Source: an uncultured delta proteobacterium (GTDB taxonomy: Bacteria; Desulfobacterota; Binatia; UBA9968). Taken from it: a stretch of 64,000 nucleotides of DNA. The notes below the pieces were generated by a model. It had not been told where the DNA came from. It searched no databases and worked only from the letters and a program-made list of their open reading frames with translations. The translations under genes and the position numbers were made by a program. Of this stretch, positions 1 through 64,000 are shown in pieces; within the stretch, counting starts at the first letter, position 1; each line of letters begins with the position of its first letter. Location of the stretch: contig CAVSHR010000004.1 in assembly GCA_963727625.1 (NCBI GenBank), positions 1,248,001 through 1,312,000 on the forward strand, in the 5' to 3' direction.

Positions 1-505
1 GCACATCCGACGCGTTTAATGTTCCGGTAAGAAACTCCGACGAGGTCGTCACCACCGCCGCGCGGGACCCAGCTTGCACGTCGCTTAAGCGCACGCCTTG
101 CCCCCTCCACAAGATCTCATTGGGCTCCCGGCGCCGTAGTGTTACGTCCAATGTGAGCACCGATTCGTACTGCAACACTTCGTCTTTTCGGTTGACCGAA
201 GCGGTCCTTTGCTCAAGCGATCGAACCACGCCGCTTAAAATCAGGTCAGCCTGCTCGGGTTGCTCGACGACCTTAAGGCGGCCACGGCGATAGAATTCTC
301 CCCGCAGCGCCGACGTGAGCTCTTTGTCCATTCCGACATCGCGGCTGCGATTGACGAAGGGTTCCACATATACGGTCCGGGCGTCCTTGGGTAAGAGCGA
401 ACTCTCCCCGGCGAATTGGTAGCCGCATCCACCGAGGGCCGGCAGCAATATCGCCACAACGAGATAATTCCACCAACGCCGCCGGAGCCCATCGCGATCG
501 TGCAT
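1..505 (-). CDS. lptE: LPS assembly lipoprotein LptE (3' end runs off the window)
   Basis: Not in ORF track; manual translation from ATG 505: MHDRDGLRRRWWNYLVVAILLPALGGCGYQFAG...VYVEPFVNRS...ADLILSGVV; lipobox LGGC followed by GY; immediately downstream of leuS as in the leuS-lptE-holA arrangement. Confidence 0.8.
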   Translation of the reverse strand, partial: MHDRDGLRRRWWNYLVVAILLPALGGCGYQFAGESSLLPKDARTVYVEPFVNRSRDVGMDKELTSALRGEFYRRGRLKVVEQPEQADLILSGVVRSLEQRTASVNRKDEVLQYESVLTLDVTLRRREPNEILWRGQGVRLSDVQAGSRAAVVTTSSEFLTGTLNASDV

Positions 506-509
506 TGTC

Positions 510-3107
510 TTAGCTCTCCACAACGATATTCACTAAGCGGCGCGGTACATAGACTACGCGCTGAACCTTTTTACCGAGTAGCAACCCGGCGACCTTGGGA
601 TCGGCCAGGGCGTCGGTCTCGATCCGCTCTTGTGCTACGTCCGCTGGGACCGTGATTTTACCCCTTACTTTTCCATTGACCTGAACGACGATCAACAATC
701 GTTCTTCCTCGAGCGCGTCCCCGGAGTAACTCGGCCACGCCACCTGATCCACTCGCTGATCGTAACCAAGCGCTTCCCACAACTCGGTCGCCGCATGGGG
801 AACGAAGGGCGCGAGGAGCAACACCAAGGTCTCTAACCCCTGCCTTCTCACCTCTGCGGCCGCGCTCGAATCGGCGCTTTGCTGCGAGGCGGCGCTCAAG
901 GCATTGAACAGCTCCATGATCGCGGCAATGGCGGTATTGAAGTGGAACCGCCCGTCGATGTCGTCGGAGACTTTTTTGATGGTTCGGTGAATCGTGCGGC
1001 GCAGATCGCGCAGATCGGCAGATAGCTCCGTCGCGCCGGCCGCCGGCCGACCCTGTGACCACAGGCCGCGCTGATGATAAATCAACCGCCACAGCCGGGA
1101 CAAAAACCGGTAGGCGCCCTCGACGCCTTGATCGCTCCATTCCAAATCTTTTTCTGGCGGCGCCGCGAAAAGGGTAAATAGGCGGGCCGTATCAGCGCCG
1201 TAGCGATTCACCAGATCTTCCGGATCGATAATGTTACGCTTCGACTTGGACATCTTTTCGACTCGGCCGGTGATTACCGGGCGGCCGCACTTGGCGCATT
1301 CCCAACTGTCCTTCTCCGAACCTGTCAGATCGCCGGGAAAAAGCCAGCCATGCTCGCTGCAGCGATAGGTTTCTTTCGATACCATTCCTTGGGTGAGCAG
1401 ATTGGTGAACGGTTCGTCGATCTCGGCGAGTCTCAAATCGCGCAGCGCTTTGGTAAAGAAGCGCGCATAGAGCAAATGCAGCACAGCATGCTCGACACCG
1501 CCGATATACTGATCCACGGCCATCCAGTAGTGCGCTTTCTCAGAGTCGAACGGCGCGCCGTCGAAACCGGCGGAAGTGTAACGGAGAAAATACCACGACG
1601 AATCGACAAAAGTGTCCATGGTATCGGTCTCGCGCCGAGCTGCGGTGCCGCATTTTGGACAGGCAACTTGCAGGAAAAGCTTGCTTTCGCCCAATGGCGA
1701 GCTGCCCTTGCCGCTAATCGGTACTTCCTTAGGCAACTCCACCGGCAAATCATTTTCCGGCACCGGCACGGTGCCACAGCGGTCGCAATAGATGATCGGA
1801 ATCGGCGTGCCCCAATAACGCTGTCGGGAAACTCCCCAATCGCGCAAACGGTATCTAATCGCTTTTTTGCCCCAGCCCTGAGCTTCGGCATGAGCGGCAA
1901 TTTTTTCCTTGCCGTCTAGGTTCGCCAGGCCGGAAAATTCAGCGCTATCGGCCATCACACCTTCATCGACATAAGCTTCGGCTAGCAATTCGGCGCTAAG
2001 AGATCGGTCCCGCGGTTGAATCACGACGCGAATCGGCAGACCGTACTTTTTGGCGAATTCGAAATCCCGTTGGTCATGGGCGGGCACCGCCATCACCGCA
2101 CCAGTACCGTACTCCATCAAGACAAAATTCGCCAAGTAAATCGGAATTGCCTCACGGGTAAACGGATTGCGGCAGTAGGCGCCGGTAAAAACACCCTCTT
2201 TCTCGGTCTCTTCGTCGCCCCGTTTGGCCTGGCTGATTTTTTTAAATTGGTCTATGAATTTTTCGACCGCCTGCTGCTGCGTCGTGCCGCGCGCAAGTGT
2301 GAGCGCCAGCGGATGCTCTACCGCTAAAGATACAAAGGTTGCGCCGAAGATTGTGTCCGGCCTGGTGGTAAAAATGCGCAGCGAGCCGTCATGCCCCTGC
2401 AGCGGAAAGTCTATTTCCGCGCCGATCGACTTGCCGATCCAGTTGCGCTGCATGGTAACGACTTTTTCAGGCCAACCGCTGAGCTTGTCCAAATCCTGGA
2501 GAAGTTCTTCAGCATAATCCGTGATCCGGAAGAACCACTGCTCCAGCTCCTTTTGTACGACCGCAGAATCGCAGCGCCAGCAGGCACCGTCGACCACCTG
2601 CTCATTGGCCAGGACCGTTTCGCAGGACGGACACCAGTTGACGAAGGAATTTTTTTTGTAAGCCAGTCCCTTTTTGAAAAACTGCAGAAAGATCCATTGA
2701 TTCCAACGGTAATATTCCGGTTGGCAAGTGGCCACCTCGCGCGCCCAATCGTAGGAAAGACCCATACGTTTGAGCTGGGTCTTCATGTAGAGAATATTTT
2801 CCTCTGTCCAAGCTTGGGGATGCACGCCACGCTCAATGGCAGCGTTCTCCGCGGGCAAGCCGAAGGCGTCCCAGCCCATCGGATGGAGCACATTGAAGCC
2901 GCGCATGCGCTTGTAGCGCGCCACCACGTCGCCGATGGAATAATTGCGCACATGGCCCATGTGAATGCGCCCCGATGGATAGGGGAACATTTCCAAGACG
3001 TAGTACTTTGGCTTTGACGCATCTTCCACGACGTCGAACGATCGATCTTCCGCCCAGATTCGTTGCCACTTCTCTTCGATAGCTTTGGCTTGATAGCGCT
3101 CTTCCAT
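510..3107 (-). CDS. leuS: Leucine--tRNA ligase
   Basis: [13 protein letters not shown] (HIGH-like), [20 protein letters not shown] editing motif; 865 aa. Confidence 0.98.
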
Positions 3108-3112
3108 GGAAT

Positions 3113-3577
3113 TTAAATCACTGATTTTTTCAAATTTTGCGATTGCAGGATTTGATCCAGCACTCCGTTAATAAATTTGGCAGACTCCTCATTGCCGAAG
3201 CGCTTGGCGATCTCGATGGCCTCATCGAAGCTCACCGAAGAAGGAATATCTGGGCAATGGATCAACTCGTAGGCTGCCATGCGCAGGATCACCAAGTCCA
3301 CCTTGGCCAAGCGGGCAAGCTTCCAGTTGTCGGTGCACGCCTCGATCATCCGGTCGATCTCTGCATGTTGACTGACGACACCCGAGACCAGGCGGCGGGC
3401 GAACTCTTTGGCCTGCGCGTTACCTTCAAAATGGCGCAAAAAAAGTTCCACCGCGCCCACCGACGGATCGCCGGTGATTTCGATTTGGTACAACGCCTGC
3501 AAGGCTAACTCTCGCCCCTTTCGGCGCGTGCCCTTGACTGCGTGGACCACAGTCGATTCCTGGTGATTTTCTGACAA
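3113..3577 (-). CDS. nusB: Transcription antitermination factor NusB
   Basis: [31 protein letters not shown]; follows ribH. Confidence 0.95.
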
Positions 3578-3619
3578 TGAATACTCTGCGATTTATTTGC
3601 GGCGCCGCATGCAATCGCG

Positions 3620-4087
3620 CTATGGCAGTTGCCGAATGACATGCGCCATTTCGACGGCCGTCAGCAGCGCCTCATAGCCCTTATTGGCGTCCTTGGCACC
3701 GGCCCGCTCCATGGCCTGCTGCACGTCGTCGGTGGTCAACACGCCGAACCCGATCGGGATTTTGTAAGTCCGCACGGCGTCGCCGATGCCGCGCGTTACC
3801 GCGTCGCAAACGTAGTCAAAATGCGGCGTGTCGCCGCGGATCACCGCGCCGAGACAAACCAGCGCGTCGTATTTGCCGCTCGCCGCCATCTTTTCCACGA
3901 TTAGGGAAATTTCAAAAGCACCGGGGACGCGCACGATGGTCAGCTTGTCGTCTTCGCCGCCGTGGCTCTTGAAACCGTCGATCGCGCCATCGAGAAGCTT
4001 TTCGGTGATAAAATTGTTGAACCGGCTGCAGACGATGCCGATTTTTAGCCCCTGGGCGTCATTCTTCCCCTCGAGAACCTGTGCCAT
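3620..4087 (-). CDS. ribH: 6,7-dimethyl-8-ribityllumazine synthase
   Basis: SRFNNFIT, VPGAFEI, LGAVIRGDTPHFDYV, FGVLTTD. Confidence 0.97.
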   Translation of the reverse strand: MAQVLEGKNDAQGLKIGIVCSRFNNFITEKLLDGAIDGFKSHGGEDDKLTIVRVPGAFEISLIVEKMAASGKYDALVCLGAVIRGDTPHFDYVCDAVTRGIGDAVRTYKIPIGFGVLTTDDVQQAMERAGAKDANKGYEALLTAVEMAHVIRQLP

Positions 4088-4111
4088 GAATCACTGCGCC
4101 GCCCTGAGCGC

Positions 4112-5338
4112 TTAGCTTTTGGCGGACTTGCCTTCGAGGTTTGACAGCAGATGGCCCAACTTCCTCTGCTTGGTGCGCAGGTAGTGGATGTTGCTCTCCC
4201 TCGGCGTCACCTCGAGCGGAACCCGTTCCGCGACCTTTATGCCGTAACCTTCGAGTCCTGTGATCTTGCGTGGATTGTTGGTAAGCAACGCAATCTTTTG
4301 CACTTTGAGGTCGCGCAGGATCTGTGCGCTTATGCCGTAATCGCGGAGGTCCTCCTTGAAACCGAGGTCGAGGTTCGCTTCGACCGTATCGCGACCCTGG
4401 TCTTGCAGGGCGTAGGCACGAATCTTGTTCGTCAGGCCGATACCGCGCCCTTCCTGATGCATGTAAATAAGCACACCTTTACCCTGCTGATCGATCAACC
4501 GTAGCGACTGGCGGATTTGATCACCACAATCGCAGCGCTCCGAGCCGAAGACATCCCCGGTCAAACATTCCGAGTGAACCCGTACCAACACACACTCGGC
4601 ATTTTCCACATCGCCTTTGACCAACGCCATATGCTCGACGTGATCGACCTCGTTGCGATAGACGATCGCCCGATACATACCGCCGTGAAGCGTCGGAAAC
4701 TCCTGTTCGGCGACCCGCTGGACCAAACTTTCGCTGCGCAGTCTATAGGCAATTAAGTTCGCCACCGAAATGACCTTAAGGCCCTGCTGATCGGCGAGTC
4801 GTTCGAGCGCCGGCAGCAATGCCACTGAACCGTCCTCGTCCAAGATTTGGCAAATCGCCCCAGCCGGCTTGAAACCCGCCAAACGTGCCAAATCCACTGA
4901 TGCATCGGTCCGCCCTGAACGCGCTAACACTCCGCCGCTACGTGCCTGGAGCGGCTGCACGTGACCGGGGATGACCAGATCTTCGTGCTTAGTTTGGTCC
5001 GCGATGACCGTCTTTATCGTATGGGCGCGGCCTTGCGCCGAAACTCCGTGCACGCCTTCCAAACTTATCGAGAAAGACGCGCCGCAAATCAGACCCGCCA
5101 GCCGGCTGTTCTCCTCCGGAATCATCGGCATGCCTAGCTCGCGGATCCGTTCATCGGTTAAGGTCACGTAGATTATCCCGCGACCAAAACGCAGCATGTA
5201 ATTAAGACTCTCCGGGGTCACCTTCTCGGCGGCGACACAAAAGAAACCGTCGCTGTCCGGCGCGTCTTCGTCGACTAAAACAATCACGCGACCGTTACGA
5301 ATTTCCTCAAGACCTTCTTCGATGGTGGAGATTGGCAT
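4112..5338 (-). CDS. ribBA: RibBA-type fusion: degenerate DHBP synthase domain + intact GTP cyclohydrolase II
   Basis: C-terminal VRVHSECLTGDVFGSERCDC, QEGRGIGL, LLTNNPRK intact; N-terminal RibB fold with catalytic motifs altered (see findings). Confidence 0.9.
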   Translation of the reverse strand: MPISTIEEGLEEIRNGRVIVLVDEDAPDSDGFFCVAAEKVTPESLNYMLRFGRGIIYVTLTDERIRELGMPMIPEENSRLAGLICGASFSISLEGVHGVSAQGRAHTIKTVIADQTKHEDLVIPGHVQPLQARSGGVLARSGRTDASVDLARLAGFKPAGAICQILDEDGSVALLPALERLADQQGLKVISVANLIAYRLRSESLVQRVAEQEFPTLHGGMYRAIVYRNEVDHVEHMALVKGDVENAECVLVRVHSECLTGDVFGSERCDCGDQIRQSLRLIDQQGKGVLIYMHQEGRGIGLTNKIRAYALQDQGRDTVEANLDLGFKEDLRDYGISAQILRDLKVQKIALLTNNPRKITGLEGYGIKVAERVPLEVTPRESNIHYLRTKQRKLGHLLSNLEGKSAKS

Positions 5339-5375
5339 GGGCTAGAGCAGGGTTAGTAAACGAATCCTGGTTGGG

Positions 5376-5969
5376 TTATTTGCGCTGTTTCATGAATCTT
5401 CGGACATATTTACCGATTAGATCGGTTTCGATGTTGACTTTATCACCAACCCTGCGACCGCGCAAATTCGTATGACGCAAGGTAAATGGAATGATCGCGA
5501 CCGAAAACCGGACGGCCGTGCATTGATTCACGGTAAGACTGATGCCGTCGACAGCGACCGACCCCTTCGACACCAATAATCCACCCAAGTGGCCCGGAAT
5601 AAGGAAGCTCAAGATCGTAAAGTCGCCCTGTTTCTTGATCGCTGCGAGGGTACCGACGCCGTCCACATGACCGGTCACCAGATGGCCGCCAAGCCGTTCT
5701 TGCAGGCGCATCGGTTGCTCGAGGTTAACCAGGCTGCCGGCATTCAGGCTTGCCAGGTTGGTCCGGCCAAGAGTTTCCGGCGAAACATCCACGGTGAACG
5801 CACTCTTGTGCTTCTTGACGACAGTCAAGCACGCACCGTTGACGGCAATGCTGGCGCCGAGCGGCATCGACCGAACCGTTAGTTTGGTCTTGATCGTCAA
5901 TACCGCCGCGCCTTTTTTCCTCTTCAGCGCGCTGATGACACCGATATCTTCAATCAATCCGGTAAACAT
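5376..5969 (-). CDS. ribE: Riboflavin synthase (alpha chain)
   Basis: MFTGL start, SIAVNGACLTV, GGHLVTGHVD, KGSVAVDGISLT. Confidence 0.97.
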   Translation of the reverse strand: MFTGLIEDIGVISALKRKKGAAVLTIKTKLTVRSMPLGASIAVNGACLTVVKKHKSAFTVDVSPETLGRTNLASLNAGSLVNLEQPMRLQERLGGHLVTGHVDGVGTLAAIKKQGDFTILSFLIPGHLGGLLVSKGSVAVDGISLTVNQCTAVRFSVAIIPFTLRHTNLRGRRVGDKVNIETDLIGKYVRRFMKQRK

Positions 5970-6021
5970 ATGCCCAGCTCAATCATGAATTTTCGTCGAC
6001 GGCATCGCTCGCGCTCCGCGC

Positions 6022-7125
6022 CTACAGATAACCGGTCATCAACAAGTCGCCGCCGGATCGGGTAAAACGGCAATTTTTGACAACGATCGCTTGTTTGACC
6101 CGCCGTAGCCCCAATCCATCGATCATCGGCCGGCCGTCGCCACCGAGAATTTTGGGCGCATAGAAAAACAAGACTTTGTCGACAATCTTTGCCTTGAGGG
6201 CGGAGGCCGCGATAGTTCCGCCGCCTTCGATCAAAATGCAGACCACACCCAAACTCGCCAGTCTTCTCAGCAACGGCCGCCACGCCACTTGCCCGCGCTT
6301 GAGCGGCAGGCGCCACACCTGCGCGCCGAGCGCTTTGACGGCTTGTTCCTTGGGCGTAGAAGCACGCGCGCCCGCCGCGACAATCGTCTTTTGCACGTCC
6401 GCTTGATGAAGCACCTGGGCCGCGAGCGAGATGCGCAGGCGACTATCCAAGATTACCCGCCGGGGATTGCGACCGCCGGCGATTCGACAAGTCAATTGCG
6501 GGTCATCCGCTCGCAGCGTGCCGGAGCCAACCAAAACGGCGTCGACTTCGTTGCGCAGCCGATGCACGGCACGGCGCGACCGTTCACCGCTGATCCAGTG
6601 CGAATCTCCGTTCGCCGTGGCAATCCGCCCGTCCAGCGACGCCGCCAATTTGAGCGTCACGAACGGCATACGCCGGGTGATGAATTTCGCAAATTCCTCG
6701 ATCAATTCGCGACATTGTTCTTCAAGCACGCCGACACGAACCTTGACGCCCGCTCGGCGCAGCTGGCGAATGCCGCGCCCCGCGACCAGAGGGTTGGGAT
6801 CCCTCGTCCCGCACACAACTTCGGCGATGCCGGCGCGAATGACCGCGGCCGCGCAGGGCGGCGTGCGGCCATGATGGCTGCACGGTTCGAGAGTGAGGTA
6901 CAGTGTTGCGCCTCGAGCCTTCGCTCCGGCGCCCTTGAGCGCGATGATTTCGGCATGGTCGCCGCCAGCGAATCGATGGTAGCCGCTGCCGACGATCTTG
7001 CCGGCGCGTACGATTACGGCGCCGACCATCGGGTTGGGGCTGGTTCGGCCCGCCGCTCGCCTGGCTAGCCGGCAGGCAATGCGGAGATAATATTCGTCTT
7101 GGGCGTCGCGGCGAGACTCAGCCAA
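6022..7125 (-). CDS. ribD: Bifunctional pyrimidine deaminase/reductase RibD
   Basis: PNPMVGAV, HAE, TLEPCSHHGRTPPC, KLAASLDG, IEGGG. Confidence 0.97.
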   Translation of the reverse strand: MAESRRDAQDEYYLRIACRLARRAAGRTSPNPMVGAVIVRAGKIVGSGYHRFAGGDHAEIIALKGAGAKARGATLYLTLEPCSHHGRTPPCAAAVIRAGIAEVVCGTRDPNPLVAGRGIRQLRRAGVKVRVGVLEEQCRELIEEFAKFITRRMPFVTLKLAASLDGRIATANGDSHWISGERSRRAVHRLRNEVDAVLVGSGTLRADDPQLTCRIAGGRNPRRVILDSRLRISLAAQVLHQADVQKTIVAAGARASTPKEQAVKALGAQVWRLPLKRGQVAWRPLLRRLASLGVVCILIEGGGTIAASALKAKIVDKVLFFYAPKILGGDGRPMIDGLGLRRVKQAIVVKNCRFTRSGGDLLMTGYL

Positions 7126-7130
7126 CGATG

Positions 7131-7634
7131 CTATTCCCGTTTCTGCCGCAGCTCGGCGACCTTGGCCGAGGGCGCGCCCTTGCGCTCTTTAAGCAGCTCT
7201 TCAAGCTCGACCATGAACTCGCTAATGTCTTTGAACGAACGGTAAACCGAAGCGAATCGCACGTACGCGACCGGATCGGTGTCATGCAGCTCGCGCATGA
7301 GGGTTTCACCGATCACCGAGCTCGCGATCTCCTTCTCGCCGCGCTCCTGCACCGACCGCTCGATGTGATCGGCGATTGCTTCGATGGTGTTGATGCTCAC
7401 CGGCCGCTTTTCGCAAGCGCGCTTCAGGCCGTTGATGATCTTCATCCGGTCGTAACTCTCGCGCCGCCCGTCCTTTTTAACCACCATAGGCATCATCTCC
7501 TCGACCCGTTCGTAGGTCGTGAAGCGGCGGGTGCAGCGCTCGCATTCGCGCCGGCGCCGGATCATGTTGCTGTCCTTGCTCAAGCGCGAATCGATGACGC
7601 GATTTTGGGTTTCGTGGCAAAAGGGACACTTCAT
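7131..7634 (-). CDS. nrdR: Transcriptional repressor NrdR
   Basis: [26 protein letters not shown]-cone, [10 protein letters not shown]. Confidence 0.97.
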
Positions 7635-7691
7635 AACAAATTTCGTACCTACCGGAGCGTCATTCGAAAACGGCGATCGGCAAATCCCAAA

Positions 7692-8945
7692 TTAGTCCTT
7701 CCCCAGCCGGTGGGGGTAGACCGGGAATTGCTTGCACAGCGCGCCGACCTCATCGGCGATGGCGCGAAGCGCCGCATCGTCAGCCACATGATTGAGCGCG
7801 CGGGCGATGAAGTCCGCGATCGCCGCCATTTCATCTTCTTTCATCCCGCGCGTCGTCACCGCCGGCGTGCCGATGCGAATGCCGCTGGTCACGAACGGCG
7901 AGCGGGTGTCGAACGGCACGGCGTTGCGATTAACCGTGATGCACGCCTTATCCAAAGTCTCCTGCGCCGCTTTACCGGTGAGCTCGGATTTGCGTAGATC
8001 GACGAGCATCAAATGATTGTCGGTGCCGTCGGAGGTCAGGCGAAACCCCTTGTCCATTAATCCATGAGCGAGTGTTTGCGCATTTTTCACAATCTGCCGC
8101 TGGTAATCCTTGAAATCGGCGTGTAAGGCCTCTTTGAGCGCTACGGCTTTGGCTGCGATTACATGCATCAACGGCCCGCCCTGCATACCGGGAAAGACCT
8201 TGCTGTCGATCCCTTTGGCGTGCTCCGCTTTGCACAGCACCATGCCGCCGCGCGGGCCGCGCAAAGTCTTATGTGTGGTCGTGGTCACAAAATCCGCGTA
8301 GGGCACCGGGCTCGGATGCAGTCCGGCCGCCACCAAACCGGCGATATGGGCCATGTCGACCATGAGCAGGGCGCCAACTTCATCGGCGATCCGGCGAAAT
8401 CGCGCATAATCGATGATCCGCGGATAGGCGCTGGCACCGGCAACGATCAATTTGGGCCGGTGTTCCTTCGCCAATCGATCGAGTTCATCGTAATCGATGG
8501 TTTCGGTTTTTTCAGCGACACCGTAAGGAATGACTTTGTAAATAAATCCGGAAAAGTTCACCGGACTGCCCATCGACAGATGGCCGCCATGGGCGAGATT
8601 CATGCCGAGATAGGTATCGCCGGGCTTCAAAACGGACAGGTAAACCGTCATGTTCGCCTGTGACCCGGAATGAGGTTGCACGTTGGCGTGATCGGCGCCG
8701 AAAAGCTCTTTGGCCCGGGCAATCGCCAGCGACTCGACGACGTCGACACATTCGCAGCCGCCGTAGTATCGCTTGCCGGGATAGCCCTCGGCGTATTTGT
8801 TGGTCATTACGCTGCCCTGCGCCTCCAGGACCGCTTCGCTCACCACGTTTTCCGAAGCGATCAGCTCGAGGTTGCCCTCCAGCCGGCGAGTCTCATTTTG
8901 AATCGCCGCGAACACCTCGGCATCGGTTTTTTCCAGAAATGTCAT
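7692..8945 (-). CDS. glyA: Serine hydroxymethyltransferase
   Basis: [35 protein letters not shown]. Confidence 0.98.
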
Positions 8946-8963
8946 CTCAGATCCTTCGTTCGG

Positions 8964-9446
8964 TTACTTTTTCTGCGCTTCGTCTGGGAGCCGAACGCCG
9001 AGATGGGCTTCGACTTGGTTGATCTTATCGATGCGGCGCTGATGCCGCCCCCCGGCAAACGGCGTCACTAACCAAGCCTCGATAATTTGCCGCGCTAAAG
9101 CCTTGTCCGTCTTGGCCCCGCTTAGGACCAGGATGTTAGAGTCGTTGTGTTCTCGGCTCGAGCGCGCGCCATCGACATCTTGGACCAGAGCAGCGCGCAC
9201 CCGGGGGAATTTGTTGGCGATGATCGACATTCCGATCCCGCTCGTGCAAATCAGCACACCGCGCTCGGCTTGACCAGAGGAGACCGACAGGGACACCTCC
9301 TTGCCGAAGTCCGGATAGTCCACCGATTCCCGCCCATGGGTGCCGAAGTCGCGCACCTCGACCCCCATGGAGTTCAGCTCGTTGAGTAAAAAGTCTTTAA
9401 GGTCGACGCCGCCGTGGTCGCAGCCGAAAGCGATCATTTTCTCCAT
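8964..9446 (-). CDS. rpiB: Ribose-5-phosphate isomerase B
   Basis: GCDHGG, DYPD, ICTSGIGMSI, REHNDSN, GGRHQRRI; start moved to ATG 9446 (track ORF extends to 9596). Confidence 0.93.
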   Translation of the reverse strand: MEKMIAFGCDHGGVDLKDFLLNELNSMGVEVRDFGTHGRESVDYPDFGKEVSLSVSSGQAERGVLICTSGIGMSIIANKFPRVRAALVQDVDGARSSREHNDSNILVLSGAKTDKALARQIIEAWLVTPFAGGRHQRRIDKINQVEAHLGVRLPDEAQKK

Positions 9447-9610
9447 CAACCAACTCGCCAACTTCGTTTGGCAAAATCGCGCCGGAAATAAAAGAAAATC
9501 GCAGGGCCATGGTCGCGACCATCGCTCCCCTGCGATCTGCGAAGTTTTTTGGGGTCGAAGTTTGGCAACCAAACTAACTGCCCCACTCTTATGCAAGGCC
9601 GCGGGAAATC

Positions 9611-9847
9611 TTAGCGATGGGCCTCGATATAGGAAATAACATCCTGGACGGTCTTGATCTTTTCCGCGTCCTCGTCCGAGATCTCCATTTCATATTCTTC
9701 TTCCAGTGCCATCACCAATTCGACAATGTCAAGCGAGTCGGCCCCCAGATCCTCGATAAAGGAGGCTTCCGGTGTTACTTCCTCCGCACTTACTCCGAGT
9801 TGCTCGCACACGATTTCTTTCACTCTGGCCTGAACAGATGCCGCCAT
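9611..9847 (-). CDS. acpP: Acyl carrier protein
   Basis: [19 protein letters not shown]; GGAGG upstream; alternative GTG start at 9853. Confidence 0.97.
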
Positions 9848-9874
9848 CTTCACGTACCTCCTGCTACAAATTCC

Positions 9875-10618
9875 TCACATGTACAGCCCGCCGTTAATAC
9901 TAAACACCTGACCGGTTAAATATCCCGCTCCCGCCCCAGCCAGAAATACAATCATCTCGGCAACTTCAGCGCAAGTGCCGAAGCGGCCGACGGGAATTGC
10001 CTTAAGAAATTCCTCGCGCAGCTTTTCCGGCAGCTTCGCCGTCATGTCCGATTCGATGAAGCCCGGGGCTACCGCGTTAACCGTCACCCCGCGCGCGGCG
10101 ACTTCTCGCGCAACCGCTTTGGTAAAACCGATGATCCCCGCCTTCGAGGCAGCGTAGAGAGCCTGCCCGACGTTACCCATCTGCCCCACCACCGATGAGA
10201 GATTTATGATCCGCCCATAACGCTGGCGGATCATGTAACGGGATACGACTTTTGTGCAGAGGACCGTACCTTTGAGATTGGTACCGATAACTTGGTCCCA
10301 ATCCGCCGGCTTCATGCGTATCAACAGATTATCGGAAGTTACGCCAGCATTGTTGACGAGAATATCAATTTTTTTGTGGGCGTCAACGATTTTTTTCACG
10401 GCCACGTCGACTTGCTCTTCCACGACGATGTCAAAGGGAAGAAGCTCGCCCTGTCCCCCCAGGGCCACGATCGCCGCCAAGGACTCTTCGGCGGCGCCCT
10501 GATTACCCCGGTAATTAACAATAACGTAAGCACCGGCTTGCCCGAACGCTAGGGCAATCGCCCGGCCAATGCCTCTGCTGGCTCCGGTGACCAAGGCAAT
10601 TTGACCTTCGAGCCTCAT
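9875..10618 (-). CDS. fabG: 3-oxoacyl-ACP reductase
   Basis: TGASRGIG, NNAG, YAASK; between fabD and acpP. Confidence 0.95.
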   Translation of the reverse strand: MRLEGQIALVTGASRGIGRAIALAFGQAGAYVIVNYRGNQGAAEESLAAIVALGGQGELLPFDIVVEEQVDVAVKKIVDAHKKIDILVNNAGVTSDNLLIRMKPADWDQVIGTNLKGTVLCTKVVSRYMIRQRYGRIINLSSVVGQMGNVGQALYAASKAGIIGFTKAVAREVAARGVTVNAVAPGFIESDMTAKLPEKLREEFLKAIPVGRFGTCAEVAEMIVFLAGAGAGYLTGQVFSINGGLYM

Positions 10619-10622
10619 AGGT

Positions 10623-11558
10623 TTAAGCCACCGCCAGCTTCGTTAGATCTTGCGGCGTTTCGAAGTTATCCACTTCCATGGTCAGCGCGATGCGCTTGAT
10701 CAGCCCTTTGAGCACTTTGCCCGGACCGATTTCTACCGTGCTGCGGCAACCCAAGGAGGCCAGCCTGCGCACCGACTCCTCCCAGCGAACCGGACAAACC
10801 GCCTGTTCTATTAATAAACTCTTGACGCGCTCGGTGTCGAAATTGACGTCGGCTTCGACGTTCGTGACCACACCGACGTTAAAAGGATGGATTGAAATCT
10901 TACCCAACGCTATTTTCAAGCCGTCTGCGGCCGGCTGCATGAGCTGGCAGTGGAACGGCGCGCTGACCGGCAGATCCAACACACGCTTGGCGCCTCGCTC
11001 CCGAGCCAGAACCATCGCTCGCGCGACGGCGTCCTTCACCCCAGCGATAACGACCTGCCCGCCACCGTTAAAATTGGCCGGCGATACCACATCCCCCTGA
11101 CCCGCCTCGGCACAGAGGTTGACTACCGCGTCCATATCCAGACCGAGCACCACTGCCATCGCGCCTTGGCCAGCTGGAACCGCCTGCTGCATCAAACAGC
11201 CGCGCTCGCGCACGACTTGCACCGCATCACGGAACTCGAGCGCCCCGACGGCGACCAACGCGCTATATTCACCGAGGCTGTGCCCGCCAACAAATGCCGG
11301 ACGCAATGGCGTTTCCGCCTCCAACACGCGCAAGGCGGCGATCGACGCGGTAAGAATCGCCGGCTGAGTGTTTTCGGTCAGTTTGAGATCGGCTTCGGGG
11401 CCGGCGAAGCAAAGCTCGCTCACAGAGAAACCAAGCGTGTCATCGGCTTCGGCAAAAACCTCCCGGGCTGCGCTGAATTGTGCGCAGAGTTCTTTGCCCA
11501 TGCCGACATACTGGGAGCCCTGGCCGGGAAAAACGAATGCAACTCGGCTACTCGTCAC
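10623..11558 (-). CDS. fabD: Malonyl-CoA:ACP transacylase
   Basis: FPGQGSQ, GHSLGEY, VSAPFH; GTG 11558 with GGAGG RBS overlapping plsX end. Confidence 0.95.
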   Translation of the reverse strand: MTSSRVAFVFPGQGSQYVGMGKELCAQFSAAREVFAEADDTLGFSVSELCFAGPEADLKLTENTQPAILTASIAALRVLEAETPLRPAFVGGHSLGEYSALVAVGALEFRDAVQVVRERGCLMQQAVPAGQGAMAVVLGLDMDAVVNLCAEAGQGDVVSPANFNGGGQVVIAGVKDAVARAMVLARERGAKRVLDLPVSAPFHCQLMQPAADGLKIALGKISIHPFNVGVVTNVEADVNFDTERVKSLLIEQAVCPVRWEESVRRLASLGCRSTVEIGPGKVLKGLIKRIALTMEVDNFETPQDLTKLAVA

Positions 11559-12666
11559 TCTTCCTCCCCTCCTCCGGCTCGCTTTTGGTTTCAGATTTTT
11601 CACCCAGGGATTCGATTTTGGACTTGAAGCGCTCCCACAATTTTCGCGGCAAGCCTTCCGTCTTCAGACCGGCAACGCCCTCCGCTTCGCTCAACGCCTC
11701 GGCGATATGTCGATTCATCTCCTGATCGACGGCGTCGCGCGCCACTCGAATCGCGTTTTTGATTGCCAACGGATTGGAGCCGCCATGGGCGATAATCCCA
11801 ACGCCGTCCAAGCCGATCAACGGTGCACCGCCGTATTCCGCATAGTCCAAGCGGCGGTACGCTTCCGTGAGTGAATTGCGGCTCAACAAATAACCGACCC
11901 GGCTTGGCCAATTCTTTTGAAATGCGCCCTTCAAGACGTCGCTGGCAAAGCTTGCCACCCCTTCCATCGTCTTAAGCGCGATATTTCCGGTAAATCCATC
12001 GCAGACGACCACATCGACCTTGCCGTTGAAGATGTCGCGTCCTTCGACATAACCGATATAATTGAGGGTCGTCCCTGAAAGCAATTCACTCGCGGCCCGG
12101 GTCAAATCATTACCCTTGCTGTCCTCTTCGCCGTTGCTCAGCACGCCTACGCGCGGTCGGTGCACACCCAAAACCCGCTCGGCATAGATCGAGCCCATGA
12201 AGCCGAATTGAGCCAAGTGGCGCGGTTTGCATTCGACGTTGGCACCAGCGTCGACGATCACCGTCCCTTTATCCCGATTGGGCACGACGACGAGAATTGC
12301 CGGGCGGACGACTTGCGCCAAGGTACCCATAACAAACATGCCGATCGCCATCATCGCGCCCGAGTTTCCCGCGCTGACCATAGCGTCGACGTCGCCGCGC
12401 TTCATCAGCTCGAAACCCACCGCCATGGAGGATTCTTTTTTACGCAGCGCCGCGCTCGGCGACTCGTGCATCGGCACGACTTGAGTTGCGGCAACGATGT
12501 CGAATTTCGGCGCGCCGCGATGCTTGGCCAACTCGCCTCTAATGGCATCCTCTTGGCCGACGAGGACCAAGTCGACGCCGAGATCCTGGGCTGCCAGCAA
12601 GACACCCTCGATCACCGCTCGCGGAGCGTGGTCTCCCCCCATCGCGTCGATGGCGATTTTCGGCAT
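11548..12666 (-). CDS. plsX: Phosphate acyltransferase PlsX
   Basis: IAIDAMGGD, SAGNSGA, DAGANV, VVVCDGFTGN, HGGS; start at ATG 12666. Confidence 0.95.
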   Translation of the reverse strand: MPKIAIDAMGGDHAPRAVIEGVLLAAQDLGVDLVLVGQEDAIRGELAKHRGAPKFDIVAATQVVPMHESPSAALRKKESSMAVGFELMKRGDVDAMVSAGNSGAMMAIGMFVMGTLAQVVRPAILVVVPNRDKGTVIVDAGANVECKPRHLAQFGFMGSIYAERVLGVHRPRVGVLSNGEEDSKGNDLTRAASELLSGTTLNYIGYVEGRDIFNGKVDVVVCDGFTGNIALKTMEGVASFASDVLKGAFQKNWPSRVGYLLSRNSLTEAYRRLDYAEYGGAPLIGLDGVGIIAHGGSNPLAIKNAIRVARDAVDQEMNRHIAEALSEAEGVAGLKTEGLPRKLWERFKSKIESLGEKSETKSEPEEGRKSDE

Positions 12667-12683
12667 ATTTACGGGAAAACTGG

Positions 12684-12866
12684 TTAACTCTCTTGGACTT
12701 GGATCACGGCTCGCCCGCGGTAAAAGCCGCAATGGGCGCAAGCGCGATGCGGCAGCACGGTTTCACCGCAGTTGGAGCAAGTGCTCCACTGCGGCTTGGC
12801 CAGGCCGTCGTGAGAACGGCGTTGATTCTTCACTCGCTTCGAGGTTCTTCGTTTGGGTACCGGCAT
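12684..12866 (-). CDS. rpmF: 50S ribosomal protein L32
   Basis: [15 protein letters not shown]...[13 protein letters not shown]. Confidence 0.96.
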
Positions 12867-12932
12867 CGGCTCAGACCTAATCTTTCTCCGCGCCTTCGCG
12901 GCCGCAACATTTTTTAAACTAAATTCTTGGAC

Positions 12933-13469
12933 TTAACGGTCGACTTTGAGAGTCCGGAAAAACGCCATGCGCGGATCGCCCGTTGCGGCGGAACAAACAC
13001 AGGGTTCCATGTTAAGATTGGCCCCACATCCGCCACACAGGCCCCGGCAGTCATCGGAACAAAGAGGTCTAGTCGGTAATGCCAGCATCACTTGTTCCAT
13101 GATCAACGGCGTCAAATTGATCTCATCGGTCGAATAAAAACTCAAGCCCAGCTCGTCGGCATGGAGCTCCCCGGCGCCGCGGTCCAACTTAGCCGGGTCG
13201 GGTGTCAAAACAAAATCGAATTTTTTGCTCAAAATAAAACTGTAATTTTCCAAACAACGGCCGCAACAGCCGGTAAAACGCCCGCGAAAATTGCCCCAAA
13301 AAAATAACTCCGAGCCGGAACGATAGTACACAAGCTCCACCTCCAGCAAGGCGGGAAAATTAAAATCCCGGTTCTTGCTCCGGGGGTAGATCTGGTTAAG
13401 TTCCTCAACGCTTTCGGAGAATTTTATCTCTCTGGGAGTTTGAGGAATCTCGTCGACGGAGATTTTCAT
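12933..13469 (-). CDS. yceD: DUF177 / YceD family protein
   Basis: CGRCL, LCSDDCRGLCGGCGANLN...C, DPR; upstream of rpmF. Confidence 0.9.
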   Translation of the reverse strand: MKISVDEIPQTPREIKFSESVEELNQIYPRSKNRDFNFPALLEVELVYYRSGSELFFWGNFRGRFTGCCGRCLENYSFILSKKFDFVLTPDPAKLDRGAGELHADELGLSFYSTDEINLTPLIMEQVMLALPTRPLCSDDCRGLCGGCGANLNMEPCVCSAATGDPRMAFFRTLKVDR

Positions 13470-13501
13470 CAGCGGTCGTGCGGGCCGTTCAGCGTTCTCT
13501 G

Positions 13502-13529
13502 ACTATAGACAATTCCGCTTCATTGTCAA
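13502..13529 (-). promoter_or_regulatory. Putative sigma70 promoter for yceD-rpmF-plsX-fab operon
   Basis: Minus strand TTGACA-N16-TATAGT about 30 nt upstream of yceD ATG. Confidence 0.6.
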
Positions 13530-13685
13530 GTTGAGAGCAATTTGCCAAAGTTGAAAACATCATGATTTATTCGTTACTTCCAAACCCATAGGCAGCGTCG
13601 AAACGGGGTTTTCGAAGGCTTTCGCCAGAGCCTGCGCCGCCTTGAGTATTCCGGTGCTTTTTGTTAACCCTTTTTTGTTTATTCC

Positions 13686-14096
13686 ATGAATTTTCCATGC
13701 TCACTCAACGCCCTGTGGCGCGACAAGCGTTTGATTTCTTTCAATCGCGCTCTCGGCCATGCATTCAGCACCCGGGTCTATAAAATCGGCCTGCGCTTCG
13801 GTTTGCAGGGCGAAAGCCGGAAGGAAATTTTTGCCGCGCCCAAATTTCTCAATCGGCTTGATATCGATGGCGTCAAGCGGCATAACTTGCACGTTGTCAA
13901 CGGCACGGCTCTGGAGAAATATTACCAAGCGAATACGGTTGCTCCGCAATGGTCGATCAATACGCTCGGCATTCACAATGTCATCTTCAAGGCACCCGAA
14001 AGCCGTGACACTTGGCAAGGTCGATTCTTTCCGCACGAACGAGAGAGCCTTATCGAGCAAGCGATGCCCGGTTCGCTCCAAGGAGTGGCGACTTGA
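13686..14096 (+). pseudogene. Internally deleted YhcC (TIGR01212-type) radical SAM gene remnant
   Basis: N-terminal SFNRALGHAFSTRVYKIGL joined to GLQGESRKEIF...LDIDGVKRHNLHVVNGTALEK and C-terminal APQW...DTWQG; no cysteine cluster motif; 136 aa. Confidence 0.65.
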
Positions 14097-14995
14097 ACGG
14101 TCATATTGGTCTCATCCATTCGATCCTGCCGGCCACGGTGGATCTCCAGGTAAAAATTCCGGAGAGCCATCCGTCAGCGCGCAATCTCGGCTCGGAACGG
14201 GTCGGCTCCGGCACGATCGTCGACCCCGACGGTTATATTTTGACAGTTCATTACGTCACGATCGGCGCCGCCTCTATCACGGTGACCCTGCCTGACGGCG
14301 AGCAATATCCCGCGCAAGTCGCCGCCCAAGACCAAGAGACCGGCCTTTCCCTGGTGAAGGTTGCCGAGCGAGGGTTGCCCTGCCTCAAGTTGGCAGCGCC
14401 CGATTCGGTCGAGCTCGGGCAACCCGTGGTCATGGTCGCGAGCAGCGGCCAAGCGGCGCGCCGCGTCAGTGGCGGTTATGTAACGTCGCTGGAGTGTTAT
14501 GACGGCCAGTGGGAATACATGATCGACAAATCGATCCGAATCACTGCTATCAACCCCGGGTTCGGCGGCGGCACCCTGGCGAATTTCCGAGGTGAATTGA
14601 TCGGCGTGGTGTCGTTGAACCTAAGCGAAGTGGGCAAATTCTCGCTCGCTATTCCGATCGAGTACTATCGAACCTACGAACAAGAACTCAAACACTACGG
14701 CCAGGTTCGCACCCGGCCGCGCCGCCCATGGTTGGGTATTTACCCCCAAGCGATGGCCGGACATGTGGTGATCGGCGGCGTCGTGCCCAACGGTCCAGCC
14801 GCTAAATTCGGCTTGTTGCAAGGCGATATTATTTTAACTGTCGAAAAAATAGAAATCCGCACCCGCGGGGAGCTTTACCAGGAAATGTGGAAGAAGCGCC
14901 CGGGAGAACGGATCTCGTTTCACATACTGCGGGACGATCAGTCTTTTGATCTGGAGGTTGTCGGCGGCGATCGCGCCGACCGTTATCGCTCCTAA
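14093..14995 (+). CDS. HtrA/DegP-like trypsin + PDZ protein, catalytic triad substituted
   Basis: GSGTIVDPDGYILT, INPGFGGG, RPWLGI + PDZ; likely TTG start 14093 after AGGAG, overlapping previous TGA. Confidence 0.8.
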   Translation: MNGHIGLIHSILPATVDLQVKIPESHPSARNLGSERVGSGTIVDPDGYILTVHYVTIGAASITVTLPDGEQYPAQVAAQDQETGLSLVKVAERGLPCLKLAAPDSVELGQPVVMVASSGQAARRVSGGYVTSLECYDGQWEYMIDKSIRITAINPGFGGGTLANFRGELIGVVSLNLSEVGKFSLAIPIEYYRTYEQELKHYGQVRTRPRRPWLGIYPQAMAGHVVIGGVVPNGPAAKFGLLQGDIILTVEKIEIRTRGELYQEMWKKRPGERISFHILRDDQSFDLEVVGGDRADRYRS

Positions 14996-15417
14996 TCGTC
15001 GCCTCCGGCTTTTTTAATTTTACCCTTTCCTGTGACTTTGACAGCGATCGCTGGGGTGTAAGCTTGCGGTTGGTACTTGATCAACGCTTGATCGGTCACT
15101 TCCAAATCGCGCAGCTTGACGTTGGCGCCGTTCTTTTCGATCTTGGTCTTCTCGTCTACGCCCACGACCTCTTGTCGAACCTTGCCCTTGCGCACCAATT
15201 GAAACGTGATCGTTCGCTGGCCCACGGAGCTAATCACCCCTTGGACCTCGACCACCTTGGTCTTGGCGGCTTTCTTACTGGCGGCTTTCGCGGTTGCCGG
15301 CGCCGTTGCCGCCGGCTTCGACGCGGCTTGCTTTTGAACCGAACTGCACGCGACAAAAAGTGAGCTCGCGAAAAAAATCCCGACGAGCACGGCAGCATAT
15401 TTGACTGCACTATTCAT
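14992..15417 (-). CDS. Hypothetical Lys/Ala-rich lipoprotein
   Basis: AGGAGGAG RBS, signal peptide with lipobox FVAC, AK-rich linker, small beta-rich domain. Confidence 0.65.
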   Translation of the reverse strand: MNSAVKYAAVLVGIFFASSLFVACSSVQKQAASKPAATAPATAKAASKKAAKTKVVEVQGVISSVGQRTITFQLVRKGKVRQEVVGVDEKTKIEKNGANVKLRDLEVTDQALIKYQPQAYTPAIAVKVTGKGKIKKAGGDD

Positions 15418-15730
15418 TCTTTCTCCTCCTTGGGGTACTGCAAAAGTGCCTCCGATAGTCTTTGTTGCGATTTCGCTCAAATAAAATTTAGAAGCTTAAA
15501 CCATAATTGACTTTGACTTGTCAAGGCGATGCTCCCAACCGGAAAGATTCACCGAGCTTGAGGTCGTTTTGTGACTGCGTGAGCAGCCTTTGGTTAATCA
15601 CTTGGTCCGCCCGAGCGTGGAAAAAGTTTTTGATGATTGAGCGACGGTGTGAATTTGGCCTAACGTGGGGTGTGACCGGCGGGCGACATGCATTGAGAAA
15701 ATTTCGAAAAGGCCGTACTACTCGCTTACT

Positions 15731-16156
15731 ATGGGAAGCGCGCCGGCAAAGCTCACCAACGTCACCTCGTACCGCGTGATCTATGGCGACACCGACCAGA
15801 TGGGCGTAGTCTATTACGCCAACTATTTGCGCTGGTTCGAAAGGGGCCGCTCGGAGTTTCTGCGCCAGATCGGTTTACCCTATTCAATCGTCGAACGTCA
15901 GGGCGTGCACTTTCCTGTGCTGGAAGTGACCTGTTGTTACACGCAATCCGCCCGCTACGACGACTTGATCGAAATCGCTACCGATTTGGCGGGGATTGGG
16001 CGCGCCTCTTTAACATTCAACTATCGCATCTCGCGCCCGGCTGATCAGTGCATCTTGGCCACCGGAGCCACCAAGCATGCGTCGCTCGATAGCTCGGGCA
16101 GGATCGTGCGAATACCCAAGATCTTGGTCGATGCCATTAGCGCCGCTGGTGGTTGA
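15731..16156 (+). CDS. YbgC/4HBT family acyl-CoA thioesterase
   Basis: RVIYGDTDQMGVVYYANYLRWFERGR hot-dog motif. Confidence 0.88.
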   Translation: MGSAPAKLTNVTSYRVIYGDTDQMGVVYYANYLRWFERGRSEFLRQIGLPYSIVERQGVHFPVLEVTCCYTQSARYDDLIEIATDLAGIGRASLTFNYRISRPADQCILATGATKHASLDSSGRIVRIPKILVDAISAAGG

Positions 16157-16165
16157 GCCGGCAGA

Positions 16166-17332
16166 TTAGCGCAAGTCCCCCGCCGTTGCCACGCTGATCG
16201 CGCCATTGATTTCATCTTGAACTTCGCCGTTGACTTCGACCCGCAATCGCCTTTGGAGTGCGTCGAGCATCGAGCGCAAGCCGATCTGTCCCAGGGCCCA
16301 AGCCGCGTGCCCGCGCACCAAAGGCTCGTCGTCATCGAGCGCGCGAATCAACGCCGCCTCGGCTTCCACGGACTTGAGATTGCCGAGAGCCACCGCGACG
16401 TTGCGCAGTAGTCCCCGCCGTTTCGCACGGAGAATCGCGCTGCCGCGGAAGCGCCGGCGAAACTCCTCCGAAGTAAGGGCTAAAAGCCCGATCAACTCGG
16501 GCGCGTGCAAACCGGCTCTCGGCTGGAATGCAGTTTCGGCGCTGGCCGGAGCTTTTACGTTGTACGGGCAAACTTCCTGGCAAATGTCGCAGCCGAAAAT
16601 ATGATTGCCGATCAGCGGCCTTAGATGCAGCGGAATCGAACCTTTTAATTCGATGGTCAGATAGGAGATGCAACGCCGCGCATCGAGCAGGTAGGGTCCG
16701 ATGAACGCGCCGGTCGGACAGGCCTTCAGGCAAAGCTCACAGCGACCGCACCGATCACGGACCGGCCGGTCATAGACGAGCGGCAGGTCGAGAAATAACT
16801 CACCCAGAAAAAACCATGAGCCGCGGCGCGGCGAAATTAGATGTGTGTTCTTACCAATCCAGCCGAGCCCGGCAACACCAGCCAGATCCCTTTCCAATAC
16901 CGGACCGGAATCGACGAATGCGCGCCCTTGCACCGGTCCGCCATGCAATTTTGTGATGTGATCGAGCAACTCATCGAGCCGGCGCCTAATCAAATCGTGA
17001 TAGTCATCGCCCCAGGCATAGCGCGAGATCCAACCGCTCGATCCGCCGCTTGGATCGGGACGTGGTAACGGCTTGTAATAATTCATGCCGACCGAAACCA
17101 CGGAGGCGGCCCAGGGCACCAAGATTTTTGGATCGCGCCGGAGCATCTCGGTCCGTTTCATGTAAGCCAACTCGCCGGCCAGCCCCCGGCGCAGCCAGCG
17201 CGCGAAGGATTCCTCGTGCGCCGGCAGCTGCACCGCCGAGATACCGACCAGCTCGAAGCCCAACCCTTCAGCCGTTTCCTTGATGCGCCGAGACAGCTTG
17301 GCAACGACCTGCTCAGGGAAATGGTTCATCAC
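16166..17332 (-). CDS. queG: tRNA epoxyqueuosine reductase with C-terminal HEAT repeat
   Basis: SRYAWGDDYH, VDSGPVLER, GWIGKN, CGRCELCLKACP, CISYLTIE, GCDICQEVCP. Confidence 0.95.
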   Translation of the reverse strand: MMNHFPEQVVAKLSRRIKETAEGLGFELVGISAVQLPAHEESFARWLRRGLAGELAYMKRTEMLRRDPKILVPWAASVVSVGMNYYKPLPRPDPSGGSSGWISRYAWGDDYHDLIRRRLDELLDHITKLHGGPVQGRAFVDSGPVLERDLAGVAGLGWIGKNTHLISPRRGSWFFLGELFLDLPLVYDRPVRDRCGRCELCLKACPTGAFIGPYLLDARRCISYLTIELKGSIPLHLRPLIGNHIFGCDICQEVCPYNVKAPASAETAFQPRAGLHAPELIGLLALTSEEFRRRFRGSAILRAKRRGLLRNVAVALGNLKSVEAEAALIRALDDDEPLVRGHAAWALGQIGLRSMLDALQRRLRVEVNGEVQDEINGAISVATAGDLR

Positions 17333-17414
17333 CGAATTCTATTTGCCCTTTTACCGATCGACAAGCACAGGCCCGGCTCGTAGCACCGCGATTTCGCCAC
17401 GGCCAAGGACCGAA

Positions 17415-17864
17415 TTAATGATAGGAGACGTTGTCGTCAGGATCGGAGTCTTCACCATCAAGCAGCGGTTTACGCCCGGCGAAACCGTCTTCGATGCGAT
17501 GCCAAAAACTCACGGTCGGTTCGCCGATCTGCCAACAAAGAAAAACCACCTCGGTGCCGAGCATGCAGGGAAAGTCGATCAACCCCTGCTCCACGCCCTT
17601 GCACACACAGCCATAGGCGTTGACTTCGTCGACCCAGCCGGTGACCTGTCCGATGAGTTTGGCGATCTCGCCGTCCTCGCGAAGCCGGTTCATGAGATTG
17701 GGCGCCTCGGGGTCGAGATGCTCTCTGCGGATCGTCGTTTCACTGGTGCTCTTCAAGCGCCGAACATTTTCGAGAATCTGTTCGACGAGCGGGCGCAGCT
17801 TGGGCAACAATGCGTTGGCTTCGTTGACGGTAAAAAGCCGCGGGTAATTAGGCGAAAAAACCAT
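17415..17864 (-). CDS. DUF2203 family protein
   Basis: FTVNEANALLP, KG..QGLIDFP, LCWQIGE, FWH..EDGFAGRKPL. Confidence 0.85.
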   Translation of the reverse strand: MVFSPNYPRLFTVNEANALLPKLRPLVEQILENVRRLKSTSETTIRREHLDPEAPNLMNRLREDGEIAKLIGQVTGWVDEVNAYGCVCKGVEQGLIDFPCMLGTEVVFLCWQIGEPTVSFWHRIEDGFAGRKPLLDGEDSDPDDNVSYH

Positions 17865-17925
17865 GAGCAGATGCTTCCATCCAGTGAATCTTTAATTCGC
17901 GCCGTCTTTTTTCGACCCGCCGCCG

Positions 17926-19224
17926 TTACAGATTCATACCGCTGCGAATCTGCTTGAGCAAGGCGATGTTATCCGAGTGGCCGGTCATACAGGCTGAAAT
18001 CGCGCCGCGGAGCGGCCGGCCGAGCAGATAGAAATCGCCCAAAATATCCAAAATTTTATGGCGCGCGAGTTCATTGGCGAAGCGCAAATCCGTATTGATG
18101 ATTTTATCGTCGCCGATGATGATGCAATTGTTGAGCTTGCCGCCGCCCGCCAAGCCCATGGTTTGCAGTTTTTCGATATCGCGCATGAACCCGAAGGTGC
18201 GCGCCGGGGCAATTTCCGCTTTGAAAAAATCCAGCCCTTGGAACTGGTAGGTGTGCTCTTGTTCGCCCACCGGCTCGGGATAGCGCAACAAATAATGCAC
18301 CGAAAAAGATTCCGCCGGCGCGATGCTGATCGACTCGCCGTTCTTGGTGTGGATTTCGTACGGTTGGTCAATGACGATCTCGGTACATTGTTCGGACTGC
18401 TCCTCGATACCGGCTTCTTCGATCGCCTGACAAAACTCGATCGCCGACCCGTCCATGATTGGCACTTCGCCTTGGACCTTCACGAGCAAATTAGTGATCC
18501 CATAACTGTGCAGCGCGGCGAGAAAATGCTCCACGGTCCCCACGGCAAAACCCTTGGAACGCAACGAGGTTGCGTAGCCGGTTGAGCCGACGTAATCAAG
18601 GTGCGCCGGCAGCGTCACGTCGCCGGAAATTCCGGTAAACAAAACGCCGCGATTGGCCGGTAGCGGATGGAGAATCAAGCCGGTTTTGACACCCGAGTGA
18701 AGCCCCTGTCCGGAGAGCACCACGCTTTTTTTCAGGGTCTTCTGTTTGATCGCCTGCGAGGCCGCGCCGTCTCTCGGCGCCGCCGTCTTTGTTGGCCGGC
18801 CTTTGCGCGTCCCGTTCGCCGGTTTTTTATGCGCTTCAGTTCCCGGCATCGGGCCGAGAGCGCGCTGCACCGTGAGCAAAAGACCCTCCAGCGAAACCGG
18901 CTTTTCGATGAAGTCAAAAGCGCCGAACTTGGTGGCGGTCACAGCGGTGTGAATATTGCCATGCCCCGAAACCATCACGACGTTGATCGCCGGTTCTTCG
19001 GTTTTAATCTCCCTGAGTAAGCCGATGCCGTCCACCTGGGGCATCCAGATATCCAGCAAAACCAATTCCGGTTTCTCTTGCTTGATCATCTCCAGCACGC
19101 GGGTGCCGTCGGCCGTATCGACGACCCGGTAACCTTCGTCGGTCAAGACCTCGCGCACCGATTCGCGCACGCCGTCTTCGTCGTCGACGACTAGAATCGT
19201 TTTTTGCGTAATCAATTCTTCCAC
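17926..19224 (-). CDS. lpxC: Response-regulator receiver domain fused to UDP-3-O-acyl-GlcNAc deacetylase LpxC
   Basis: aa ~7-122 REC (VVDD, LLDIWMP, SGHG, FIEKP); aa ~161-432 LpxC (QKTLK..GQGLHSG, TVEH, EVPIMDGSA, ARTFGF, RHKILDILGD, GH); one ORF with GGAGG RBS. Confidence 0.92.
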   Translation of the reverse strand: MEELITQKTILVVDDEDGVRESVREVLTDEGYRVVDTADGTRVLEMIKQEKPELVLLDIWMPQVDGIGLLREIKTEEPAINVVMVSGHGNIHTAVTATKFGAFDFIEKPVSLEGLLLTVQRALGPMPGTEAHKKPANGTRKGRPTKTAAPRDGAASQAIKQKTLKKSVVLSGQGLHSGVKTGLILHPLPANRGVLFTGISGDVTLPAHLDYVGSTGYATSLRSKGFAVGTVEHFLAALHSYGITNLLVKVQGEVPIMDGSAIEFCQAIEEAGIEEQSEQCTEIVIDQPYEIHTKNGESISIAPAESFSVHYLLRYPEPVGEQEHTYQFQGLDFFKAEIAPARTFGFMRDIEKLQTMGLAGGGKLNNCIIIGDDKIINTDLRFANELARHKILDILGDFYLLGRPLRGAISACMTGHSDNIALLKQIRSGMNL

Positions 19225-19245
19225 TCATCCTCCTGGGAAATCGGT

Positions 19246-21477
19246 CTAAAAAATTGCCGCCTTCTGGGCGATCTCATCGACGCTGGCGTCAGCGCCCACT
19301 GGAAATTCAACGGTAAAGCGGGTCCCCCTCGGCTCGTTGGGCCAAGCGCGGATGTAACCGCGATGGTCTTCGATGATTTGACTGACGATCGTCAGGCCCA
19401 GACCCGTGCCGTTCTCCTTGGTGGAAAAATACGGTTCAAATATTTTTGTCCGGATCTCCTGCGGCAAACCGCAACCGTCGTCGGCCACTTCCAGCGTTAC
19501 AACGCCGCGCGCCGGGTCATAGACCGTCGCCAGCTTGATCTCGCCTTGGCCTCTAACCGCCGCCACCCCGTTGTCCAATAGGTTGATCAACACACGCTTG
19601 ATTTGATCCCGGTCCAATTCAAGGGGCGGGATCGGCCCGGCGCGAAAATGGAAGTGAATGCCGTGATGGGCTTCTTTAAACAACACCAGAGCGTCCCGGA
19701 CAATCTCGTTGAGGTCGTTCGGCGCAAGCTGTGCCGACGGCAAGCGGGCAAACTGGGAAAATTCATTGACAAGATTTTTGAGCTCATCGACTTGCTGGAT
19801 AATCGTGCTCGTGCACTTGTCCAGGATCGCGCCGTCGCCTTCGAGCATTTTGGCGTAGCGTTTACGCAGCCGCTCCGCTGATAATTGGATCGGCGTCAGC
19901 GGATTTTTGATTTCGTGGGCGATGCGCCGGGCCACCTCTCGCCAGGCTTCCATGCGCTGGACCTTTTGAATTTGCGTGATGTCGTCGACAAACAACATCA
20001 CGCCCAAAATCGCGCCATCGTCGTCGCGTAGCGTGGCCGCGCTGACCAAAAGAGTTAGCAAGCGGTCCAACAGCGAGAGCTTGATCTCCTTCTCAACGGT
20101 TTCTCGCTCCACCACGCTGTCAACAATCTCGCGAATCTCGCGCAGCGCTTCGGCGCGAAAAACCTCGCGATAATTTTTTCCCAGCGCGTGATCGGCTTGC
20201 ACCGAGAGAATTTGCTCGGCGGCCTTATTCCAGGTGGTAATTTTGCCCGCCGGATCGACGGATACGACCCCTGCCGCAATATTGGCAAGCAGCGTTTCCA
20301 CCACCTTGCCGCGTCGCTCGAGTTCCAGCTTGATCTGCTTGAGATCACCGGTCATATGGTTAAACGAGTTCATCAGCACGCCGATTTCGTCGTCGCGGCC
20401 CGACTCGATCTTGTAATCCCAGTTTCCCTGCGCCACCTCGTGTGTGCCTTCCGCCAGCTTCTGGATCGGCACGGTAATGCCCTTTGAGAGATAGATGCCG
20501 CACCAAGTCGCCGCGAAGATGATCACCAATGTCATCAACAGCATCGTCAGAATATAGCTGTTTTTGACCGGCGTCTTGAGAAAAGTCAGATACTTGTACT
20601 GCTCGTAGGATTGTGAAATCTGCAGTGCCTGTTTGGAAATGCTCTTCGGCACGTAGTCATCGACCACCACGACGCCGCGAATGCGTCTATCGCGGTCATA
20701 GAGCGGCACGCCGCTGCGGATCACATCGCCGTCGCCGAAAACTTCCGTGCGTGTCACTTCCAGACCACGCAGTGCCCGGTCGAGAAATTCCGCTTCCGGC
20801 TTGATGACCTCGCCGGTCGGTACTTGCCGGTTAAACGCGACCACTAAGGCTTTACCGTTAGGCAAGAACACCTCTACGGTGCCGAGGTTATACTCACGCT
20901 GTTTGGCTTGAAGGAATTCTTTCAGCGCTGCCGTGCGTTGGGGATCGAAGAGACCATCGTCGGTAATCCGTTGGCTCAACTGTCGGGCATAGAAAATCGC
21001 GTTATTTGCCGAGTTTTGATAATAGGTCTGACCTATTTCCAACGAGCCCTGCAGCGCGCTTTCAACTTTGGAATCGAACCACCGGTCGAAAGACCGAGTC
21101 AACAAGCCGCCCGCGATAGCGAACAGCAGAACGCTCGGCACCAAGGAAAGCGAAACGAAAGCTAAAACCAAGCGCACTTGCAGGCGCGAACCGAGAATAC
21201 GCTGTTTGCGTTCGACGATCAGCTTGATCAAATTGCGCACAACGAGAAAAACCAGCAGACCGAGAAGAATAATATTGACGTTGATCAACAGGAAGAAAAT
21301 GATATTGCTGCCGGTGGAATTTTCCGGCGACACGTCGGGCAACTGAACTTCGAAATAAATGAGCGTGGCGACCATCAACGCGGTGACCAGGATGACGATC
21401 GCTTCGCGTTTGCGGCGCTTGCTTTCCTCCCGTTTGAGAGTCTCTTCGACGAACGTGGCGGAATTTGAGTTTGGCAT
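19246..21477 (-). CDS. NtrY-like membrane sensor histidine kinase (HAMP-PAS-HisKA-HATPase)
   Basis: N-terminal TM helices, periplasmic domain, HAMP ([14 protein letters not shown]), [27 protein letters not shown] (NtrY H-box), NLLDN, DDGCG, GTGLGL. Confidence 0.92.
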
Positions 21478-21518
21478 CGGCTATCCGGCGCTAAGGGCCT
21501 GGAAAATTTAGGAAAAGT

Positions 21519-21731
21519 CTACCTTCTAAAGAAGTAAAGGACAAGCGACACGATGACGCTGATCAAGATGCAAGTGGCAATTGGAAAATAAAAGGAATAG
21601 CGGCCGCGCTGGATCCCAATATCGCCTGGCAGATCGCCGAGCCAGGGCAGCTTGCCGGCGAGCGAAAAAATCACACCGACAACCACCAAGAACAGTCCAA
21701 GGTAAATAAGAGTCTTGCCGAATCCAGCCAT
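21519..21731 (-). CDS. DUF2905 small membrane protein
   Basis: LGDLPGDI, FYFPIATCILIS. Confidence 0.85.
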   Translation of the reverse strand: MAGFGKTLIYLGLFLVVVGVIFSLAGKLPWLGDLPGDIGIQRGRYSFYFPIATCILISVIVSLVLYFFRR

Positions 21732-21784
21732 ATAACTAGGCTTTAAATGGAATGAATCGCCATGGTTTCGCGTGCCAAACGCAT

Positions 21785-22810
21785 CTAGAACAACGTCGGT
21801 TGTTTTCTCGGTGCGCCGCCCGCCGAAACGTTTGATTCGCGACCGAAATGATCGAAGGCCAGCCTGGTGGCGACCCGGCCGCGCGGCGTCCTCTGGATGA
21901 ACCCGGCTTGGATGAGAAAGGGCTCATAAACATCTTCGATGGTGTCCTTTTCCTCACCGATTGCCGCGGCCAGGGTCTCTACCCCGACCGGTCCGCCGGC
22001 GAACTTGTCGATCAGGGTGAGCAATAACATCGTGTCCATTTTGTCCAGCCCGAGCCGGTCGACTTCAAGCATCTGTAGCGCTTGATCGGTCACCGCTTTG
22101 GTGATCGTGCCGTCGCTTTTGACCTGAGCGTAGTCGCGCACGCGGCGCAGCAAGCGATTGGCAATGCGCGGTGTGCCGCGCGCGCGCGACGCGATCTCCG
22201 CGATGCCATCGTTTTGCTCGCGCACGCCGAGAATCGCCGCGGAGCGCTTGAGGATTAGAGACAGCGCCGCGCTGTCGTAAAAATCCAGACGATGAATATG
22301 GCCGAAACGATCGCGCAACGGAGAGGTTAAGAGTCCTGAACGGGTCGTAGCGCCGATGAGAGTGAATTTTTTTAACTCCAATTTGATCGATCGCGCCGCG
22401 GGCCCCTGGCCGACCATGATGTCGATCTGGTAGTCCTCCATCGCCGGATAGAGCACTTCTTCCACCACATGGTTCAAGCGGTGAATTTCATCGATAAAAA
22501 GAATATCGCCTTCTTCGAGATTGGTCAGCAGCGCCGCCAGGTCACCGGGGCGCTCCACCACCGGACCGGAAGTTGCCCTGATGTTCACGCCCATTTCACG
22601 CGCGATGATGTACGCCAACGAGGTTTTCCCGAGCCCCGGCGGCCCGTGAAACAAAATATGATCGAGCACGTCGCCGCGCTTACGCGCCGCGGCGATCGCG
22701 ACCTTGAGAATGGCCTTGACCTGCTCCTGGCCGACATACTCATCGAACGCGCGCGGGCGAAGGTTGACCTCGTAAGTTAGATCTTCTTCAGTTTTATTGC
22801 CGGTCAGCAT
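21785..22810 (-). CDS. ruvB: Holliday junction branch migration helicase RuvB
   Basis: [41 protein letters not shown]. Confidence 0.98.
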
Positions 22811-22844
22811 GGGAATAAGGTCGGCACGAATTCGGCCAAGCGCG

Positions 22845-23438
22845 CTACGGGCTCATGCGCCGCAGCGCTTCTTTCAAAACGTTTTCCAGTGAACTCTCGC
22901 CCCGCTTGAGCACTTCGCCGACCCTCTGTTCAGCCTCAGTTCTTTTATACCCCAGATTGACCAGCGCCGAAACCGCATCCAGCATCAGCTGCGACCCGCC
23001 GTCCTGCTTTGCGCTCGCCGGCGCGGCCGGAGCCAGCGTGGCAAGTTTATCCTTGAGCTCGACGATCATGCGCTCGGCAAGCTTCCTGCCCACGCCGGGT
23101 ATCGCCACCAAGCGAACCTGATCACCTTCTTTTAAAGCCCGAGCTAATTCTTCCACCGCAATACCAGATAGAATATTGACTGCGAGCCTTGGACCGATTC
23201 CCGAGACACTGAGCAGCAGCAAAAAGAGCTGTTTTTCGCCCGGATCTTGAAAGCCAAAAAGCTGAATCGCGTCCTCGCGCACATGGGTGAAAATTTGCAG
23301 GCTCACCGAAGCCCCGACTTCAGGCAACCGATAAAACACGTTGAGCGGGATGAACACCTGATAGCCCACGCCGCCGACGTCGACAATGATTTCGCCGGGA
23401 ATCTTTTGGGCTAATCTGCCGCTGATTTGCGCAATCAC
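22845..23438 (-). CDS. ruvA: Holliday junction DNA-binding protein RuvA
   Basis: [43 protein letters not shown]; GTG start 23438. Confidence 0.95.
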
Positions 23439-23481
23439 GTTGACATCAAAAAAGGCAACGAAACGGCGCTCCGGGGAAGGC

Positions 23482-24075
23482 TCACCGCCGGGAAGCCGTT
23501 TCGCGATAGTTGCGCCAACTGGCCGCCTTAGCGCTACCGGGCAACGACCGCACCAGTAGGTTGTCAAATTTACGCCGGTGGATATGGCAGATCGCTGCCG
23601 CCAGAGCGTCGGCGGCGTCCGCGCGCAGCGCACCGCGCAAACATAACAGCGCGCTCACCATTTTTTGCACCTGCGCCTTGGTCGCCTGACCGTAACCGAC
23701 CACCGCCACCTTGATTTCCGCCGCCGAATACTCAGCGACGTCTATTTGATTTTCCGCCGCCGCCAGCAAGGCCACGCCGCGCGCTTGGCCGAGCTTCAGG
23801 GCGCTTTGCACGTTGCGGGAAAAAAATACTTTTTCCAGGCTCACCGCCGTGGGTTGACAGTGTTCGATGATCTCCCGCAGACCGCGATAAATCCCGCTTA
23901 AGCGTTCCGCAATGCCGAGCGACGCGGGCGCAGCGATGGTTCCATGGGAGTGGCAATGAAGCTGATTCGCGTTGACTTCGACCAAGCCCCAGCCGGTGAC
24001 AAGGGAGCCCGGGTCGATACCGAGAATGATTTCGCGATGGAGCCGCCTGGCGCTGCTCTTTAGCGTCGGCGTCAC
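23482..24075 (-). CDS. ruvC: Crossover junction endodeoxyribonuclease RuvC
   Basis: ILGIDPGS, LEKVFF, LGQARG, GYGQATKAQV, DAADALA. Confidence 0.96.
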   Translation of the reverse strand: MTPTLKSSARRLHREIILGIDPGSLVTGWGLVEVNANQLHCHSHGTIAAPASLGIAERLSGIYRGLREIIEHCQPTAVSLEKVFFSRNVQSALKLGQARGVALLAAAENQIDVAEYSAAEIKVAVVGYGQATKAQVQKMVSALLCLRGALRADAADALAAAICHIHRRKFDNLLVRSLPGSAKAASWRNYRETASRR

Positions 24076-24079
24076 TTGT

Positions 24080-24826
24080 TCAACTCGCCTTCTCCATCAA
24101 TTCGGTGGGAATATTGAAGTTCGCAGAAACGCTTTGCACGTCGTCGTGGTCTTCGAGCTCTTCGGTAAGCTTCAAAATCTGCTCGACATGCTTGGCGTCG
24201 ACATCGACCGTGTTCTTCGGCACGAGAGTCACCTGGGCATTGGCCGCGGCAATTTTTTCCTGATCCAGGCGGTCTTTAACCGCGGCGAAATCTTCCGGCG
24301 CGGTGACGACTTCGAACATATCGTCCTCTTCGCGGACATCCTCGGCGCCGGCTTCTAGAACGATTGCCATCAGCCGCTCTTCGTCGACCTGCGATTTCTC
24401 GACCGTGATCAGTCCCTTGTTATCGAACATCCAGGCGACGCAACCGGTCTCGCCCATGTTGCCGCCATGTTTGGTAAAGAGCCGGCGAATTTCCGAAACC
24501 GTGCGATTCTTGTTGTCGGTTACAACCTGCGCGATGATCGCCGCGCCGCCCGGCCCATAGCCTTCGTACTGAATTTCTTCATAGGTAACCCCTTCAAGCT
24601 CGCCCGTACCTTTCTTAATTGCCCGCTCGATATTATCGTTCGGCATGCTGTTGCTGCGCGCCGCCAGCACCGCCGTGCGCAAGCGCGGGTTGGCATTGAT
24701 ATCGCCGCCGCCCATGCGCGCCGCAACGGTAATTTCTTTTATGAGCTTGGTGAAGACCTTGCCCTTTTTTGCATCCTTGGCAGCCTTCTTATGCTTGATC
24801 GTGCTCCACTTCGAATGACCGGACAT
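24080..24826 (-). CDS. yebC: YebC/PmpR family protein
   Basis: [37 protein letters not shown]. Confidence 0.96.
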
Positions 24827-25099
24827 AACTTAAACCTTCCCTTTGAATTCGCTGGTAAAGTAACACAAACGACTTGCCGGGTAAACCATGTGCAGACTCC
24901 ATTACCCCTTATCCACACGACTGAAACAATCACCAGCCGTGCCTGCGATCGCGGTCGACGCACGCCGGGTTTTATCATGCAAAAATAAATGACTGCGATT
25001 GAATGGTGCAGTTTACTTTTTTCTCGCCGCGTTTTTCGCTATACTTCGGCCACGATGGGCTGTGTAATCACGTCACGCATGACTCCCGTCGGCTCTCCA

Positions 25100-25756
25100 A
25101 TGCCGTCGCGTCTTAAGCACGCGCCTCTGTTTTTTATGCTCTTGCTGATTCTGGGTTGTTCGATACCACCGAGCAAGGTTCGAGTCCCGGAGCGGTATAC
25201 AGCTCAGTTAAGCCAAACCGGAATCGCCTCTTGGTATGGCCCGGGATTCCACGGCAAAGCCACCGCCAGTGGCGATATTTATAATCAGAACGATCTGACC
25301 GCAGCGCACCAAACCCTGCCGCTCGGCACCCGTGTCATGGTCACGAACCTGGAAAACGGCCGTGCCGCCGAAGTGACCATCAACGACCGCGGTCCTTTCG
25401 CGAAAAGCCGTATCATCGATCTCTCCTATTCAGCGGCGCAATCACTCGATATGGTCGGACCCGGCACAGCGTTGGTTCGCGTCGACGTGATCGATAGTCC
25501 GACCAAGATTCAAACCATCCGTTCTTCTCTCGATTACACGCTGCAACTGGGTTCTTTCGCGCAACTCGAAAACGCCCAGCAGCTGCGCAATCGCCTGGCA
25601 AAATCATTCCGCGACGTGGTGATCGCGCCGTTACTGTCCAAAGACGCCACCTACTACCGGGTGCACTTGGGAAAATTTGCCAGCCGCTCGGATGCCGAAG
25701 AGCAGGCACGGCAGGTGTCCCAAGCCGGCTATTCGGTCATCATCATGGAGCAGTAG
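25100..25756 (+). CDS. rlpA: Septal lytic transglycosylase RlpA with SPOR domain (lipoprotein)
   Basis: Lipobox ILGC, GIASWYG, TAAHQTLPLGT, INDRGPF, RIIDLS, C-terminal LQLGSF SPOR. Confidence 0.9.
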   Translation: MPSRLKHAPLFFMLLLILGCSIPPSKVRVPERYTAQLSQTGIASWYGPGFHGKATASGDIYNQNDLTAAHQTLPLGTRVMVTNLENGRAAEVTINDRGPFAKSRIIDLSYSAAQSLDMVGPGTALVRVDVIDSPTKIQTIRSSLDYTLQLGSFAQLENAQQLRNRLAKSFRDVVIAPLLSKDATYYRVHLGKFASRSDAEEQARQVSQAGYSVIIMEQ

Positions 25757-25792
25757 GTAGATGAACCTAATCGGCTAAAAGTTACCTCTAAA

Positions 25793-27163
25793 TTGCATCC
25801 CCCCTTCCCGGTAGCCCATCATCCTCCGCTGTTTCTAATTCTCGCTATCGTGTTCGCCGGTTGTCTTTCTCCCGAGCGTCAAGTCACTCCGCCGCCCTCG
25901 CCGCTCGCCTTCCAGGAACTCGTCCAACCGCTGGCCCAACGACGCGGGCTACCCGTCAAGGAAGAAATTCGGATCAATCTGCAGGCCGCCCATGGCGCGC
26001 CGGGCATCGTGGGCGAGTTTTCCGGCGCAACGCCAATCGCAGAAATCGAGCGCGCCTACAAAAGCCTCGGCCTGTTGGCTGATAACGCACGACTCGGCCA
26101 CGCGTTTGGTGAATACCGGAGGATTTCGCGGCTAATAGACTATGACCGCACGACCGGCGAGGTGAGCCTGGGGCCGGAAGCCTACCGGCTAGGCGCGCCG
26201 CTTGAGAAAGCGAACCCGCGCGCCGCGCGTGAATTGCCCGTCGCACTGGGAATCGCCTTGGCGTTGCAAGATCAACATTTTAATTGGCGTGAGCGGGTTA
26301 GCTCGATGGCGCGCGAAGACCGCCACGCGGCTTTTCTCGCCCTGGCCGGCGGCGACGCGGCGCTTACGGCGCTTTCCGTGAACACAGGCGAAGACAGCGC
26401 CAATCAGCCGGCGGCGAAACTCCTACTCTCTGCTCAGATCGCCGCCGAAATCGACAAGCTGGCGGCAGCGTTGCCCAACTACTTGCGCCGCCAGTTGACG
26501 CTCCCCTACCGCGCGGGCAGCCAGTTTGTCTATTGGGCCTTCAAAGCACGGGGCTCGGTCGGCGTCAACGGCCTTTATGCTGAGCCGCCGCTCACCACGT
26601 CGGAGATTCTCCATCCGGAAAAATACTTTATCGAACACGCCGCGCCGCTGCGTTTTTTCCCAGCGGCGCTGCTGCGCCGATTCAAAGACGCCCCGATCGT
26701 TGACCGATCGTTAGGCGAAGACTGCATTGCCGGCCTGCTCAGCGGCGCGCACGAGGAAAAATCTGCCGAGGCGACGGCCGCCGGCTGGCGCGGCGACCAG
26801 CTCTTGGCATTTCGCGACGGCGTCAATCTCTCTACGGTCTGGTTCAGCTCGTGGAAAAGCGAAAATCAAGCCCAAGAGTTTTTGCGCGACTATCGAATGG
26901 TCATCGAGGCGCGTCATGGGGTCCGTTTCGGTTTTGCGTCCGCTCCAAAAAATGCGCTTTGGATCGCCAGCGCGCGCGACCGGCGCGGTTGGCTACTGCA
27001 AAACCATGGCTCGGTGGTGCTGCTGGTCAGCGCCGCTTCGGCAGGCCGTTTGGTCGAGCTTGCCAACGACGCTTGGCTGGATTTGGAGATCGACACGGAA
27101 ACGATGGAGCTACCGCTTGACTGGGCGAAGCTCAGCCGTCAATGGTCGGTCGCCAGTAGATAG
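25793..27163 (+). CDS. Hypothetical lipoprotein, degenerate zinc-metallopeptidase-like family
   Basis: Lipobox FAGC; ALQDQHF, GDA, PY..G..FV, TSEILHPEKY, LGE, AAGWRGD motifs; HExxH absent. Confidence 0.6.
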   Translation: MHPPFPVAHHPPLFLILAIVFAGCLSPERQVTPPPSPLAFQELVQPLAQRRGLPVKEEIRINLQAAHGAPGIVGEFSGATPIAEIERAYKSLGLLADNARLGHAFGEYRRISRLIDYDRTTGEVSLGPEAYRLGAPLEKANPRAARELPVALGIALALQDQHFNWRERVSSMAREDRHAAFLALAGGDAALTALSVNTGEDSANQPAAKLLLSAQIAAEIDKLAAALPNYLRRQLTLPYRAGSQFVYWAFKARGSVGVNGLYAEPPLTTSEILHPEKYFIEHAAPLRFFPAALLRRFKDAPIVDRSLGEDCIAGLLSGAHEEKSAEATAAGWRGDQLLAFRDGVNLSTVWFSSWKSENQAQEFLRDYRMVIEARHGVRFGFASAPKNALWIASARDRRGWLLQNHGSVVLLVSAASAGRLVELANDAWLDLEIDTETMELPLDWAKLSRQWSVASR

Positions 27164-28053
27164 CGGGCACCCTCGCGCTTCACCCGCCCCTCGCGCATCA
27201 GTTTCTCTAAATGCGCCTGCACGGAGAACTCCGCGACCCGTTGCAGCGCCGCCGACACGTCGGCGTATATCATCTGCGTGATATCGCCGATGGTGTTACG
27301 GCCCGCCCGCAGCGCGCCAAGCACCTGTTGCTCGCGCTCGAGGCGGTGCTTGATGTACTCGCGAATTTTCGCTTCGGCTTTGCCGATCAGCGGGCCGTGG
27401 CCCGGCAGGATCAAACTGATATCGAAGCCGAGCAATCGCTCGAGGGTCTTCATATAGTCGGTCATGTTGCCGTCGGGCGGATGGATCACCGCGGTGCCGT
27501 AACCGAGGATGTTGTCGCCGCTGAACAAAACTTTGTCGGCGCTTTCATAGAAGCAGCAGTGTCCCGACTCGTGCCCGGGCGTATGGAGCACATTGAGTTC
27601 GCCGTTGCCGAAGGATATCCGATCGTTGTCGTCGTATTGAAAATCCTCCCCGCCAAGATAACCCTTGCGCGACCGATGAATGCCCAGTTTGGCGCCGCAA
27701 CGCTTTCTGAGCGCCAACGCGCCGCCGCAGTGATCGCTGTGAATATGGGTGAGCAAAATCTTGTCGATTTTTTTGACTCCCATGGCCTCGGCCTGCTCGA
27801 TAATGCCGTCCATATTAGAATCGGCGCTCAGCGCCACGTCGATCACCAAACCGCTCTCTTTCCCGACGATATATTGGTTGGTCCCCTGCAGCGTCATGAT
27901 GCCGGGATTGTTCGCGGTAAACTTGCCGATGAATTCCGGTGTCGCCATCGCGGTCCCTTCAGCGGCGGATTCGTCGCCGCGCAAAATTGAATTGGCAAAA
28001 AAAAGTGCCAGCGAGGTTTTGCCCAAAGTCGCCAGCGCTTCTCGTCGGTTCAT
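27139..28053 (-). CDS. MBL-fold metallo-hydrolase (LACTB2-like) with possible Tat signal
   Basis: NPGIMTLQGTNQY, THIHSDH, TPGH, FSGD, PGHG, C-terminal winged helix (AHLEKL); N-terminal NRREAL. Confidence 0.85.
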   Translation of the reverse strand: MNRREALATLGKTSLALFFANSILRGDESAAEGTAMATPEFIGKFTANNPGIMTLQGTNQYIVGKESGLVIDVALSADSNMDGIIEQAEAMGVKKIDKILLTHIHSDHCGGALALRKRCGAKLGIHRSRKGYLGGEDFQYDDNDRISFGNGELNVLHTPGHESGHCCFYESADKVLFSGDNILGYGTAVIHPPDGNMTDYMKTLERLLGFDISLILPGHGPLIGKAEAKIREYIKHRLEREQQVLGALRAGRNTIGDITQMIYADVSAALQRVAEFSVQAHLEKLMREGRVKREGARYLLATDH

Positions 28054-28071
28054 TAGAAATGCATTGAGTTT

Positions 28072-28146
28072 AGGGTCCAAGGTCTAGAGTCTTGGCTCGT
28101 TAATAACGACTAAAGACGCTGGACCCGGGACGCCAGACGCCTGACT
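28072..28146. repeat. Inverted degenerate heptamer repeat hairpin
   Basis: AGGGTCC AAGGTCT AGAGTCT ... AGACGCT GGACCCG GGACGCC AGACGCC between acnA stop and MBL gene. Confidence 0.45.
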
Positions 28147-30838
28147 AATTCGCCAGCAACTGCCGCAGCACGTATTCCAAGATCCCGCCGTGACGGTAGT
28201 AATCCAGCTCCGCCGGCGTGTCGATGCGGCAGATCACTTTGAACTCCGTCGACTTGCCGTCGTCCGTAGTGGCTTTGACCGTCAACTCTTGGCGCAACTT
28301 CAGACCAGGCCCGATACCGAGAATATCGAACTTTTCGAAACCGGTGAGCCCATGGGTCTTGAGATTCTCTCCGGGTTTAAAAACCAGCGGCACGATACCC
28401 ATGCCGATCAAGTTGCTGCGATGAATACGCTCGAAGCTCTCGGCGATAGCCGCTTTAATACCGAGCAAGCGCGGCCCCTTGGCGGCCCAGTCGCGCGATG
28501 AGCCGGTGCCGTACTCTTTGCCGGCGATGACGACCAGCGGTGTCCCTTCTTTTTGATACTGCATCGACGCGTCGTAGATCGACATCTGTTTTTTGTCGGG
28601 CAGATGGACGGTCACGCCGCCCTCGGTGCCCGGCGCCAGCATGTTTTTCAAGCGAATGTTGGCGAACGTGCCGCGCATCATCACTTCGTGATTGCCGCGC
28701 CGCGCGCCATACTGATTGTAATCTTTGGGGAGTACGTCATTGTTGGTGAGATAGCGCGCCGCCGGACCGCTTTTCTCGATGGCGCCCGCCGGTGAGATGT
28801 GGTCCGTGGTCACCGAATCGCCGAGCAACGCCAGCACTCGCGCGCCGGCGATCGGTTTCGGTTCCACCGGCGTTTTGGTCATGCCTTCGAAATAAGGCGC
28901 CTCGCGCACGTAGGTCGACTGCGAGTCCCACTGAAACAGCTCGCCGCGCGGCACCGGCATCTTCTTCCACTGCTCGTCGCCTTCGGTGGCCTGGCTGTAT
29001 CCTTTCTTGAACATCTCCTGGCGCACCGATTTACGCATGGTCTCATTGACCTCTTGGGGCGACGGCCAGATGTCTTTCAAGTAAACCGGTTTGCCCTGGG
29101 GATCGTTGCCGAGCGGATCGTTGTAGAGATCCACGTCCATGCTGCCGGCCAGCGCATAAGCCACCACCAGCGGCGGCGATGCCAAATAATTGGCGCGCAC
29201 GCTGGCGTGGATACGCCCTTCGAAATTACGGTTACCCGACAACACCGCGGCGGCGACCAGGTCGCCTTCTTGGATGCCGTTGGCGACCGCTTCCGGCAGC
29301 GGGCCACTGTTGCCGATGCAAGTCGTGCAGCCGTAGCCGACGAGATTAAAACCGATCTTTTCCAGATAGGGCAGCAAGCCGCTGTCTTTGAGATATTCCG
29401 TGACCACTTTCGACCCCGGCGCCAGACTGGTTTTCACCCAGGGCTTGCGCGTCAAGCCTTTTTCCGCAGCTTTTTTGGCCAAGAGGCCGGCGCCGATCAT
29501 CACCGAGGGATTGGAAGTGTTAGTGCAGCTCGTAATCGCGGAGATCACCACCGAACCGTGTTTGAGCTGAAATTTGTCGCCGTTCATCTGCACGGCAACG
29601 CTCTTGTTGGCGTTGCCGCTCTTCATGAGCGAAGGCAGCGCTTCCTTGAACGCCTTCTTGCTTTCGGTTAGGGAAACGCGGTCCTGCGGCCGGCGCGGCC
29701 CCGCCAAGCTTGGCACCACCGTCGCTAAATCGAGTTCGAGGCTGTCGCTGAACATCGGTTCCGGCGAAGCGTCGGTACGAAACATGCCCTGCTCTTTCGC
29801 GTAAGCCTCGACCAGCTGAATCTGCTGCGAGTCGCGTCCGGTCAAGTCCAGGTAGCGCAGCGTTTCGTCATCCACTGGAAAGTAGCCGATGGTCGCGCCG
29901 TACTCCGGTCCCATGTTGCCGATCGTGGCCCGGTCGGCGAGGCCCAAACTGGAAAGTCCCGACCCGTAAAACTCGACGAACTTTTCGACCACGCCCTTCT
30001 TGCGCAACATCTGCACGACGGTGAGCACGAGATCCGTTGCGGTGGCGCCTTCGGGAAGCCGGCCATGCAATTTAAAGCCGATGACCTCGGGAGCGAGCAT
30101 GATGATCGGCTGTCCTAGCAGCGCCGCCTCCGCCTCGATGCCGCCGACGCCCCAGCCGACTACGCCCAGACCGTTGATCATCGTCGTATGCGAATCGGTG
30201 CCGACCACCGTGTCGGGATACGCGAACTGCGCGCCGTCTTTCTTGGTGCCAAAAACCACCGGCGCGAGATATTCGAGGTTGACTTGGTGGCAGATGCCGG
30301 TGTCGGGCGGTATCAGCCGGAAGTTGTCGAAGGCGGTCTGACCCCAGCGCAAGAAGGCGTAGCGCTCGACGTTGCGCTCGAACTCGATCTCGGAATTTTT
30401 CCGGAACGCATCGGCCGAGCCGAAAAAATCCACCTGCACCGAGTGGTCGATCACCAGGTCCACCGGCGCGAGCGGATTGATTTTCTTCGGATCGCCGCCG
30501 AGCCGCTTCATCGCCTCGCGCATCGCCGCGAGATCGACGACTGCCGGCACGCCGGTCAGATCCTGCATCAGCACCCGCGCCGGCATGAAGGCGATTTCTT
30601 TATCCGGCTTCGCCTTCGGATCCCAGTTGGCCAAAGCCTCGATATCGGCTTTGTTGACGTGATGGTTATCTTCCTGCCGCAGCAAATTTTCGAGCAAGAC
30701 TTTCAGTGAAACCGGCAGCCGCGAGACGTTTTTGAATCCGGCTTTTTCCAGCTCCGCCAGGGCGAAGATATCGTAGCTTTCACTGCCGACATGGAGTGTC
30801 TTGCGCGTGCCGAAACTGTTCACATACTTTTGTGCCAT
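28145..30838 (-). CDS. acnA: Aconitate hydratase A
   Basis: [62 protein letters not shown]. Confidence 0.98.
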
Positions 30839-30955
30839 TGATCGCTCCTTAGTAAAGCTCTCCGTAGGTAACTTTATTTTTTAGCTAGCGCGACCGGATA
30901 AAGCAACAGTCGCTTTCGGTTCTTCTGCAAAATTTCAACCCAAGGATCATATTAT

Positions 30956-31290
30956 TTGATGGAATCACCAGACACAGGAAAGGATCGCTCGATAAATATA
31001 AGCAAATTCAAAACCTTAACGCCGTGCTTTTCGTTCGCAGCGATGCTTTGGCCCGGCGTCGGCCTGGCACCGATGACCCAGATTAACGCAGGCGACATCG
31101 CGATCAGCGGTGACGCTTTGCCCGCCTGGATCGCCAAGGACTCGGGCATTTCTGAAAAAACGGCCACGAAGTGCATTTGGTCTTCTTTACCGGCGGCACG
31201 ACCGCCGTGATGGTGCTGGTCTCCGCCGACACGCCGATCGCCCAACTGGCCGGGCCGGCGGTGGTTAATTCGGCTTCTCGCGGTGGCGTC
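30956..31290 (+). pseudogene. Frameshifted 5' remnant of NMT1/SsuA-type ABC substrate-binding protein
   Basis: AISGDALPAWIAKDSGISEK then frame change near the A-run at ~31154-31159 to VHLVFFTGGTTAVMVLVSADTPIAQLAGPAVVNS; truncated. Confidence 0.55.
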
Positions 31291-31354
31291 GCGCCCGAAA
31301 TATGCCGCCACTTCTTTTACCATGTGACCAGCACGGCGCACCAATACATAGATC

Positions 31355-32230
31355 TCAACGCACAATCGAAATCGCGATCGTTCCCGACACAACGCATATT
31401 GCGCCGAGCACGGTTCTAATCGTCAGGTTTTCAATGCCCCTGAGAAACAGCGTGGTGCCGAGAAGAATCCACAGCGGACTGGTCGCCACGATCGGCGAGA
31501 CGATGACGACCTGGCCGACGCTTAGAGCGACGATCACCAGAAGTATTCCCAGGGTTTCAAAAACTCCGGCCACAAGAAACGGTCCGATCGCTTGGCGGTG
31601 CCACACCGGCCGATCGCGAGCGAGCGGCGACAGCAAATAGCCGCCCAACCAAAAGAGCGAGACCAGCCCCACCGTCGCGGCAAAGTAAAGCGGCTCGTTG
31701 GCCAAAGTGAGCGCGTAGCGGCGGATCGGATGGCTGATCCCCGCCAGCAACGCCGCGCCAAGGGGAAAAGCGACATGCCATAAACGAAAGGAAGCTCGCT
31801 GCGCTTCGCTCCGCCAAGAGATCAACGTCACACCGCCGACGATCAGGACGGTGCCGAGTATAACCGGGAGGCTCGGATTCTCGCCGAGAAAGAGAATTGC
31901 GAGGGTCGTGCTGAACAAGGGATGGGAACCGCGCACCGTGGTGCCGCGTGCCGCGCCCATGTAAAAAATTCCAGCGTAAGTAAAAACCCGAATCAACGGC
32001 TGAAGCGTGCCGGTAATGAAAAAAAGAAATAAGACCCAGGGCGAAACACGCGGCACACCGCCGCTCAGCAAGAGCACCGACCAGAGTCCCAACGCGTGGA
32101 TCGTCACCGAGATCAGCGTCACCGTGATCGGCGTGGAGTAGCGCAAACCGCGCCGTGCTGAAATCCCCGAGGTGGCATAGGAGAGCGCCGCGGCAAGCGC
32201 GATCAGTTGCGGCGGGATTTGTCCAAGCAT
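31355..32230 (-). CDS. DMT/EamA family transporter
   Basis: About 10 TM helices in two EamA repeats (LFLGE; VVIVSPIVATSPLW). Confidence 0.85.
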   Translation of the reverse strand: MLGQIPPQLIALAAALSYATSGISARRGLRYSTPITVTLISVTIHALGLWSVLLLSGGVPRVSPWVLFLFFITGTLQPLIRVFTYAGIFYMGAARGTTVRGSHPLFSTTLAILFLGENPSLPVILGTVLIVGGVTLISWRSEAQRASFRLWHVAFPLGAALLAGISHPIRRYALTLANEPLYFAATVGLVSLFWLGGYLLSPLARDRPVWHRQAIGPFLVAGVFETLGILLVIVALSVGQVVIVSPIVATSPLWILLGTTLFLRGIENLTIRTVLGAICVVSGTIAISIVR

Positions 32231-32264
32231 CAGACCGATTTAGCAAAGCAACCAACGCTTGCAG

Positions 32265-33275
32265 TTATTTTTCGATCTCCCGGACGATCGCCTCGGCAAA
32301 TTTAGTCGTGCTGGCGCTGCCGCCGAGATCGGGGGTCATGACCTCGCCGCGCATCAACACTCGCTCCAACGCCAGCGTGATCCGATTGGCCGCGGCCTTT
32401 TCAGATAAATGGCGCAGCATCAGCACCGCCGCCAGAATCATCGCCGATGGATTGGCGATATTTTTACCCTTGATATCCGGGGCGCTGCCATGGACGGTTT
32501 CGAACAGCGCATGATGGTCGCCGAGGTTGGCGCCCGGCACGACGCCGAGCCCGCCGACAAGCCCCGCGGCCAAGTCGGACAAAATATCGCCGTAGAGATT
32601 TTCCATGAGCAGGACGTCGAAGCGCCACGGATCGATGACCAGCTGCAGGCAAGCGTTGTCAACGATCACGTCACTGAAACCGATCGACTTGTACCCCTTC
32701 GAGACTTTTCTGGCGCAATCCAGGAAAAGCCCGTCGCTCAGCTTCATGATGTTCGCCTTGTGCACCGCGGCGACTTTTTTGCGACCGTTGTTGCGCGCGA
32801 AGTCAAAGGCGAATTTGGCGATCTTCGTGCATGCCCGCTCGGTCATGATTTTTAGACTTTCAACCACGCCCGGGATGACTTCGTGTTCGATGCCCGAATA
32901 GAGCCCTTCGGTATTCTCCCGCACGACGATCAGATCGATGCCCTGATAGCGCGCCTTGACGCCGGGCAAATTTTTGATCGGCCGGAGATTCGCGTATAGA
33001 TTGAAAGTTTGGCGCAAGGCGACATTAACGCTGGAGAATCCCTCGCCAACCGGTGTGGTCACCGGCCCTTTGAGCGCCACGCGGTTTTTTTCAAACGAGT
33101 CCATCAGCGCTTGAGGAATCGTGGTCTTGTGTTTCTTGAGCGATTCGGCGCCGGCCAAGTACGGCTCCCAATCCACCTTCACGCCCGCCGCTTTGATAAT
33201 TTGCAACGTCGGCTTGGTCACTTCCGGACCGATTCCATCGCCGGGAATCAACGTGATTTTATGCTTCATTGACAT
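32265..33275 (-). CDS. Isocitrate/isopropylmalate dehydrogenase family, probable NAD-dependent isocitrate dehydrogenase
   Basis: IPGDGIGPEV, SVNVALRQ, RENTEGLY, HKANIMK, NLYGDILSD, HGSAPDI; near acnA. Confidence 0.85.
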   Translation of the reverse strand: MSMKHKITLIPGDGIGPEVTKPTLQIIKAAGVKVDWEPYLAGAESLKKHKTTIPQALMDSFEKNRVALKGPVTTPVGEGFSSVNVALRQTFNLYANLRPIKNLPGVKARYQGIDLIVVRENTEGLYSGIEHEVIPGVVESLKIMTERACTKIAKFAFDFARNNGRKKVAAVHKANIMKLSDGLFLDCARKVSKGYKSIGFSDVIVDNACLQLVIDPWRFDVLLMENLYGDILSDLAAGLVGGLGVVPGANLGDHHALFETVHGSAPDIKGKNIANPSAMILAAVLMLRHLSEKAAANRITLALERVLMRGEVMTPDLGGSASTTKFAEAIVREIEK

Positions 33276-33471
33276 TTCCCTTTCGCAAAACGGCTCCCGC
33301 GCATGACAATTTTATACACGAAGCGAAAGGGAATAGCAGCTAAGCCCGGATGATCGCTCCCGCTCGCGTTGACATCCCGGAGCACGCTGGTTAGTTTGGC
33401 CGAAGCTTCTCTGCGTGAACGACGCCCACCGGAACTCTCCGTCTGGCCCTTTCCGCGACGCTGCGGCAGCG

Positions 33472-34752
33472 ATGTTGAATAAGTTTACAATCCGTTTCCA
33501 AAGCATTTATTTCGGCTGGTGGATGGTCGCGATCGGCTCCGCCGTGCGCGTGCTAGCCGGCGGCCTGCACTATTACGGCTCCACCCTGTTCTTTTTGCCG
33601 GTGAGTCAAGAATTGGGCTTGAGCCGTGCCGCAACTTCTCTGGTTTTTTCTCTCTCGCGCGCGCAAGGCGCGCTAGAGGGTCCATTCGCCGGCTATATCA
33701 TCGACCGCCACGGTCCCCGTCCGGTGATGCTCGCCGCGATGTTTTTTACCGGTGTCGGCTATATGGCGCTGTCCGGCGTCCATAGTTTCACCGCGCTGCT
33801 GCTCGTGTACATGGGCCTCATCTCGCTCTCCTATCAGGCCGGCGTGATGGACGCGACCATGGCGATTCCGGCCAATTGGATCGTGCACAAACGCAGCATG
33901 GCGATGGCTTGGATGAGCGCGTCGATCGGTTTGGGCGGCATGCTGGTCACACCGCTGCTCGCCTATGCCGTGCACGCCTGGGGCTGGCGTTACGGCGCGT
34001 TGGCCGCCGGCATCGCGTTTGTAGTTGTGGGCATTCCGATCACCTTACCGTTGGTTCGTTCACCGGAGAGCATCGGGTTATCGCCAAGCGGCGACGCAGT
34101 CAGCGACAAGGAAAATTCACCACCTGCCGCCGCCCCCACGATTGCAGCGCCAGGCGACTTTACGCTCAAGCAAACCCTCGCCACCTGGCAATTTTGGCTG
34201 CTGCTAGCAGCGACGACTCTTCGAGTTTTTTGCGGAAGCACGATCACCGTCCACTTCGTGCCGATCATGACGTGGAAAGGGCTCACGCAACCCCAAGCCG
34301 CCGTGCTCTTGAGCGTCGCCGCCTCTCTCGCCCTTCCGGCGCACATGACCGTCGGATTTCTCGCCGACCGCTACAATCGTTCACGTGTCTTGGCGAGCTG
34401 CATGCTGGTTTCGCTTGCCGCCGTGCTACTCTTGATTCATGCGCATCATGAATGGCAGTTGTGGTTTTATCTGGTTTTATTTTCCGTTACCGAAACCGCC
34501 TTTCCGGTTACCTGGTCGATTATCGTCGATTTTTTCGGCCGCAAGAACTTCGCCAAAATCAGGGGAGCGATGAGCTTCATTTATACTTGGGGTGGTGTCG
34601 CTGGGCCCGTGGCCGCCGGTTTGATCTACGATCGGACGCAAAACTACGGCGTCATGCTCTGGTCGCTGGTGGCGGTTCTGGCGATCACCTCAATCGCTTA
34701 TAGCCTGGTAACTAAACCCCAGCTTCCTGCGACGCTCGACAGCAATGTCTGA
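33472..34752 (+). CDS. MFS transporter (OFA/MCT-like)
   Basis: YFGWWMV, GYIIDRHGPR, GFLADRYNR, DFFGRKNFAKIRG; 12 TM. Confidence 0.88.
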   Translation: MLNKFTIRFQSIYFGWWMVAIGSAVRVLAGGLHYYGSTLFFLPVSQELGLSRAATSLVFSLSRAQGALEGPFAGYIIDRHGPRPVMLAAMFFTGVGYMALSGVHSFTALLLVYMGLISLSYQAGVMDATMAIPANWIVHKRSMAMAWMSASIGLGGMLVTPLLAYAVHAWGWRYGALAAGIAFVVVGIPITLPLVRSPESIGLSPSGDAVSDKENSPPAAAPTIAAPGDFTLKQTLATWQFWLLLAATTLRVFCGSTITVHFVPIMTWKGLTQPQAAVLLSVAASLALPAHMTVGFLADRYNRSRVLASCMLVSLAAVLLLIHAHHEWQLWFYLVLFSVTETAFPVTWSIIVDFFGRKNFAKIRGAMSFIYTWGGVAGPVAAGLIYDRTQNYGVMLWSLVAVLAITSIAYSLVTKPQLPATLDSNV

Positions 34753-35206
34753 AGTGACCGATTTAGACCGTCACCGTTTCAAGACCTGGTTGCTGGTTAT
34801 AATCTGGGCGGCGCTGATTTTCCTTTTTTCCACCGAAACTTTTTCCAGCGACAACACCGCGAGCGTTTTTGCGCCTTGGCTCCGTTGGACGTTCCCGACG
34901 TGGTCCAACGACGCCGTCGAACTGGCGCACCATATGATTCGGAAGCTCGGCCATCTGAGCGAATATTTTATCCTCGCGTTATTGCTTTCGCGCGCGCTGC
35001 GCGCACAGATGGACGGAATTCACGGCAAAAGGCAAAGCTTATTCGCCATCGGCCTCATCGCTCTTTATTCTATGAGCGACGAGCTGCATCAGGTCTTCGT
35101 GCCGGGCCGGACTCCCAGTCTTGGCGATGTCTTAATTGACGTCTGCGGCGGCCTTGCCGGCGTACTCTGCTTCCGTTTCTGGAACTCCCGGAACAAAGCT
35201 GTTTAG
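34745..35206 (+). CDS. VanZ family protein
   Basis: RKLGHLSEYFIL, SDELHQVFVPGR, DVLID; overlaps MFS stop. Confidence 0.88.
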   Translation: MSEVTDLDRHRFKTWLLVIIWAALIFLFSTETFSSDNTASVFAPWLRWTFPTWSNDAVELAHHMIRKLGHLSEYFILALLLSRALRAQMDGIHGKRQSLFAIGLIALYSMSDELHQVFVPGRTPSLGDVLIDVCGGLAGVLCFRFWNSRNKAV

Positions 35207-35315
35207 ACTAAATGGCGGCGCGTCCAACGATCGGCGGCAAACACAAAAAATTCTTGACAATCCCCGATTAAAACTAGAGGATAATAAAAATCGATTATAA
35301 AATTGGAACTGAGGG

Positions 35316-35885
35316 ATGATCGTGCGCCGATACTGGGATTTTGTCGTCGGATTTCTCCGGATTTCGGTTTTAGCAGGGTTGATGTGGAGCCTGGCAAGCT
35401 GCTCAACATCGGGTTCGCCGAAGCCTGGGTTGGGCTATTCTCCCGAGTTCGGGGCTAATCCCGCCAACGTATCCGCGCGCTCGCCTTCGGCGATGGAGGC
35501 GATCAGCCGCGGGGTCGCCGCGGTTACGCCGCCCGGCGCACCGCTGAAGGATATTTACTACGAATTCGACAGCGTCGAGATCGAGCCCAAGGCTCAGGAG
35601 ATTTTGAAATCCAACGCCGAGTGGTTGAAGGCGCACCCGACCGCTCGCGTCGAGGTCGAGGGCCATTGCGACGATATTGGTTCGGCGGAGTACAACCTCG
35701 CCCTCGGCGCGAAGCGCGCCCAAACCGCCAAGGATTTTCTCGTCAGCCAAGGCATCTCCGCCGATCGACTAGTGACGATCAGCTACGGCAAGGAAGCCCC
35801 CGCCTGCTTCGAACACACCGAATCCTGCCGCGTTAAAAACCGCCGTGCCCGCTTCGTCATGTTCACCGAAGTGCCGACGTCTTAA
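35316..35885 (+). CDS. pal: Peptidoglycan-associated lipoprotein (OmpA-C domain)
   Basis: Lipobox LASC, IYYEFDS, VEGHCDDIGSAEYNLALGAKRA, ISYGKE, NRRA. Confidence 0.85.
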   Translation: MIVRRYWDFVVGFLRISVLAGLMWSLASCSTSGSPKPGLGYSPEFGANPANVSARSPSAMEAISRGVAAVTPPGAPLKDIYYEFDSVEIEPKAQEILKSNAEWLKAHPTARVEVEGHCDDIGSAEYNLALGAKRAQTAKDFLVSQGISADRLVTISYGKEAPACFEHTESCRVKNRRARFVMFTEVPTS

Positions 35886-36062
35886 GTCAATGCGCTGAGT
35901 GGTATTCCGAGCCGGAGAATCCACTTCGTAAGACGGCATTGCCACTCTAGACGCGCAAAGATTCCTACGCTTCAACTCGTTGAATTCCTTCGTATTTCTA
36001 TAGTTGAAAGTTTTCGCGGATTGCGCAATTTTTGTTGCCTATTGGTTTGAATACTGGATTTG

Positions 36063-36150
36063 CTCCCGCCAAGCCTGTCTTGAGCGAAATCGAAAGTACG
36101 CCAAGTACGGAATATTTTTTACCTTTGCAGCCCTGGCGTCTTGGCGGGAG
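36063..36150. repeat. Palindromic intergenic repeat with nested REP-like unit
   Basis: Perfect 11-bp inverted repeat CTCCCGCCAAG (36063) / CTTGGCGGGAG (36140) enclosing CCTGTCTTGAGCGAAATCGAAAG; between convergent genes. Confidence 0.6.
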
Positions 36151-36242
36151 ATATTCCGAGTTTTGGTTGCGGCTCTGCCGTGCGGGATTCTTCCTCGTGA
36201 TATCGAGTCACACCGTGATCTGATGATCACGTTTTACGCTCA

Positions 36243-38828
36243 TCATTCGTATCCGATTGCGGTGACGATCGTAGTCGACGCCGCTTGTCGCGCCGGGCCG
36301 TAGCCGGCCGAGAGGCACAGAATGACCGAGGCGAAAATCGACAGCACCGCAATGTCGTAGGGATAATAAAACTGGAAAGTCCAGCCGGTAAGCTCCTTGG
36401 TGTTGTAGACGACATGGTGATAGGCCATCACCGTGCCGGCGAACAGTCCAAGCAGTCCGCCGATGAGCCCCATCCAACCGGCTTCGGCCATAACGATGCG
36501 CCGCACTTGTAATTGAGTCGCGCCGATCGCGCGCAAAACACCGATCTCGCGCGTGCGGTCGAGCACCGAGGCCAGAAGTGTATTGATCACGCTGAAGATG
36601 GCGACGATCACCGCGACGATTTCGACGGCGTAATTGACCACAAAGGACTGCTCCATGATTTTCACCACCGCATCTCTGAGCTCGCGGTGTGTGCTGATGA
36701 AAAGCTGATACTTCTCGCCGTGCCGTTGCTTGATCGTCTGAATAATCTGCCGCTGGTCGGCACCGGGAGCAAGCCAGAGGTCAAAAGCGTCAAGCAGGTC
36801 GTCTTTCCAGTATTTTTTGTAAAGCGATCGATCGAGCAGCACGCTGCCCGAGTCCGAGGAATAATCGACGTAAACGCCAAGCACCAGAAAGGAGATCAAG
36901 CCTGACGGGGTGACCAACTTTAGCCTATCGCCCCGGCCGATGCCGAATTTACTCTGAAAGCTTTCGCTGACAATAACGCCTTTCCCTTCGCCCATTTCAA
37001 TCAGCGCCTGCTTACCGTCGCCGCCTGCCATGGGCAGATTCCTGACGCGCGCCGAATCCCGCGCCGAAAAGGATTCGATCAAGATCGGCTTGCCAAGATA
37101 GCTCGAACGAATCAGCCGGTAGAGGTCAACCACGTCGATCCCGGGAATTTTCCGCAACTCCGGCAGCAAGTCTTCGCGCAGCGGCACGTTTTTAGGGCCG
37201 GCGGTGCGTGCGCCGGAACTGACGATCAAATCCGCCGTGACCATTTGATCGACCCAGGCAAGCAAAGAGCCGCGCACGCTGTTGACGAAGGTGGCGATCG
37301 TGAAGATCGCCGCCAAACTTATCACCATCGTCGCCACGGTGATGCCGGAGCGAATCGGATTACGGAACAGACTATCCGAGGCCAAGCGCAACTCGACCCT
37401 AGATAGACCCGGTATACCAAGCTTCGACTGGCGAAACCGGCGCACCGCGAAGCTAATGATTACCGGGCAGAAAGCCGCCACGCCGAGCAGGAATACCAGC
37501 ATGCCGATGACACCGACGCTGAATCTCGCAACCGAACCGCTGACCGCCGGAGCGCTCAGCAACAACGTGGGCGCCATGACAAAGCAGATTATCCCGAGGC
37601 GATTGGGCCACGACATCTTTGCGCGCCCGGCAGGTTGCCAGGCCGCCTGGCGGACGTTTTCCAACGGGCTGACCCGGATCGCCTCCCAGGCCGGTTGCAA
37701 AGCCGCGAGGACGGCGACGCCGACGCCGCTACCCAGGCCGAGCAAGGATTCGCGCAGGGTAAATTCGCCACGCGCCAGATCCATCAGCGAAAAAAGGTTG
37801 CCGACCGTTTCGCCCACTGCGACCAGCGCCGCCCGAGCCAAGAGCCAACCGAGCAACGCGCCGAAAATCGACCCCGCGAGCGCCAAAAGCAAAGCCTCCG
37901 CGATGATCAGGCGCAACAGCTCGCTGCGTTTCATGCCCAGGCAGCGCAGCGTGCCGATTTCCTTCTTACGCTGGATCACGGATACAGACACGGTGTTGTA
38001 GATCAGAAAAAAGCCGACGAAGAGCGCGATCAAGCTCACGAAGAAAAGCCCGACGCGAAACGAGGTGAGCAAGAGCTCAATTTGCTCGCCGCGCTTGCGC
38101 GGCCGCTCCACCTCTGCCGCGCCGTTCAAGCGCTCGCGCAGGCGCCGCTGCAGCGTTTCAACCGAGGCGCCCGGTTCCACGGTCAAATCGACAATGTCGA
38201 GCTTGCCCTCTTTACCGAACACGCGCTGCGCCACCGGCAAGTCCATCAGCGCGAAGCTGCCGCCGAAAACTTTGGCCGTTCCCTGCTCTTTGAGCAGTGC
38301 CCGCACCGTGAATGCACGCCGGCCCTCGCTGGTAAGAACGCTGATCGTCGAGCCGATCGGCAACTTGAGCCGGCGCGCGAAGGATTCGGTGAGTGCGATG
38401 GAGTCGGACTGGGCAATAAAATCGAGCGCCTGATCGAAGCCGAACTGTGCCTCGGCAAACTGGTGCTCGCGGATGGTGAAGTCGGTGAGCAGATCGACCC
38501 CGTAAACGTACAACCGCTCTCCCGGCGCCCCGACCACCGGTAGAAAACCTTCCACCGCAGACGCGGCGTCTTGAACCCCGGCAGTGTCGCGAATGATCGG
38601 ATAGAGCGACTCGGCGATGCCGCTTTCGCCGTTGGCCACTTGCAACACCGCCTTGCCGGCGATTCGATCGATGGTCAATTGAAAGGAAGTCGTCAGCGAT
38701 CGATTCACCACGGCAATGGCGACCACCACTGCCACGCCGAGAGCGATGCCAAAAAAAGTCAGCGCGGTGCGCAGTCGGTGGCGCGTCACGTGGCGCCACG
38801 ACACCGTCATCAATAAGCGAAAGATCAC
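36243..38828 (-). CDS. ABC transporter permease, FtsX/MacB family (double repeat)
   Basis: RTALTFFGIALGVA, RKKEIGTLRCLG, RTREIGVLRAIG; GTGA overlap with ATPase stop. Confidence 0.9.
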   Translation of the reverse strand: MIFRLLMTVSWRHVTRHRLRTALTFFGIALGVAVVVAIAVVNRSLTTSFQLTIDRIAGKAVLQVANGESGIAESLYPIIRDTAGVQDAASAVEGFLPVVGAPGERLYVYGVDLLTDFTIREHQFAEAQFGFDQALDFIAQSDSIALTESFARRLKLPIGSTISVLTSEGRRAFTVRALLKEQGTAKVFGGSFALMDLPVAQRVFGKEGKLDIVDLTVEPGASVETLQRRLRERLNGAAEVERPRKRGEQIELLLTSFRVGLFFVSLIALFVGFFLIYNTVSVSVIQRKKEIGTLRCLGMKRSELLRLIIAEALLLALAGSIFGALLGWLLARAALVAVGETVGNLFSLMDLARGEFTLRESLLGLGSGVGVAVLAALQPAWEAIRVSPLENVRQAAWQPAGRAKMSWPNRLGIICFVMAPTLLLSAPAVSGSVARFSVGVIGMLVFLLGVAAFCPVIISFAVRRFRQSKLGIPGLSRVELRLASDSLFRNPIRSGITVATMVISLAAIFTIATFVNSVRGSLLAWVDQMVTADLIVSSGARTAGPKNVPLREDLLPELRKIPGIDVVDLYRLIRSSYLGKPILIESFSARDSARVRNLPMAGGDGKQALIEMGEGKGVIVSESFQSKFGIGRGDRLKLVTPSGLISFLVLGVYVDYSSDSGSVLLDRSLYKKYWKDDLLDAFDLWLAPGADQRQIIQTIKQRHGEKYQLFISTHRELRDAVVKIMEQSFVVNYAVEIVAVIVAIFSVINTLLASVLDRTREIGVLRAIGATQLQVRRIVMAEAGWMGLIGGLLGLFAGTVMAYHHVVYNTKELTGWTFQFYYPYDIAVLSIFASVILCLSAGYGPARQAASTTIVTAIGYE

Positions 38829-39499
38829 GGCACTTCTTTCTCGGTGCGGCCGTCGCGCAGATAAATTCTCCGATCGCCATAGCCCGCCGACTCTTCGCTG
38901 TGCGTCACCATGACCACGGTGCAACCGTCTTCCTTGCTGATCCGGCGCAGCAGGGACAGGATCGCCGTGCCGTTTTTTGAATCAAGATTTCCGGTGGGCT
39001 CGTCGGCGAGAAGGATCGGCGGGGCGAAGGCCAGCGCACGGGCCATGGCGACCCGCTGGATTTCTCCGCCCGAAAGCTCTTCCGGCAAGTGAGTCTTACG
39101 CTCGGCCAAGTCAACCTTATCGAGAAGCGCCTGCGCGCGCTGCTCGGATTCTGTCTTCGATCGGCCGTCGAGCATCAAGGGCAGCGCAACGTTTTCAATG
39201 GCCGTTAGCGTCGGCAGCAAATTGAAGAATTGAAACACAAAGCCGATCTTTTTACGGCGAAACAGCGTCACCTGGTCGTCCGCCATCTGACCGATGAGCC
39301 GGCCGTCGACCAGCAGATCACCGCTGCTCGGTCGATCGAGGCCGCCGATCAAGTGCAGCAGCGTGCTCTTGCCAGAGCCGCTCGGCCCCATGATTACAGC
39401 GAACATACCTTGGCCGATATCCAACGAAACTCCCGCCAGCGCGGTGATTTCGTTTTCGCCCTGTTTATAGACTTTGCGGACGTCGAGGCAGCGGATCAT
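38825..39499 (-). CDS. ABC transporter ATP-binding protein (LolD/MacB-like)
   Basis: GPSGSGKST, FVFQFFNLLP, LSGGE, LADEPTGNLD, VTH. Confidence 0.93.
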   Translation of the reverse strand: MIRCLDVRKVYKQGENEITALAGVSLDIGQGMFAVIMGPSGSGKSTLLHLIGGLDRPSSGDLLVDGRLIGQMADDQVTLFRRKKIGFVFQFFNLLPTLTAIENVALPLMLDGRSKTESEQRAQALLDKVDLAERKTHLPEELSGGEIQRVAMARALAFAPPILLADEPTGNLDSKNGTAILSLLRRISKEDGCTVVMVTHSEESAGYGDRRIYLRDGRTEKEVP

Positions 39500-39509
39500 G
39501 CGTGGGAGG

Positions 39510-39884
39510 CTAGCAGATCATTTGGATGGTCGGCGGCGTCAGCTCGAGAGATTCGCTGGCGCCCCGCTGGTTGGATTCGAGCTCCGCAAGGTTTTCTTTG
39601 ACGGAGTTGATCAGCGAGTCGACATTGATGCCGAGAAAAACCGGACCATAAATTTCCAGCTTCTCAACCCCGGTGCGCCAGAGCTTGAGCGCGCCAGCCG
39701 GCACGCCTTGCTCCAGCTTGAAATAGCCTGCGGCCACCTGGATCAGGCCCTGGTAGAATCTACGGTCGTCGCCATGCTCTTCCAACCAGATTTCCTCCAG
39801 CGTCTCGTGACACTCGAAAAACAGCTGCTGATTGAATTCCTCGATGCCCCGTAAAAAGCGCGGATCGTTCTGCGGTTCATTCAT
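39510..39884 (-). CDS. DUF309 family protein
   Basis: FNQQLFFECHETLEEIW, YQGLIQVAAG. Confidence 0.85.
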   Translation of the reverse strand: MNEPQNDPRFLRGIEEFNQQLFFECHETLEEIWLEEHGDDRRFYQGLIQVAAGYFKLEQGVPAGALKLWRTGVEKLEIYGPVFLGINVDSLINSVKENLAELESNQRGASESLELTPPTIQMIC

Positions 39885-40014
39885 TGTGATCGTCCGGACC
39901 AAATTCTTAAGTCAGCGTGGGCGTCAAGATTCCCAAGCTCGCTGGTCAGGTCTTTTGGCCCTGCTCGTCAGCCGCGGTTTATATCGCTTGGGCTTGTTGC
40001 TACCATCGCCACGA

Positions 40015-41304
40015 ATGACCCAGCCTAACCCGAAAAATGAAGTGACGCTAGAGATCCATGGGCTTTCCTACGGGCCCTACGGCATCGGCCGAGTCGAGGG
40101 CAGAGTTTTGATGGTGCCGCATACTGCCCCTGGCGATACCATCACCGCCCGGATTGTCGAAGATCACGAGCGTTTTTCGATCGGCCAATTGGTCCGTGTG
40201 CTTAAGCCTTCGCCACAGCGTCGCACGCCCCCCTGCCCTTACGTTGGCGACTGCGGCGGTTGCGCCTGGCAGCACCTGGGCTATGCAGCGCAGATCCAGG
40301 CAAAGCAGCAAAGTGTAGACGACGCTCTGCGCCGTATCGGCAAGCTCGCCGATTTCGAGTTGCGACCGATCATTCCCTCAGCCGAAGAATTTTACTATCG
40401 CCGGCGCATCCGCTTGCAAGTCGGCCCGGCGAACCGGCTCGGCTTTTTCGGTCCATCCTCCCATCATCTGGTGGAAATCGATTATTGCCGCATCGCCGAC
40501 GAGCGGCTTAATCGCGTCCTCGAAACACTGCGGCCCTGGGCGGGTAATTTACTCACTCCCATCGACCATCTGGAGATCGTGGCCGGCGACGAGGCCGAAC
40601 AGCTCGTGGTCGCCGTCCGCGCCGCCGGCCCCTTCGTGCCCCGCGACCAAGCCGCATGCAAAACCCTGATCGACGAGAAGGATGGAATTCGCGGCTTGAT
40701 CTTCGCCGGCCGCGACTGGCGCAGGAGCTGGGGCCAGCCGGCGATCACGGTTCGATTGCAGAACGAGCTTGCACTGCGCGTCGACGCCGACGTCTTCACT
40801 CAGGTCAATCCACAAGGCAACCGGCTCATGCTCGAAGCCCTGCTCGACGCCGGTGAATTTCACCGGGACGAGCGGTTGCTCGAGCTTTTCTGCGGCCCCG
40901 GTAATTTTACCCTGGCTTTGGCGCGGCAAAGCGAAGCGGTGGTCGCGGTGGAGAACCACCGGCCGGCGATCGCCAACGGCAAGCTCAATGCGCAAAGGAA
41001 CGGCATCGAAAATATTCGCTGGATGTGCGCACCGGTGCCGCGGGCCGTGGCCGATCTCAACAAGCGTCGGGCGCGCTTTGCCAAGATAGTTCTCGATCCG
41101 CCGCGCACCGGCGCCAAGGGCATCGAAGCGGAACTCGCAGCGTTGGGCGCCGAGAAAATATTCTATATTTCCTGTAACCCGGCGACGCTGGCGCGCGACG
41201 TTGCCGCACTCGCCAAGCTTGGTTACAAACTTCGCACGGTCCAGCCCATCGACCTGTTCCCGCAGACTTTTCATGTCGAAGCTCTGGCCGTACTGGAGTA
41301 CTGA
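40015..41304 (+). CDS. rlmD: 23S rRNA (uracil-C5)-methyltransferase RlmD/TrmA family
   Basis: TRAM domain, CPYVGDCGGC Fe-S motif, FTQVN, LFCGPG, LDPPRTG, YISCNPATLARD, DLFPQTFHVE. Confidence 0.9.
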   Translation: MTQPNPKNEVTLEIHGLSYGPYGIGRVEGRVLMVPHTAPGDTITARIVEDHERFSIGQLVRVLKPSPQRRTPPCPYVGDCGGCAWQHLGYAAQIQAKQQSVDDALRRIGKLADFELRPIIPSAEEFYYRRRIRLQVGPANRLGFFGPSSHHLVEIDYCRIADERLNRVLETLRPWAGNLLTPIDHLEIVAGDEAEQLVVAVRAAGPFVPRDQAACKTLIDEKDGIRGLIFAGRDWRRSWGQPAITVRLQNELALRVDADVFTQVNPQGNRLMLEALLDAGEFHRDERLLELFCGPGNFTLALARQSEAVVAVENHRPAIANGKLNAQRNGIENIRWMCAPVPRAVADLNKRRARFAKIVLDPPRTGAKGIEAELAALGAEKIFYISCNPATLARDVAALAKLGYKLRTVQPIDLFPQTFHVEALAVLEY

Positions 41305-41332
41305 AGCAAAGCACGAACGAGAGGAGGATAAC

Positions 41333-42340
41333 ATGACGACCCCAACCGCGAAGCCAGCCATCGATATCCATCACCACTACATGCCAATCCAATTAATCGA
41401 AGAAACTCAACACCACGGCAAGGTGTTGGGCGTAGCCGTCAGCGAAGAGCGTGGCAGCTACGCGCTATCTTTCGCCGGTAGCAGGCCGCACCGGCTGCAA
41501 CCGCCGATCTTTGACGTGGAAGGGCATATCGCCGTGATGGATCAAGGCCGGGTCAGCATGGCGACGCTCGAGGCCAACACCAACAGTCTCGGTTACCGGC
41601 TTACCGGCGAACAAGGCGAAGCCTGGTGTAAACTCTACAACGACTGCGTCAGCACGCTGACCAAGCAACGGCCCGACCGTTTCGTCGGCATGGCCACCGT
41701 GCCCCTGCAGGAGCCGCGACGCGCGGCCAAAGTTTTGGAGCAGGCGATCACGAAGCTCAACTTCCGCGGCATTTTCATCGGCACCAACGTCAACGGCCAG
41801 TATTACAACACCCCAGAGTTCGATCCGTTCTGGGCCAAGGCGGAAGAGCTGGACTTGCTCGTGGTCATCCACCCTGAGCATATCGCCGGCGCAGAACGCA
41901 TGACCGAGTTCGGTCTCAACGCGGTCTGCGGCAACCCTGCCGACTCGACCCTCTGCCTCGGCTACATGCTCTACAGCGGCGTATTCGACCGCTTTCCGAG
42001 GCTTAAAATTTGCGCGCTCCACGGAGGCGGCTTTCTGCCTTATCATCTCGGCAGGTTCGACAAAGAGTTCGAAACCGGCAGGAATGTGCGTCCAGCCCAG
42101 GCGACAAAGCCGCCCAGCGCCTATTTGAAAAATCTTTACTTCGACACCCTGGTTTACGACGTCGACACGCTCGAATACTTGAAGGCCAAAGTCGGCGCCG
42201 ACCGTCTTATGCTTGGGACGGATTATCCCTACACCTTGGGCGACTGGCTCGGCGTGGAAAAAATCCAGGCGCTGAACTGCGCCCAAGCCGACAAAGACGC
42301 GATCCTCGAAGGCAACGCCCGGCGCTTGTTCAAATTATAG
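41333..42340 (+). CDS. Amidohydrolase_2 family (ACMSD/LigW-like)
   Basis: IDIHHHY, VIHP, HGGGFLPY..GR, YFDT, GTDYPY; GAGGAGG RBS. Confidence 0.88.
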   Translation: MTTPTAKPAIDIHHHYMPIQLIEETQHHGKVLGVAVSEERGSYALSFAGSRPHRLQPPIFDVEGHIAVMDQGRVSMATLEANTNSLGYRLTGEQGEAWCKLYNDCVSTLTKQRPDRFVGMATVPLQEPRRAAKVLEQAITKLNFRGIFIGTNVNGQYYNTPEFDPFWAKAEELDLLVVIHPEHIAGAERMTEFGLNAVCGNPADSTLCLGYMLYSGVFDRFPRLKICALHGGGFLPYHLGRFDKEFETGRNVRPAQATKPPSAYLKNLYFDTLVYDVDTLEYLKAKVGADRLMLGTDYPYTLGDWLGVEKIQALNCAQADKDAILEGNARRLFKL

Positions 42341-42363
42341 GGCGCGATAAATCACGCCCCTAC
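42338..42363. repeat. GTAG-type REP-like palindrome / possible terminator
   Basis: TAGGGCGCGAT-AA-ATCACGCCCCTAC (minus strand begins GTAGGGGCG) overlapping the stop codon. Confidence 0.55.
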
Positions 42364-42426
42364 GAAGATTTGACCGTCTGACCATTTGAATCGACTAAAA
42401 CGATTGGACCCGACCGATCAAACGTC

Positions 42427-42495
42427 TTGAACATTTTGAACGGCTTGAAAGAACTGCCCGAACCCCTTGAACTTTTGAACCTTGAACCCTTGAAC
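42427..42495 (+). repeat. TTGAAC short tandem repeat array
   Basis: TTGAAC at 42427, 42436, 42467, 42475, 42482, 42490 and TTGAAA at 42445. Confidence 0.7.
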
Positions 42496-42500
42496 GGCCG

Positions 42501-43430
42501 CTAAATTCCAAATAGCTTCTTCGCATTAAGATGGTAGATCTTTTCCTTCTCCGCCTGCGGGACATCGAGCTCTTCCATAGCCTTCAACGTCATCGGGTAA
42601 AACTGATCGTCGCGCCCGCCGCGCCCGTGCGGGTAATCGGCGCCGAAGAGGATTTGATCGGCGCCGACGGTATCGTAAACCAGCTTGATAAACTCGGTGC
42701 GAATCGGCCCCGCCGTGTCATAAAATAATTTCTTAAAACAGCTTTCCGGCTCGTCCTTGCAAACCGGATTGCCTTCGCGCCAGTTGAGCCGGTCGAGATA
42801 AAGCAAAATCATCCCGCCCAGGTGCGACCCGATCATCCGCACCTTCGGATAGCGGTCGAAGATCCCGGCGTAGACGATACGGGAGATCGCCAGCGTGCTG
42901 TCGGTCGGCCAAAGAATTTTTTGATGCAGTGAGTATTTGTCCCAGTTCGACTGGCAGGGCGCGTTGCACGGGTGCATAAACAACGGCTTGCCACCTGACG
43001 CGAGCGCTTGCCAAAAGGGTTCAAACTCCGGCTCGTCGATATATTTGCCCGCGACGTTGGTCGGCATCATGACGCCGTGCATCTTGAGGTCCTTGTAGCA
43101 GCGCTCGAGCTCGCGCACACAGTCGTCCATATCGACCATCGGCAGACGGGCAAACGCCATAAAGCGCTTCGGGTATTTTGCATGGGCCTCGGCGAACGCA
43201 TCATTGAGAATTTTGCACAACTCCAGCGCGCGGACCCGGTCGCCGGTTTTCTCGATACGCCCGCCGGTGTTCGAAAGCACCCCGATATCGATGCCGTGCT
43301 TATCCATCGTATCGAGATACTCCCGGTGGTCGAAGGCGTGAAAGCCCGCTCCCCGGACATCGTTCTGCGCTTCCGGCACCAGATCCAAAAACTTTCCCGG
43401 AAATGCGTGAAAATGCGTATCGATAATCAT
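42501..43430 (-). CDS. Amidohydrolase_2 family
   Basis: IDTHFH, FMHP, SHLGG, FYDTA, FGADYPH, NAKKLF. Confidence 0.88.
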   Translation of the reverse strand: MIIDTHFHAFPGKFLDLVPEAQNDVRGAGFHAFDHREYLDTMDKHGIDIGVLSNTGGRIEKTGDRVRALELCKILNDAFAEAHAKYPKRFMAFARLPMVDMDDCVRELERCYKDLKMHGVMMPTNVAGKYIDEPEFEPFWQALASGGKPLFMHPCNAPCQSNWDKYSLHQKILWPTDSTLAISRIVYAGIFDRYPKVRMIGSHLGGMILLYLDRLNWREGNPVCKDEPESCFKKLFYDTAGPIRTEFIKLVYDTVGADQILFGADYPHGRGGRDDQFYPMTLKAMEELDVPQAEKEKIYHLNAKKLFGI

Positions 43431-43606
43431 GGAAGCTCCTTTTTCGTTCGTGAATCCGTTTTCAACAAATTTCGCCTTCGTTTATGGGTCGTTCCTATGG
43501 CAGCGTAGAGTTTCAATATTCTAACGCCGACTTTCCGTCAAGCCGCTGAGATTGGATAGATTGACAGGCTCGGGGCCCGCGTGTTTACCTGCCGGGGAGG
43601 TTTTTC

Positions 43607-43894
43607 ATGAGGCTTAAAATCATCTGTTTCGTAGCGACCATTTTCTTCTTGACCGTTGTGCCCCTCCACGCACAATTGAAGAAGGTTCGCTTTCCAGTCA
43701 GCACCGCTTCCATCGCCCAGGTCCCGTCCAGGATTGCCGAGATCAAAGGCATTTATGGCGACCAAGGGCTCGCTATCGAGGTGGTCCTGATTCGCAGCTC
43801 CGTCGGCATGCAAGCGCTGCCCGGCGGCGCCAACAAAGAAGTGCCGACGAGCCAGGTTTTCGACTTTAGTTTCGTGGGCAAGGCGCTGCGGTAG
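43607..43894 (+). pseudogene. Internally deleted ABC substrate-binding protein (N- and C-termini fused in frame)
   Basis: Signal peptide + KKVRF...KGIYGDQGLAIEVVLIRSSVGMQAL directly joined to KEVPTSQVFDFSFV; 95 aa; GGAGG RBS. Confidence 0.6.
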
Positions 43895-43925
43895 AGAAAG
43901 GACGAACAGAGCCGCTGGCAACGGG

Positions 43926-44371
43926 TGTCATCCTGAGGAGCAAAGTAACGAAGGATCTGCTTTTAGGTATCACAGTTCCATCGAAACAACGGGGAAGCGA
44001 CAGGAACCGATTCACTGTCCCAATGGGCGATTGAGTAGCCAATTGCGGGAGTTTTACGTTTACATCCTCGCCAGCCGGTCGAGAACCCTCTATGCCGGAG
44101 TGACCAACGATTTCCAACGCCGGGCGTACGAACACAAAATGAAGCTTGTGGACGGTTTTACGACAAAGTATACAATCGATCGCTTGGTATATTTTGAGTC
44201 AACCGAAGACGTCAACACCGCAATTTCGCGGGAGAAATAAATCAAAGACTGGAGACGCAGCAAGAAAATAGCCTTGATCGAGTCGGCGAATCCGATATGG
44301 AAAAACTTGAGTGCGGGATGGTTCGAGGAGAGAAGAAAAAAGCAGATCCTTCGCTCACGCTCGGGATGACA
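43926..44371. mobile_element. Putative element: GIY-YIG gene bounded by inverted REP-like repeats
   Basis: Left TGTCATCCTGAG-N-CGAAGGATCTGCTTTT (43926-43964); right AAAAGCAGATCCTTCG-N-CTCGGGATGACA (44338-44371). Confidence 0.55.
44031..44369 (+). pseudogene. Small GIY-YIG nuclease with premature stop
   Basis: FYVYILAS..TLYAGVTNDFQRRAYEHK..GFTTKY..LVYFE..AISREK*IKDWRRSKKIALIESANP.W; TAA at 44238 where Q is expected. Confidence 0.8.
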
Positions 44372-44449
44372 AGAATCGTCGCGGCATAACGAAATGAACA
44401 ATCGTGATCCTCTGACCCTGAACTTATCGCCTAACGGGGGTGCCGACCG

Positions 44450-46069
44450 ATGACCGACAACCGCGTTCCCGTTCTCATCGCCGGCGCCGGACCGGTCGGT
44501 TTGTCCTTGGCGATCGAGCTTGCCTACCGCGGCATTCGCTGTTTGGTTGTCGAACAAACCGACGGCAGCGTCGAGTTTCCGACGACCAATCTCGCCAACA
44601 CCCGCACCTGCGAGCACCTGCGCCGCTGGGGCATCGCCGACCGCATGCGCTTCGAATCGGGCTATCCGACCGACTACCCGAGGAACTATCTTTTCGTCAC
44701 GCGCATGGACGCCTTCGAGATCGCCCGCTTTGATCACCCGGCCAACGGCGCACCCGAATCGCGCTCGCCCTACAGCCCGGAAGGCCGGCTGTGGATTTCA
44801 AAACCCTACTTCGATCGGGTGCTCCGCGCCCACGCGAATTCGTTACCGCAGGTGCAGGTTCGTTACGAAACATCCTTTGAATCATTTGAACAAACCGATC
44901 AATCGGTCACAGCCCAAATCCTCGACAAAAGGACCGGACAAAAAGAAACCGTCGAGGCGGATTACCTGGTCGGCTGCGACGGCGGTCGCAGCAACATCCG
45001 ACGCGCGCTCGAGATCAAATATGAAGGCGTTTTTTCCCAGGGCATGAACGTTGCCGTGCTGTTTCGTTCTCCACTGCTCGATCATGTTAAACACGGCCCG
45101 GCGGTGCAGTATCAGATCATCAACGCGCAGATCAACGGCGCCATCGCCGCCGTCGACGGCAAAGAAATTTGGCGCTTGAACGTTCGCAACGTCAAGCAGG
45201 AGCAGCTCGACGTCTTCGACGCGCCACAAAAAATCCGCTACGCCCTCGGCGACAAGATTCCCTTCGAGCTCATCGCCGTGCGCCCGTGGACCGGCCACTG
45301 CGTGGTTGCCGAGAGATATCAGGACGGGCGCGTGTTCCTCGCCGGCGATGCGGCACACTTAAATTGGCCGGCGGGCGGCTTCGGCATGAACACGGGTGTC
45401 GGCGACGCCGTCGACATCGGCTGGAAACTCGCCGCCGCGCTGCAGGGCTGGGGCGGAGCCCGTTTACTCGACAGCTACACGGCCGAGCGCAAACCCATCG
45501 CCATGATCAACGTCAACGAGGCGGCGGAAATGCGCGCCAGCTTCGATAGCCAGACGCCGTTTTCACCAGCGATCGGCGACGACAGCAACGAAGGCAAACT
45601 ACTGCGTGACAAAGCCCGCGCCGCGATCTTGCGCACCCGCGCGAAAGAATTTCAGCACGACTCCGCCGGCATCGAGCTCGGCTACCGCTACGAAAACTCG
45701 CCGATCTGTGTTGCCGACGGCACACCGGCACCGCCCCTGGACCACGGGCTCTATGTGGCATCGACCTGGCCCGGCGTACGCGCGCCCCATGCCTGGCTCG
45801 CCGATGGCCGCTCGACCCTCGATCTTTTCGGCAAAGGATTCACGTTGCTAAATCTCTCGGGAACTACTACGGGCACGAACACGCTCACGGCAGCGGCGAC
45901 CCGCGTCGGCCTTCCGCTCCAATCAATCAAAATTGACGAACCAAAAGTACGCGACACTTACGAACGACATTTCGTTCTGGTCCGCCCCGACGGCCATGTC
46001 GCCTGGCGCGGCGATGAGCTACCCGACGATGGCTCAATAATCATCGACAAGGTTCGTGGCGCGATTTAA
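44450..46069 (+). CDS. FAD-dependent monooxygenase (aromatic hydroxylase type)
   Basis: GAGPVGL, VGCDGGRS, RVFLAGDAAH, GGFGMNTG, PGVRAPH, LVRPDGHVAWR. Confidence 0.92.
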   Translation: MTDNRVPVLIAGAGPVGLSLAIELAYRGIRCLVVEQTDGSVEFPTTNLANTRTCEHLRRWGIADRMRFESGYPTDYPRNYLFVTRMDAFEIARFDHPANGAPESRSPYSPEGRLWISKPYFDRVLRAHANSLPQVQVRYETSFESFEQTDQSVTAQILDKRTGQKETVEADYLVGCDGGRSNIRRALEIKYEGVFSQGMNVAVLFRSPLLDHVKHGPAVQYQIINAQINGAIAAVDGKEIWRLNVRNVKQEQLDVFDAPQKIRYALGDKIPFELIAVRPWTGHCVVAERYQDGRVFLAGDAAHLNWPAGGFGMNTGVGDAVDIGWKLAAALQGWGGARLLDSYTAERKPIAMINVNEAAEMRASFDSQTPFSPAIGDDSNEGKLLRDKARAAILRTRAKEFQHDSAGIELGYRYENSPICVADGTPAPPLDHGLYVASTWPGVRAPHAWLADGRSTLDLFGKGFTLLNLSGTTTGTNTLTAAATRVGLPLQSIKIDEPKVRDTYERHFVLVRPDGHVAWRGDELPDDGSIIIDKVRGAI

Positions 46070-46237
46070 ATTTTTTGAGAATCGGAGTGATGCTCACCCT
46101 GAAAATCACGATTAGATATCCGCTCCCCGAAAGCCTATCGGTGCGCTCAAGATAGCTACCGGATTACTGGTCTCCGGGTTGAATCCATCGACAGAGCTCT
46201 AGATCATTTCCAGCAGCACTTCATCCACTGCCTCAAA

Positions 46238-46266
46238 TTGACACCCGCCCGACCCTTTGTTATGCG
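46238..46266 (+). promoter_or_regulatory. Possible sigma70 promoter
   Basis: TTGACA-N17-TATGCG preceded by TG, upstream of AGGAG RBS. Confidence 0.35.
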
Positions 46267-46296
46267 AAAGAGAAGTTGATTTGACAGGAGCGCGCC

Positions 46297-47418
46297 ATGA
46301 AATACGGTTTCAAAGCGATGGATTCGGACATGCATGTCATGGAACCCTGCGATCTTTGGCAGAAGTATATCGACAAGAAATTTCTCGATCGTGCGCCCAT
46401 CGGTCTCAACCGCCACAAGCGCGATCTCGGCGTTCAGGTTGACGGCAAGATCATGCCGCGCCCAACGCCAAAGCCCAACCCCGAGCTCGGACCAATTCGC
46501 GAGAGAATCCTAAACGAAAGGTATAGCGAAGAAGAAGCGCGCGACTTCGACAACGTCGCCCAGCTGTGCGCCATGGACAAAGAAGGACTCGACGTGGCGA
46601 TTCTCTATCCGAGCCGCGGCTTGTTCGTCCTCGCCGTCGACGGGCTCGATCCTGAACTCGCTACCGCCATCGCAAGGGCCTACAATGACTGGATGCACGA
46701 TTATTGTAAGATCGCGCCGGATCGCATGTACGGCGCCGGAATCGTCGCACCGCATGACGTTTCGTCAGCCATCGAAGAGACCCGCCGCGTGGTCAAAGAG
46801 CTCGGCTTTCGCAGCGTGCTCATGCGCCCGAACCACGTCAACGGCAAAATGTGGAGCGATCCCTATTACGATCCGCTGTGGGAGGAGTGCCAGAAGCTCG
46901 GCATTCCTGTCGGTTTTCACGAGGCCGGCCGAGTTTTCCTGCCCCAGCCGGCCCTGTCCGAGTTCATTCCGAGCTTTACCATGTTCAACACGCTGTCTTT
47001 TCCGATGGCTAACATGTTCGCCTGCGCCGACATGATCTACGGCGGCGTCATGGAACGCTTTCCAAAACTGAAAATCGCTTTTTTGGAAGGCAACTGCGCC
47101 TGGCTTCCTTGGCTTCTCTGGCGCATGGGCGAATACGCCGAGCTGACCGGCATCGCCGAGCATCCGCAGATGAAGCTCGAACCGTTGGAATATTTCCAGC
47201 GCCAGTGCTGGGGCGCGGTGGAATGCGACGAGGCGGTCGCCAAATATCTCCCCGACTTCGGCCTCGAGGACAATATCGTCTTCTCCACCGATTACCCGCA
47301 CCTGGACGTCAAGTATCCCCATGCCGTGGAAACTTTTCTCAAGCTGCCCTTCAGCGATCAGACTAAAAGAAAATATCTGTGGAACAACTGCGCGCGGCTG
47401 TATGGCTTCGATGATTGA
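46297..47418 (+). CDS. Amidohydrolase_2 family (DxH subtype)
   Basis: MDSDMHVMEP, LYPS, RAYNDW, GFH, RFPKLKIAFLEG, FSTDYPH. Confidence 0.88.
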   Translation: MKYGFKAMDSDMHVMEPCDLWQKYIDKKFLDRAPIGLNRHKRDLGVQVDGKIMPRPTPKPNPELGPIRERILNERYSEEEARDFDNVAQLCAMDKEGLDVAILYPSRGLFVLAVDGLDPELATAIARAYNDWMHDYCKIAPDRMYGAGIVAPHDVSSAIEETRRVVKELGFRSVLMRPNHVNGKMWSDPYYDPLWEECQKLGIPVGFHEAGRVFLPQPALSEFIPSFTMFNTLSFPMANMFACADMIYGGVMERFPKLKIAFLEGNCAWLPWLLWRMGEYAELTGIAEHPQMKLEPLEYFQRQCWGAVECDEAVAKYLPDFGLEDNIVFSTDYPHLDVKYPHAVETFLKLPFSDQTKRKYLWNNCARLYGFDD

Positions 47419-47449
47419 CGCTTGTCTCGCCTCTACATCTTAACCCTGC

Positions 47450-47640
47450 CGACTTTCAAGGCGACGAGAACTTGGACTGGACCATCGCTGAACTCGGAAG
47501 CGTAGGATTCACGTACGCCAATGACGATCCCGACAGCGACATGGATAGAAACCGCATGCAGACGATTAAAAGGATCCGCGGGCTGACCAGCGCGGAAACA
47601 GCCGACCTGCTCGGGAAATCGCCCGCCCCTTTTAAATTTT
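47450..47640 (+). pseudogene. Possible C-terminal amidohydrolase remnant
   Basis: FQGDENLDWTIAELG...YANDDPDSD...LLGKSPAPF resembles degenerate E.DE...SDYPH.D...LG.NA tail. Confidence 0.35.
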
Positions 47641-48104
47641 TGGCATCTGAAATCCGCATCCGGATGCAAGCCTCTCTGACTTGGGCAGGATCCTCAAAGT
47701 AATGTCGTCAACCATCCCAAAACTTTTCCGTGTGTCCGTTCGAAGAACTCAGAACCGGTGCTGAACCGGTTAAGTGAATTCGAGACAGTTTTCGGTAGCC
47801 CGCGGTTTGTTGGCCGGTCGCGCCCGCTGCCGCGCATCGTGCGGCGGACTTGACCTCACGTCGTGATTCTCTGCTATAGTGAAGCCCCGTGACACTTTGA
47901 CAGCTCCGGCACGAGCCACGATGCATTTTGTCGTCTGTGCGCACAGCCGCAAGCGGCATGCGCTGGTTTTTTCGATTGACCTCCGGCGCCCGGGCTCTCG
48001 GTACGTCTCATGAAACGATGCTGCAACCAGCTGGCTCGAAGACTTATGCCGTCCGCAGGCAAATACGGAGCTATTCCCCCGACCGCCTGGCATCCAGAAC
48101 GGCC

Positions 48105-49187
48105 ATGATCACGCGATACTGGAAAAACCTGCTCGTCGTCATAGTGATCGCGGCCTCGCTCGGCGGCTTCGGCTGGTGGTGGTGGGTCACTTCCGGCTAC
48201 GTGTCTACAGACGATGCACGCATCAAAGCCGATATCGTAGCGATCAGCGCCGAGCTGACGGCCAAGATCACTTCGCTCTCGAAGCGCGAGGGCGATCGGG
48301 TTGCCCGCGACGAGGTCTTGGCTACCCTTGACCGCCGCGAGCTTCAAATTCAAATTCAACAGGCCGGGGCAGAGATCGATCGCCTTCGGAGCATGGCCCA
48401 GCGAGAGGCAAAAAACATCGAGCTGCAAAAATCGACACAGCGCGAAGAAGTCGCCAAAGCCGAGGCGGCGCTGCGCGCGTCGCGTTATAACTACGAAGAC
48501 GCCCGCGCCCACGCCGTTCAGGCCAAGGACGATTGGCGGAGAAATAAGAGACTCTTCGAAAAGCAGCTGGTTGCGGAACAGGATCTCGACCGCACCACGA
48601 CCTTGCTACGCCAATCCGAAGCTCAGTTGTCCGCCCTGCAGGAAAAGATCAAGGAGTCAGAGTCGCTGCTCGATCTCGCGCGGCTCAAATCCGGCGAGAT
48701 TGCCGTCATGGAATCGGAGCTGCAAGCGCGCAAGGCGGAGGTGCGGCGCGCCAACGCGGAGATCGCCGATCTGCGGCGCAAACTGCAGTTGACGATGATC
48801 CGCAGCCCGGTGAACGGAGTGGTCGTGAAGAAGAGCGCCAATCCAGGGGAAGTGACCCAGATCGGCCAGCCGATTTACATGATTGTCGACTCAAGCCGAT
48901 TTTGGGTCGAAGCCAATGTCGAGGAAACCGAGATTCGTTTCGTGAAGCCCGGCCACCCGGTCATCATCCAAGTGGATTCCTATCCCGATCGTCAGTTCGC
49001 CGGCAAAGTCATTGAAGTCGGCGGCGCAACCGTCTCAGAATTTTCGCTGTTCAACCCCCAGAAGCTCACCGGCCAGTTCATTAAATCGACCCAGCGTCTG
49101 CCGGTCAAGATCTCCGTCGACAACACCACAGGCCTCTTAAAAGTCGGAATGCTCGTCGTCGTACGCATCAAAAAAAGCGCTTCCTGA
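48105..49187 (+). CDS. HlyD/EmrA family membrane fusion protein
   Basis: N-terminal TM, YVSTDDA, coiled coil, IRSPVNG, ANVEET, TGQFIKSTQRLPVKI. Confidence 0.9.
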   Translation: MITRYWKNLLVVIVIAASLGGFGWWWWVTSGYVSTDDARIKADIVAISAELTAKITSLSKREGDRVARDEVLATLDRRELQIQIQQAGAEIDRLRSMAQREAKNIELQKSTQREEVAKAEAALRASRYNYEDARAHAVQAKDDWRRNKRLFEKQLVAEQDLDRTTTLLRQSEAQLSALQEKIKESESLLDLARLKSGEIAVMESELQARKAEVRRANAEIADLRRKLQLTMIRSPVNGVVVKKSANPGEVTQIGQPIYMIVDSSRFWVEANVEETEIRFVKPGHPVIIQVDSYPDRQFAGKVIEVGGATVSEFSLFNPQKLTGQFIKSTQRLPVKISVDNTTGLLKVGMLVVVRIKKSAS

Positions 49188-49196
49188 GGCTGTCGT

Positions 49197-50750
49197 ATGG
49201 ATCCTTCCGAAACTTCTCCGCCAAACGACGACGGTCTGCGCAAGTGGTGGATCGCGATCACGCTCTTTCTCGGCACCCTGTCCGTTGGCCTCAGCGTCAG
49301 CGCGGTCAACATCGCCATTCCGACGATTATGTCGTCGCTCGGCACTTCGCTTAACCGCATTCAGTGGGTCCTGACCGGCTTTATGATCACGCGCACAGTG
49401 CTCATTCCCTCGGTCGGCTGGCTCGGCGAGCGCATGGGCGACCGCAATCTCTTCATCGCCAGCACGACCGTCTTTACCGCCGGCTCGCTGCTCTGCTCGT
49501 TTTCTTGGAACGCCGAGTCGCTGATTCTCTTTCGTATCGTTCAGGCGATGGGCGCCGGCCCGCTGCTCGGCGTGTCCATGGCGATCATGTTCGAAGCCTT
49601 CCCGCGCCACGAGCGCGGCTTCGCCATGGGCCTGTTCATGACCGGCTGGTCGCTCGGCCCATTCTTCGGTCCCTTGCTCGGCGGTTACTTGACCGAGCAC
49701 GTGCACTGGCGCGCGATCTTCTACATCAACCTGCCGACCGGGCTGCTGAGCATCGTCAGCGGCTACTATCTGCTGCCGCGCGTGCAGGCAAAATCCCCTA
49801 GCGCCGCGCCGCTCGATCTCTTCGGCCTGATGACCATGGCCTCCGGCACTGTAACCCTGTTGTTGGCGCTCAATCTCGGACACGAGGAAGGTTGGGGCAG
49901 CCGGCTGATCGTCACCCTGTTCGCCGCATCGGCCCTGTTCTTCGCGCTCTTCATCGTCGCCGAATTGAGAACGAAACACCCTTTTATTGAGCTGCGCTAC
50001 TTCCGCGATGTCAACTTCAGCCTGGCGAACTTTATGATCTTCCTGCGCGTTTTCGGATTTCGCGGCACGAGTTTTCTGCTCGCCCTGTTCTTGCAAAGGG
50101 GACTGAATTACACGCCGACCCAGGCGGGAATTTTTCTCTTGCCCGGCGCGGTCATCACCGGCTTGTGGTCGCCGGTGGCGGGAAAAATGACCGACCTACT
50201 CGGACCGCGAATCCCAATCGTCGGCGGCTTTGCAATTCTCATTTTTGCGCTTTACGGCCTCTCCCATTTGACGTTGTGGAGCACTGTGACGTTTATTTTC
50301 CTTTTCATGTGCGTCAGGAGCGTCGGCCAGTCAAGCCTCAATGCCCCGCTCAACACCGTGGCCCTAGCCGCCATTCCCGAAGGCCGCGCGCGCATGGGCA
50401 GCGGCATGATCGGCATGACGCGCGGCCTCGGCGAGGCCTTCAGCATCGCAGTGCTGAGCGTATGGCTCGAGCGCTATGCATTTTTCAATCTTTATTCGAT
50501 CCCAACGCTTCAAGGCGCGCCGTTCGCCGCTAGCGCCCGCCTGCGTGTGCTCGCGCAGATCCACGGGCTGCTGATCGACGCCGGTCAATACGGCCTCGCA
50601 CTGCAAGAGCGCGCCCATTCTCTTCTCGCCCACACGCTTATCAACCAAGCCCTGACCCAAGCCTACCAAGACATGTTCTTCCTGATTGGAGTGCTCAACC
50701 TCGGCTTGCTCGTCATCGCGCTTTTTCTCCGCACCAAGCGCGCCCGATAA
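49197..50750 (+). CDS. DHA2 family efflux MFS permease (EmrB/QacA)
   Basis: VNIAIP, QWVLTGF, RIVQAMG, GPLLGGYLTE..WRAIFYINLP; 14 TM; follows EmrA-like gene. Confidence 0.92.
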   Translation: MDPSETSPPNDDGLRKWWIAITLFLGTLSVGLSVSAVNIAIPTIMSSLGTSLNRIQWVLTGFMITRTVLIPSVGWLGERMGDRNLFIASTTVFTAGSLLCSFSWNAESLILFRIVQAMGAGPLLGVSMAIMFEAFPRHERGFAMGLFMTGWSLGPFFGPLLGGYLTEHVHWRAIFYINLPTGLLSIVSGYYLLPRVQAKSPSAAPLDLFGLMTMASGTVTLLLALNLGHEEGWGSRLIVTLFAASALFFALFIVAELRTKHPFIELRYFRDVNFSLANFMIFLRVFGFRGTSFLLALFLQRGLNYTPTQAGIFLLPGAVITGLWSPVAGKMTDLLGPRIPIVGGFAILIFALYGLSHLTLWSTVTFIFLFMCVRSVGQSSLNAPLNTVALAAIPEGRARMGSGMIGMTRGLGEAFSIAVLSVWLERYAFFNLYSIPTLQGAPFAASARLRVLAQIHGLLIDAGQYGLALQERAHSLLAHTLINQALTQAYQDMFFLIGVLNLGLLVIALFLRTKRAR

Positions 50751-50913
50751 CACCTCATGCCGTTCGAGTTTGATCGAGCAAGAACGACCGAAGCAGCAAG
50801 CGTCGGCACCGAGGGTTTGGCAAAAAGAGAGGATTGATTCGGTGTCCCCCCGATACACTCCGAGAAAATTCTGCGCGGGTTTGAAGGATGCCGAGAGAGT
50901 TTTTAGCAGCCCG

Positions 50914-51681
50914 CTAATTTGTCAGCTTGTTACGCACGCCACGACGCGCCCACAGAAGCAGCAGCAAAGACATTCCCAGCGTATAAACCAGATCCCACAG
51001 CACGATCACGGAAAACTCGCCGTTGAACGCGGCGCGCGCCAAGCGCACGGGGTGCAGCAGCGGCAACACCTCGGCGACCCAGAGCCACGGACCTGCCAGC
51101 CTTTCCTTCAGCGGGAAGAACACATCGGAAAACAAAAACAACGGGGTGAGAAACAGCGTGAAATAAAAACTAAACATGTCGATGTTCGGGATTCGCAGTG
51201 AGAAAACCATGCCGATGGCGGCGAAGAGCAGTCCCGTCAAAGGAATCACTAAGAGCGCCGACAGCGACGACGGCAAGGGCGCGAGCCCAAAAAACATCAA
51301 CACGATGAAGAAGCATCCGCCGTAGACACAGGCGCGAGTCACCGCCCACAACACTTCACCGGCCAGAATATCGTCGGGCTCAATCGGCGTCGTCAGCATC
51401 GCATCGTAGGTCTTTTCAAAAACCAGCCGCACGTAGATGTTATAGGTCACCTCGAAGCTCGCCCCGTTCATCGCCGCCACGCAGACGAGCCCTGGCGCGA
51501 GGAACGCAAGATAGCTCGTGCCGCCGATCTCTGAAATATAAGCACCGACGCCGACACCGATGGAAAATAGATAGAAAACCGGCTCGAAGAAATTGGGCAA
51601 AATATTCCACTTCCATGTCTTCTTGTACATGGCGGCGTTGCGCCGCCACACCGCCAGTGCGTAGGGAAGCGAAACACTCAC
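50914..51681 (-). CDS. ABC-2 type permease (NodJ-like)
   Basis: VWRRN, EPVFYL, YLAFLAPG, TYDAMLTTP, LFLFSDVFFP. Confidence 0.88.
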   Translation of the reverse strand: MSVSLPYALAVWRRNAAMYKKTWKWNILPNFFEPVFYLFSIGVGVGAYISEIGGTSYLAFLAPGLVCVAAMNGASFEVTYNIYVRLVFEKTYDAMLTTPIEPDDILAGEVLWAVTRACVYGGCFFIVLMFFGLAPLPSSLSALLVIPLTGLLFAAIGMVFSLRIPNIDMFSFYFTLFLTPLFLFSDVFFPLKERLAGPWLWVAEVLPLLHPVRLARAAFNGEFSVIVLWDLVYTLGMSLLLLLWARRGVRNKLTN

Positions 51682-52625
51682 GGTTTGGTCTCCAGGCTGG
51701 TTCCGGTAAGGGACAGATAGAAGTCTTCGAGATTGGTGGGCCGGACGATGATCGGGCGGCGATCTCCCTGGTCGTGGCGGCGAATTTGGTCGATAAGCCC
51801 GGTGGCATCGTCAACGTAAAGCATCAACCGTCTGCCGACGCGCAAGCGCCGATCCGGTGCGACGCCGTCGAGCAGCGCCGCTTCTTCATGTGGCGTGCAG
51901 TCAAACTCCACCGTTTCCGGCGCCAGTCGCGTCGTAATGAGCTCCTCCGGGGCCCCCAAGGCAATCACTTTGCCCGCCGAAACGATGGCAACCCGGTCGC
52001 ATAGACGCTGCGCTTCATCCATGTAGTGAGTCGTGATCAGCACGGTGGTACCGGCCGCGCGCAAATCTCTGATGCGCGACCACAAGACCAAGCGCACCGC
52101 AGGGTCGAGTCCGGTGGTCGGTTCGTCGAGGATCAAAAGTTCCGGGCCGTTGATCAATGACAGCGCAATCGCCAAACGCCGCTGGAATCCGCCCGACAAT
52201 TGCCGCACGGGAAGATGAGCGTGGGAGCGCAGCTCAAGGAAGTCGATCAATTCTTCCGCGCGCCGCGAAAGCTCCGGCTCGCGCAGCAAATGATACCGGC
52301 CGAAAACCAAAAGGTTCTCTTTGGGCGACAACGCCTCGATCAGAACGTTCTGCTGCAAAGTCACGCCGAGCCGCGAGCGCACCGCTCGCACACGCTGCCC
52401 GATATCCATACCGAACACGCGAATCGTGCCGCTTGTAGCACGGGTGACACCGTAGATCATGCGCAGGGTCGTGGTCTTTCCGGCGCCGTTGGGTCCCAGA
52501 AGCCCAAAGCAGACGCGCGCTGGAACATCGAGATCAAGATCCTTTACGGCGAACCGCTCGCCGAATTTTTTCGAAATTCCACGGACCTCGACCACCGGCG
52601 ATGTAGCTGAAGCTTGCTGCTTCAT
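51678..52625 (-). CDS. ABC transporter ATP-binding protein (NodI-like)
   Basis: GPNGAGKTT, LSGG, LDEPTTGLDP, TTHYMDEA. Confidence 0.92.
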   Translation of the reverse strand: MKQQASATSPVVEVRGISKKFGERFAVKDLDLDVPARVCFGLLGPNGAGKTTTLRMIYGVTRATSGTIRVFGMDIGQRVRAVRSRLGVTLQQNVLIEALSPKENLLVFGRYHLLREPELSRRAEELIDFLELRSHAHLPVRQLSGGFQRRLAIALSLINGPELLILDEPTTGLDPAVRLVLWSRIRDLRAAGTTVLITTHYMDEAQRLCDRVAIVSAGKVIALGAPEELITTRLAPETVEFDCTPHEEAALLDGVAPDRRLRVGRRLMLYVDDATGLIDQIRRHDQGDRRPIIVRPTNLEDFYLSLTGTSLETKP

Positions 52626-52773
52626 TTGATTTCTGTGTGCGTAACGTTACAGGACCCGCTCCACTCCATCGGAAACAAAAGGCGAGCAAATCGCGTCCTG
52701 CGAAGCTGAACGAACCTCGGCATTGACCGGAAACAATTGCGAATTTATCGACTTGAAACCGAATTGTGTTTCT

Positions 52774-52916
52774 GTCGTTTCGGCGCATACCGGAATCCAG
52801 ATGTTTTTTGCATTCGGACCCGGAGGGAACCTGGATGCCGGTGTCCGCCGGAGCATGACCAACCTTGGCCTCGCCTCAAGCATGCCCTGAGGTCTCTCGA
52901 AGGAGCGAGGGATCTC
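52774..52916. repeat. Cluster of degenerate REP-like palindromes
   Basis: GTCGTTTCGGCGCATACCGGAATCCAG (52774) inverted with CTGGATGCCGGTGTCCGCCGGAGCATGAC (52831); CCCTGAG..CGAAGG..GATCTC at 52885-52916. Confidence 0.5.
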
Positions 52917-53117
52917 AACCATCCCCGATGGACACATCAAAAATCTGACTTATTCTGATCGTAACCGCAAGCATGGCGGTCGCCACTCGTGCACTATTGG
53001 AAATCAAGCAAACGAACCACCCCGCAAGATGCTGCGGAGCATCGAAGCCAACATACTCCGAGACAAACTATAGGATGGCAAGATTTTGATCTTACCAATT
53101 TAGCGATCACACGCGGA

Positions 53118-53159
53118 GCCGCAAACGTGCCCTATGATTTAGAGCGGATCGTTTGCGGC
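53118..53159 (-). terminator. Hairpin downstream of 53163-53495 gene
   Basis: GCCGCAAACG / CGTTTGCGGC perfect 10-bp stem; no clear U-tract. Confidence 0.4.
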
Positions 53160-53162
53160 CAA

Positions 53163-53495
53163 TTATTTTTTTCCGGTGTTCTTTCTAATATCTCGCACGG
53201 CCTGGCGCTCTTGCCTCGCCCTACCCTCGAAGGTTTGCAACGCCGTGACTTCCCAATCAAGCGTTCCCCACATGGGAATCCTTCTCAACATTTGGTCCAA
53301 GTCATCGTTTGATTTTGCTTCGGCAATAAATACAAACGCTCGATCGCCCACGGGAAGCCCGCCGAATATGGTTTTTTTCCTTTCAAGGGCAATCAATCCA
53401 GCGAAACTCGGGAGAACTACACTCTGCAGCACCTCCAATGTTTCTTCAGGAGACGCGAACCCAGGACCACCCGATCCGACAACGAGATATTTCAT
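53163..53495 (-). CDS. Small dimeric alpha/beta-barrel protein (muconolactone isomerase-like)
   Basis: AAAGGA RBS; GGLPVGDRAFVFIAEAKSNDDLDQMLRRIPMW..WEVTAL pattern. Confidence 0.6.
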   Translation of the reverse strand: MKYLVVGSGGPGFASPEETLEVLQSVVLPSFAGLIALERKKTIFGGLPVGDRAFVFIAEAKSNDDLDQMLRRIPMWGTLDWEVTALQTFEGRARQERQAVRDIRKNTGKK

Positions 53496-53838
53496 AGACT
53501 ATCCTTTCGATTATTGAGGTTTCCAACCTACGCTGTTAATCATATGAACGGTGAGAAGCGACACCAGTGTATACGACCGCTGCAAAAAACAAACACAGCG
53601 CGGCAAGAATTATTTGCTCTGATCGATTACGGTTCGCGTTCCTTCCGATCGATCTGGTCGCATCGCGATGATAGCTGGAAGGCACAACCTCATTTAGGCT
53701 CCGCTACCTTTCCGCCGCACGGTTCCGCGGCGTCAATCCAAAACATGCCAGCGTTATACTGAACCGCAGGACTTAATGTAACGGCACTTAAGGCAAATCT
53801 CACAGGATTACGTCCTGGGAGATACAGTTCCATTGTAA

Positions 53839-53896
53839 CTGGAACGCCGCAAATCAGCAGCCGCGTTAGCGGTCGGATGGATTTGCCTTGTTATGC
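53839..53896 (-). other. Integron attC-like site (degenerate)
   Basis: Minus strand GCATAAC-AAG-GCAAATC...GATTTGC-GGC-GTTCCAG, 6 nt after native stop of globin remnant. Confidence 0.5.
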
Positions 53897-53902
53897 GTTC
53901 GG

Positions 53903-54114
53903 CTATACTTCAACAATGTCTTTTTTTTCAGACTCAAGACGAACGCCGCCACTTCCTCACATTCCGGCTGGGGAACTTGTAAAGCCTTCATGGTTGCGCC
54001 GGCATGTTGGAGGAAAATCGACCAATCGCTTCCACTGATCTTCATGTCTTTGTGAGACAATTTCATGTCTCGGCCCATGTAGTAGACGGGGCCACCGGCA
54101 CTGGCACACATCAA
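53903..54114 (-). pseudogene. Group 1 truncated hemoglobin C-terminal remnant
   Basis: CASAGGPVYYMGRDMKLSH..MKIS..DW; A8 run frameshifts the expected SLKKDIVEV* end; N-terminus missing. Confidence 0.65.
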
Positions 54115-54133
54115 TTCTAGCGTCGCTGCGTGG

Positions 54134-54226
54134 TCATTTGATCACCTTATCCGCCGGCGCGAGCACGTTCGGAATCGTCAGACCAGCCTGATTGGCAGTC
54201 TTGAGATTGGCCACAAACTCGAACTT
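54134..54226 (-). pseudogene. C-terminal remnant of ABC_sub_bind-type substrate-binding protein
   Basis: Manual translation KFEFVANLKTANQAGLTIPNVLAPADKVIK*. Confidence 0.6.
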
Positions 54227-54500
54227 CCTCAACGGATGCGCCTCGGCTATCACTCCAACATTCTTGAGGCTATTTAGCACAAACTCGGAAGTCGAGAAAA
54301 GTGTCATCTATGGCGGAAGGAAAACCGGATTGGTCGAGTATGAAAGGCTAATTTCAGCCTGAAATTGAACTGAACACAACGGTCAAAGCGTCGGTGAGAA
54401 TCGTTAGGAGGTGAATTTCCAGTCAATTTCAGGGCGACCGTTTAAGCTCAACCCGGCGCACTTCGTGTGAAGCCCAAATTTAGATCTTATCTTTCTTGAC

Positions 54501-54602
54501 CTATGCACGCTCACACTCGATCACACTCACCTCGGACGGCGTCGGGTAAACCTTCGTTAGGCCAAAGCCGGCCGCCTCAACGAGGGCACGATGCTCCGCC
54601 GC
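54501..54602 (-). pseudogene. C-terminal remnant of SAM-dependent O-methyltransferase
   Basis: Manual translation AAEHRALVEAAGFGLTKVYPTPSEVSVIECERA*. Confidence 0.5.
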
Positions 54603-54623
54603 GATCACGAGCACGGTCCTACA

Positions 54624-55696
54624 TCAGTTCGGCGCCACCCAAGCCGTGAGGATTGACGGCGTATCTTGCATCACCGGCTGCCACGATTCACCGCGGTCGC
54701 GGGTCGCGTACAGCGCGCCATTACCTTTGATGCGCGCGTCGAAGCCGTAGCCCCGCGCGCCGTCGCCCATGCCGCAAAAAAGCGCGTTCGGATCGATCGG
54801 ATGGTGCACCAGCACCCAGGGCATCCAAGGATTTTCCTTTTCCAGTCCCTGGGTGACGATGCGCCAATTTTCACCATCGTCGTCGCTCAGCATGATACAG
54901 CCGTGTGGATGAATTCTTTCCCGGCCCCACACTCCCGGAGAACCCTTGCCGCCGCACAGCACCATGCGCGGCTTTTCGCCGGGAGAAAATGCCACTCATG
55001 CGAATAGCTGTAAAGCGGTGTGTAACCCCAGGGCATGCCGTTCTCGACGCGCCGCCACTGTTTGCCGGCGTCGTCGCTGCGATAAAAGCCGCGCGCCGAA
55101 GAAACGTAATAGCGCTCTTTGCTGCCGGGATAATTCTCGATGTAGTGCATGTCGACGTAGTCGATGCCCGTGCTGCGGTCCTCCCAGGTCTTGCCGCGGT
55201 CTCTGCTGAGCAGGTTGCCGCCATGCTCGAGCAGCACCCAGATGAGGTTTTGCTCTTCGGGATGGATAAAGATATGGCGCACGTGGGGAAACTCGATGCC
55301 AACCAGACGCGGCGGCACGCCCCATTTCTTTTTCACGTCATCGCCGAAATCGAGCATGCCGTCGAGCGGCTCCCAGCTTTTGCCGTTGTCCTCGCTGCGG
55401 AAAAGCCGGATCGGCCCGATTCCCACGTAGACGATGCGCTCATCATGCGGATCGACGGTGAACGTGCGCACGTCCCCTTCCATGATTTTCGTCCAGCTCT
55501 TGCCGGCGTCTTCACTGCGATAACCGCCGTCGAAGGCCACAGCGGCGAAGACGACCTCCGGCTTGTTCCTGCAGCCGATCAAATGCTCCACAGTCTTCCC
55601 CGAAAAAAACTCGCCGACGGGGGTCATGGAGCCCGAACGGTCTTCCATCACCTGCAAGCCGCCGTTGTGAGCGATGTAATAGCGCAGCGAATCCAT
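54624..55696 (-). pseudogene. BNR/Asp-box beta-propeller protein split by a 1-nt frameshift (pseudogene or sequence error)
   Basis: Repeated SxDxGxxW boxes in both ORFs 54887-55696 and 54624-54995; frame switch at CTCCCGGC near 54980. Confidence 0.7.
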
Positions 55697-55710
55697 AAGA
55701 CCTCCCGGTT

Positions 55711-55816
55711 ATGAAAGGACGAAGGATAAAGACGAAAGGATAAGTTTAGAAAGTTTTATCGCCTATTCCATTTACTCTCTACTTCATCCTTTTATCCCTT
55801 TGCCCTTATCCTTTGC
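55711..55816. repeat. Inverted heptamer repeat hairpin (GATAAAG/CTTTATC type)
   Basis: ATGAAAG GACGAAG GATAAAG ACGAAAG GATAAG ... CTTCATC CTTTTATC CCTTTGC CCTTATC CTTTGC. Confidence 0.65.
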
Positions 55817-58036
55817 TTACCCTCGCGCCCTAAGCGCATTGTAAACCTTTTCCGACGTCACCGGTAAATCCGTGATGCGCACGCCGCAGGCGTCCGCCAC
55901 AGCATTCGCCACCGCCGCCGCCGTGGGCACGTTGGCGACTTCGCCAATCGCCAAGCTGTTGTACGGCCCCGGTCCCGCCGGAACGTTTTCCATCACTTCG
56001 GTCTTTAGCCGCGGGATGTCCATGATGTTGGGGATCTTGAACTCGCCGAAATTCGACGTGGTGATCTTGCCGCCGTCGAACAGCACCTCTTCGGTCAAAG
56101 CGTAGCCGAGACCGAACACTACGCCGCCTTCGATCTGCCCCTGATGCATCAGCGGATTGATGACTTTCCCCGTCGTATGCGCCGAGATCATGTTGCGCAG
56201 AGTGACTTTTCCGGTCTCTGGATCGACGTGGACTTCGGCGATCTGTGCCGACACCGAGGCGTCGTGGGATTTCTCCGTGCTTTTATAGTAACCGCGCACG
56301 TAGATCGGCGCGCCTTTGAATTTCACCACGTCGGCGAAGCTCATTTTTCGCTTGGACCTCTTGTGCAGGATCATTCCTCGGTCAAGTTCCAGCTCCTTGG
56401 GATCGACCTCCAAGGCTTGCGCCGCAAACGCGAACAGCTCCTCGCGCGCTTTCACGCCGCCTTCATAGGACGCGTTGCCGTACACGCGCGTCGCCCGGCT
56501 GCCGCCGACGCCGCCGTCGCTCGGCACGATGGTGCTGTCGACCTGTTTCAATTCGATCTCGTCCGCGGCCACTTGCAACTCTTGGCCGACAACCTCAACG
56601 ATCACCGTGAGCACGCCCGCGCCTTGGTCGACGACAGGCGTAACGATTTTGACCCGGCCATCCTCTTCGATGGTGACGAAAACATTGCCTTCGCCGCCGC
56701 TCGGGCTCCATTCCGAAAATGACAGGCCACGGCCGACGTTCTTCGGCTTGGGTTTGTTATAACCCGCAAGCTCGATGGCTTTCTCCAACGCTTCATTGCC
56801 GCGGATATGGGAAATATGCCCGCCTGTGGGCGTCTCATCGCCGTCGCGCAGCATATTTTTGCGCTTGAACGCAGCCGGGTCCATACCCAGCTTGCGCGCC
56901 ACCATATCGAGTTGGCTTTCATTGGCAAAAAAACCTTGTGGATCGCCGGGCGCGCGCATGTGGCCGCAAGGAATCTTATTGGTGTACACCATTTGTTCTT
57001 CGATGAGGCAGTTGGCAATCTTATAAGGTCCGGCACAGGTCGACGCGCCGATCAAATACCCTGCCGGCTTCATCGACGCGTAAGCGCCGCTGTCGAAGAG
57101 AAATTGGATGTGGTGCGCCACGATGGCGCCGCTTTTCTTGACGCCGGTTTTGATCTTGATGATCGAGGCGTGACGCGGATTGCCGGCGGTCAATTCTTCT
57201 GTATAGTCCATCACCATTTTCACCGGCTGACCGCTCTTCTTCGACAGAAAATAGGCGACGGGCACGTCCATGAAGCCGCCCTTGCCGCCGAAGTCACCGC
57301 CGATGTGCATCGGATGGAAAATCAGCTTTTCCTTCGGTACGCCGACGCAGTTCGATAGCTGCGTGCGCACCGCAAACGGTGTCTTGCTACACGACCAAAC
57401 ATCCGCGCTGCCCGACGCGTCGGCCTTCACCACACAGGCATGGGGCTCAAGATAAGACTGATGCGTGACCTGCGTCGTGAAAGTGTTCTCGACGATCAGG
57501 TCGGCCTGTTTGAAGCCCTCATCGATATTGCCCTTGCCCCATTTGAGATACGCGAAAACGTTGCTGACGGTCTCAGGCGGCACCGGCAGCCCCCTGTACG
57601 TGAGCAGATTCGGATGGAGCACCTGCGCGCCCGGCTTGGTCGCCTCGACTGGATCGAGCAAAGGCTCCAATTCTTCGTATTCGACTTCGATCAGGTCCAG
57701 GGCCTGCTCCGCCGCCAATTTGGTCTCCGCCGCCACCGCAGCAACTTTCTCCCCGATGAACCGGACCACGCCTTCGGCCAGCACCGGCGTGTCGTAAATG
57801 CACCGGCCAATTCTCAACCCCGGCACATCCCCGCCGGTAATTACCGCCTTGACGCCCGGCACCTGCCAAGCTTTTTCGGTATCGATTCGTTTGATCCGTC
57901 CATAGGGGATAGGGCTGCGCAAACACTTTCCCCACAGCGCATCCGGCAGCTTTAAATCCGCGCTGTACAGTGCCTTGCCCGTAACTTTCAGTTCGCCTTC
58001 CACCCTCGGCGTCGGCTTACCCACAACCTGCATCAT
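55817..58036 (-). CDS. Xanthine dehydrogenase family molybdopterin-binding (large) subunit
   Basis: KVTGKALY, LEPH, GGDFGGKG, MRAPG, GQIEGG, GE..NVPTAAAVANAV; GGAGG RBS. Confidence 0.92.
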   Translation of the reverse strand: MMQVVGKPTPRVEGELKVTGKALYSADLKLPDALWGKCLRSPIPYGRIKRIDTEKAWQVPGVKAVITGGDVPGLRIGRCIYDTPVLAEGVVRFIGEKVAAVAAETKLAAEQALDLIEVEYEELEPLLDPVEATKPGAQVLHPNLLTYRGLPVPPETVSNVFAYLKWGKGNIDEGFKQADLIVENTFTTQVTHQSYLEPHACVVKADASGSADVWSCSKTPFAVRTQLSNCVGVPKEKLIFHPMHIGGDFGGKGGFMDVPVAYFLSKKSGQPVKMVMDYTEELTAGNPRHASIIKIKTGVKKSGAIVAHHIQFLFDSGAYASMKPAGYLIGASTCAGPYKIANCLIEEQMVYTNKIPCGHMRAPGDPQGFFANESQLDMVARKLGMDPAAFKRKNMLRDGDETPTGGHISHIRGNEALEKAIELAGYNKPKPKNVGRGLSFSEWSPSGGEGNVFVTIEEDGRVKIVTPVVDQGAGVLTVIVEVVGQELQVAADEIELKQVDSTIVPSDGGVGGSRATRVYGNASYEGGVKAREELFAFAAQALEVDPKELELDRGMILHKRSKRKMSFADVVKFKGAPIYVRGYYKSTEKSHDASVSAQIAEVHVDPETGKVTLRNMISAHTTGKVINPLMHQGQIEGGVVFGLGYALTEEVLFDGGKITTSNFGEFKIPNIMDIPRLKTEVMENVPAGPGPYNSLAIGEVANVPTAAAVANAVADACGVRITDLPVTSEKVYNALRARG

Positions 58037-58186
58037 CGATATTCCTCCAGCTGGTAAATCTCCCACGGCAGCGCCGCAACTAGCCTTCTTTTTAAACCGG
58101 AATGAGGCAAATTGTCCAGCGATTTGGTCCGACCCAGCCATCGAGCGCGCCGGTGTGAACGCTTTGAACGTTTCAAACGAATTTTT

Positions 58187-59314
58187 TCAAGCTAACCCCC
58201 AAACCCCGCGAGCGACTCTGGCGACCAATTCTAATTTCCGGGTCATATCATCCCAGGAAAGCAAATTTCCTGAAGCTGCGGACGCAAAACCGCACTGCGT
58301 GCTAATGGCGAGATTTTCCGGCGAAATGTATTTGGCGGCCTGATCGATTTTGCGCAGCAGCACGTCTTCCTTTTCGAGCTCAGGGGTCTTGGTGGTGATC
58401 AGACCCAGCACCACTGTCCGGCCTTTCGGCACAAAGCGCAGCGGCTCGAAGCCGCCGGCGCGCTCGCTGTCGAATTCGAGCAGATAGCGATCCATGGTTA
58501 ATGAGCCGAAGGCCTTTTCCGCGATCGGCTCGTAACTGCCCTCGGCGCCCCAGGCGCTGCGCTTGTTGCCGCGGCAGAAATGAATGCCGATGACAACGCC
58601 GGGGCCTCGTCGGATGCCCTGAATCATGGCGTTGTCCGCGGCGATTGCCGCGTCAAGCGCCCCATCCAGGTCGATGCCGCTTTGTTTGAGCACTTCTCGC
58701 CGGCTCGGATCAAAAAAGTTCGAATAAGACGGGGCATCGAGTTGCACGTAGGACGCGCCTTCATCGATCAGCGCCTGCACCTCGTCCCGCATGATCGCTG
58801 CCACGTCCTGCAGCATGTCATGCACCGTCGGGTAGAATTGATCCGTCACCCCCGGTCGATAACGCATGATCGCGTGCTGCATCGCCGCCGGCGTGCAGAC
58901 CTTGAAAGACCCGGGCGCATGCTGCTTCAGAAATGGCGCTTCGTTGGGTGTGAACCGGCCTTTCCTGGTGAGCTTGCCGCCGACGATATATTGCAGATTG
59001 CCTTCCTTGGATTCCTCGGCGAGCTCCTTTCCCCGGCCGCGCCATTGGAACTTGACCACAGGTTTTCCCGGCACGAGACCGTCCATCGCCTTGGTGATAT
59101 CGGCGGTGAAAATATCGCGGCGGTATTCGCCGTCCGTAAAGACTTGCATCCCCACGGCTTGCTGCATCGACAGGGCCGCGAGAATCGACCGATCCTCGAT
59201 CTCGCGCACCCGCGTTTCGTCCATGCGTCCTTCGCGCAGCGCCGCCCGGGCAGCCAGCAACTCCGCGGGCCGTAATAGACTGCCGATATTATCCGCTCGA
59301 AATCGCGTCGCCAT
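58187..59314 (-). CDS. Cobalamin-independent methionine synthase II family (MetE C-terminal-like)
   Basis: GSLLRP, TDGEYRR, YVQLDAP, HFCRGN, LEFD, QCGFAS. Confidence 0.88.
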   Translation of the reverse strand: MATRFRADNIGSLLRPAELLAARAALREGRMDETRVREIEDRSILAALSMQQAVGMQVFTDGEYRRDIFTADITKAMDGLVPGKPVVKFQWRGRGKELAEESKEGNLQYIVGGKLTRKGRFTPNEAPFLKQHAPGSFKVCTPAAMQHAIMRYRPGVTDQFYPTVHDMLQDVAAIMRDEVQALIDEGASYVQLDAPSYSNFFDPSRREVLKQSGIDLDGALDAAIAADNAMIQGIRRGPGVVIGIHFCRGNKRSAWGAEGSYEPIAEKAFGSLTMDRYLLEFDSERAGGFEPLRFVPKGRTVVLGLITTKTPELEKEDVLLRKIDQAAKYISPENLAISTQCGFASAASGNLLSWDDMTRKLELVARVARGVWGLA

Positions 59315-59390
59315 ACTCCCCCTCCTTATACGGCCGATATCAGCAGTAGGCATCACTGGGTAGATCACGCCAAACGACGAATCCGGCCAT

Positions 59391-59461
59391 TTGAAACTTC
59401 TGAAACGATTGGAACGGCTGGAACAACTGGAATTTTAAACTCCAGAGCCTTGAACCGTTGA
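59391..59461 (+). repeat. 9-bp periodic TTGAAC/TGGAAC repeat array
   Basis: TTGAAAC 59391, CTGAAAC 59400, TTGGAAC 59409, CTGGAAC 59418, CTGGAAT 59427, TTGAAC 59450. Confidence 0.6.
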
Positions 59462-59468
59462 CATTTTG

Positions 59469-60632
59469 CTAGTTGCCCCACACCTGGCGCGCGGTTTCGA
59501 CGACGACTTCTAGTTTTTTTTTCTGATCGTCCTCGCTGATCAAATTACCCACCACGTCGGACGCAAAGCCGCATTGCGGGCTGATCGCCAGTTGATCCAA
59601 GGGAATGAACTTGGAAGCTTCGTCGATGCGGCGCTTGAGCTGGTCGACGCTTTCGAGCTCGGAAACCTTGGTGCTCACCAGGCCCAATACCACCACCTTG
59701 TCCTTGGGCACGAAACGCAACGGCTCGAAGCTGCCGGCGCGCGGGCTGTCATATTCGAGCAGCAGCCGGTCATGGCCCAGGTCGTTAAAAAGCATTTCCG
59801 CAATCGCGTCGTAACTGCCCTCGCGATGCCACATGCTGCGCTGGTTGCCGCGGCACAGATGGATGCCGAAGGTCACGCCTTTGAACAGACGCAAAATCTC
59901 ATTGTCCGCCTTGATCGAGCGCGCCAGATTTTTCATCGGATCTTCCCCCCACTGGCGCATCTCCTCGAGGGACGGCTCATCGACGTAAGCCGTGTAGCTC
60001 GGCGCGTCGATCTGCACGTACCGGCAGCCGGCGTCGATCAGACTGCGAATCATCTCCCGCTCGATGCGCACCACGTCGCCGACAAAATCATCGACGCTCC
60101 AGTAAACCGATTTCGAGTTCTGATAATCGAAGCGCTGGACGATGCGGTCGGGGCCGATCAGAGAAACTTTGGCGGGCTTGCCGGCTGCGCCGCTGACGAA
60201 GCGATATTCCTCCAGCGGCAGATTGCGCACCAGGCGGAGCTTTTGCGACACCGGCCGGCGCTGCAGGATCGCCGCGCCGTCAGCGACATGATAGGGGTCC
60301 CAGCGCTGCAGCGGTTTGCCCTCGCGCGACAGGCTCTCCATGAAAGACAAATCCACCCTGCGGGCTTCGAAACCGCTCACCGAAGCGGCGAAACTGTCCT
60401 GAAAATTCAAGCGGCGGAACTCGCCGTCGGTCACCACGTCCAAGCCGACGCTCTCTTGCAGCCGGACGGCGCCGCGGATCGCGTCGTCTTCGAAGCGGCG
60501 CAATTCCTCCGGCGAAAGTTTGCCCTCGTCCCGATCGGCATAAGCCTGTTTAAGTTGCGCGGGCCGCAGCAGGCTGCCGACCACGTCGGTCCTGATTTTT
60601 GTCAATGGTTTTGTTGTTGTTTGTGCCATCAT
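59469..60632 (-). CDS. Cobalamin-independent methionine synthase II family (MetE C-terminal-like)
   Basis: VGSLLRP, TDGEFRR, YVQIDAP, HLCRGN, LEYD, SPQCGFAS. Confidence 0.88.
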   Translation of the reverse strand: MMAQTTTKPLTKIRTDVVGSLLRPAQLKQAYADRDEGKLSPEELRRFEDDAIRGAVRLQESVGLDVVTDGEFRRLNFQDSFAASVSGFEARRVDLSFMESLSREGKPLQRWDPYHVADGAAILQRRPVSQKLRLVRNLPLEEYRFVSGAAGKPAKVSLIGPDRIVQRFDYQNSKSVYWSVDDFVGDVVRIEREMIRSLIDAGCRYVQIDAPSYTAYVDEPSLEEMRQWGEDPMKNLARSIKADNEILRLFKGVTFGIHLCRGNQRSMWHREGSYDAIAEMLFNDLGHDRLLLEYDSPRAGSFEPLRFVPKDKVVVLGLVSTKVSELESVDQLKRRIDEASKFIPLDQLAISPQCGFASDVVGNLISEDDQKKKLEVVVETARQVWGN

Positions 60633-61148
60633 TTTCCTCTCAGACGGATCGTCGATTGAATCTCACGGTTCTGAGCGCCGAGAGACCGCTCTAAAGAATC
60701 CGCCGGCTCAATTCCTTGGTCTTTCATCGACTACCTCCTCTCAACCCGCTGCTCTAGTCAATAGTCAATGGCGATTGCGAGAACAAGCTGACGAATGATA
60801 AAAGCTTTGTCAACCGGCATTAACTAGTCGCCTCCGGCATGGATCGATTTAAATCCATTGATAGTCAGTGTCGGCGCCGGAACGGCTTCGAATCTTCGTC
60901 GACTTTCTCGCCGATTGGTTTGGGAAAACGACTCCAGTGAAATGGAATCAGAACGCGGAAAGGAAAAGTATTGAGTGCAAACGTAAAGAGGTCGGAAGTC
61001 GCTCCAACCCGCGCTGCTAACACCGTAGCGGTTCCCCGCGATTCCTGGTCGCGGACCGCCAAACCGCAACAGAACACTTCTGGCGCGGCGCGCTTGAAGA
61101 AATGCGCGTTTAAGACCAAAAGGACAGTTGAGAAAAGGAGTCCCGACC

Positions 61149-62309
61149 ATGTGGAATGGAATGAAAGTCATCGACGCTGACGCGCATATGCACGAGCCTC
61201 AATATCTGTGGGAGCGATATGTGGAGCCTAAGTTCCGGGATCAAGTCCCCAAGGTCGCTTTCATGGACGGGGTCTTCATGGTTTACGAACCGGATGGAAA
61301 GATCATTCCCAAAGGAGATCTTCAGCTCCGACCGCCGCCGAGTGCCTGGGCGGTGTTGGAAGAGAAGTATGGGGAAGCCTATCGCCAGTGGTGGTCGGCT
61401 GAGATTCGGCTCAAAGACATGAATCGTTACGGTTGGGATATCCAAGTTTTGCTCCCCACCGGCAACAACGGTAACTTCGCTTATCGCGTGGCCTTGACGG
61501 ATGTGGCGCTCGGCGCGGCCATGTGCCGCGCCTACAACAATTGGTGTCACGACTACTGCGGCACCGATCCCAAGCGCCTCAAGTTTGTCGCGGTGCTGCC
61601 GGGCTCGGATATTGACGAGATGGTCAAGGAAGCACGCCGTGCGGTCGTCGAACTTGGAGCGGTATCGGTGCGCAATCCTTTTCTCCCGGTCGGTAAGTAT
61701 CTGCACGAGCCGGAGTACGAAGCGCTATGGCAGCTGGCATGCGAGCTCGACTTTCCTATTTCGGCTCACGGCGAGTACCGGCAACGCCGTTTCCATCCGT
61801 TTCGGCACCTAGAAGGCGAGCGGCGCGAAGACCTACAGCTCGCGCTTCGCGGGCTCGACCACGCCCTGGGATTTCCCTGCGACAACATGACCACCCTCGG
61901 GCATTTCATTTTCACCGGAATTCTAGAGCGGTTTCCGAAACTACGGCTCGCCATTCTCGAATCCAACGCAGGCTGGCTGCCCTTTTGGCTCGGACGAATG
62001 GATGATCACACTCATGGCCGGAACAGCGTCATGGGGAAGTCGGATAAGCTGCGAATGCTTCCGAGCGAGTACTTTATGCGCCAGTGTATGATCTCCTGTG
62101 ACAGCGATGAGCGCGCGCTCAAATACGTCGTGGGCGATTTAAAAGGCGAAAACATCGTCTGGAACACCGACTACCCGCACCCCGACGCCATCGATCCCAA
62201 GCGAGCGCTGCCCGACTTTGACGCTCAACCCATTACAGACGAGGCCAAGCGCAAAATACTTTGGGACAACGCCGTCAAGCTTTTTGGTCCGCGGATTCTA
62301 AATTCATGA
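61149..62309 (+). CDS. Amidohydrolase_2 family (DxH subtype)
   Basis: VIDADAHMHEP, RAYNNW, AHG, ERFPKLRLAILES, WNTDYPHPD; AAGGAG RBS. Confidence 0.88.
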   Translation: MWNGMKVIDADAHMHEPQYLWERYVEPKFRDQVPKVAFMDGVFMVYEPDGKIIPKGDLQLRPPPSAWAVLEEKYGEAYRQWWSAEIRLKDMNRYGWDIQVLLPTGNNGNFAYRVALTDVALGAAMCRAYNNWCHDYCGTDPKRLKFVAVLPGSDIDEMVKEARRAVVELGAVSVRNPFLPVGKYLHEPEYEALWQLACELDFPISAHGEYRQRRFHPFRHLEGERREDLQLALRGLDHALGFPCDNMTTLGHFIFTGILERFPKLRLAILESNAGWLPFWLGRMDDHTHGRNSVMGKSDKLRMLPSEYFMRQCMISCDSDERALKYVVGDLKGENIVWNTDYPHPDAIDPKRALPDFDAQPITDEAKRKILWDNAVKLFGPRILNS

Positions 62310-62440
62310 TTCAGCTGCGGCGACCAAAGCATTTTTGACATGCGGCTAGGCGCAAAATAGATGAGAACCGATCGGCACATTGAATGACAAATCAGCAAGC
62401 TTGAAAACCTGAATCAATGCTCCCCTCCGTTCTAGACGAC

Positions 62441-62483
62441 TTGAACGGAGGGGGAGCGGTTGAACCACTTGAACAGCTTGAAC
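62441..62483 (+). repeat. TTGAAC repeat array
   Basis: TTGAAC at 62441, 62460, 62469, 62478. Confidence 0.6.
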
Positions 62484-62496
62484 CCAACGGAAAAAG

Positions 62497-62910
62497 ATGA
62501 AAGCCCTCGCGAATCGATTCGATCACATCGTCCTCACGGTCAATGACGTTGAAGAGACCACCAAGTTCTACGAACGGGTGCTTGGTTTCGAAAGGGAAAT
62601 GTTTCAAGGGTCGGACGGGCAGCCGCGCTACGCGCTGCGCTTCGGCAATCATAAGATCAATCTTCAGGAGCGCGCCACCGATACCGCGAACAAAGCGAAA
62701 TTCCCAACATTCGGCTCGGCGGATTTCTGCCTTATCGCCGCGGTTCCCTTGCAAGCGGTGCTGGACCGTCTGCGTGCCGAAAAGGTCGCGATCGTGGCAG
62801 GTCCGGTTCAGCGCAGAGGCGCGCTCGGACAGATGCGCTCCGTTTACTTCCGCGACCCGGACGAAAATCTCGTCGAGGTGTCGGAATACACCAATGAAAC
62901 AAAGCAATAA
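62497..62910 (+). CDS. VOC/glyoxalase family protein
   Basis: DHIVLTVND...FYERVLG, KINL, GSADFC, GPVQRRGALG, SVYFRDPDENLVEV. Confidence 0.9.
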   Translation: MKALANRFDHIVLTVNDVEETTKFYERVLGFEREMFQGSDGQPRYALRFGNHKINLQERATDTANKAKFPTFGSADFCLIAAVPLQAVLDRLRAEKVAIVAGPVQRRGALGQMRSVYFRDPDENLVEVSEYTNETKQ

Positions 62911-62993
62911 ATATGCGACTTCGCGGTGGACGATGACAGGAGGAAAACTGCTTAAGGAGCGCGCATAAGTTTTAGTTCGATCTTACGGCTGCG

Positions 62994-63563
62994 TCAATTT
63001 TTCCGGCAGATGAGATCTCCCTTGGGAAACGGCAAAAGCACGCAGTCTACTCGCGGATCGTTATGCGCCCGTTCGAGGAACTCCTTTTGGTAGCGCGGCG
63101 AAGTCACGTTATCGACGACGATCCAACCACCCGGCACTAGGCGCGGCACGATTGACTCATAGATCTTGGCATTCAACTCCGGCGGCTCGATGTCGGAGAA
63201 GCAAAACGCCAGCGGCGCAGACTGGCCGGCATAGTCGAACGCGTTGCCGTGAAAGACCCGGACGGTACCGTCGGCCCCGGCTTGTGCGATGTTTGTCCGC
63301 GCCAAAGCGACTTTTTTTTCATCGAGATCGACCGTCGTTAGCGTGACGCCTTTGGCGCGCGCAGCGAGCGAAAGCCACAGGCTCGAGTAGCCGCCGCTGC
63401 TACCTAGTTCGAGAAAGGCGCCCGGCGGCGCCGACAGAGCGAGAAGCGAGAGCACGCGCGCGACATCGGTGTCGACGCTGCGCAGCGAGCGTTGATCACG
63501 CGCCAGCTGCTCTTCCATCGCGCGCATTACCCGTTGCATGTCGGCGGAAATTTCATGAAACAC
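62994..63563 (-). CDS. Class I SAM-dependent O-methyltransferase
   Basis: LELGSSGGYSSLWL, TVD, LVPGGWIVVDNV; GAAGGAGG RBS. Confidence 0.85.
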   Translation of the reverse strand: MFHEISADMQRVMRAMEEQLARDQRSLRSVDTDVARVLSLLALSAPPGAFLELGSSGGYSSLWLSLAARAKGVTLTTVDLDEKKVALARTNIAQAGADGTVRVFHGNAFDYAGQSAPLAFCFSDIEPPELNAKIYESIVPRLVPGGWIVVDNVTSPRYQKEFLERAHNDPRVDCVLLPFPKGDLICRKN

Positions 63564-64000
63564 CGGCGCCTCCTTCGAGATTTTCGAACGGCACGCTGCG
63601 CCGGTTGATCTGTTCTTCGATATCGGCCGGAAACAGATTTTCTTTCAACATAACGAAATCGCCGTACGCGCCGTGCACCGGACCGAGCAGGTTCCGTTCG
63701 GCAAGCAGCCCGGCCTTACGCGTGCCGAACTTGGGCAACTGCGAGCGATATTTTTGGTAGCACTCATACCAATTGCGCGTCATCAATATATAATAGTCGA
63801 GTGGCACCGGCGGCTGCTCCGCCTCCTTGCATAGCGCCGTTGACGGCTCGCGCCGCCATTGCTGCGGCCGCGGCATGATCCCACGTGACATGAGATACTC
63901 GAAGCAGCCGGTGGTCGAATCGACCGCTGCGGCAACGGATTGAAACCCATGGGGCCGCGCCATTTCGATGCCGGAGACAAAACTCGGCTGTACGTTGCCT
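63553..64000 (-). CDS. C-terminal part of a protein entering from the window edge, possibly radical SAM family
   Basis: Open frame to window end (GNVQPSFVSGIEMARPHGF...STT..FEYLMSRGI.PR..W..EP); overlaps methyltransferase start; no diagnostic cysteine motif visible. Confidence 0.4.
   Translation of the reverse strand, partial: GNVQPSFVSGIEMARPHGFQSVAAAVDSTTGCFEYLMSRGIMPRPQQWRREPSTALCKEAEQPPVPLDYYILMTRNWYECYQKYRSQLPKFGTRKAGLLAERNLLGPVHGAYGDFVMLKENLFPADIEEQINRRSVPFENLEGGAGVS

Follow-up and report, generated by a model that had tools for sequence, protein, structure and literature searches.

[quoted passage not shown]

Introduction

As presented in a 2025 review, two-component effects on lpxC are transcriptional only and are not specific to LpxC (PMC12444477). 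In R. sphaeroides as well as C. crescentus, NtrYX affects the envelope and lowers lpxC transcripts (PMC7240162, PMC12444477), and in the former NtrX is described as a DNA-binding protein with dozens of targets, its effect on lpxC being indirect (PMC7240162). Also, lpxC is reported as the single mapped target of the sigma54 regulator DVU2934 of D. vulgaris, and in S. fumaroxidans it is located immediately upstream of the orthologous regulator operon (PMC3333781). A natural fusion of the enzyme, LpxC-FabZ, is mentioned in a preprint (bioRxiv 10.1101/2025.10.16.682753). Lipid A synthesis is controlled at LpxC, which has also long been pursued as an antibiotic target; little is settled about its regulation beyond the FtsH/LapB route of enterobacteria.

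Here we analyze a stretch of 64,000 nucleotides of DNA (the window) from a soil bacterium, in which the gene of an NtrY-like kinase is followed by one that joins a receiver domain to LpxC. An earlier note, made from the letters of this DNA, had proposed a two-component system acting directly on LpxC and knew of no description of such an architecture; our search of the literature likewise found none.

Results

In the fusion protein, a receiver domain is joined through a disordered linker to a complete LpxC (Table 1). ORF calls, Pfam and NCBIfam agree with the earlier reading of a 743-aa kinase and, 21 nt further on, a single 432-aa ORF holding both domains. The AGGAGG motif is placed within this gap, between the kinase stop codon and the fusion start. 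The AAA+ and HTH output that the earlier note had described as absent from the fusion is indeed lacking, as the Pfam scan of the 432-aa protein lists neither family. The same is true of the E. coli-type C-terminal tail: the Pfam LpxC match reaches to 6 residues from the C-terminus, and thus there is no long tail. On the 3' side, where Binatia-type loci extend far enough, the DUF2203 gene nearly always comes after the fusion, being conserved within the order, and the window query gave no DUF2203 match in other lineages. Scans of positions 16000-23000 returned 4 promoters against 2.9 +/- 1.7 in shuffles and 12 terminators against 8.8 +/- 3.5, neither being above shuffles, and the best sigma54 element 5' of the kinase or the fusion scored 5/11, which is the background level.

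Table 1. Features of the locus, in window positions.
Feature	Position	Strand	Size or residues	Basis and remarks
Receiver::LpxC fusion gene	17926-19224	-	432 aa	GTG start; ORF, Pfam/NCBIfam
Shine-Dalgarno-like AGGAGG	19229-19234	-		4 nt 5' of the fusion GTG; sequence read directly
Receiver (REC) domain	18868-19197	-	residues 10-119	Pfam Response_reg, E 3.9e-31
Low-complexity Ala/Pro/Gly/Thr/Lys linker	18754-18855	-	residues about 124-157	composition, pLDDT
LpxC (UDP-3-O-acyl-GlcNAc deacetylase) domain	17947-18744	-	residues 161-426	Pfam LpxC, E 9.6e-83
NtrY-like sensor histidine kinase	19246-21477	-	743 aa	ORF, Pfam, NCBIfam
DUF2203 protein	17415-17864	-	149 aa	downstream neighbour; Pfam DUF2203, E 2.8e-34

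The receiver scores 107.9 bits against PF00072 (cut-off 30.2) and has an acidic pocket (D14/D15), the phospho-acceptor D58, S86, F105 and K108; with this match and all five phospho-site residues (D14, D15, D58, S86, K108) it qualifies as a response-regulator receiver. Conservation was read from 79 fused proteins, down to 32% identity, in which each of the five residues is kept in 76 to 79: D15, S86 and K108 in all of them and D58 in 78, the other one having Asn there. Judging from this pattern, the phosphorylation residues are under strong constraint. The best NCBIfam match of the receiver is NtrX (NF051870, 131.8 bits, cut-off 600), over model positions 3-120 only, while the RssB model reaches 83.5 bits and the CheB model, matching the receiver part only, 69.5 (cut-off 293). 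Since NF051870 is covered over the receiver part alone, the protein falls outside the NtrX family and is, by these profiles, NtrX-like in its receiver only. The closest solved receivers by sequence are PDB 4d6x (5.9e-28) and 5m7n (8.1e-27), which we take to be Brucella NtrX. The NtrX-like receiver with its phosphorylation residues, as recognized in the earlier note, is therefore borne out.

The note had also recognized a full LpxC with intact catalytic and zinc residues, and this held. The fusion scores 278.2 bits against PF03331 (cut-off 27) and 252.5 against TIGR00325 (lpxC, cut-off 187), and 217 against NF009667, the model for LpxC-FabZ, under its cut-off of 465. Its TVEH, HKILD, GH and ARTFGF stretches align with the counterpart motifs of the solved P. 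aeruginosa LpxC. The zinc and catalytic residues, in E. coli numbering, are E78, H79, H238, D242, D246 and H265, plus T191 and K239. In the fusion, the site is formed by E232/H233 in TVEH, H389, K390 and D393 in HKILD, D397 and H416, all seven likewise under strong constraint and invariant in 79/79 fused proteins, and the position of T343 holds T in 77 and S in 2. The AlphaFold2 model (pLDDT 87.6) superposes on solved LpxC chains with TM-scores of 0.84-0.95 (target-normalised) and an rmsd mostly of 1.4-2.3 A. Profiles, catalytic residues and predicted fold thus place the domain in the LpxC family, with a predicted deacetylase activity.

Between both domains, the Pro/Lys/Ala-type linker noticed before is enriched in A, P, G, T and K and disordered in the model, where pLDDT is below 50 across residues 127-153. 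It is unconserved among 65 aligned homologues and varies in length from about 20 to 80 residues. Such a variable tether argues against a rigid allosteric coupling and would equally fit several mechanisms. The pTM of the AlphaFold2 models is 0.86 for the window protein and 0.91 for a 46%-identical homologue, despite the disordered linker. By the definition of pTM, a receiver making up 28% of the protein without a fixed position would cap it near 0.65. In this sense, both values, each a single summary number that gives no contacts, hint at a fixed receiver-LpxC arrangement.

The kinase has Pfam domains above cut-offs for NtrY_N (37.8 bits, cut-off 23.2), HAMP, PAS, HisKA and HATPase_c. A loop of about 170 aa is bordered by four hydrophobic segments (24-47, 54-90, 99-130 and 303-332), and after the membrane region come HAMP, PAS, HisKA (His521) and HATPase_c. 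As no NCBIfam equivalog is reached (the best, AtoS, gives 274 bits against a cut-off of 646), we name it NtrY-like and claim no orthology. In Binatia-type loci it is conserved in synteny at 69-89% identity; aligned over the full length, the kinases that adjoin a standalone lpxC in other lineages share 38-47% identity with it. The expected conservation of the fusion next to NtrY stood in part: the kinase lies immediately upstream in 52 of the 94 fused loci with enough upstream DNA, but this is not universal, since in 12 of 21 families no locus has it (0/40). In five genomes where the genes are unlinked, a kinase matching NtrY_N was found elsewhere in four; its full-length identity to the window kinase is 43-46% in three of them and 32% in the other, and no response regulator adjoins any of these four kinases; none was found in the fifth genome (96% complete).

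The fusion is the single LpxC match in the 98%-complete genome. The earlier note had left to be checked whether another lpxC or ntrX exists: there is no second lpxC and no NtrX orthologue was found, nor was a second NtrY_N kinase. LpxA and LpxB are encoded elsewhere, and by this gene content the fused LpxC is the housekeeping enzyme. No LapB was found, the best NF008757 match being 47 bits against a cut-off of 363, which is weak evidence of absence because this model is tuned to gammaproteobacteria. A Zn_ribbon_LapB match was discarded as LapB, since the only one in the genome is RadA and the model, being unspecific, also matches Gram-positive controls. A search for DUF4390 gave no match in the genome and says little, as control genomes gave none either.

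Related assemblies settled the concern that the ORF might be a chimera or a mis-join of two genes, an explanation to which we give practically no weight. Of 41 related genomes, 34 carry the fusion at full length, single-contig assemblies among them; it is cut by contig ends in six and was not found in one. Both domains occur in the same frame in all of at least 120 clusters at 90% identity, among the matches listed from four data sources, a recurrence that chance cannot explain, and this frame is also found in 57 diverse loci. Moreover, 22 full-length fused representatives are listed at 50% identity, and the fused form is present in 75 of 300 other genomes in a sample of the phylum, about a quarter. 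The fusion is real and old. Two public soil DNA runs contained 0.05 of the sampled words each and gave short conserved fragments of other organisms, mostly below 95% identity (one at 99% or more), none of which bridged the linker; hence, support for the junction is taken from the independent assemblies. No public RNA run containing the locus is listed, and no cultured carrier of the fusion was identified.

Related lineages show two other states of the locus. In one, lpxC, DUF4390, the kinase and a sigma54 regulator are separate genes, the standalone lpxC adjoining an orthologous kinase and a regulator whose receiver is 49-58% identical to that of the window. In 7 of the 17 loci of this kind, a sigma54-type -24/-12 element lies no more than 400 nt upstream of lpxC, against 272 of 3000 random windows. 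This arrangement suggests that a regulatory link to lpxC precedes the fusion. In the other state, a protein of 690-795 aa has a degenerate AAA+ domain between receiver and LpxC. In the 12 aligned proteins of this kind, GAFTGA has been lost by deletion or replacement, and where Walker B has its Glu they carry R, K, A, S, G or V, whereas the five true regulators in the alignment retain both; Sigma54_activat scores are 48-113 bits, versus 224-235 in two true regulators. By the features of sigma54 enhancer-binding proteins (GAFTGA loop, Walker B Asp-Glu and arginine fingers), these relatives fall outside that group. Between AAA+ and LpxC they have a stretch for which HTH_8 is precomputed in one cluster; as the Pfam HTH matches in the long forms are sub-threshold (HTH_8 at 20.6 bits, cut-off 22, in one locus), we term it HTH-like only.

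In the LpxC tree, the fused domains, 83 in total, group in a single clade with an SH-aLRT of 100 and a stem length of 1.3 changes per site; the basal branches of this clade are short forms and are weakly supported. Support is weak in the receiver tree too, where the clade uniting 82 of the 83 fused receivers with all 15 kinase-adjacent regulators has only 74 and also includes five other regulators. Interleaving in the LpxC tree had suggested multiple independent losses of AAA+; we withdrew this idea, as the AU test does not reject the receiver-AAA+-LpxC proteins as a single clade (p-AU 0.444). Taken together, the separate-gene and the receiver-AAA+-LpxC states make it appear that a regulator was fused to the enzyme encoded by its former target gene. 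We infer this direction of evolution, which the trees do not resolve. The ancestral locus may have been lpxC, DUF4390, the ntrY-like kinase and the sigma54 response regulator, controlling lpxC transcription; the regulator would then have joined LpxC, and its AAA+ and HTH parts would have lost sigma54 function and been deleted in the window lineage. The earlier note had considered a recent deletion of the AAA+ of an ntrX. A loss probably did happen, but anciently and during the origin of the family, and not as a recent accident, because the receiver-AAA+-LpxC forms exist.

Discussion

A receiver with a matching sensor, placed on the only LpxC of the cell, suggests that a signal is able to act on the enzyme itself. 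On balance we favour, with moderate confidence, that both genes constitute a two-component system whose response regulator is the LpxC enzyme; each computational test named in the earlier note supports this candidate, and its biochemical core is a proposal. The membrane kinase would sense a signal, through either the loop of about 170 aa or the cytoplasmic PAS, autophosphorylate at His521 and pass the phosphate to Asp58 of the receiver, tethered by the flexible linker to LpxC. The phosphorylation state would then set the extent of UDP-3-O-acyl-GlcNAc deacetylation, and with it the flux to lipid A, with no transcription step. The phosphotransfer and its effect on LpxC are steps that we infer. 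As for how the receiver acts, a docking on the catalytic domain similar to that of CheB is the sub-mechanism that we favour, tentatively: the receiver would be packed on the catalytic domain in one state and released or repacked in the other, altering how the active site or the acyl-chain tunnel can be reached. In the long forms, the AAA+ domain, predicted to be blind to sigma54 and dead in hydrolysis, may assemble LpxC into phosphorylation-dependent rings.

Other outcomes of the same fusion have to be weighed. Like RssB or CpdR, the receiver might serve, depending on its phosphorylation, as a degron or a protease adaptor, so that the kinase would set the level of LpxC through proteolysis and stand in for the E. 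coli FtsH/LapB route. LpxC of E. coli is described as governed mainly by regulated proteolysis (PMC12444477, PMC3333781), the window protein ends without a tail after its LpxC domain, the genome gave no LapB and a flexible, unconserved linker suits a tethered degron. We still hold this unlikely: the receiver is nearer to the NtrX/NtrC type than to RssB, the conserved neighbourhood has no protease partner, the high pTM of both models would point to a fixed intramolecular contact and the absence of LapB counts for little. A role in localisation seems more improbable, in which the receiver would hold LpxC at the membrane kinase, near lipid-linked pathway partners, and phosphorylation would free or recruit the enzyme with its intrinsic catalytic rate unchanged. 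The polytopic kinase encoded beside the fusion and the long tether would suit a recruited enzyme, and a LapB homologue has been proposed to place LpxC at the inner membrane of N. meningitidis (PMC12444477). Against such a scaffold, the strict conservation of the whole phospho-site exceeds the needs of a docking handle and the pTM suggests a confident packing of receiver and LpxC. Besides, contacts between kinases and receivers are normally transient.

The flow of information might also be reversed, the LpxC domain sensing substrate or product load and altering how the receiver gains or loses phosphate. The fusion would then be a phosphate sink or feedback device while the kinase signals to another target. 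The persistence of the HTH-like stretch in longer relatives lends this some sense, as some members of the family might still bind DNA with LpxC. In the window, however, LpxC is the sole output domain and the kinase has no second regulator beside it nor an NtrX orthologue in the genome; the invariant catalytic residues of the only LpxC make catalysis the essential role of the fusion, and we judge the reverse flow very improbable. Just as little probability is given to the receiver being a relic that has ceased to be phosphorylated and only assists folding or solubility as a passive domain at the N-terminus. Its adjoining AAA+ and HTH parts have plainly decayed in relatives, the kinase is unlinked in 12 families and one sequence has lost the acceptor Asp. 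Nevertheless, a full phospho-site is not expected to survive in a leftover domain over such a range of identity, and kinases with no adjoining regulator persist in four of five genomes where the genes lie apart.

If LpxC is indeed the response regulator, it would be controlled in a manner for which no counterpart is described, with a kinase directly gating the committed step of LPS synthesis. At even odds, we consider that a whole clade of diderm bacteria, including Binatia, 15 or more other families of its phylum, and Nitrospinota, has swapped transcriptional sigma54 control of lpxC for a regulator welded to the enzyme under such a kinase. The series of states would be unusually complete for a natural one: a transcription factor becomes physically joined to what its target gene encodes and later sheds its DNA-related parts. 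Furthermore, the system could be rebuilt in vitro, with one kinase, one substrate protein and one enzymatic read-out, as a model in which to ask how a signal lets a cell adjust its outer-membrane synthesis.

Compared with known systems, the FtsH/LapB (YciM) route of E. coli relies on a C-terminal degron and an adaptor, and the window genome has neither the tail nor a LapB match. LpxC-FabZ of Bacteroidota, found in five of the loci compared, is another natural LpxC fusion; unlike here, its partner is C-terminal and metabolic rather than signalling, and its LpxC falls outside the fused clade. The DVU2931/DVU2934 pair, from a related bacterial group, is a two-component link dedicated to lpxC, as is proposed for our locus, and the gene order of S. 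fumaroxidans matches the lpxC-DUF4390-kinase-regulator loci, with a putative orthology deduced from the description in that paper; there, control is transcriptional, through sigma54 (PMC3333781). With NtrY/NtrX of alphaproteobacteria the window shares the kinase architecture (NtrY_N, HAMP, PAS, HisKA, HATPase_c) and a receiver whose top NCBIfam model is NtrX and whose top solved relatives are 4d6x and 5m7n, but the fusion has no AAA+/HTH and its output is the enzyme itself. CheB and other receiver-enzyme regulators share the layout of a receiver, a flexible linker and a catalytic domain, and the receiver of CheB, when unphosphorylated, blocks the active site. Their output domain is unrelated to LpxC, and the target of CheB is the chemoreceptors, while that of the fusion would be the committed step of a biosynthetic pathway.

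Results

The fused protein and its kinase

The window holds a receiver-LpxC fusion beside an NtrY-like sensor kinase, and the description of both genes in the earlier note was right in each particular that could be checked here. The kinase matches all five Pfam families listed below and contains a loop of ~170 aa with four hydrophobic segments around it, its H-box histidine being residue 521. The fusion begins 21 nt downstream, and AGGAGG can be read inside this gap, 4 nt before the GTG. Pfam assigns residues 10-119 of the fusion to Response_reg (E 3.9e-31) and residues 161-426 to LpxC (E 9.6e-83), and detects no AAA+ or HTH family in it. In NCBIfam the C-terminal part exceeds the lpxC equivalog cut-off (252.5 bits vs 187), and the best receiver match is NtrX, over the receiver part only (131.8 bits vs a cut-off of 600). 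TVEH, HKILD and GH, which had been named as catalytic and zinc motifs, align with the solved P. aeruginosa LpxC, as does ARTFGF. An AlphaFold2 model built on 65 homologues (mean pLDDT 87.6, pTM 0.86) leaves residues 127-153 disordered. When superposed on solved LpxC chains, the LpxC part of this model gives target-normalised TM values of 0.84-0.95. Pfam, NCBIfam and the model agree with the proposed receiver, linker and full LpxC without AAA+/HTH output.

Coordinates of the features discussed (window positions unless a locus or genome is named)
Feature	Position	Strand	Remarks
Sensor kinase, 743 aa	19246-21477	-	Pfam NtrY_N, HAMP, PAS, HisKA, HATPase_c
Receiver-LpxC fusion, 432 aa	17926-19224	-	GTG start; Pfam Response_reg + LpxC
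DUF2203 protein	17415-17864	-	
QueG (epoxyqueuosine reductase)	16166-17332	-	
YebC-family regulator, RuvC, RuvA, RuvB (presumed)	21785-24826	-	upstream of kinase
RlpA-type lytic transglycosylase (presumed), 255-aa ORF	24989-25756	+	SPOR-like C-terminal region
DUF4390 gene	L100:5072-5776	-	directly upstream of NtrY-like kinase, after standalone lpxC
DUF4390 gene	L182:3223-3807		precedes unlinked kinase
DUF4390 gene	L184:3616-4212		precedes unlinked kinase
Receiver-LpxC of genome G074	L099:3465-4781	-	
Standalone LpxC of genome G074	G074:C33:20144-20962		
Sigma54-type elements, e.g. TGGCAT-N5-TTGCT	L069, L070, L075, L079, L101, L171, L173		upstream of standalone lpxC

The genome containing the window (6.6 Mb, 15 contigs, 98% complete) has a single LpxC match, the fusion gene itself; LpxB and LpxA are encoded elsewhere on the same contig. 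A second lpxC and a separate ntrX, for which the earlier note had suggested looking, were both not found: none of the 16 full-length sigma54-type regulators reaches the NtrX cut-off, and the only NtrY_N kinase is the one adjoining the fusion.

Downstream, on the same strand, the fusion is followed after 61 nt by the DUF2203 gene and then, after 82 nt, by queG, in an order kept across Binatia-type loci; no functional link of DUF2203 or QueG with the fusion was evident. The same-strand genes upstream of the kinase look like those of a YebC-family regulator and RuvC, RuvA and RuvB, names that we take from motifs in the translations, with a BLAST query for RuvB only. The 255-aa ORF beyond them is presumably of the RlpA type, judged by motifs in its translation.

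Occurrence in relatives and in the phylum

A search of 5.8 billion proteins returned at least 120 clusters at 75-100% identity, and all those listed have both Pfam domains. The fusion is full-length and in a single frame in 34 of 41 genomes of the same order, the window's own included, so the possibility of an artefact, raised in the earlier note, does not hold. In six it is truncated where a contig ends or lies in pieces on two contigs. The one genome without an LpxC-level match is G019, of the same genus and 91% complete (best match E 6.8e-23, receiver only), where the absence could be an assembly gap or a real loss. G005, an unpublished genome among the 41, contributes one row to this count and one to the locus comparison only.

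For 300 further genomes, sampled evenly from the phylum, matches were sorted by query range and frame length. Whole-query matches occurred in 37 genomes, and 38 matched from about residue 115-161 on (E <=1e-85) in frames far exceeding plain LpxC, 13 of them of 450-497 aa and 25 of 554-837 aa. A further 192 matched over the LpxC part only, in frames of ~290-430 aa among the matches listed (121 not listed), and in 33 there was no match at 1e-40. We fetched 69 of the 75 fused candidates and checked them by BLAST and Pfam. The 450-497 aa set proved to be receiver-LpxC with a longer linker (11/11 fetched), and the longer set combined receiver, Sigma54_activat, AAA_lid and LpxC (22/23 fetched), hereafter the long form; in one long protein, L154, neither method detected a receiver. 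The long form is also present on Nitrospinota contigs (L051-L054). When one long form served as query, at least 120 clusters were returned, 119 of those listed having all four domains and one, of 561 aa, lacking the receiver; their source names are NtrX for some and LpxC for others. A short-form profile was compared with 1.84 billion representatives clustered at 50% identity; of its 150 best matches, 22 are short forms of full length and 15 are long forms.

On several MAG contigs frameshifts interrupt the fusion (L046, L055, L056, L067) or one of its neighbours (ruvB in L014, the kinase in L053 and L056). Genes unrelated to the system are interrupted in these assemblies too, so indel errors of assembly look likelier here than pseudogenes. 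Genome G074 holds two LpxC, one standalone and one receiver-LpxC that is very divergent (42% identity, end branch 1.75) and whose receiver, alone among the fused ones, falls outside the main receiver clade; this pair may reflect relaxed constraint after duplication or transfer.

Short-form proteins with identities as low as 32% (79 in all) were compared residue by residue. The acceptor D58 is conserved in 78 of them and replaced by Asn in one, and position 14 carries Asp in 76 and Glu in three. D15, S86 and K108 are present in all 79, as are E232, H233, H389, K390, D393, D397 and H416 of LpxC. The linker is unconserved and ranges from ~20 to 80 residues. Judged by these residues, selection evidently maintains a functional phospho-switch as well as a functional enzyme.

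Linkage to the kinase

Conservation next to NtrY, which the earlier note had proposed as a check, holds in part and runs along family lines. Of the 94 fused loci that extend 2.3 kb or more in the upstream direction, 52 have a kinase as the gene directly upstream (13 further loci being too short to judge), and Binatia-type loci share the order ruvB, kinase, fusion, DUF2203, queG. The kinase precedes 32 of 33 short forms and three of four long forms in the named loci L012-L058, and all 17 fused genes of the phylum-sample families f4-f8, f81, f14, f43 and f61, but none of 40 in the 12 families f9, f19, f21, f39, f42, f54, f58, f65, f91, f52, f63 and f85. In four of five searched genomes that have no kinase beside the fusion, a kinase matching NtrY_N is encoded elsewhere. 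In three of them it shares 43-46% identity with the window's kinase along the whole sequence, and in one 32%; no response regulator lies beside any of the four, and DUF4390 directly precedes two. In G095, 96% complete and with an unlinked fusion, no NtrY_N kinase was found. A kinase with no adjoining regulator and, in the same genome, a fused regulator with no adjoining kinase are what a pair acting in trans would look like.

Loci with separate genes

In Desulfobacterales-like and Syntrophus-like loci, lpxC stands alone (~300 aa) and is accompanied by a DUF4390 gene, the kinase and then a sigma54 regulator; the placement of DUF4390 between lpxC and kinase is seen in L100. The kinase shares 38-47% identity with the window's along the whole sequence, and the regulator is receiver-AAA+-HTH_8, with a receiver 49-58% identical to the window's. 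DUF4390 gave no match in the window's genome, in a search without a working control. In L070 and L101, ruvB adjoins the lpxC-kinase-regulator locus as it does in the window, and this common neighbour, judging from gene order, links the rearranged loci to one another.

Of 17 separate-gene loci, 7 have a sigma54-type -24/-12 element (at least 8 of 11 positions, GG and GC fixed) in the 400 nt that precede lpxC, against a background of 272 in 3000 random windows from the same loci, which are interrelated so that the statistic is not clean. Five of these seven loci have the element 47-90 nt ahead of the LpxC domain start. These elements fit sigma54-dependent transcription of lpxC where the regulator is a separate gene.

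Phylogeny and the long forms

An IQ-TREE phylogeny of 112 LpxC domains places all 83 fused domains (57 short, 25 long, one without detected receiver) in one clade with SH-aLRT 100 and a stem of 1.3 changes per site, apart from 24 standalone and five LpxC-FabZ domains. The set includes 9 of ~45 near-duplicate Binatia loci and leaves out own-genome copies, loci L003-L011 and the four frameshifted fusions. Standalone LpxC of the same phylum is nearer to Pseudomonadota LpxC than to the fused clade, so that either the fusion had a single origin marked by a burst of change or its age is very great. Short and long forms are intermixed in this tree, and a single long-form clade is not rejected (p-AU 0.444). 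In a weak receiver tree (127 rows, 118 columns), the smallest clade with 82 of the 83 fused receivers includes all 15 regulators adjacent to NtrY-like kinases and five other regulators (support 74; next clade out 94), and none of the 10 receiver rows taken from regulators of the window's genome.

The long forms of the Nitrospinota loci L051-L054 and the phylum-sample loci L090-L094 and L145-L162 measure 685-795 aa and consist of a receiver, a degenerate sigma54-type AAA+, an AAA lid and LpxC, with the kinase upstream in families f14, f43, f61 and in Nitrospinota. Most long-form genomes of the phylum sample have a single match at 1e-40, so the fused protein seems to be their only LpxC too. When 12 of these proteins were aligned with five true regulators, they retained a Walker A-like GExGxGK and the sensor-II WPGN(V/I)KELK. 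With GAFTGA and the RVGG arginine-finger stretch missing and the Walker B Glu replaced by R, K, A, S, G or V, their AAA+ modules are predicted to be unable to contact sigma54 and probably do not hydrolyse ATP. NtrX is likewise not known to carry GAFTGA. In 7 of the 12 (families f52, f61, f43, f85, f14), a stretch just before LpxC aligns with HTH_8 of the true regulators; it is sub-threshold in Pfam, and one cluster has a precomputed HTH_8.

Discussion

Receiver domains are phosphorylated on an Asp by a histidine kinase, which changes their alpha4-beta5-alpha5 face. In the fusion, Asp58 would be the residue phosphorylated by the kinase, and the same face would be altered. We consider it rather probable that phosphorylation controls LpxC function post-translationally in some way. 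This is the interpretation put forward in the earlier note, and the sequence analysis supports it as far as such evidence reaches. How this would be achieved is suggested, tentatively, by the models. A receiver making up 28% of the chain, if its position were unfixed, would hold pTM near 0.65; the values of 0.86 for the window fusion and 0.91 for a 46%-identical homologue (L105) mean that the receiver seems to be positioned confidently on the enzyme. A docking switch like that of CheB, favoured by these pTM values, is the likeliest single mode in our view, at somewhat less than even odds. Control of LpxC stability is less probable, yet it keeps its appeal, because E. coli does use proteolysis and because no LapB was found in the window's genome and no C-terminal tail on the fusion. 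Less likely than stability control are recruitment of the enzyme to the membrane, which we regard as improbable, and signalling in the reverse direction or a receiver persisting as a relic domain, both of which seem very improbable.

The presumed precursor and intermediate forms found here extend the interpretation. A whole regulator would have fused end to end with LpxC, its sigma54-related parts would then have decayed, and deletion would have left receiver, linker and LpxC. This order is our reading and rests on domain logic, not on the trees.

No description of a receiver-LpxC protein was found in the searchable literature (main texts, with most subscription journals outside reach), in line with the earlier note, which knew of none; a 2025 review of lipid A regulation has none of the terms "fusion", "fused" and "response regulator" (PMC12444477). 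The sole LpxC fusion found in print is LpxC-FabZ/FabA (bioRxiv 10.1101/2025.10.16.682753). The domain pair is already in databases, in the precomputed Pfam columns of protein clusters. The architecture is thus catalogued yet undescribed, as far as we could find.

Transcriptional control of lpxC by comparable systems is described in several papers, with which the separate-gene loci agree. For the sigma54 regulator DVU2934 of D. vulgaris, lpxC is the single mapped target, and the orthologous regulator operon of S. fumaroxidans has lpxC directly upstream (PMC3333781). NtrYX lowers lpxC transcripts ~nine-fold, indirectly, in R. sphaeroides (PMC7240162), and also lowers them in C. crescentus (PMC12444477). 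In Myxococcia there is an enrichment of predicted sigma54 control of LpxC genes (PMC12316311). Our separate-gene loci resemble the DVU2931/DVU2934 system, a likeness drawn from its published description. Response regulators with an enzymatic output are a known kind to which the fusion belongs; what is new is its LpxC output, its status as sole copy and the evolutionary series.
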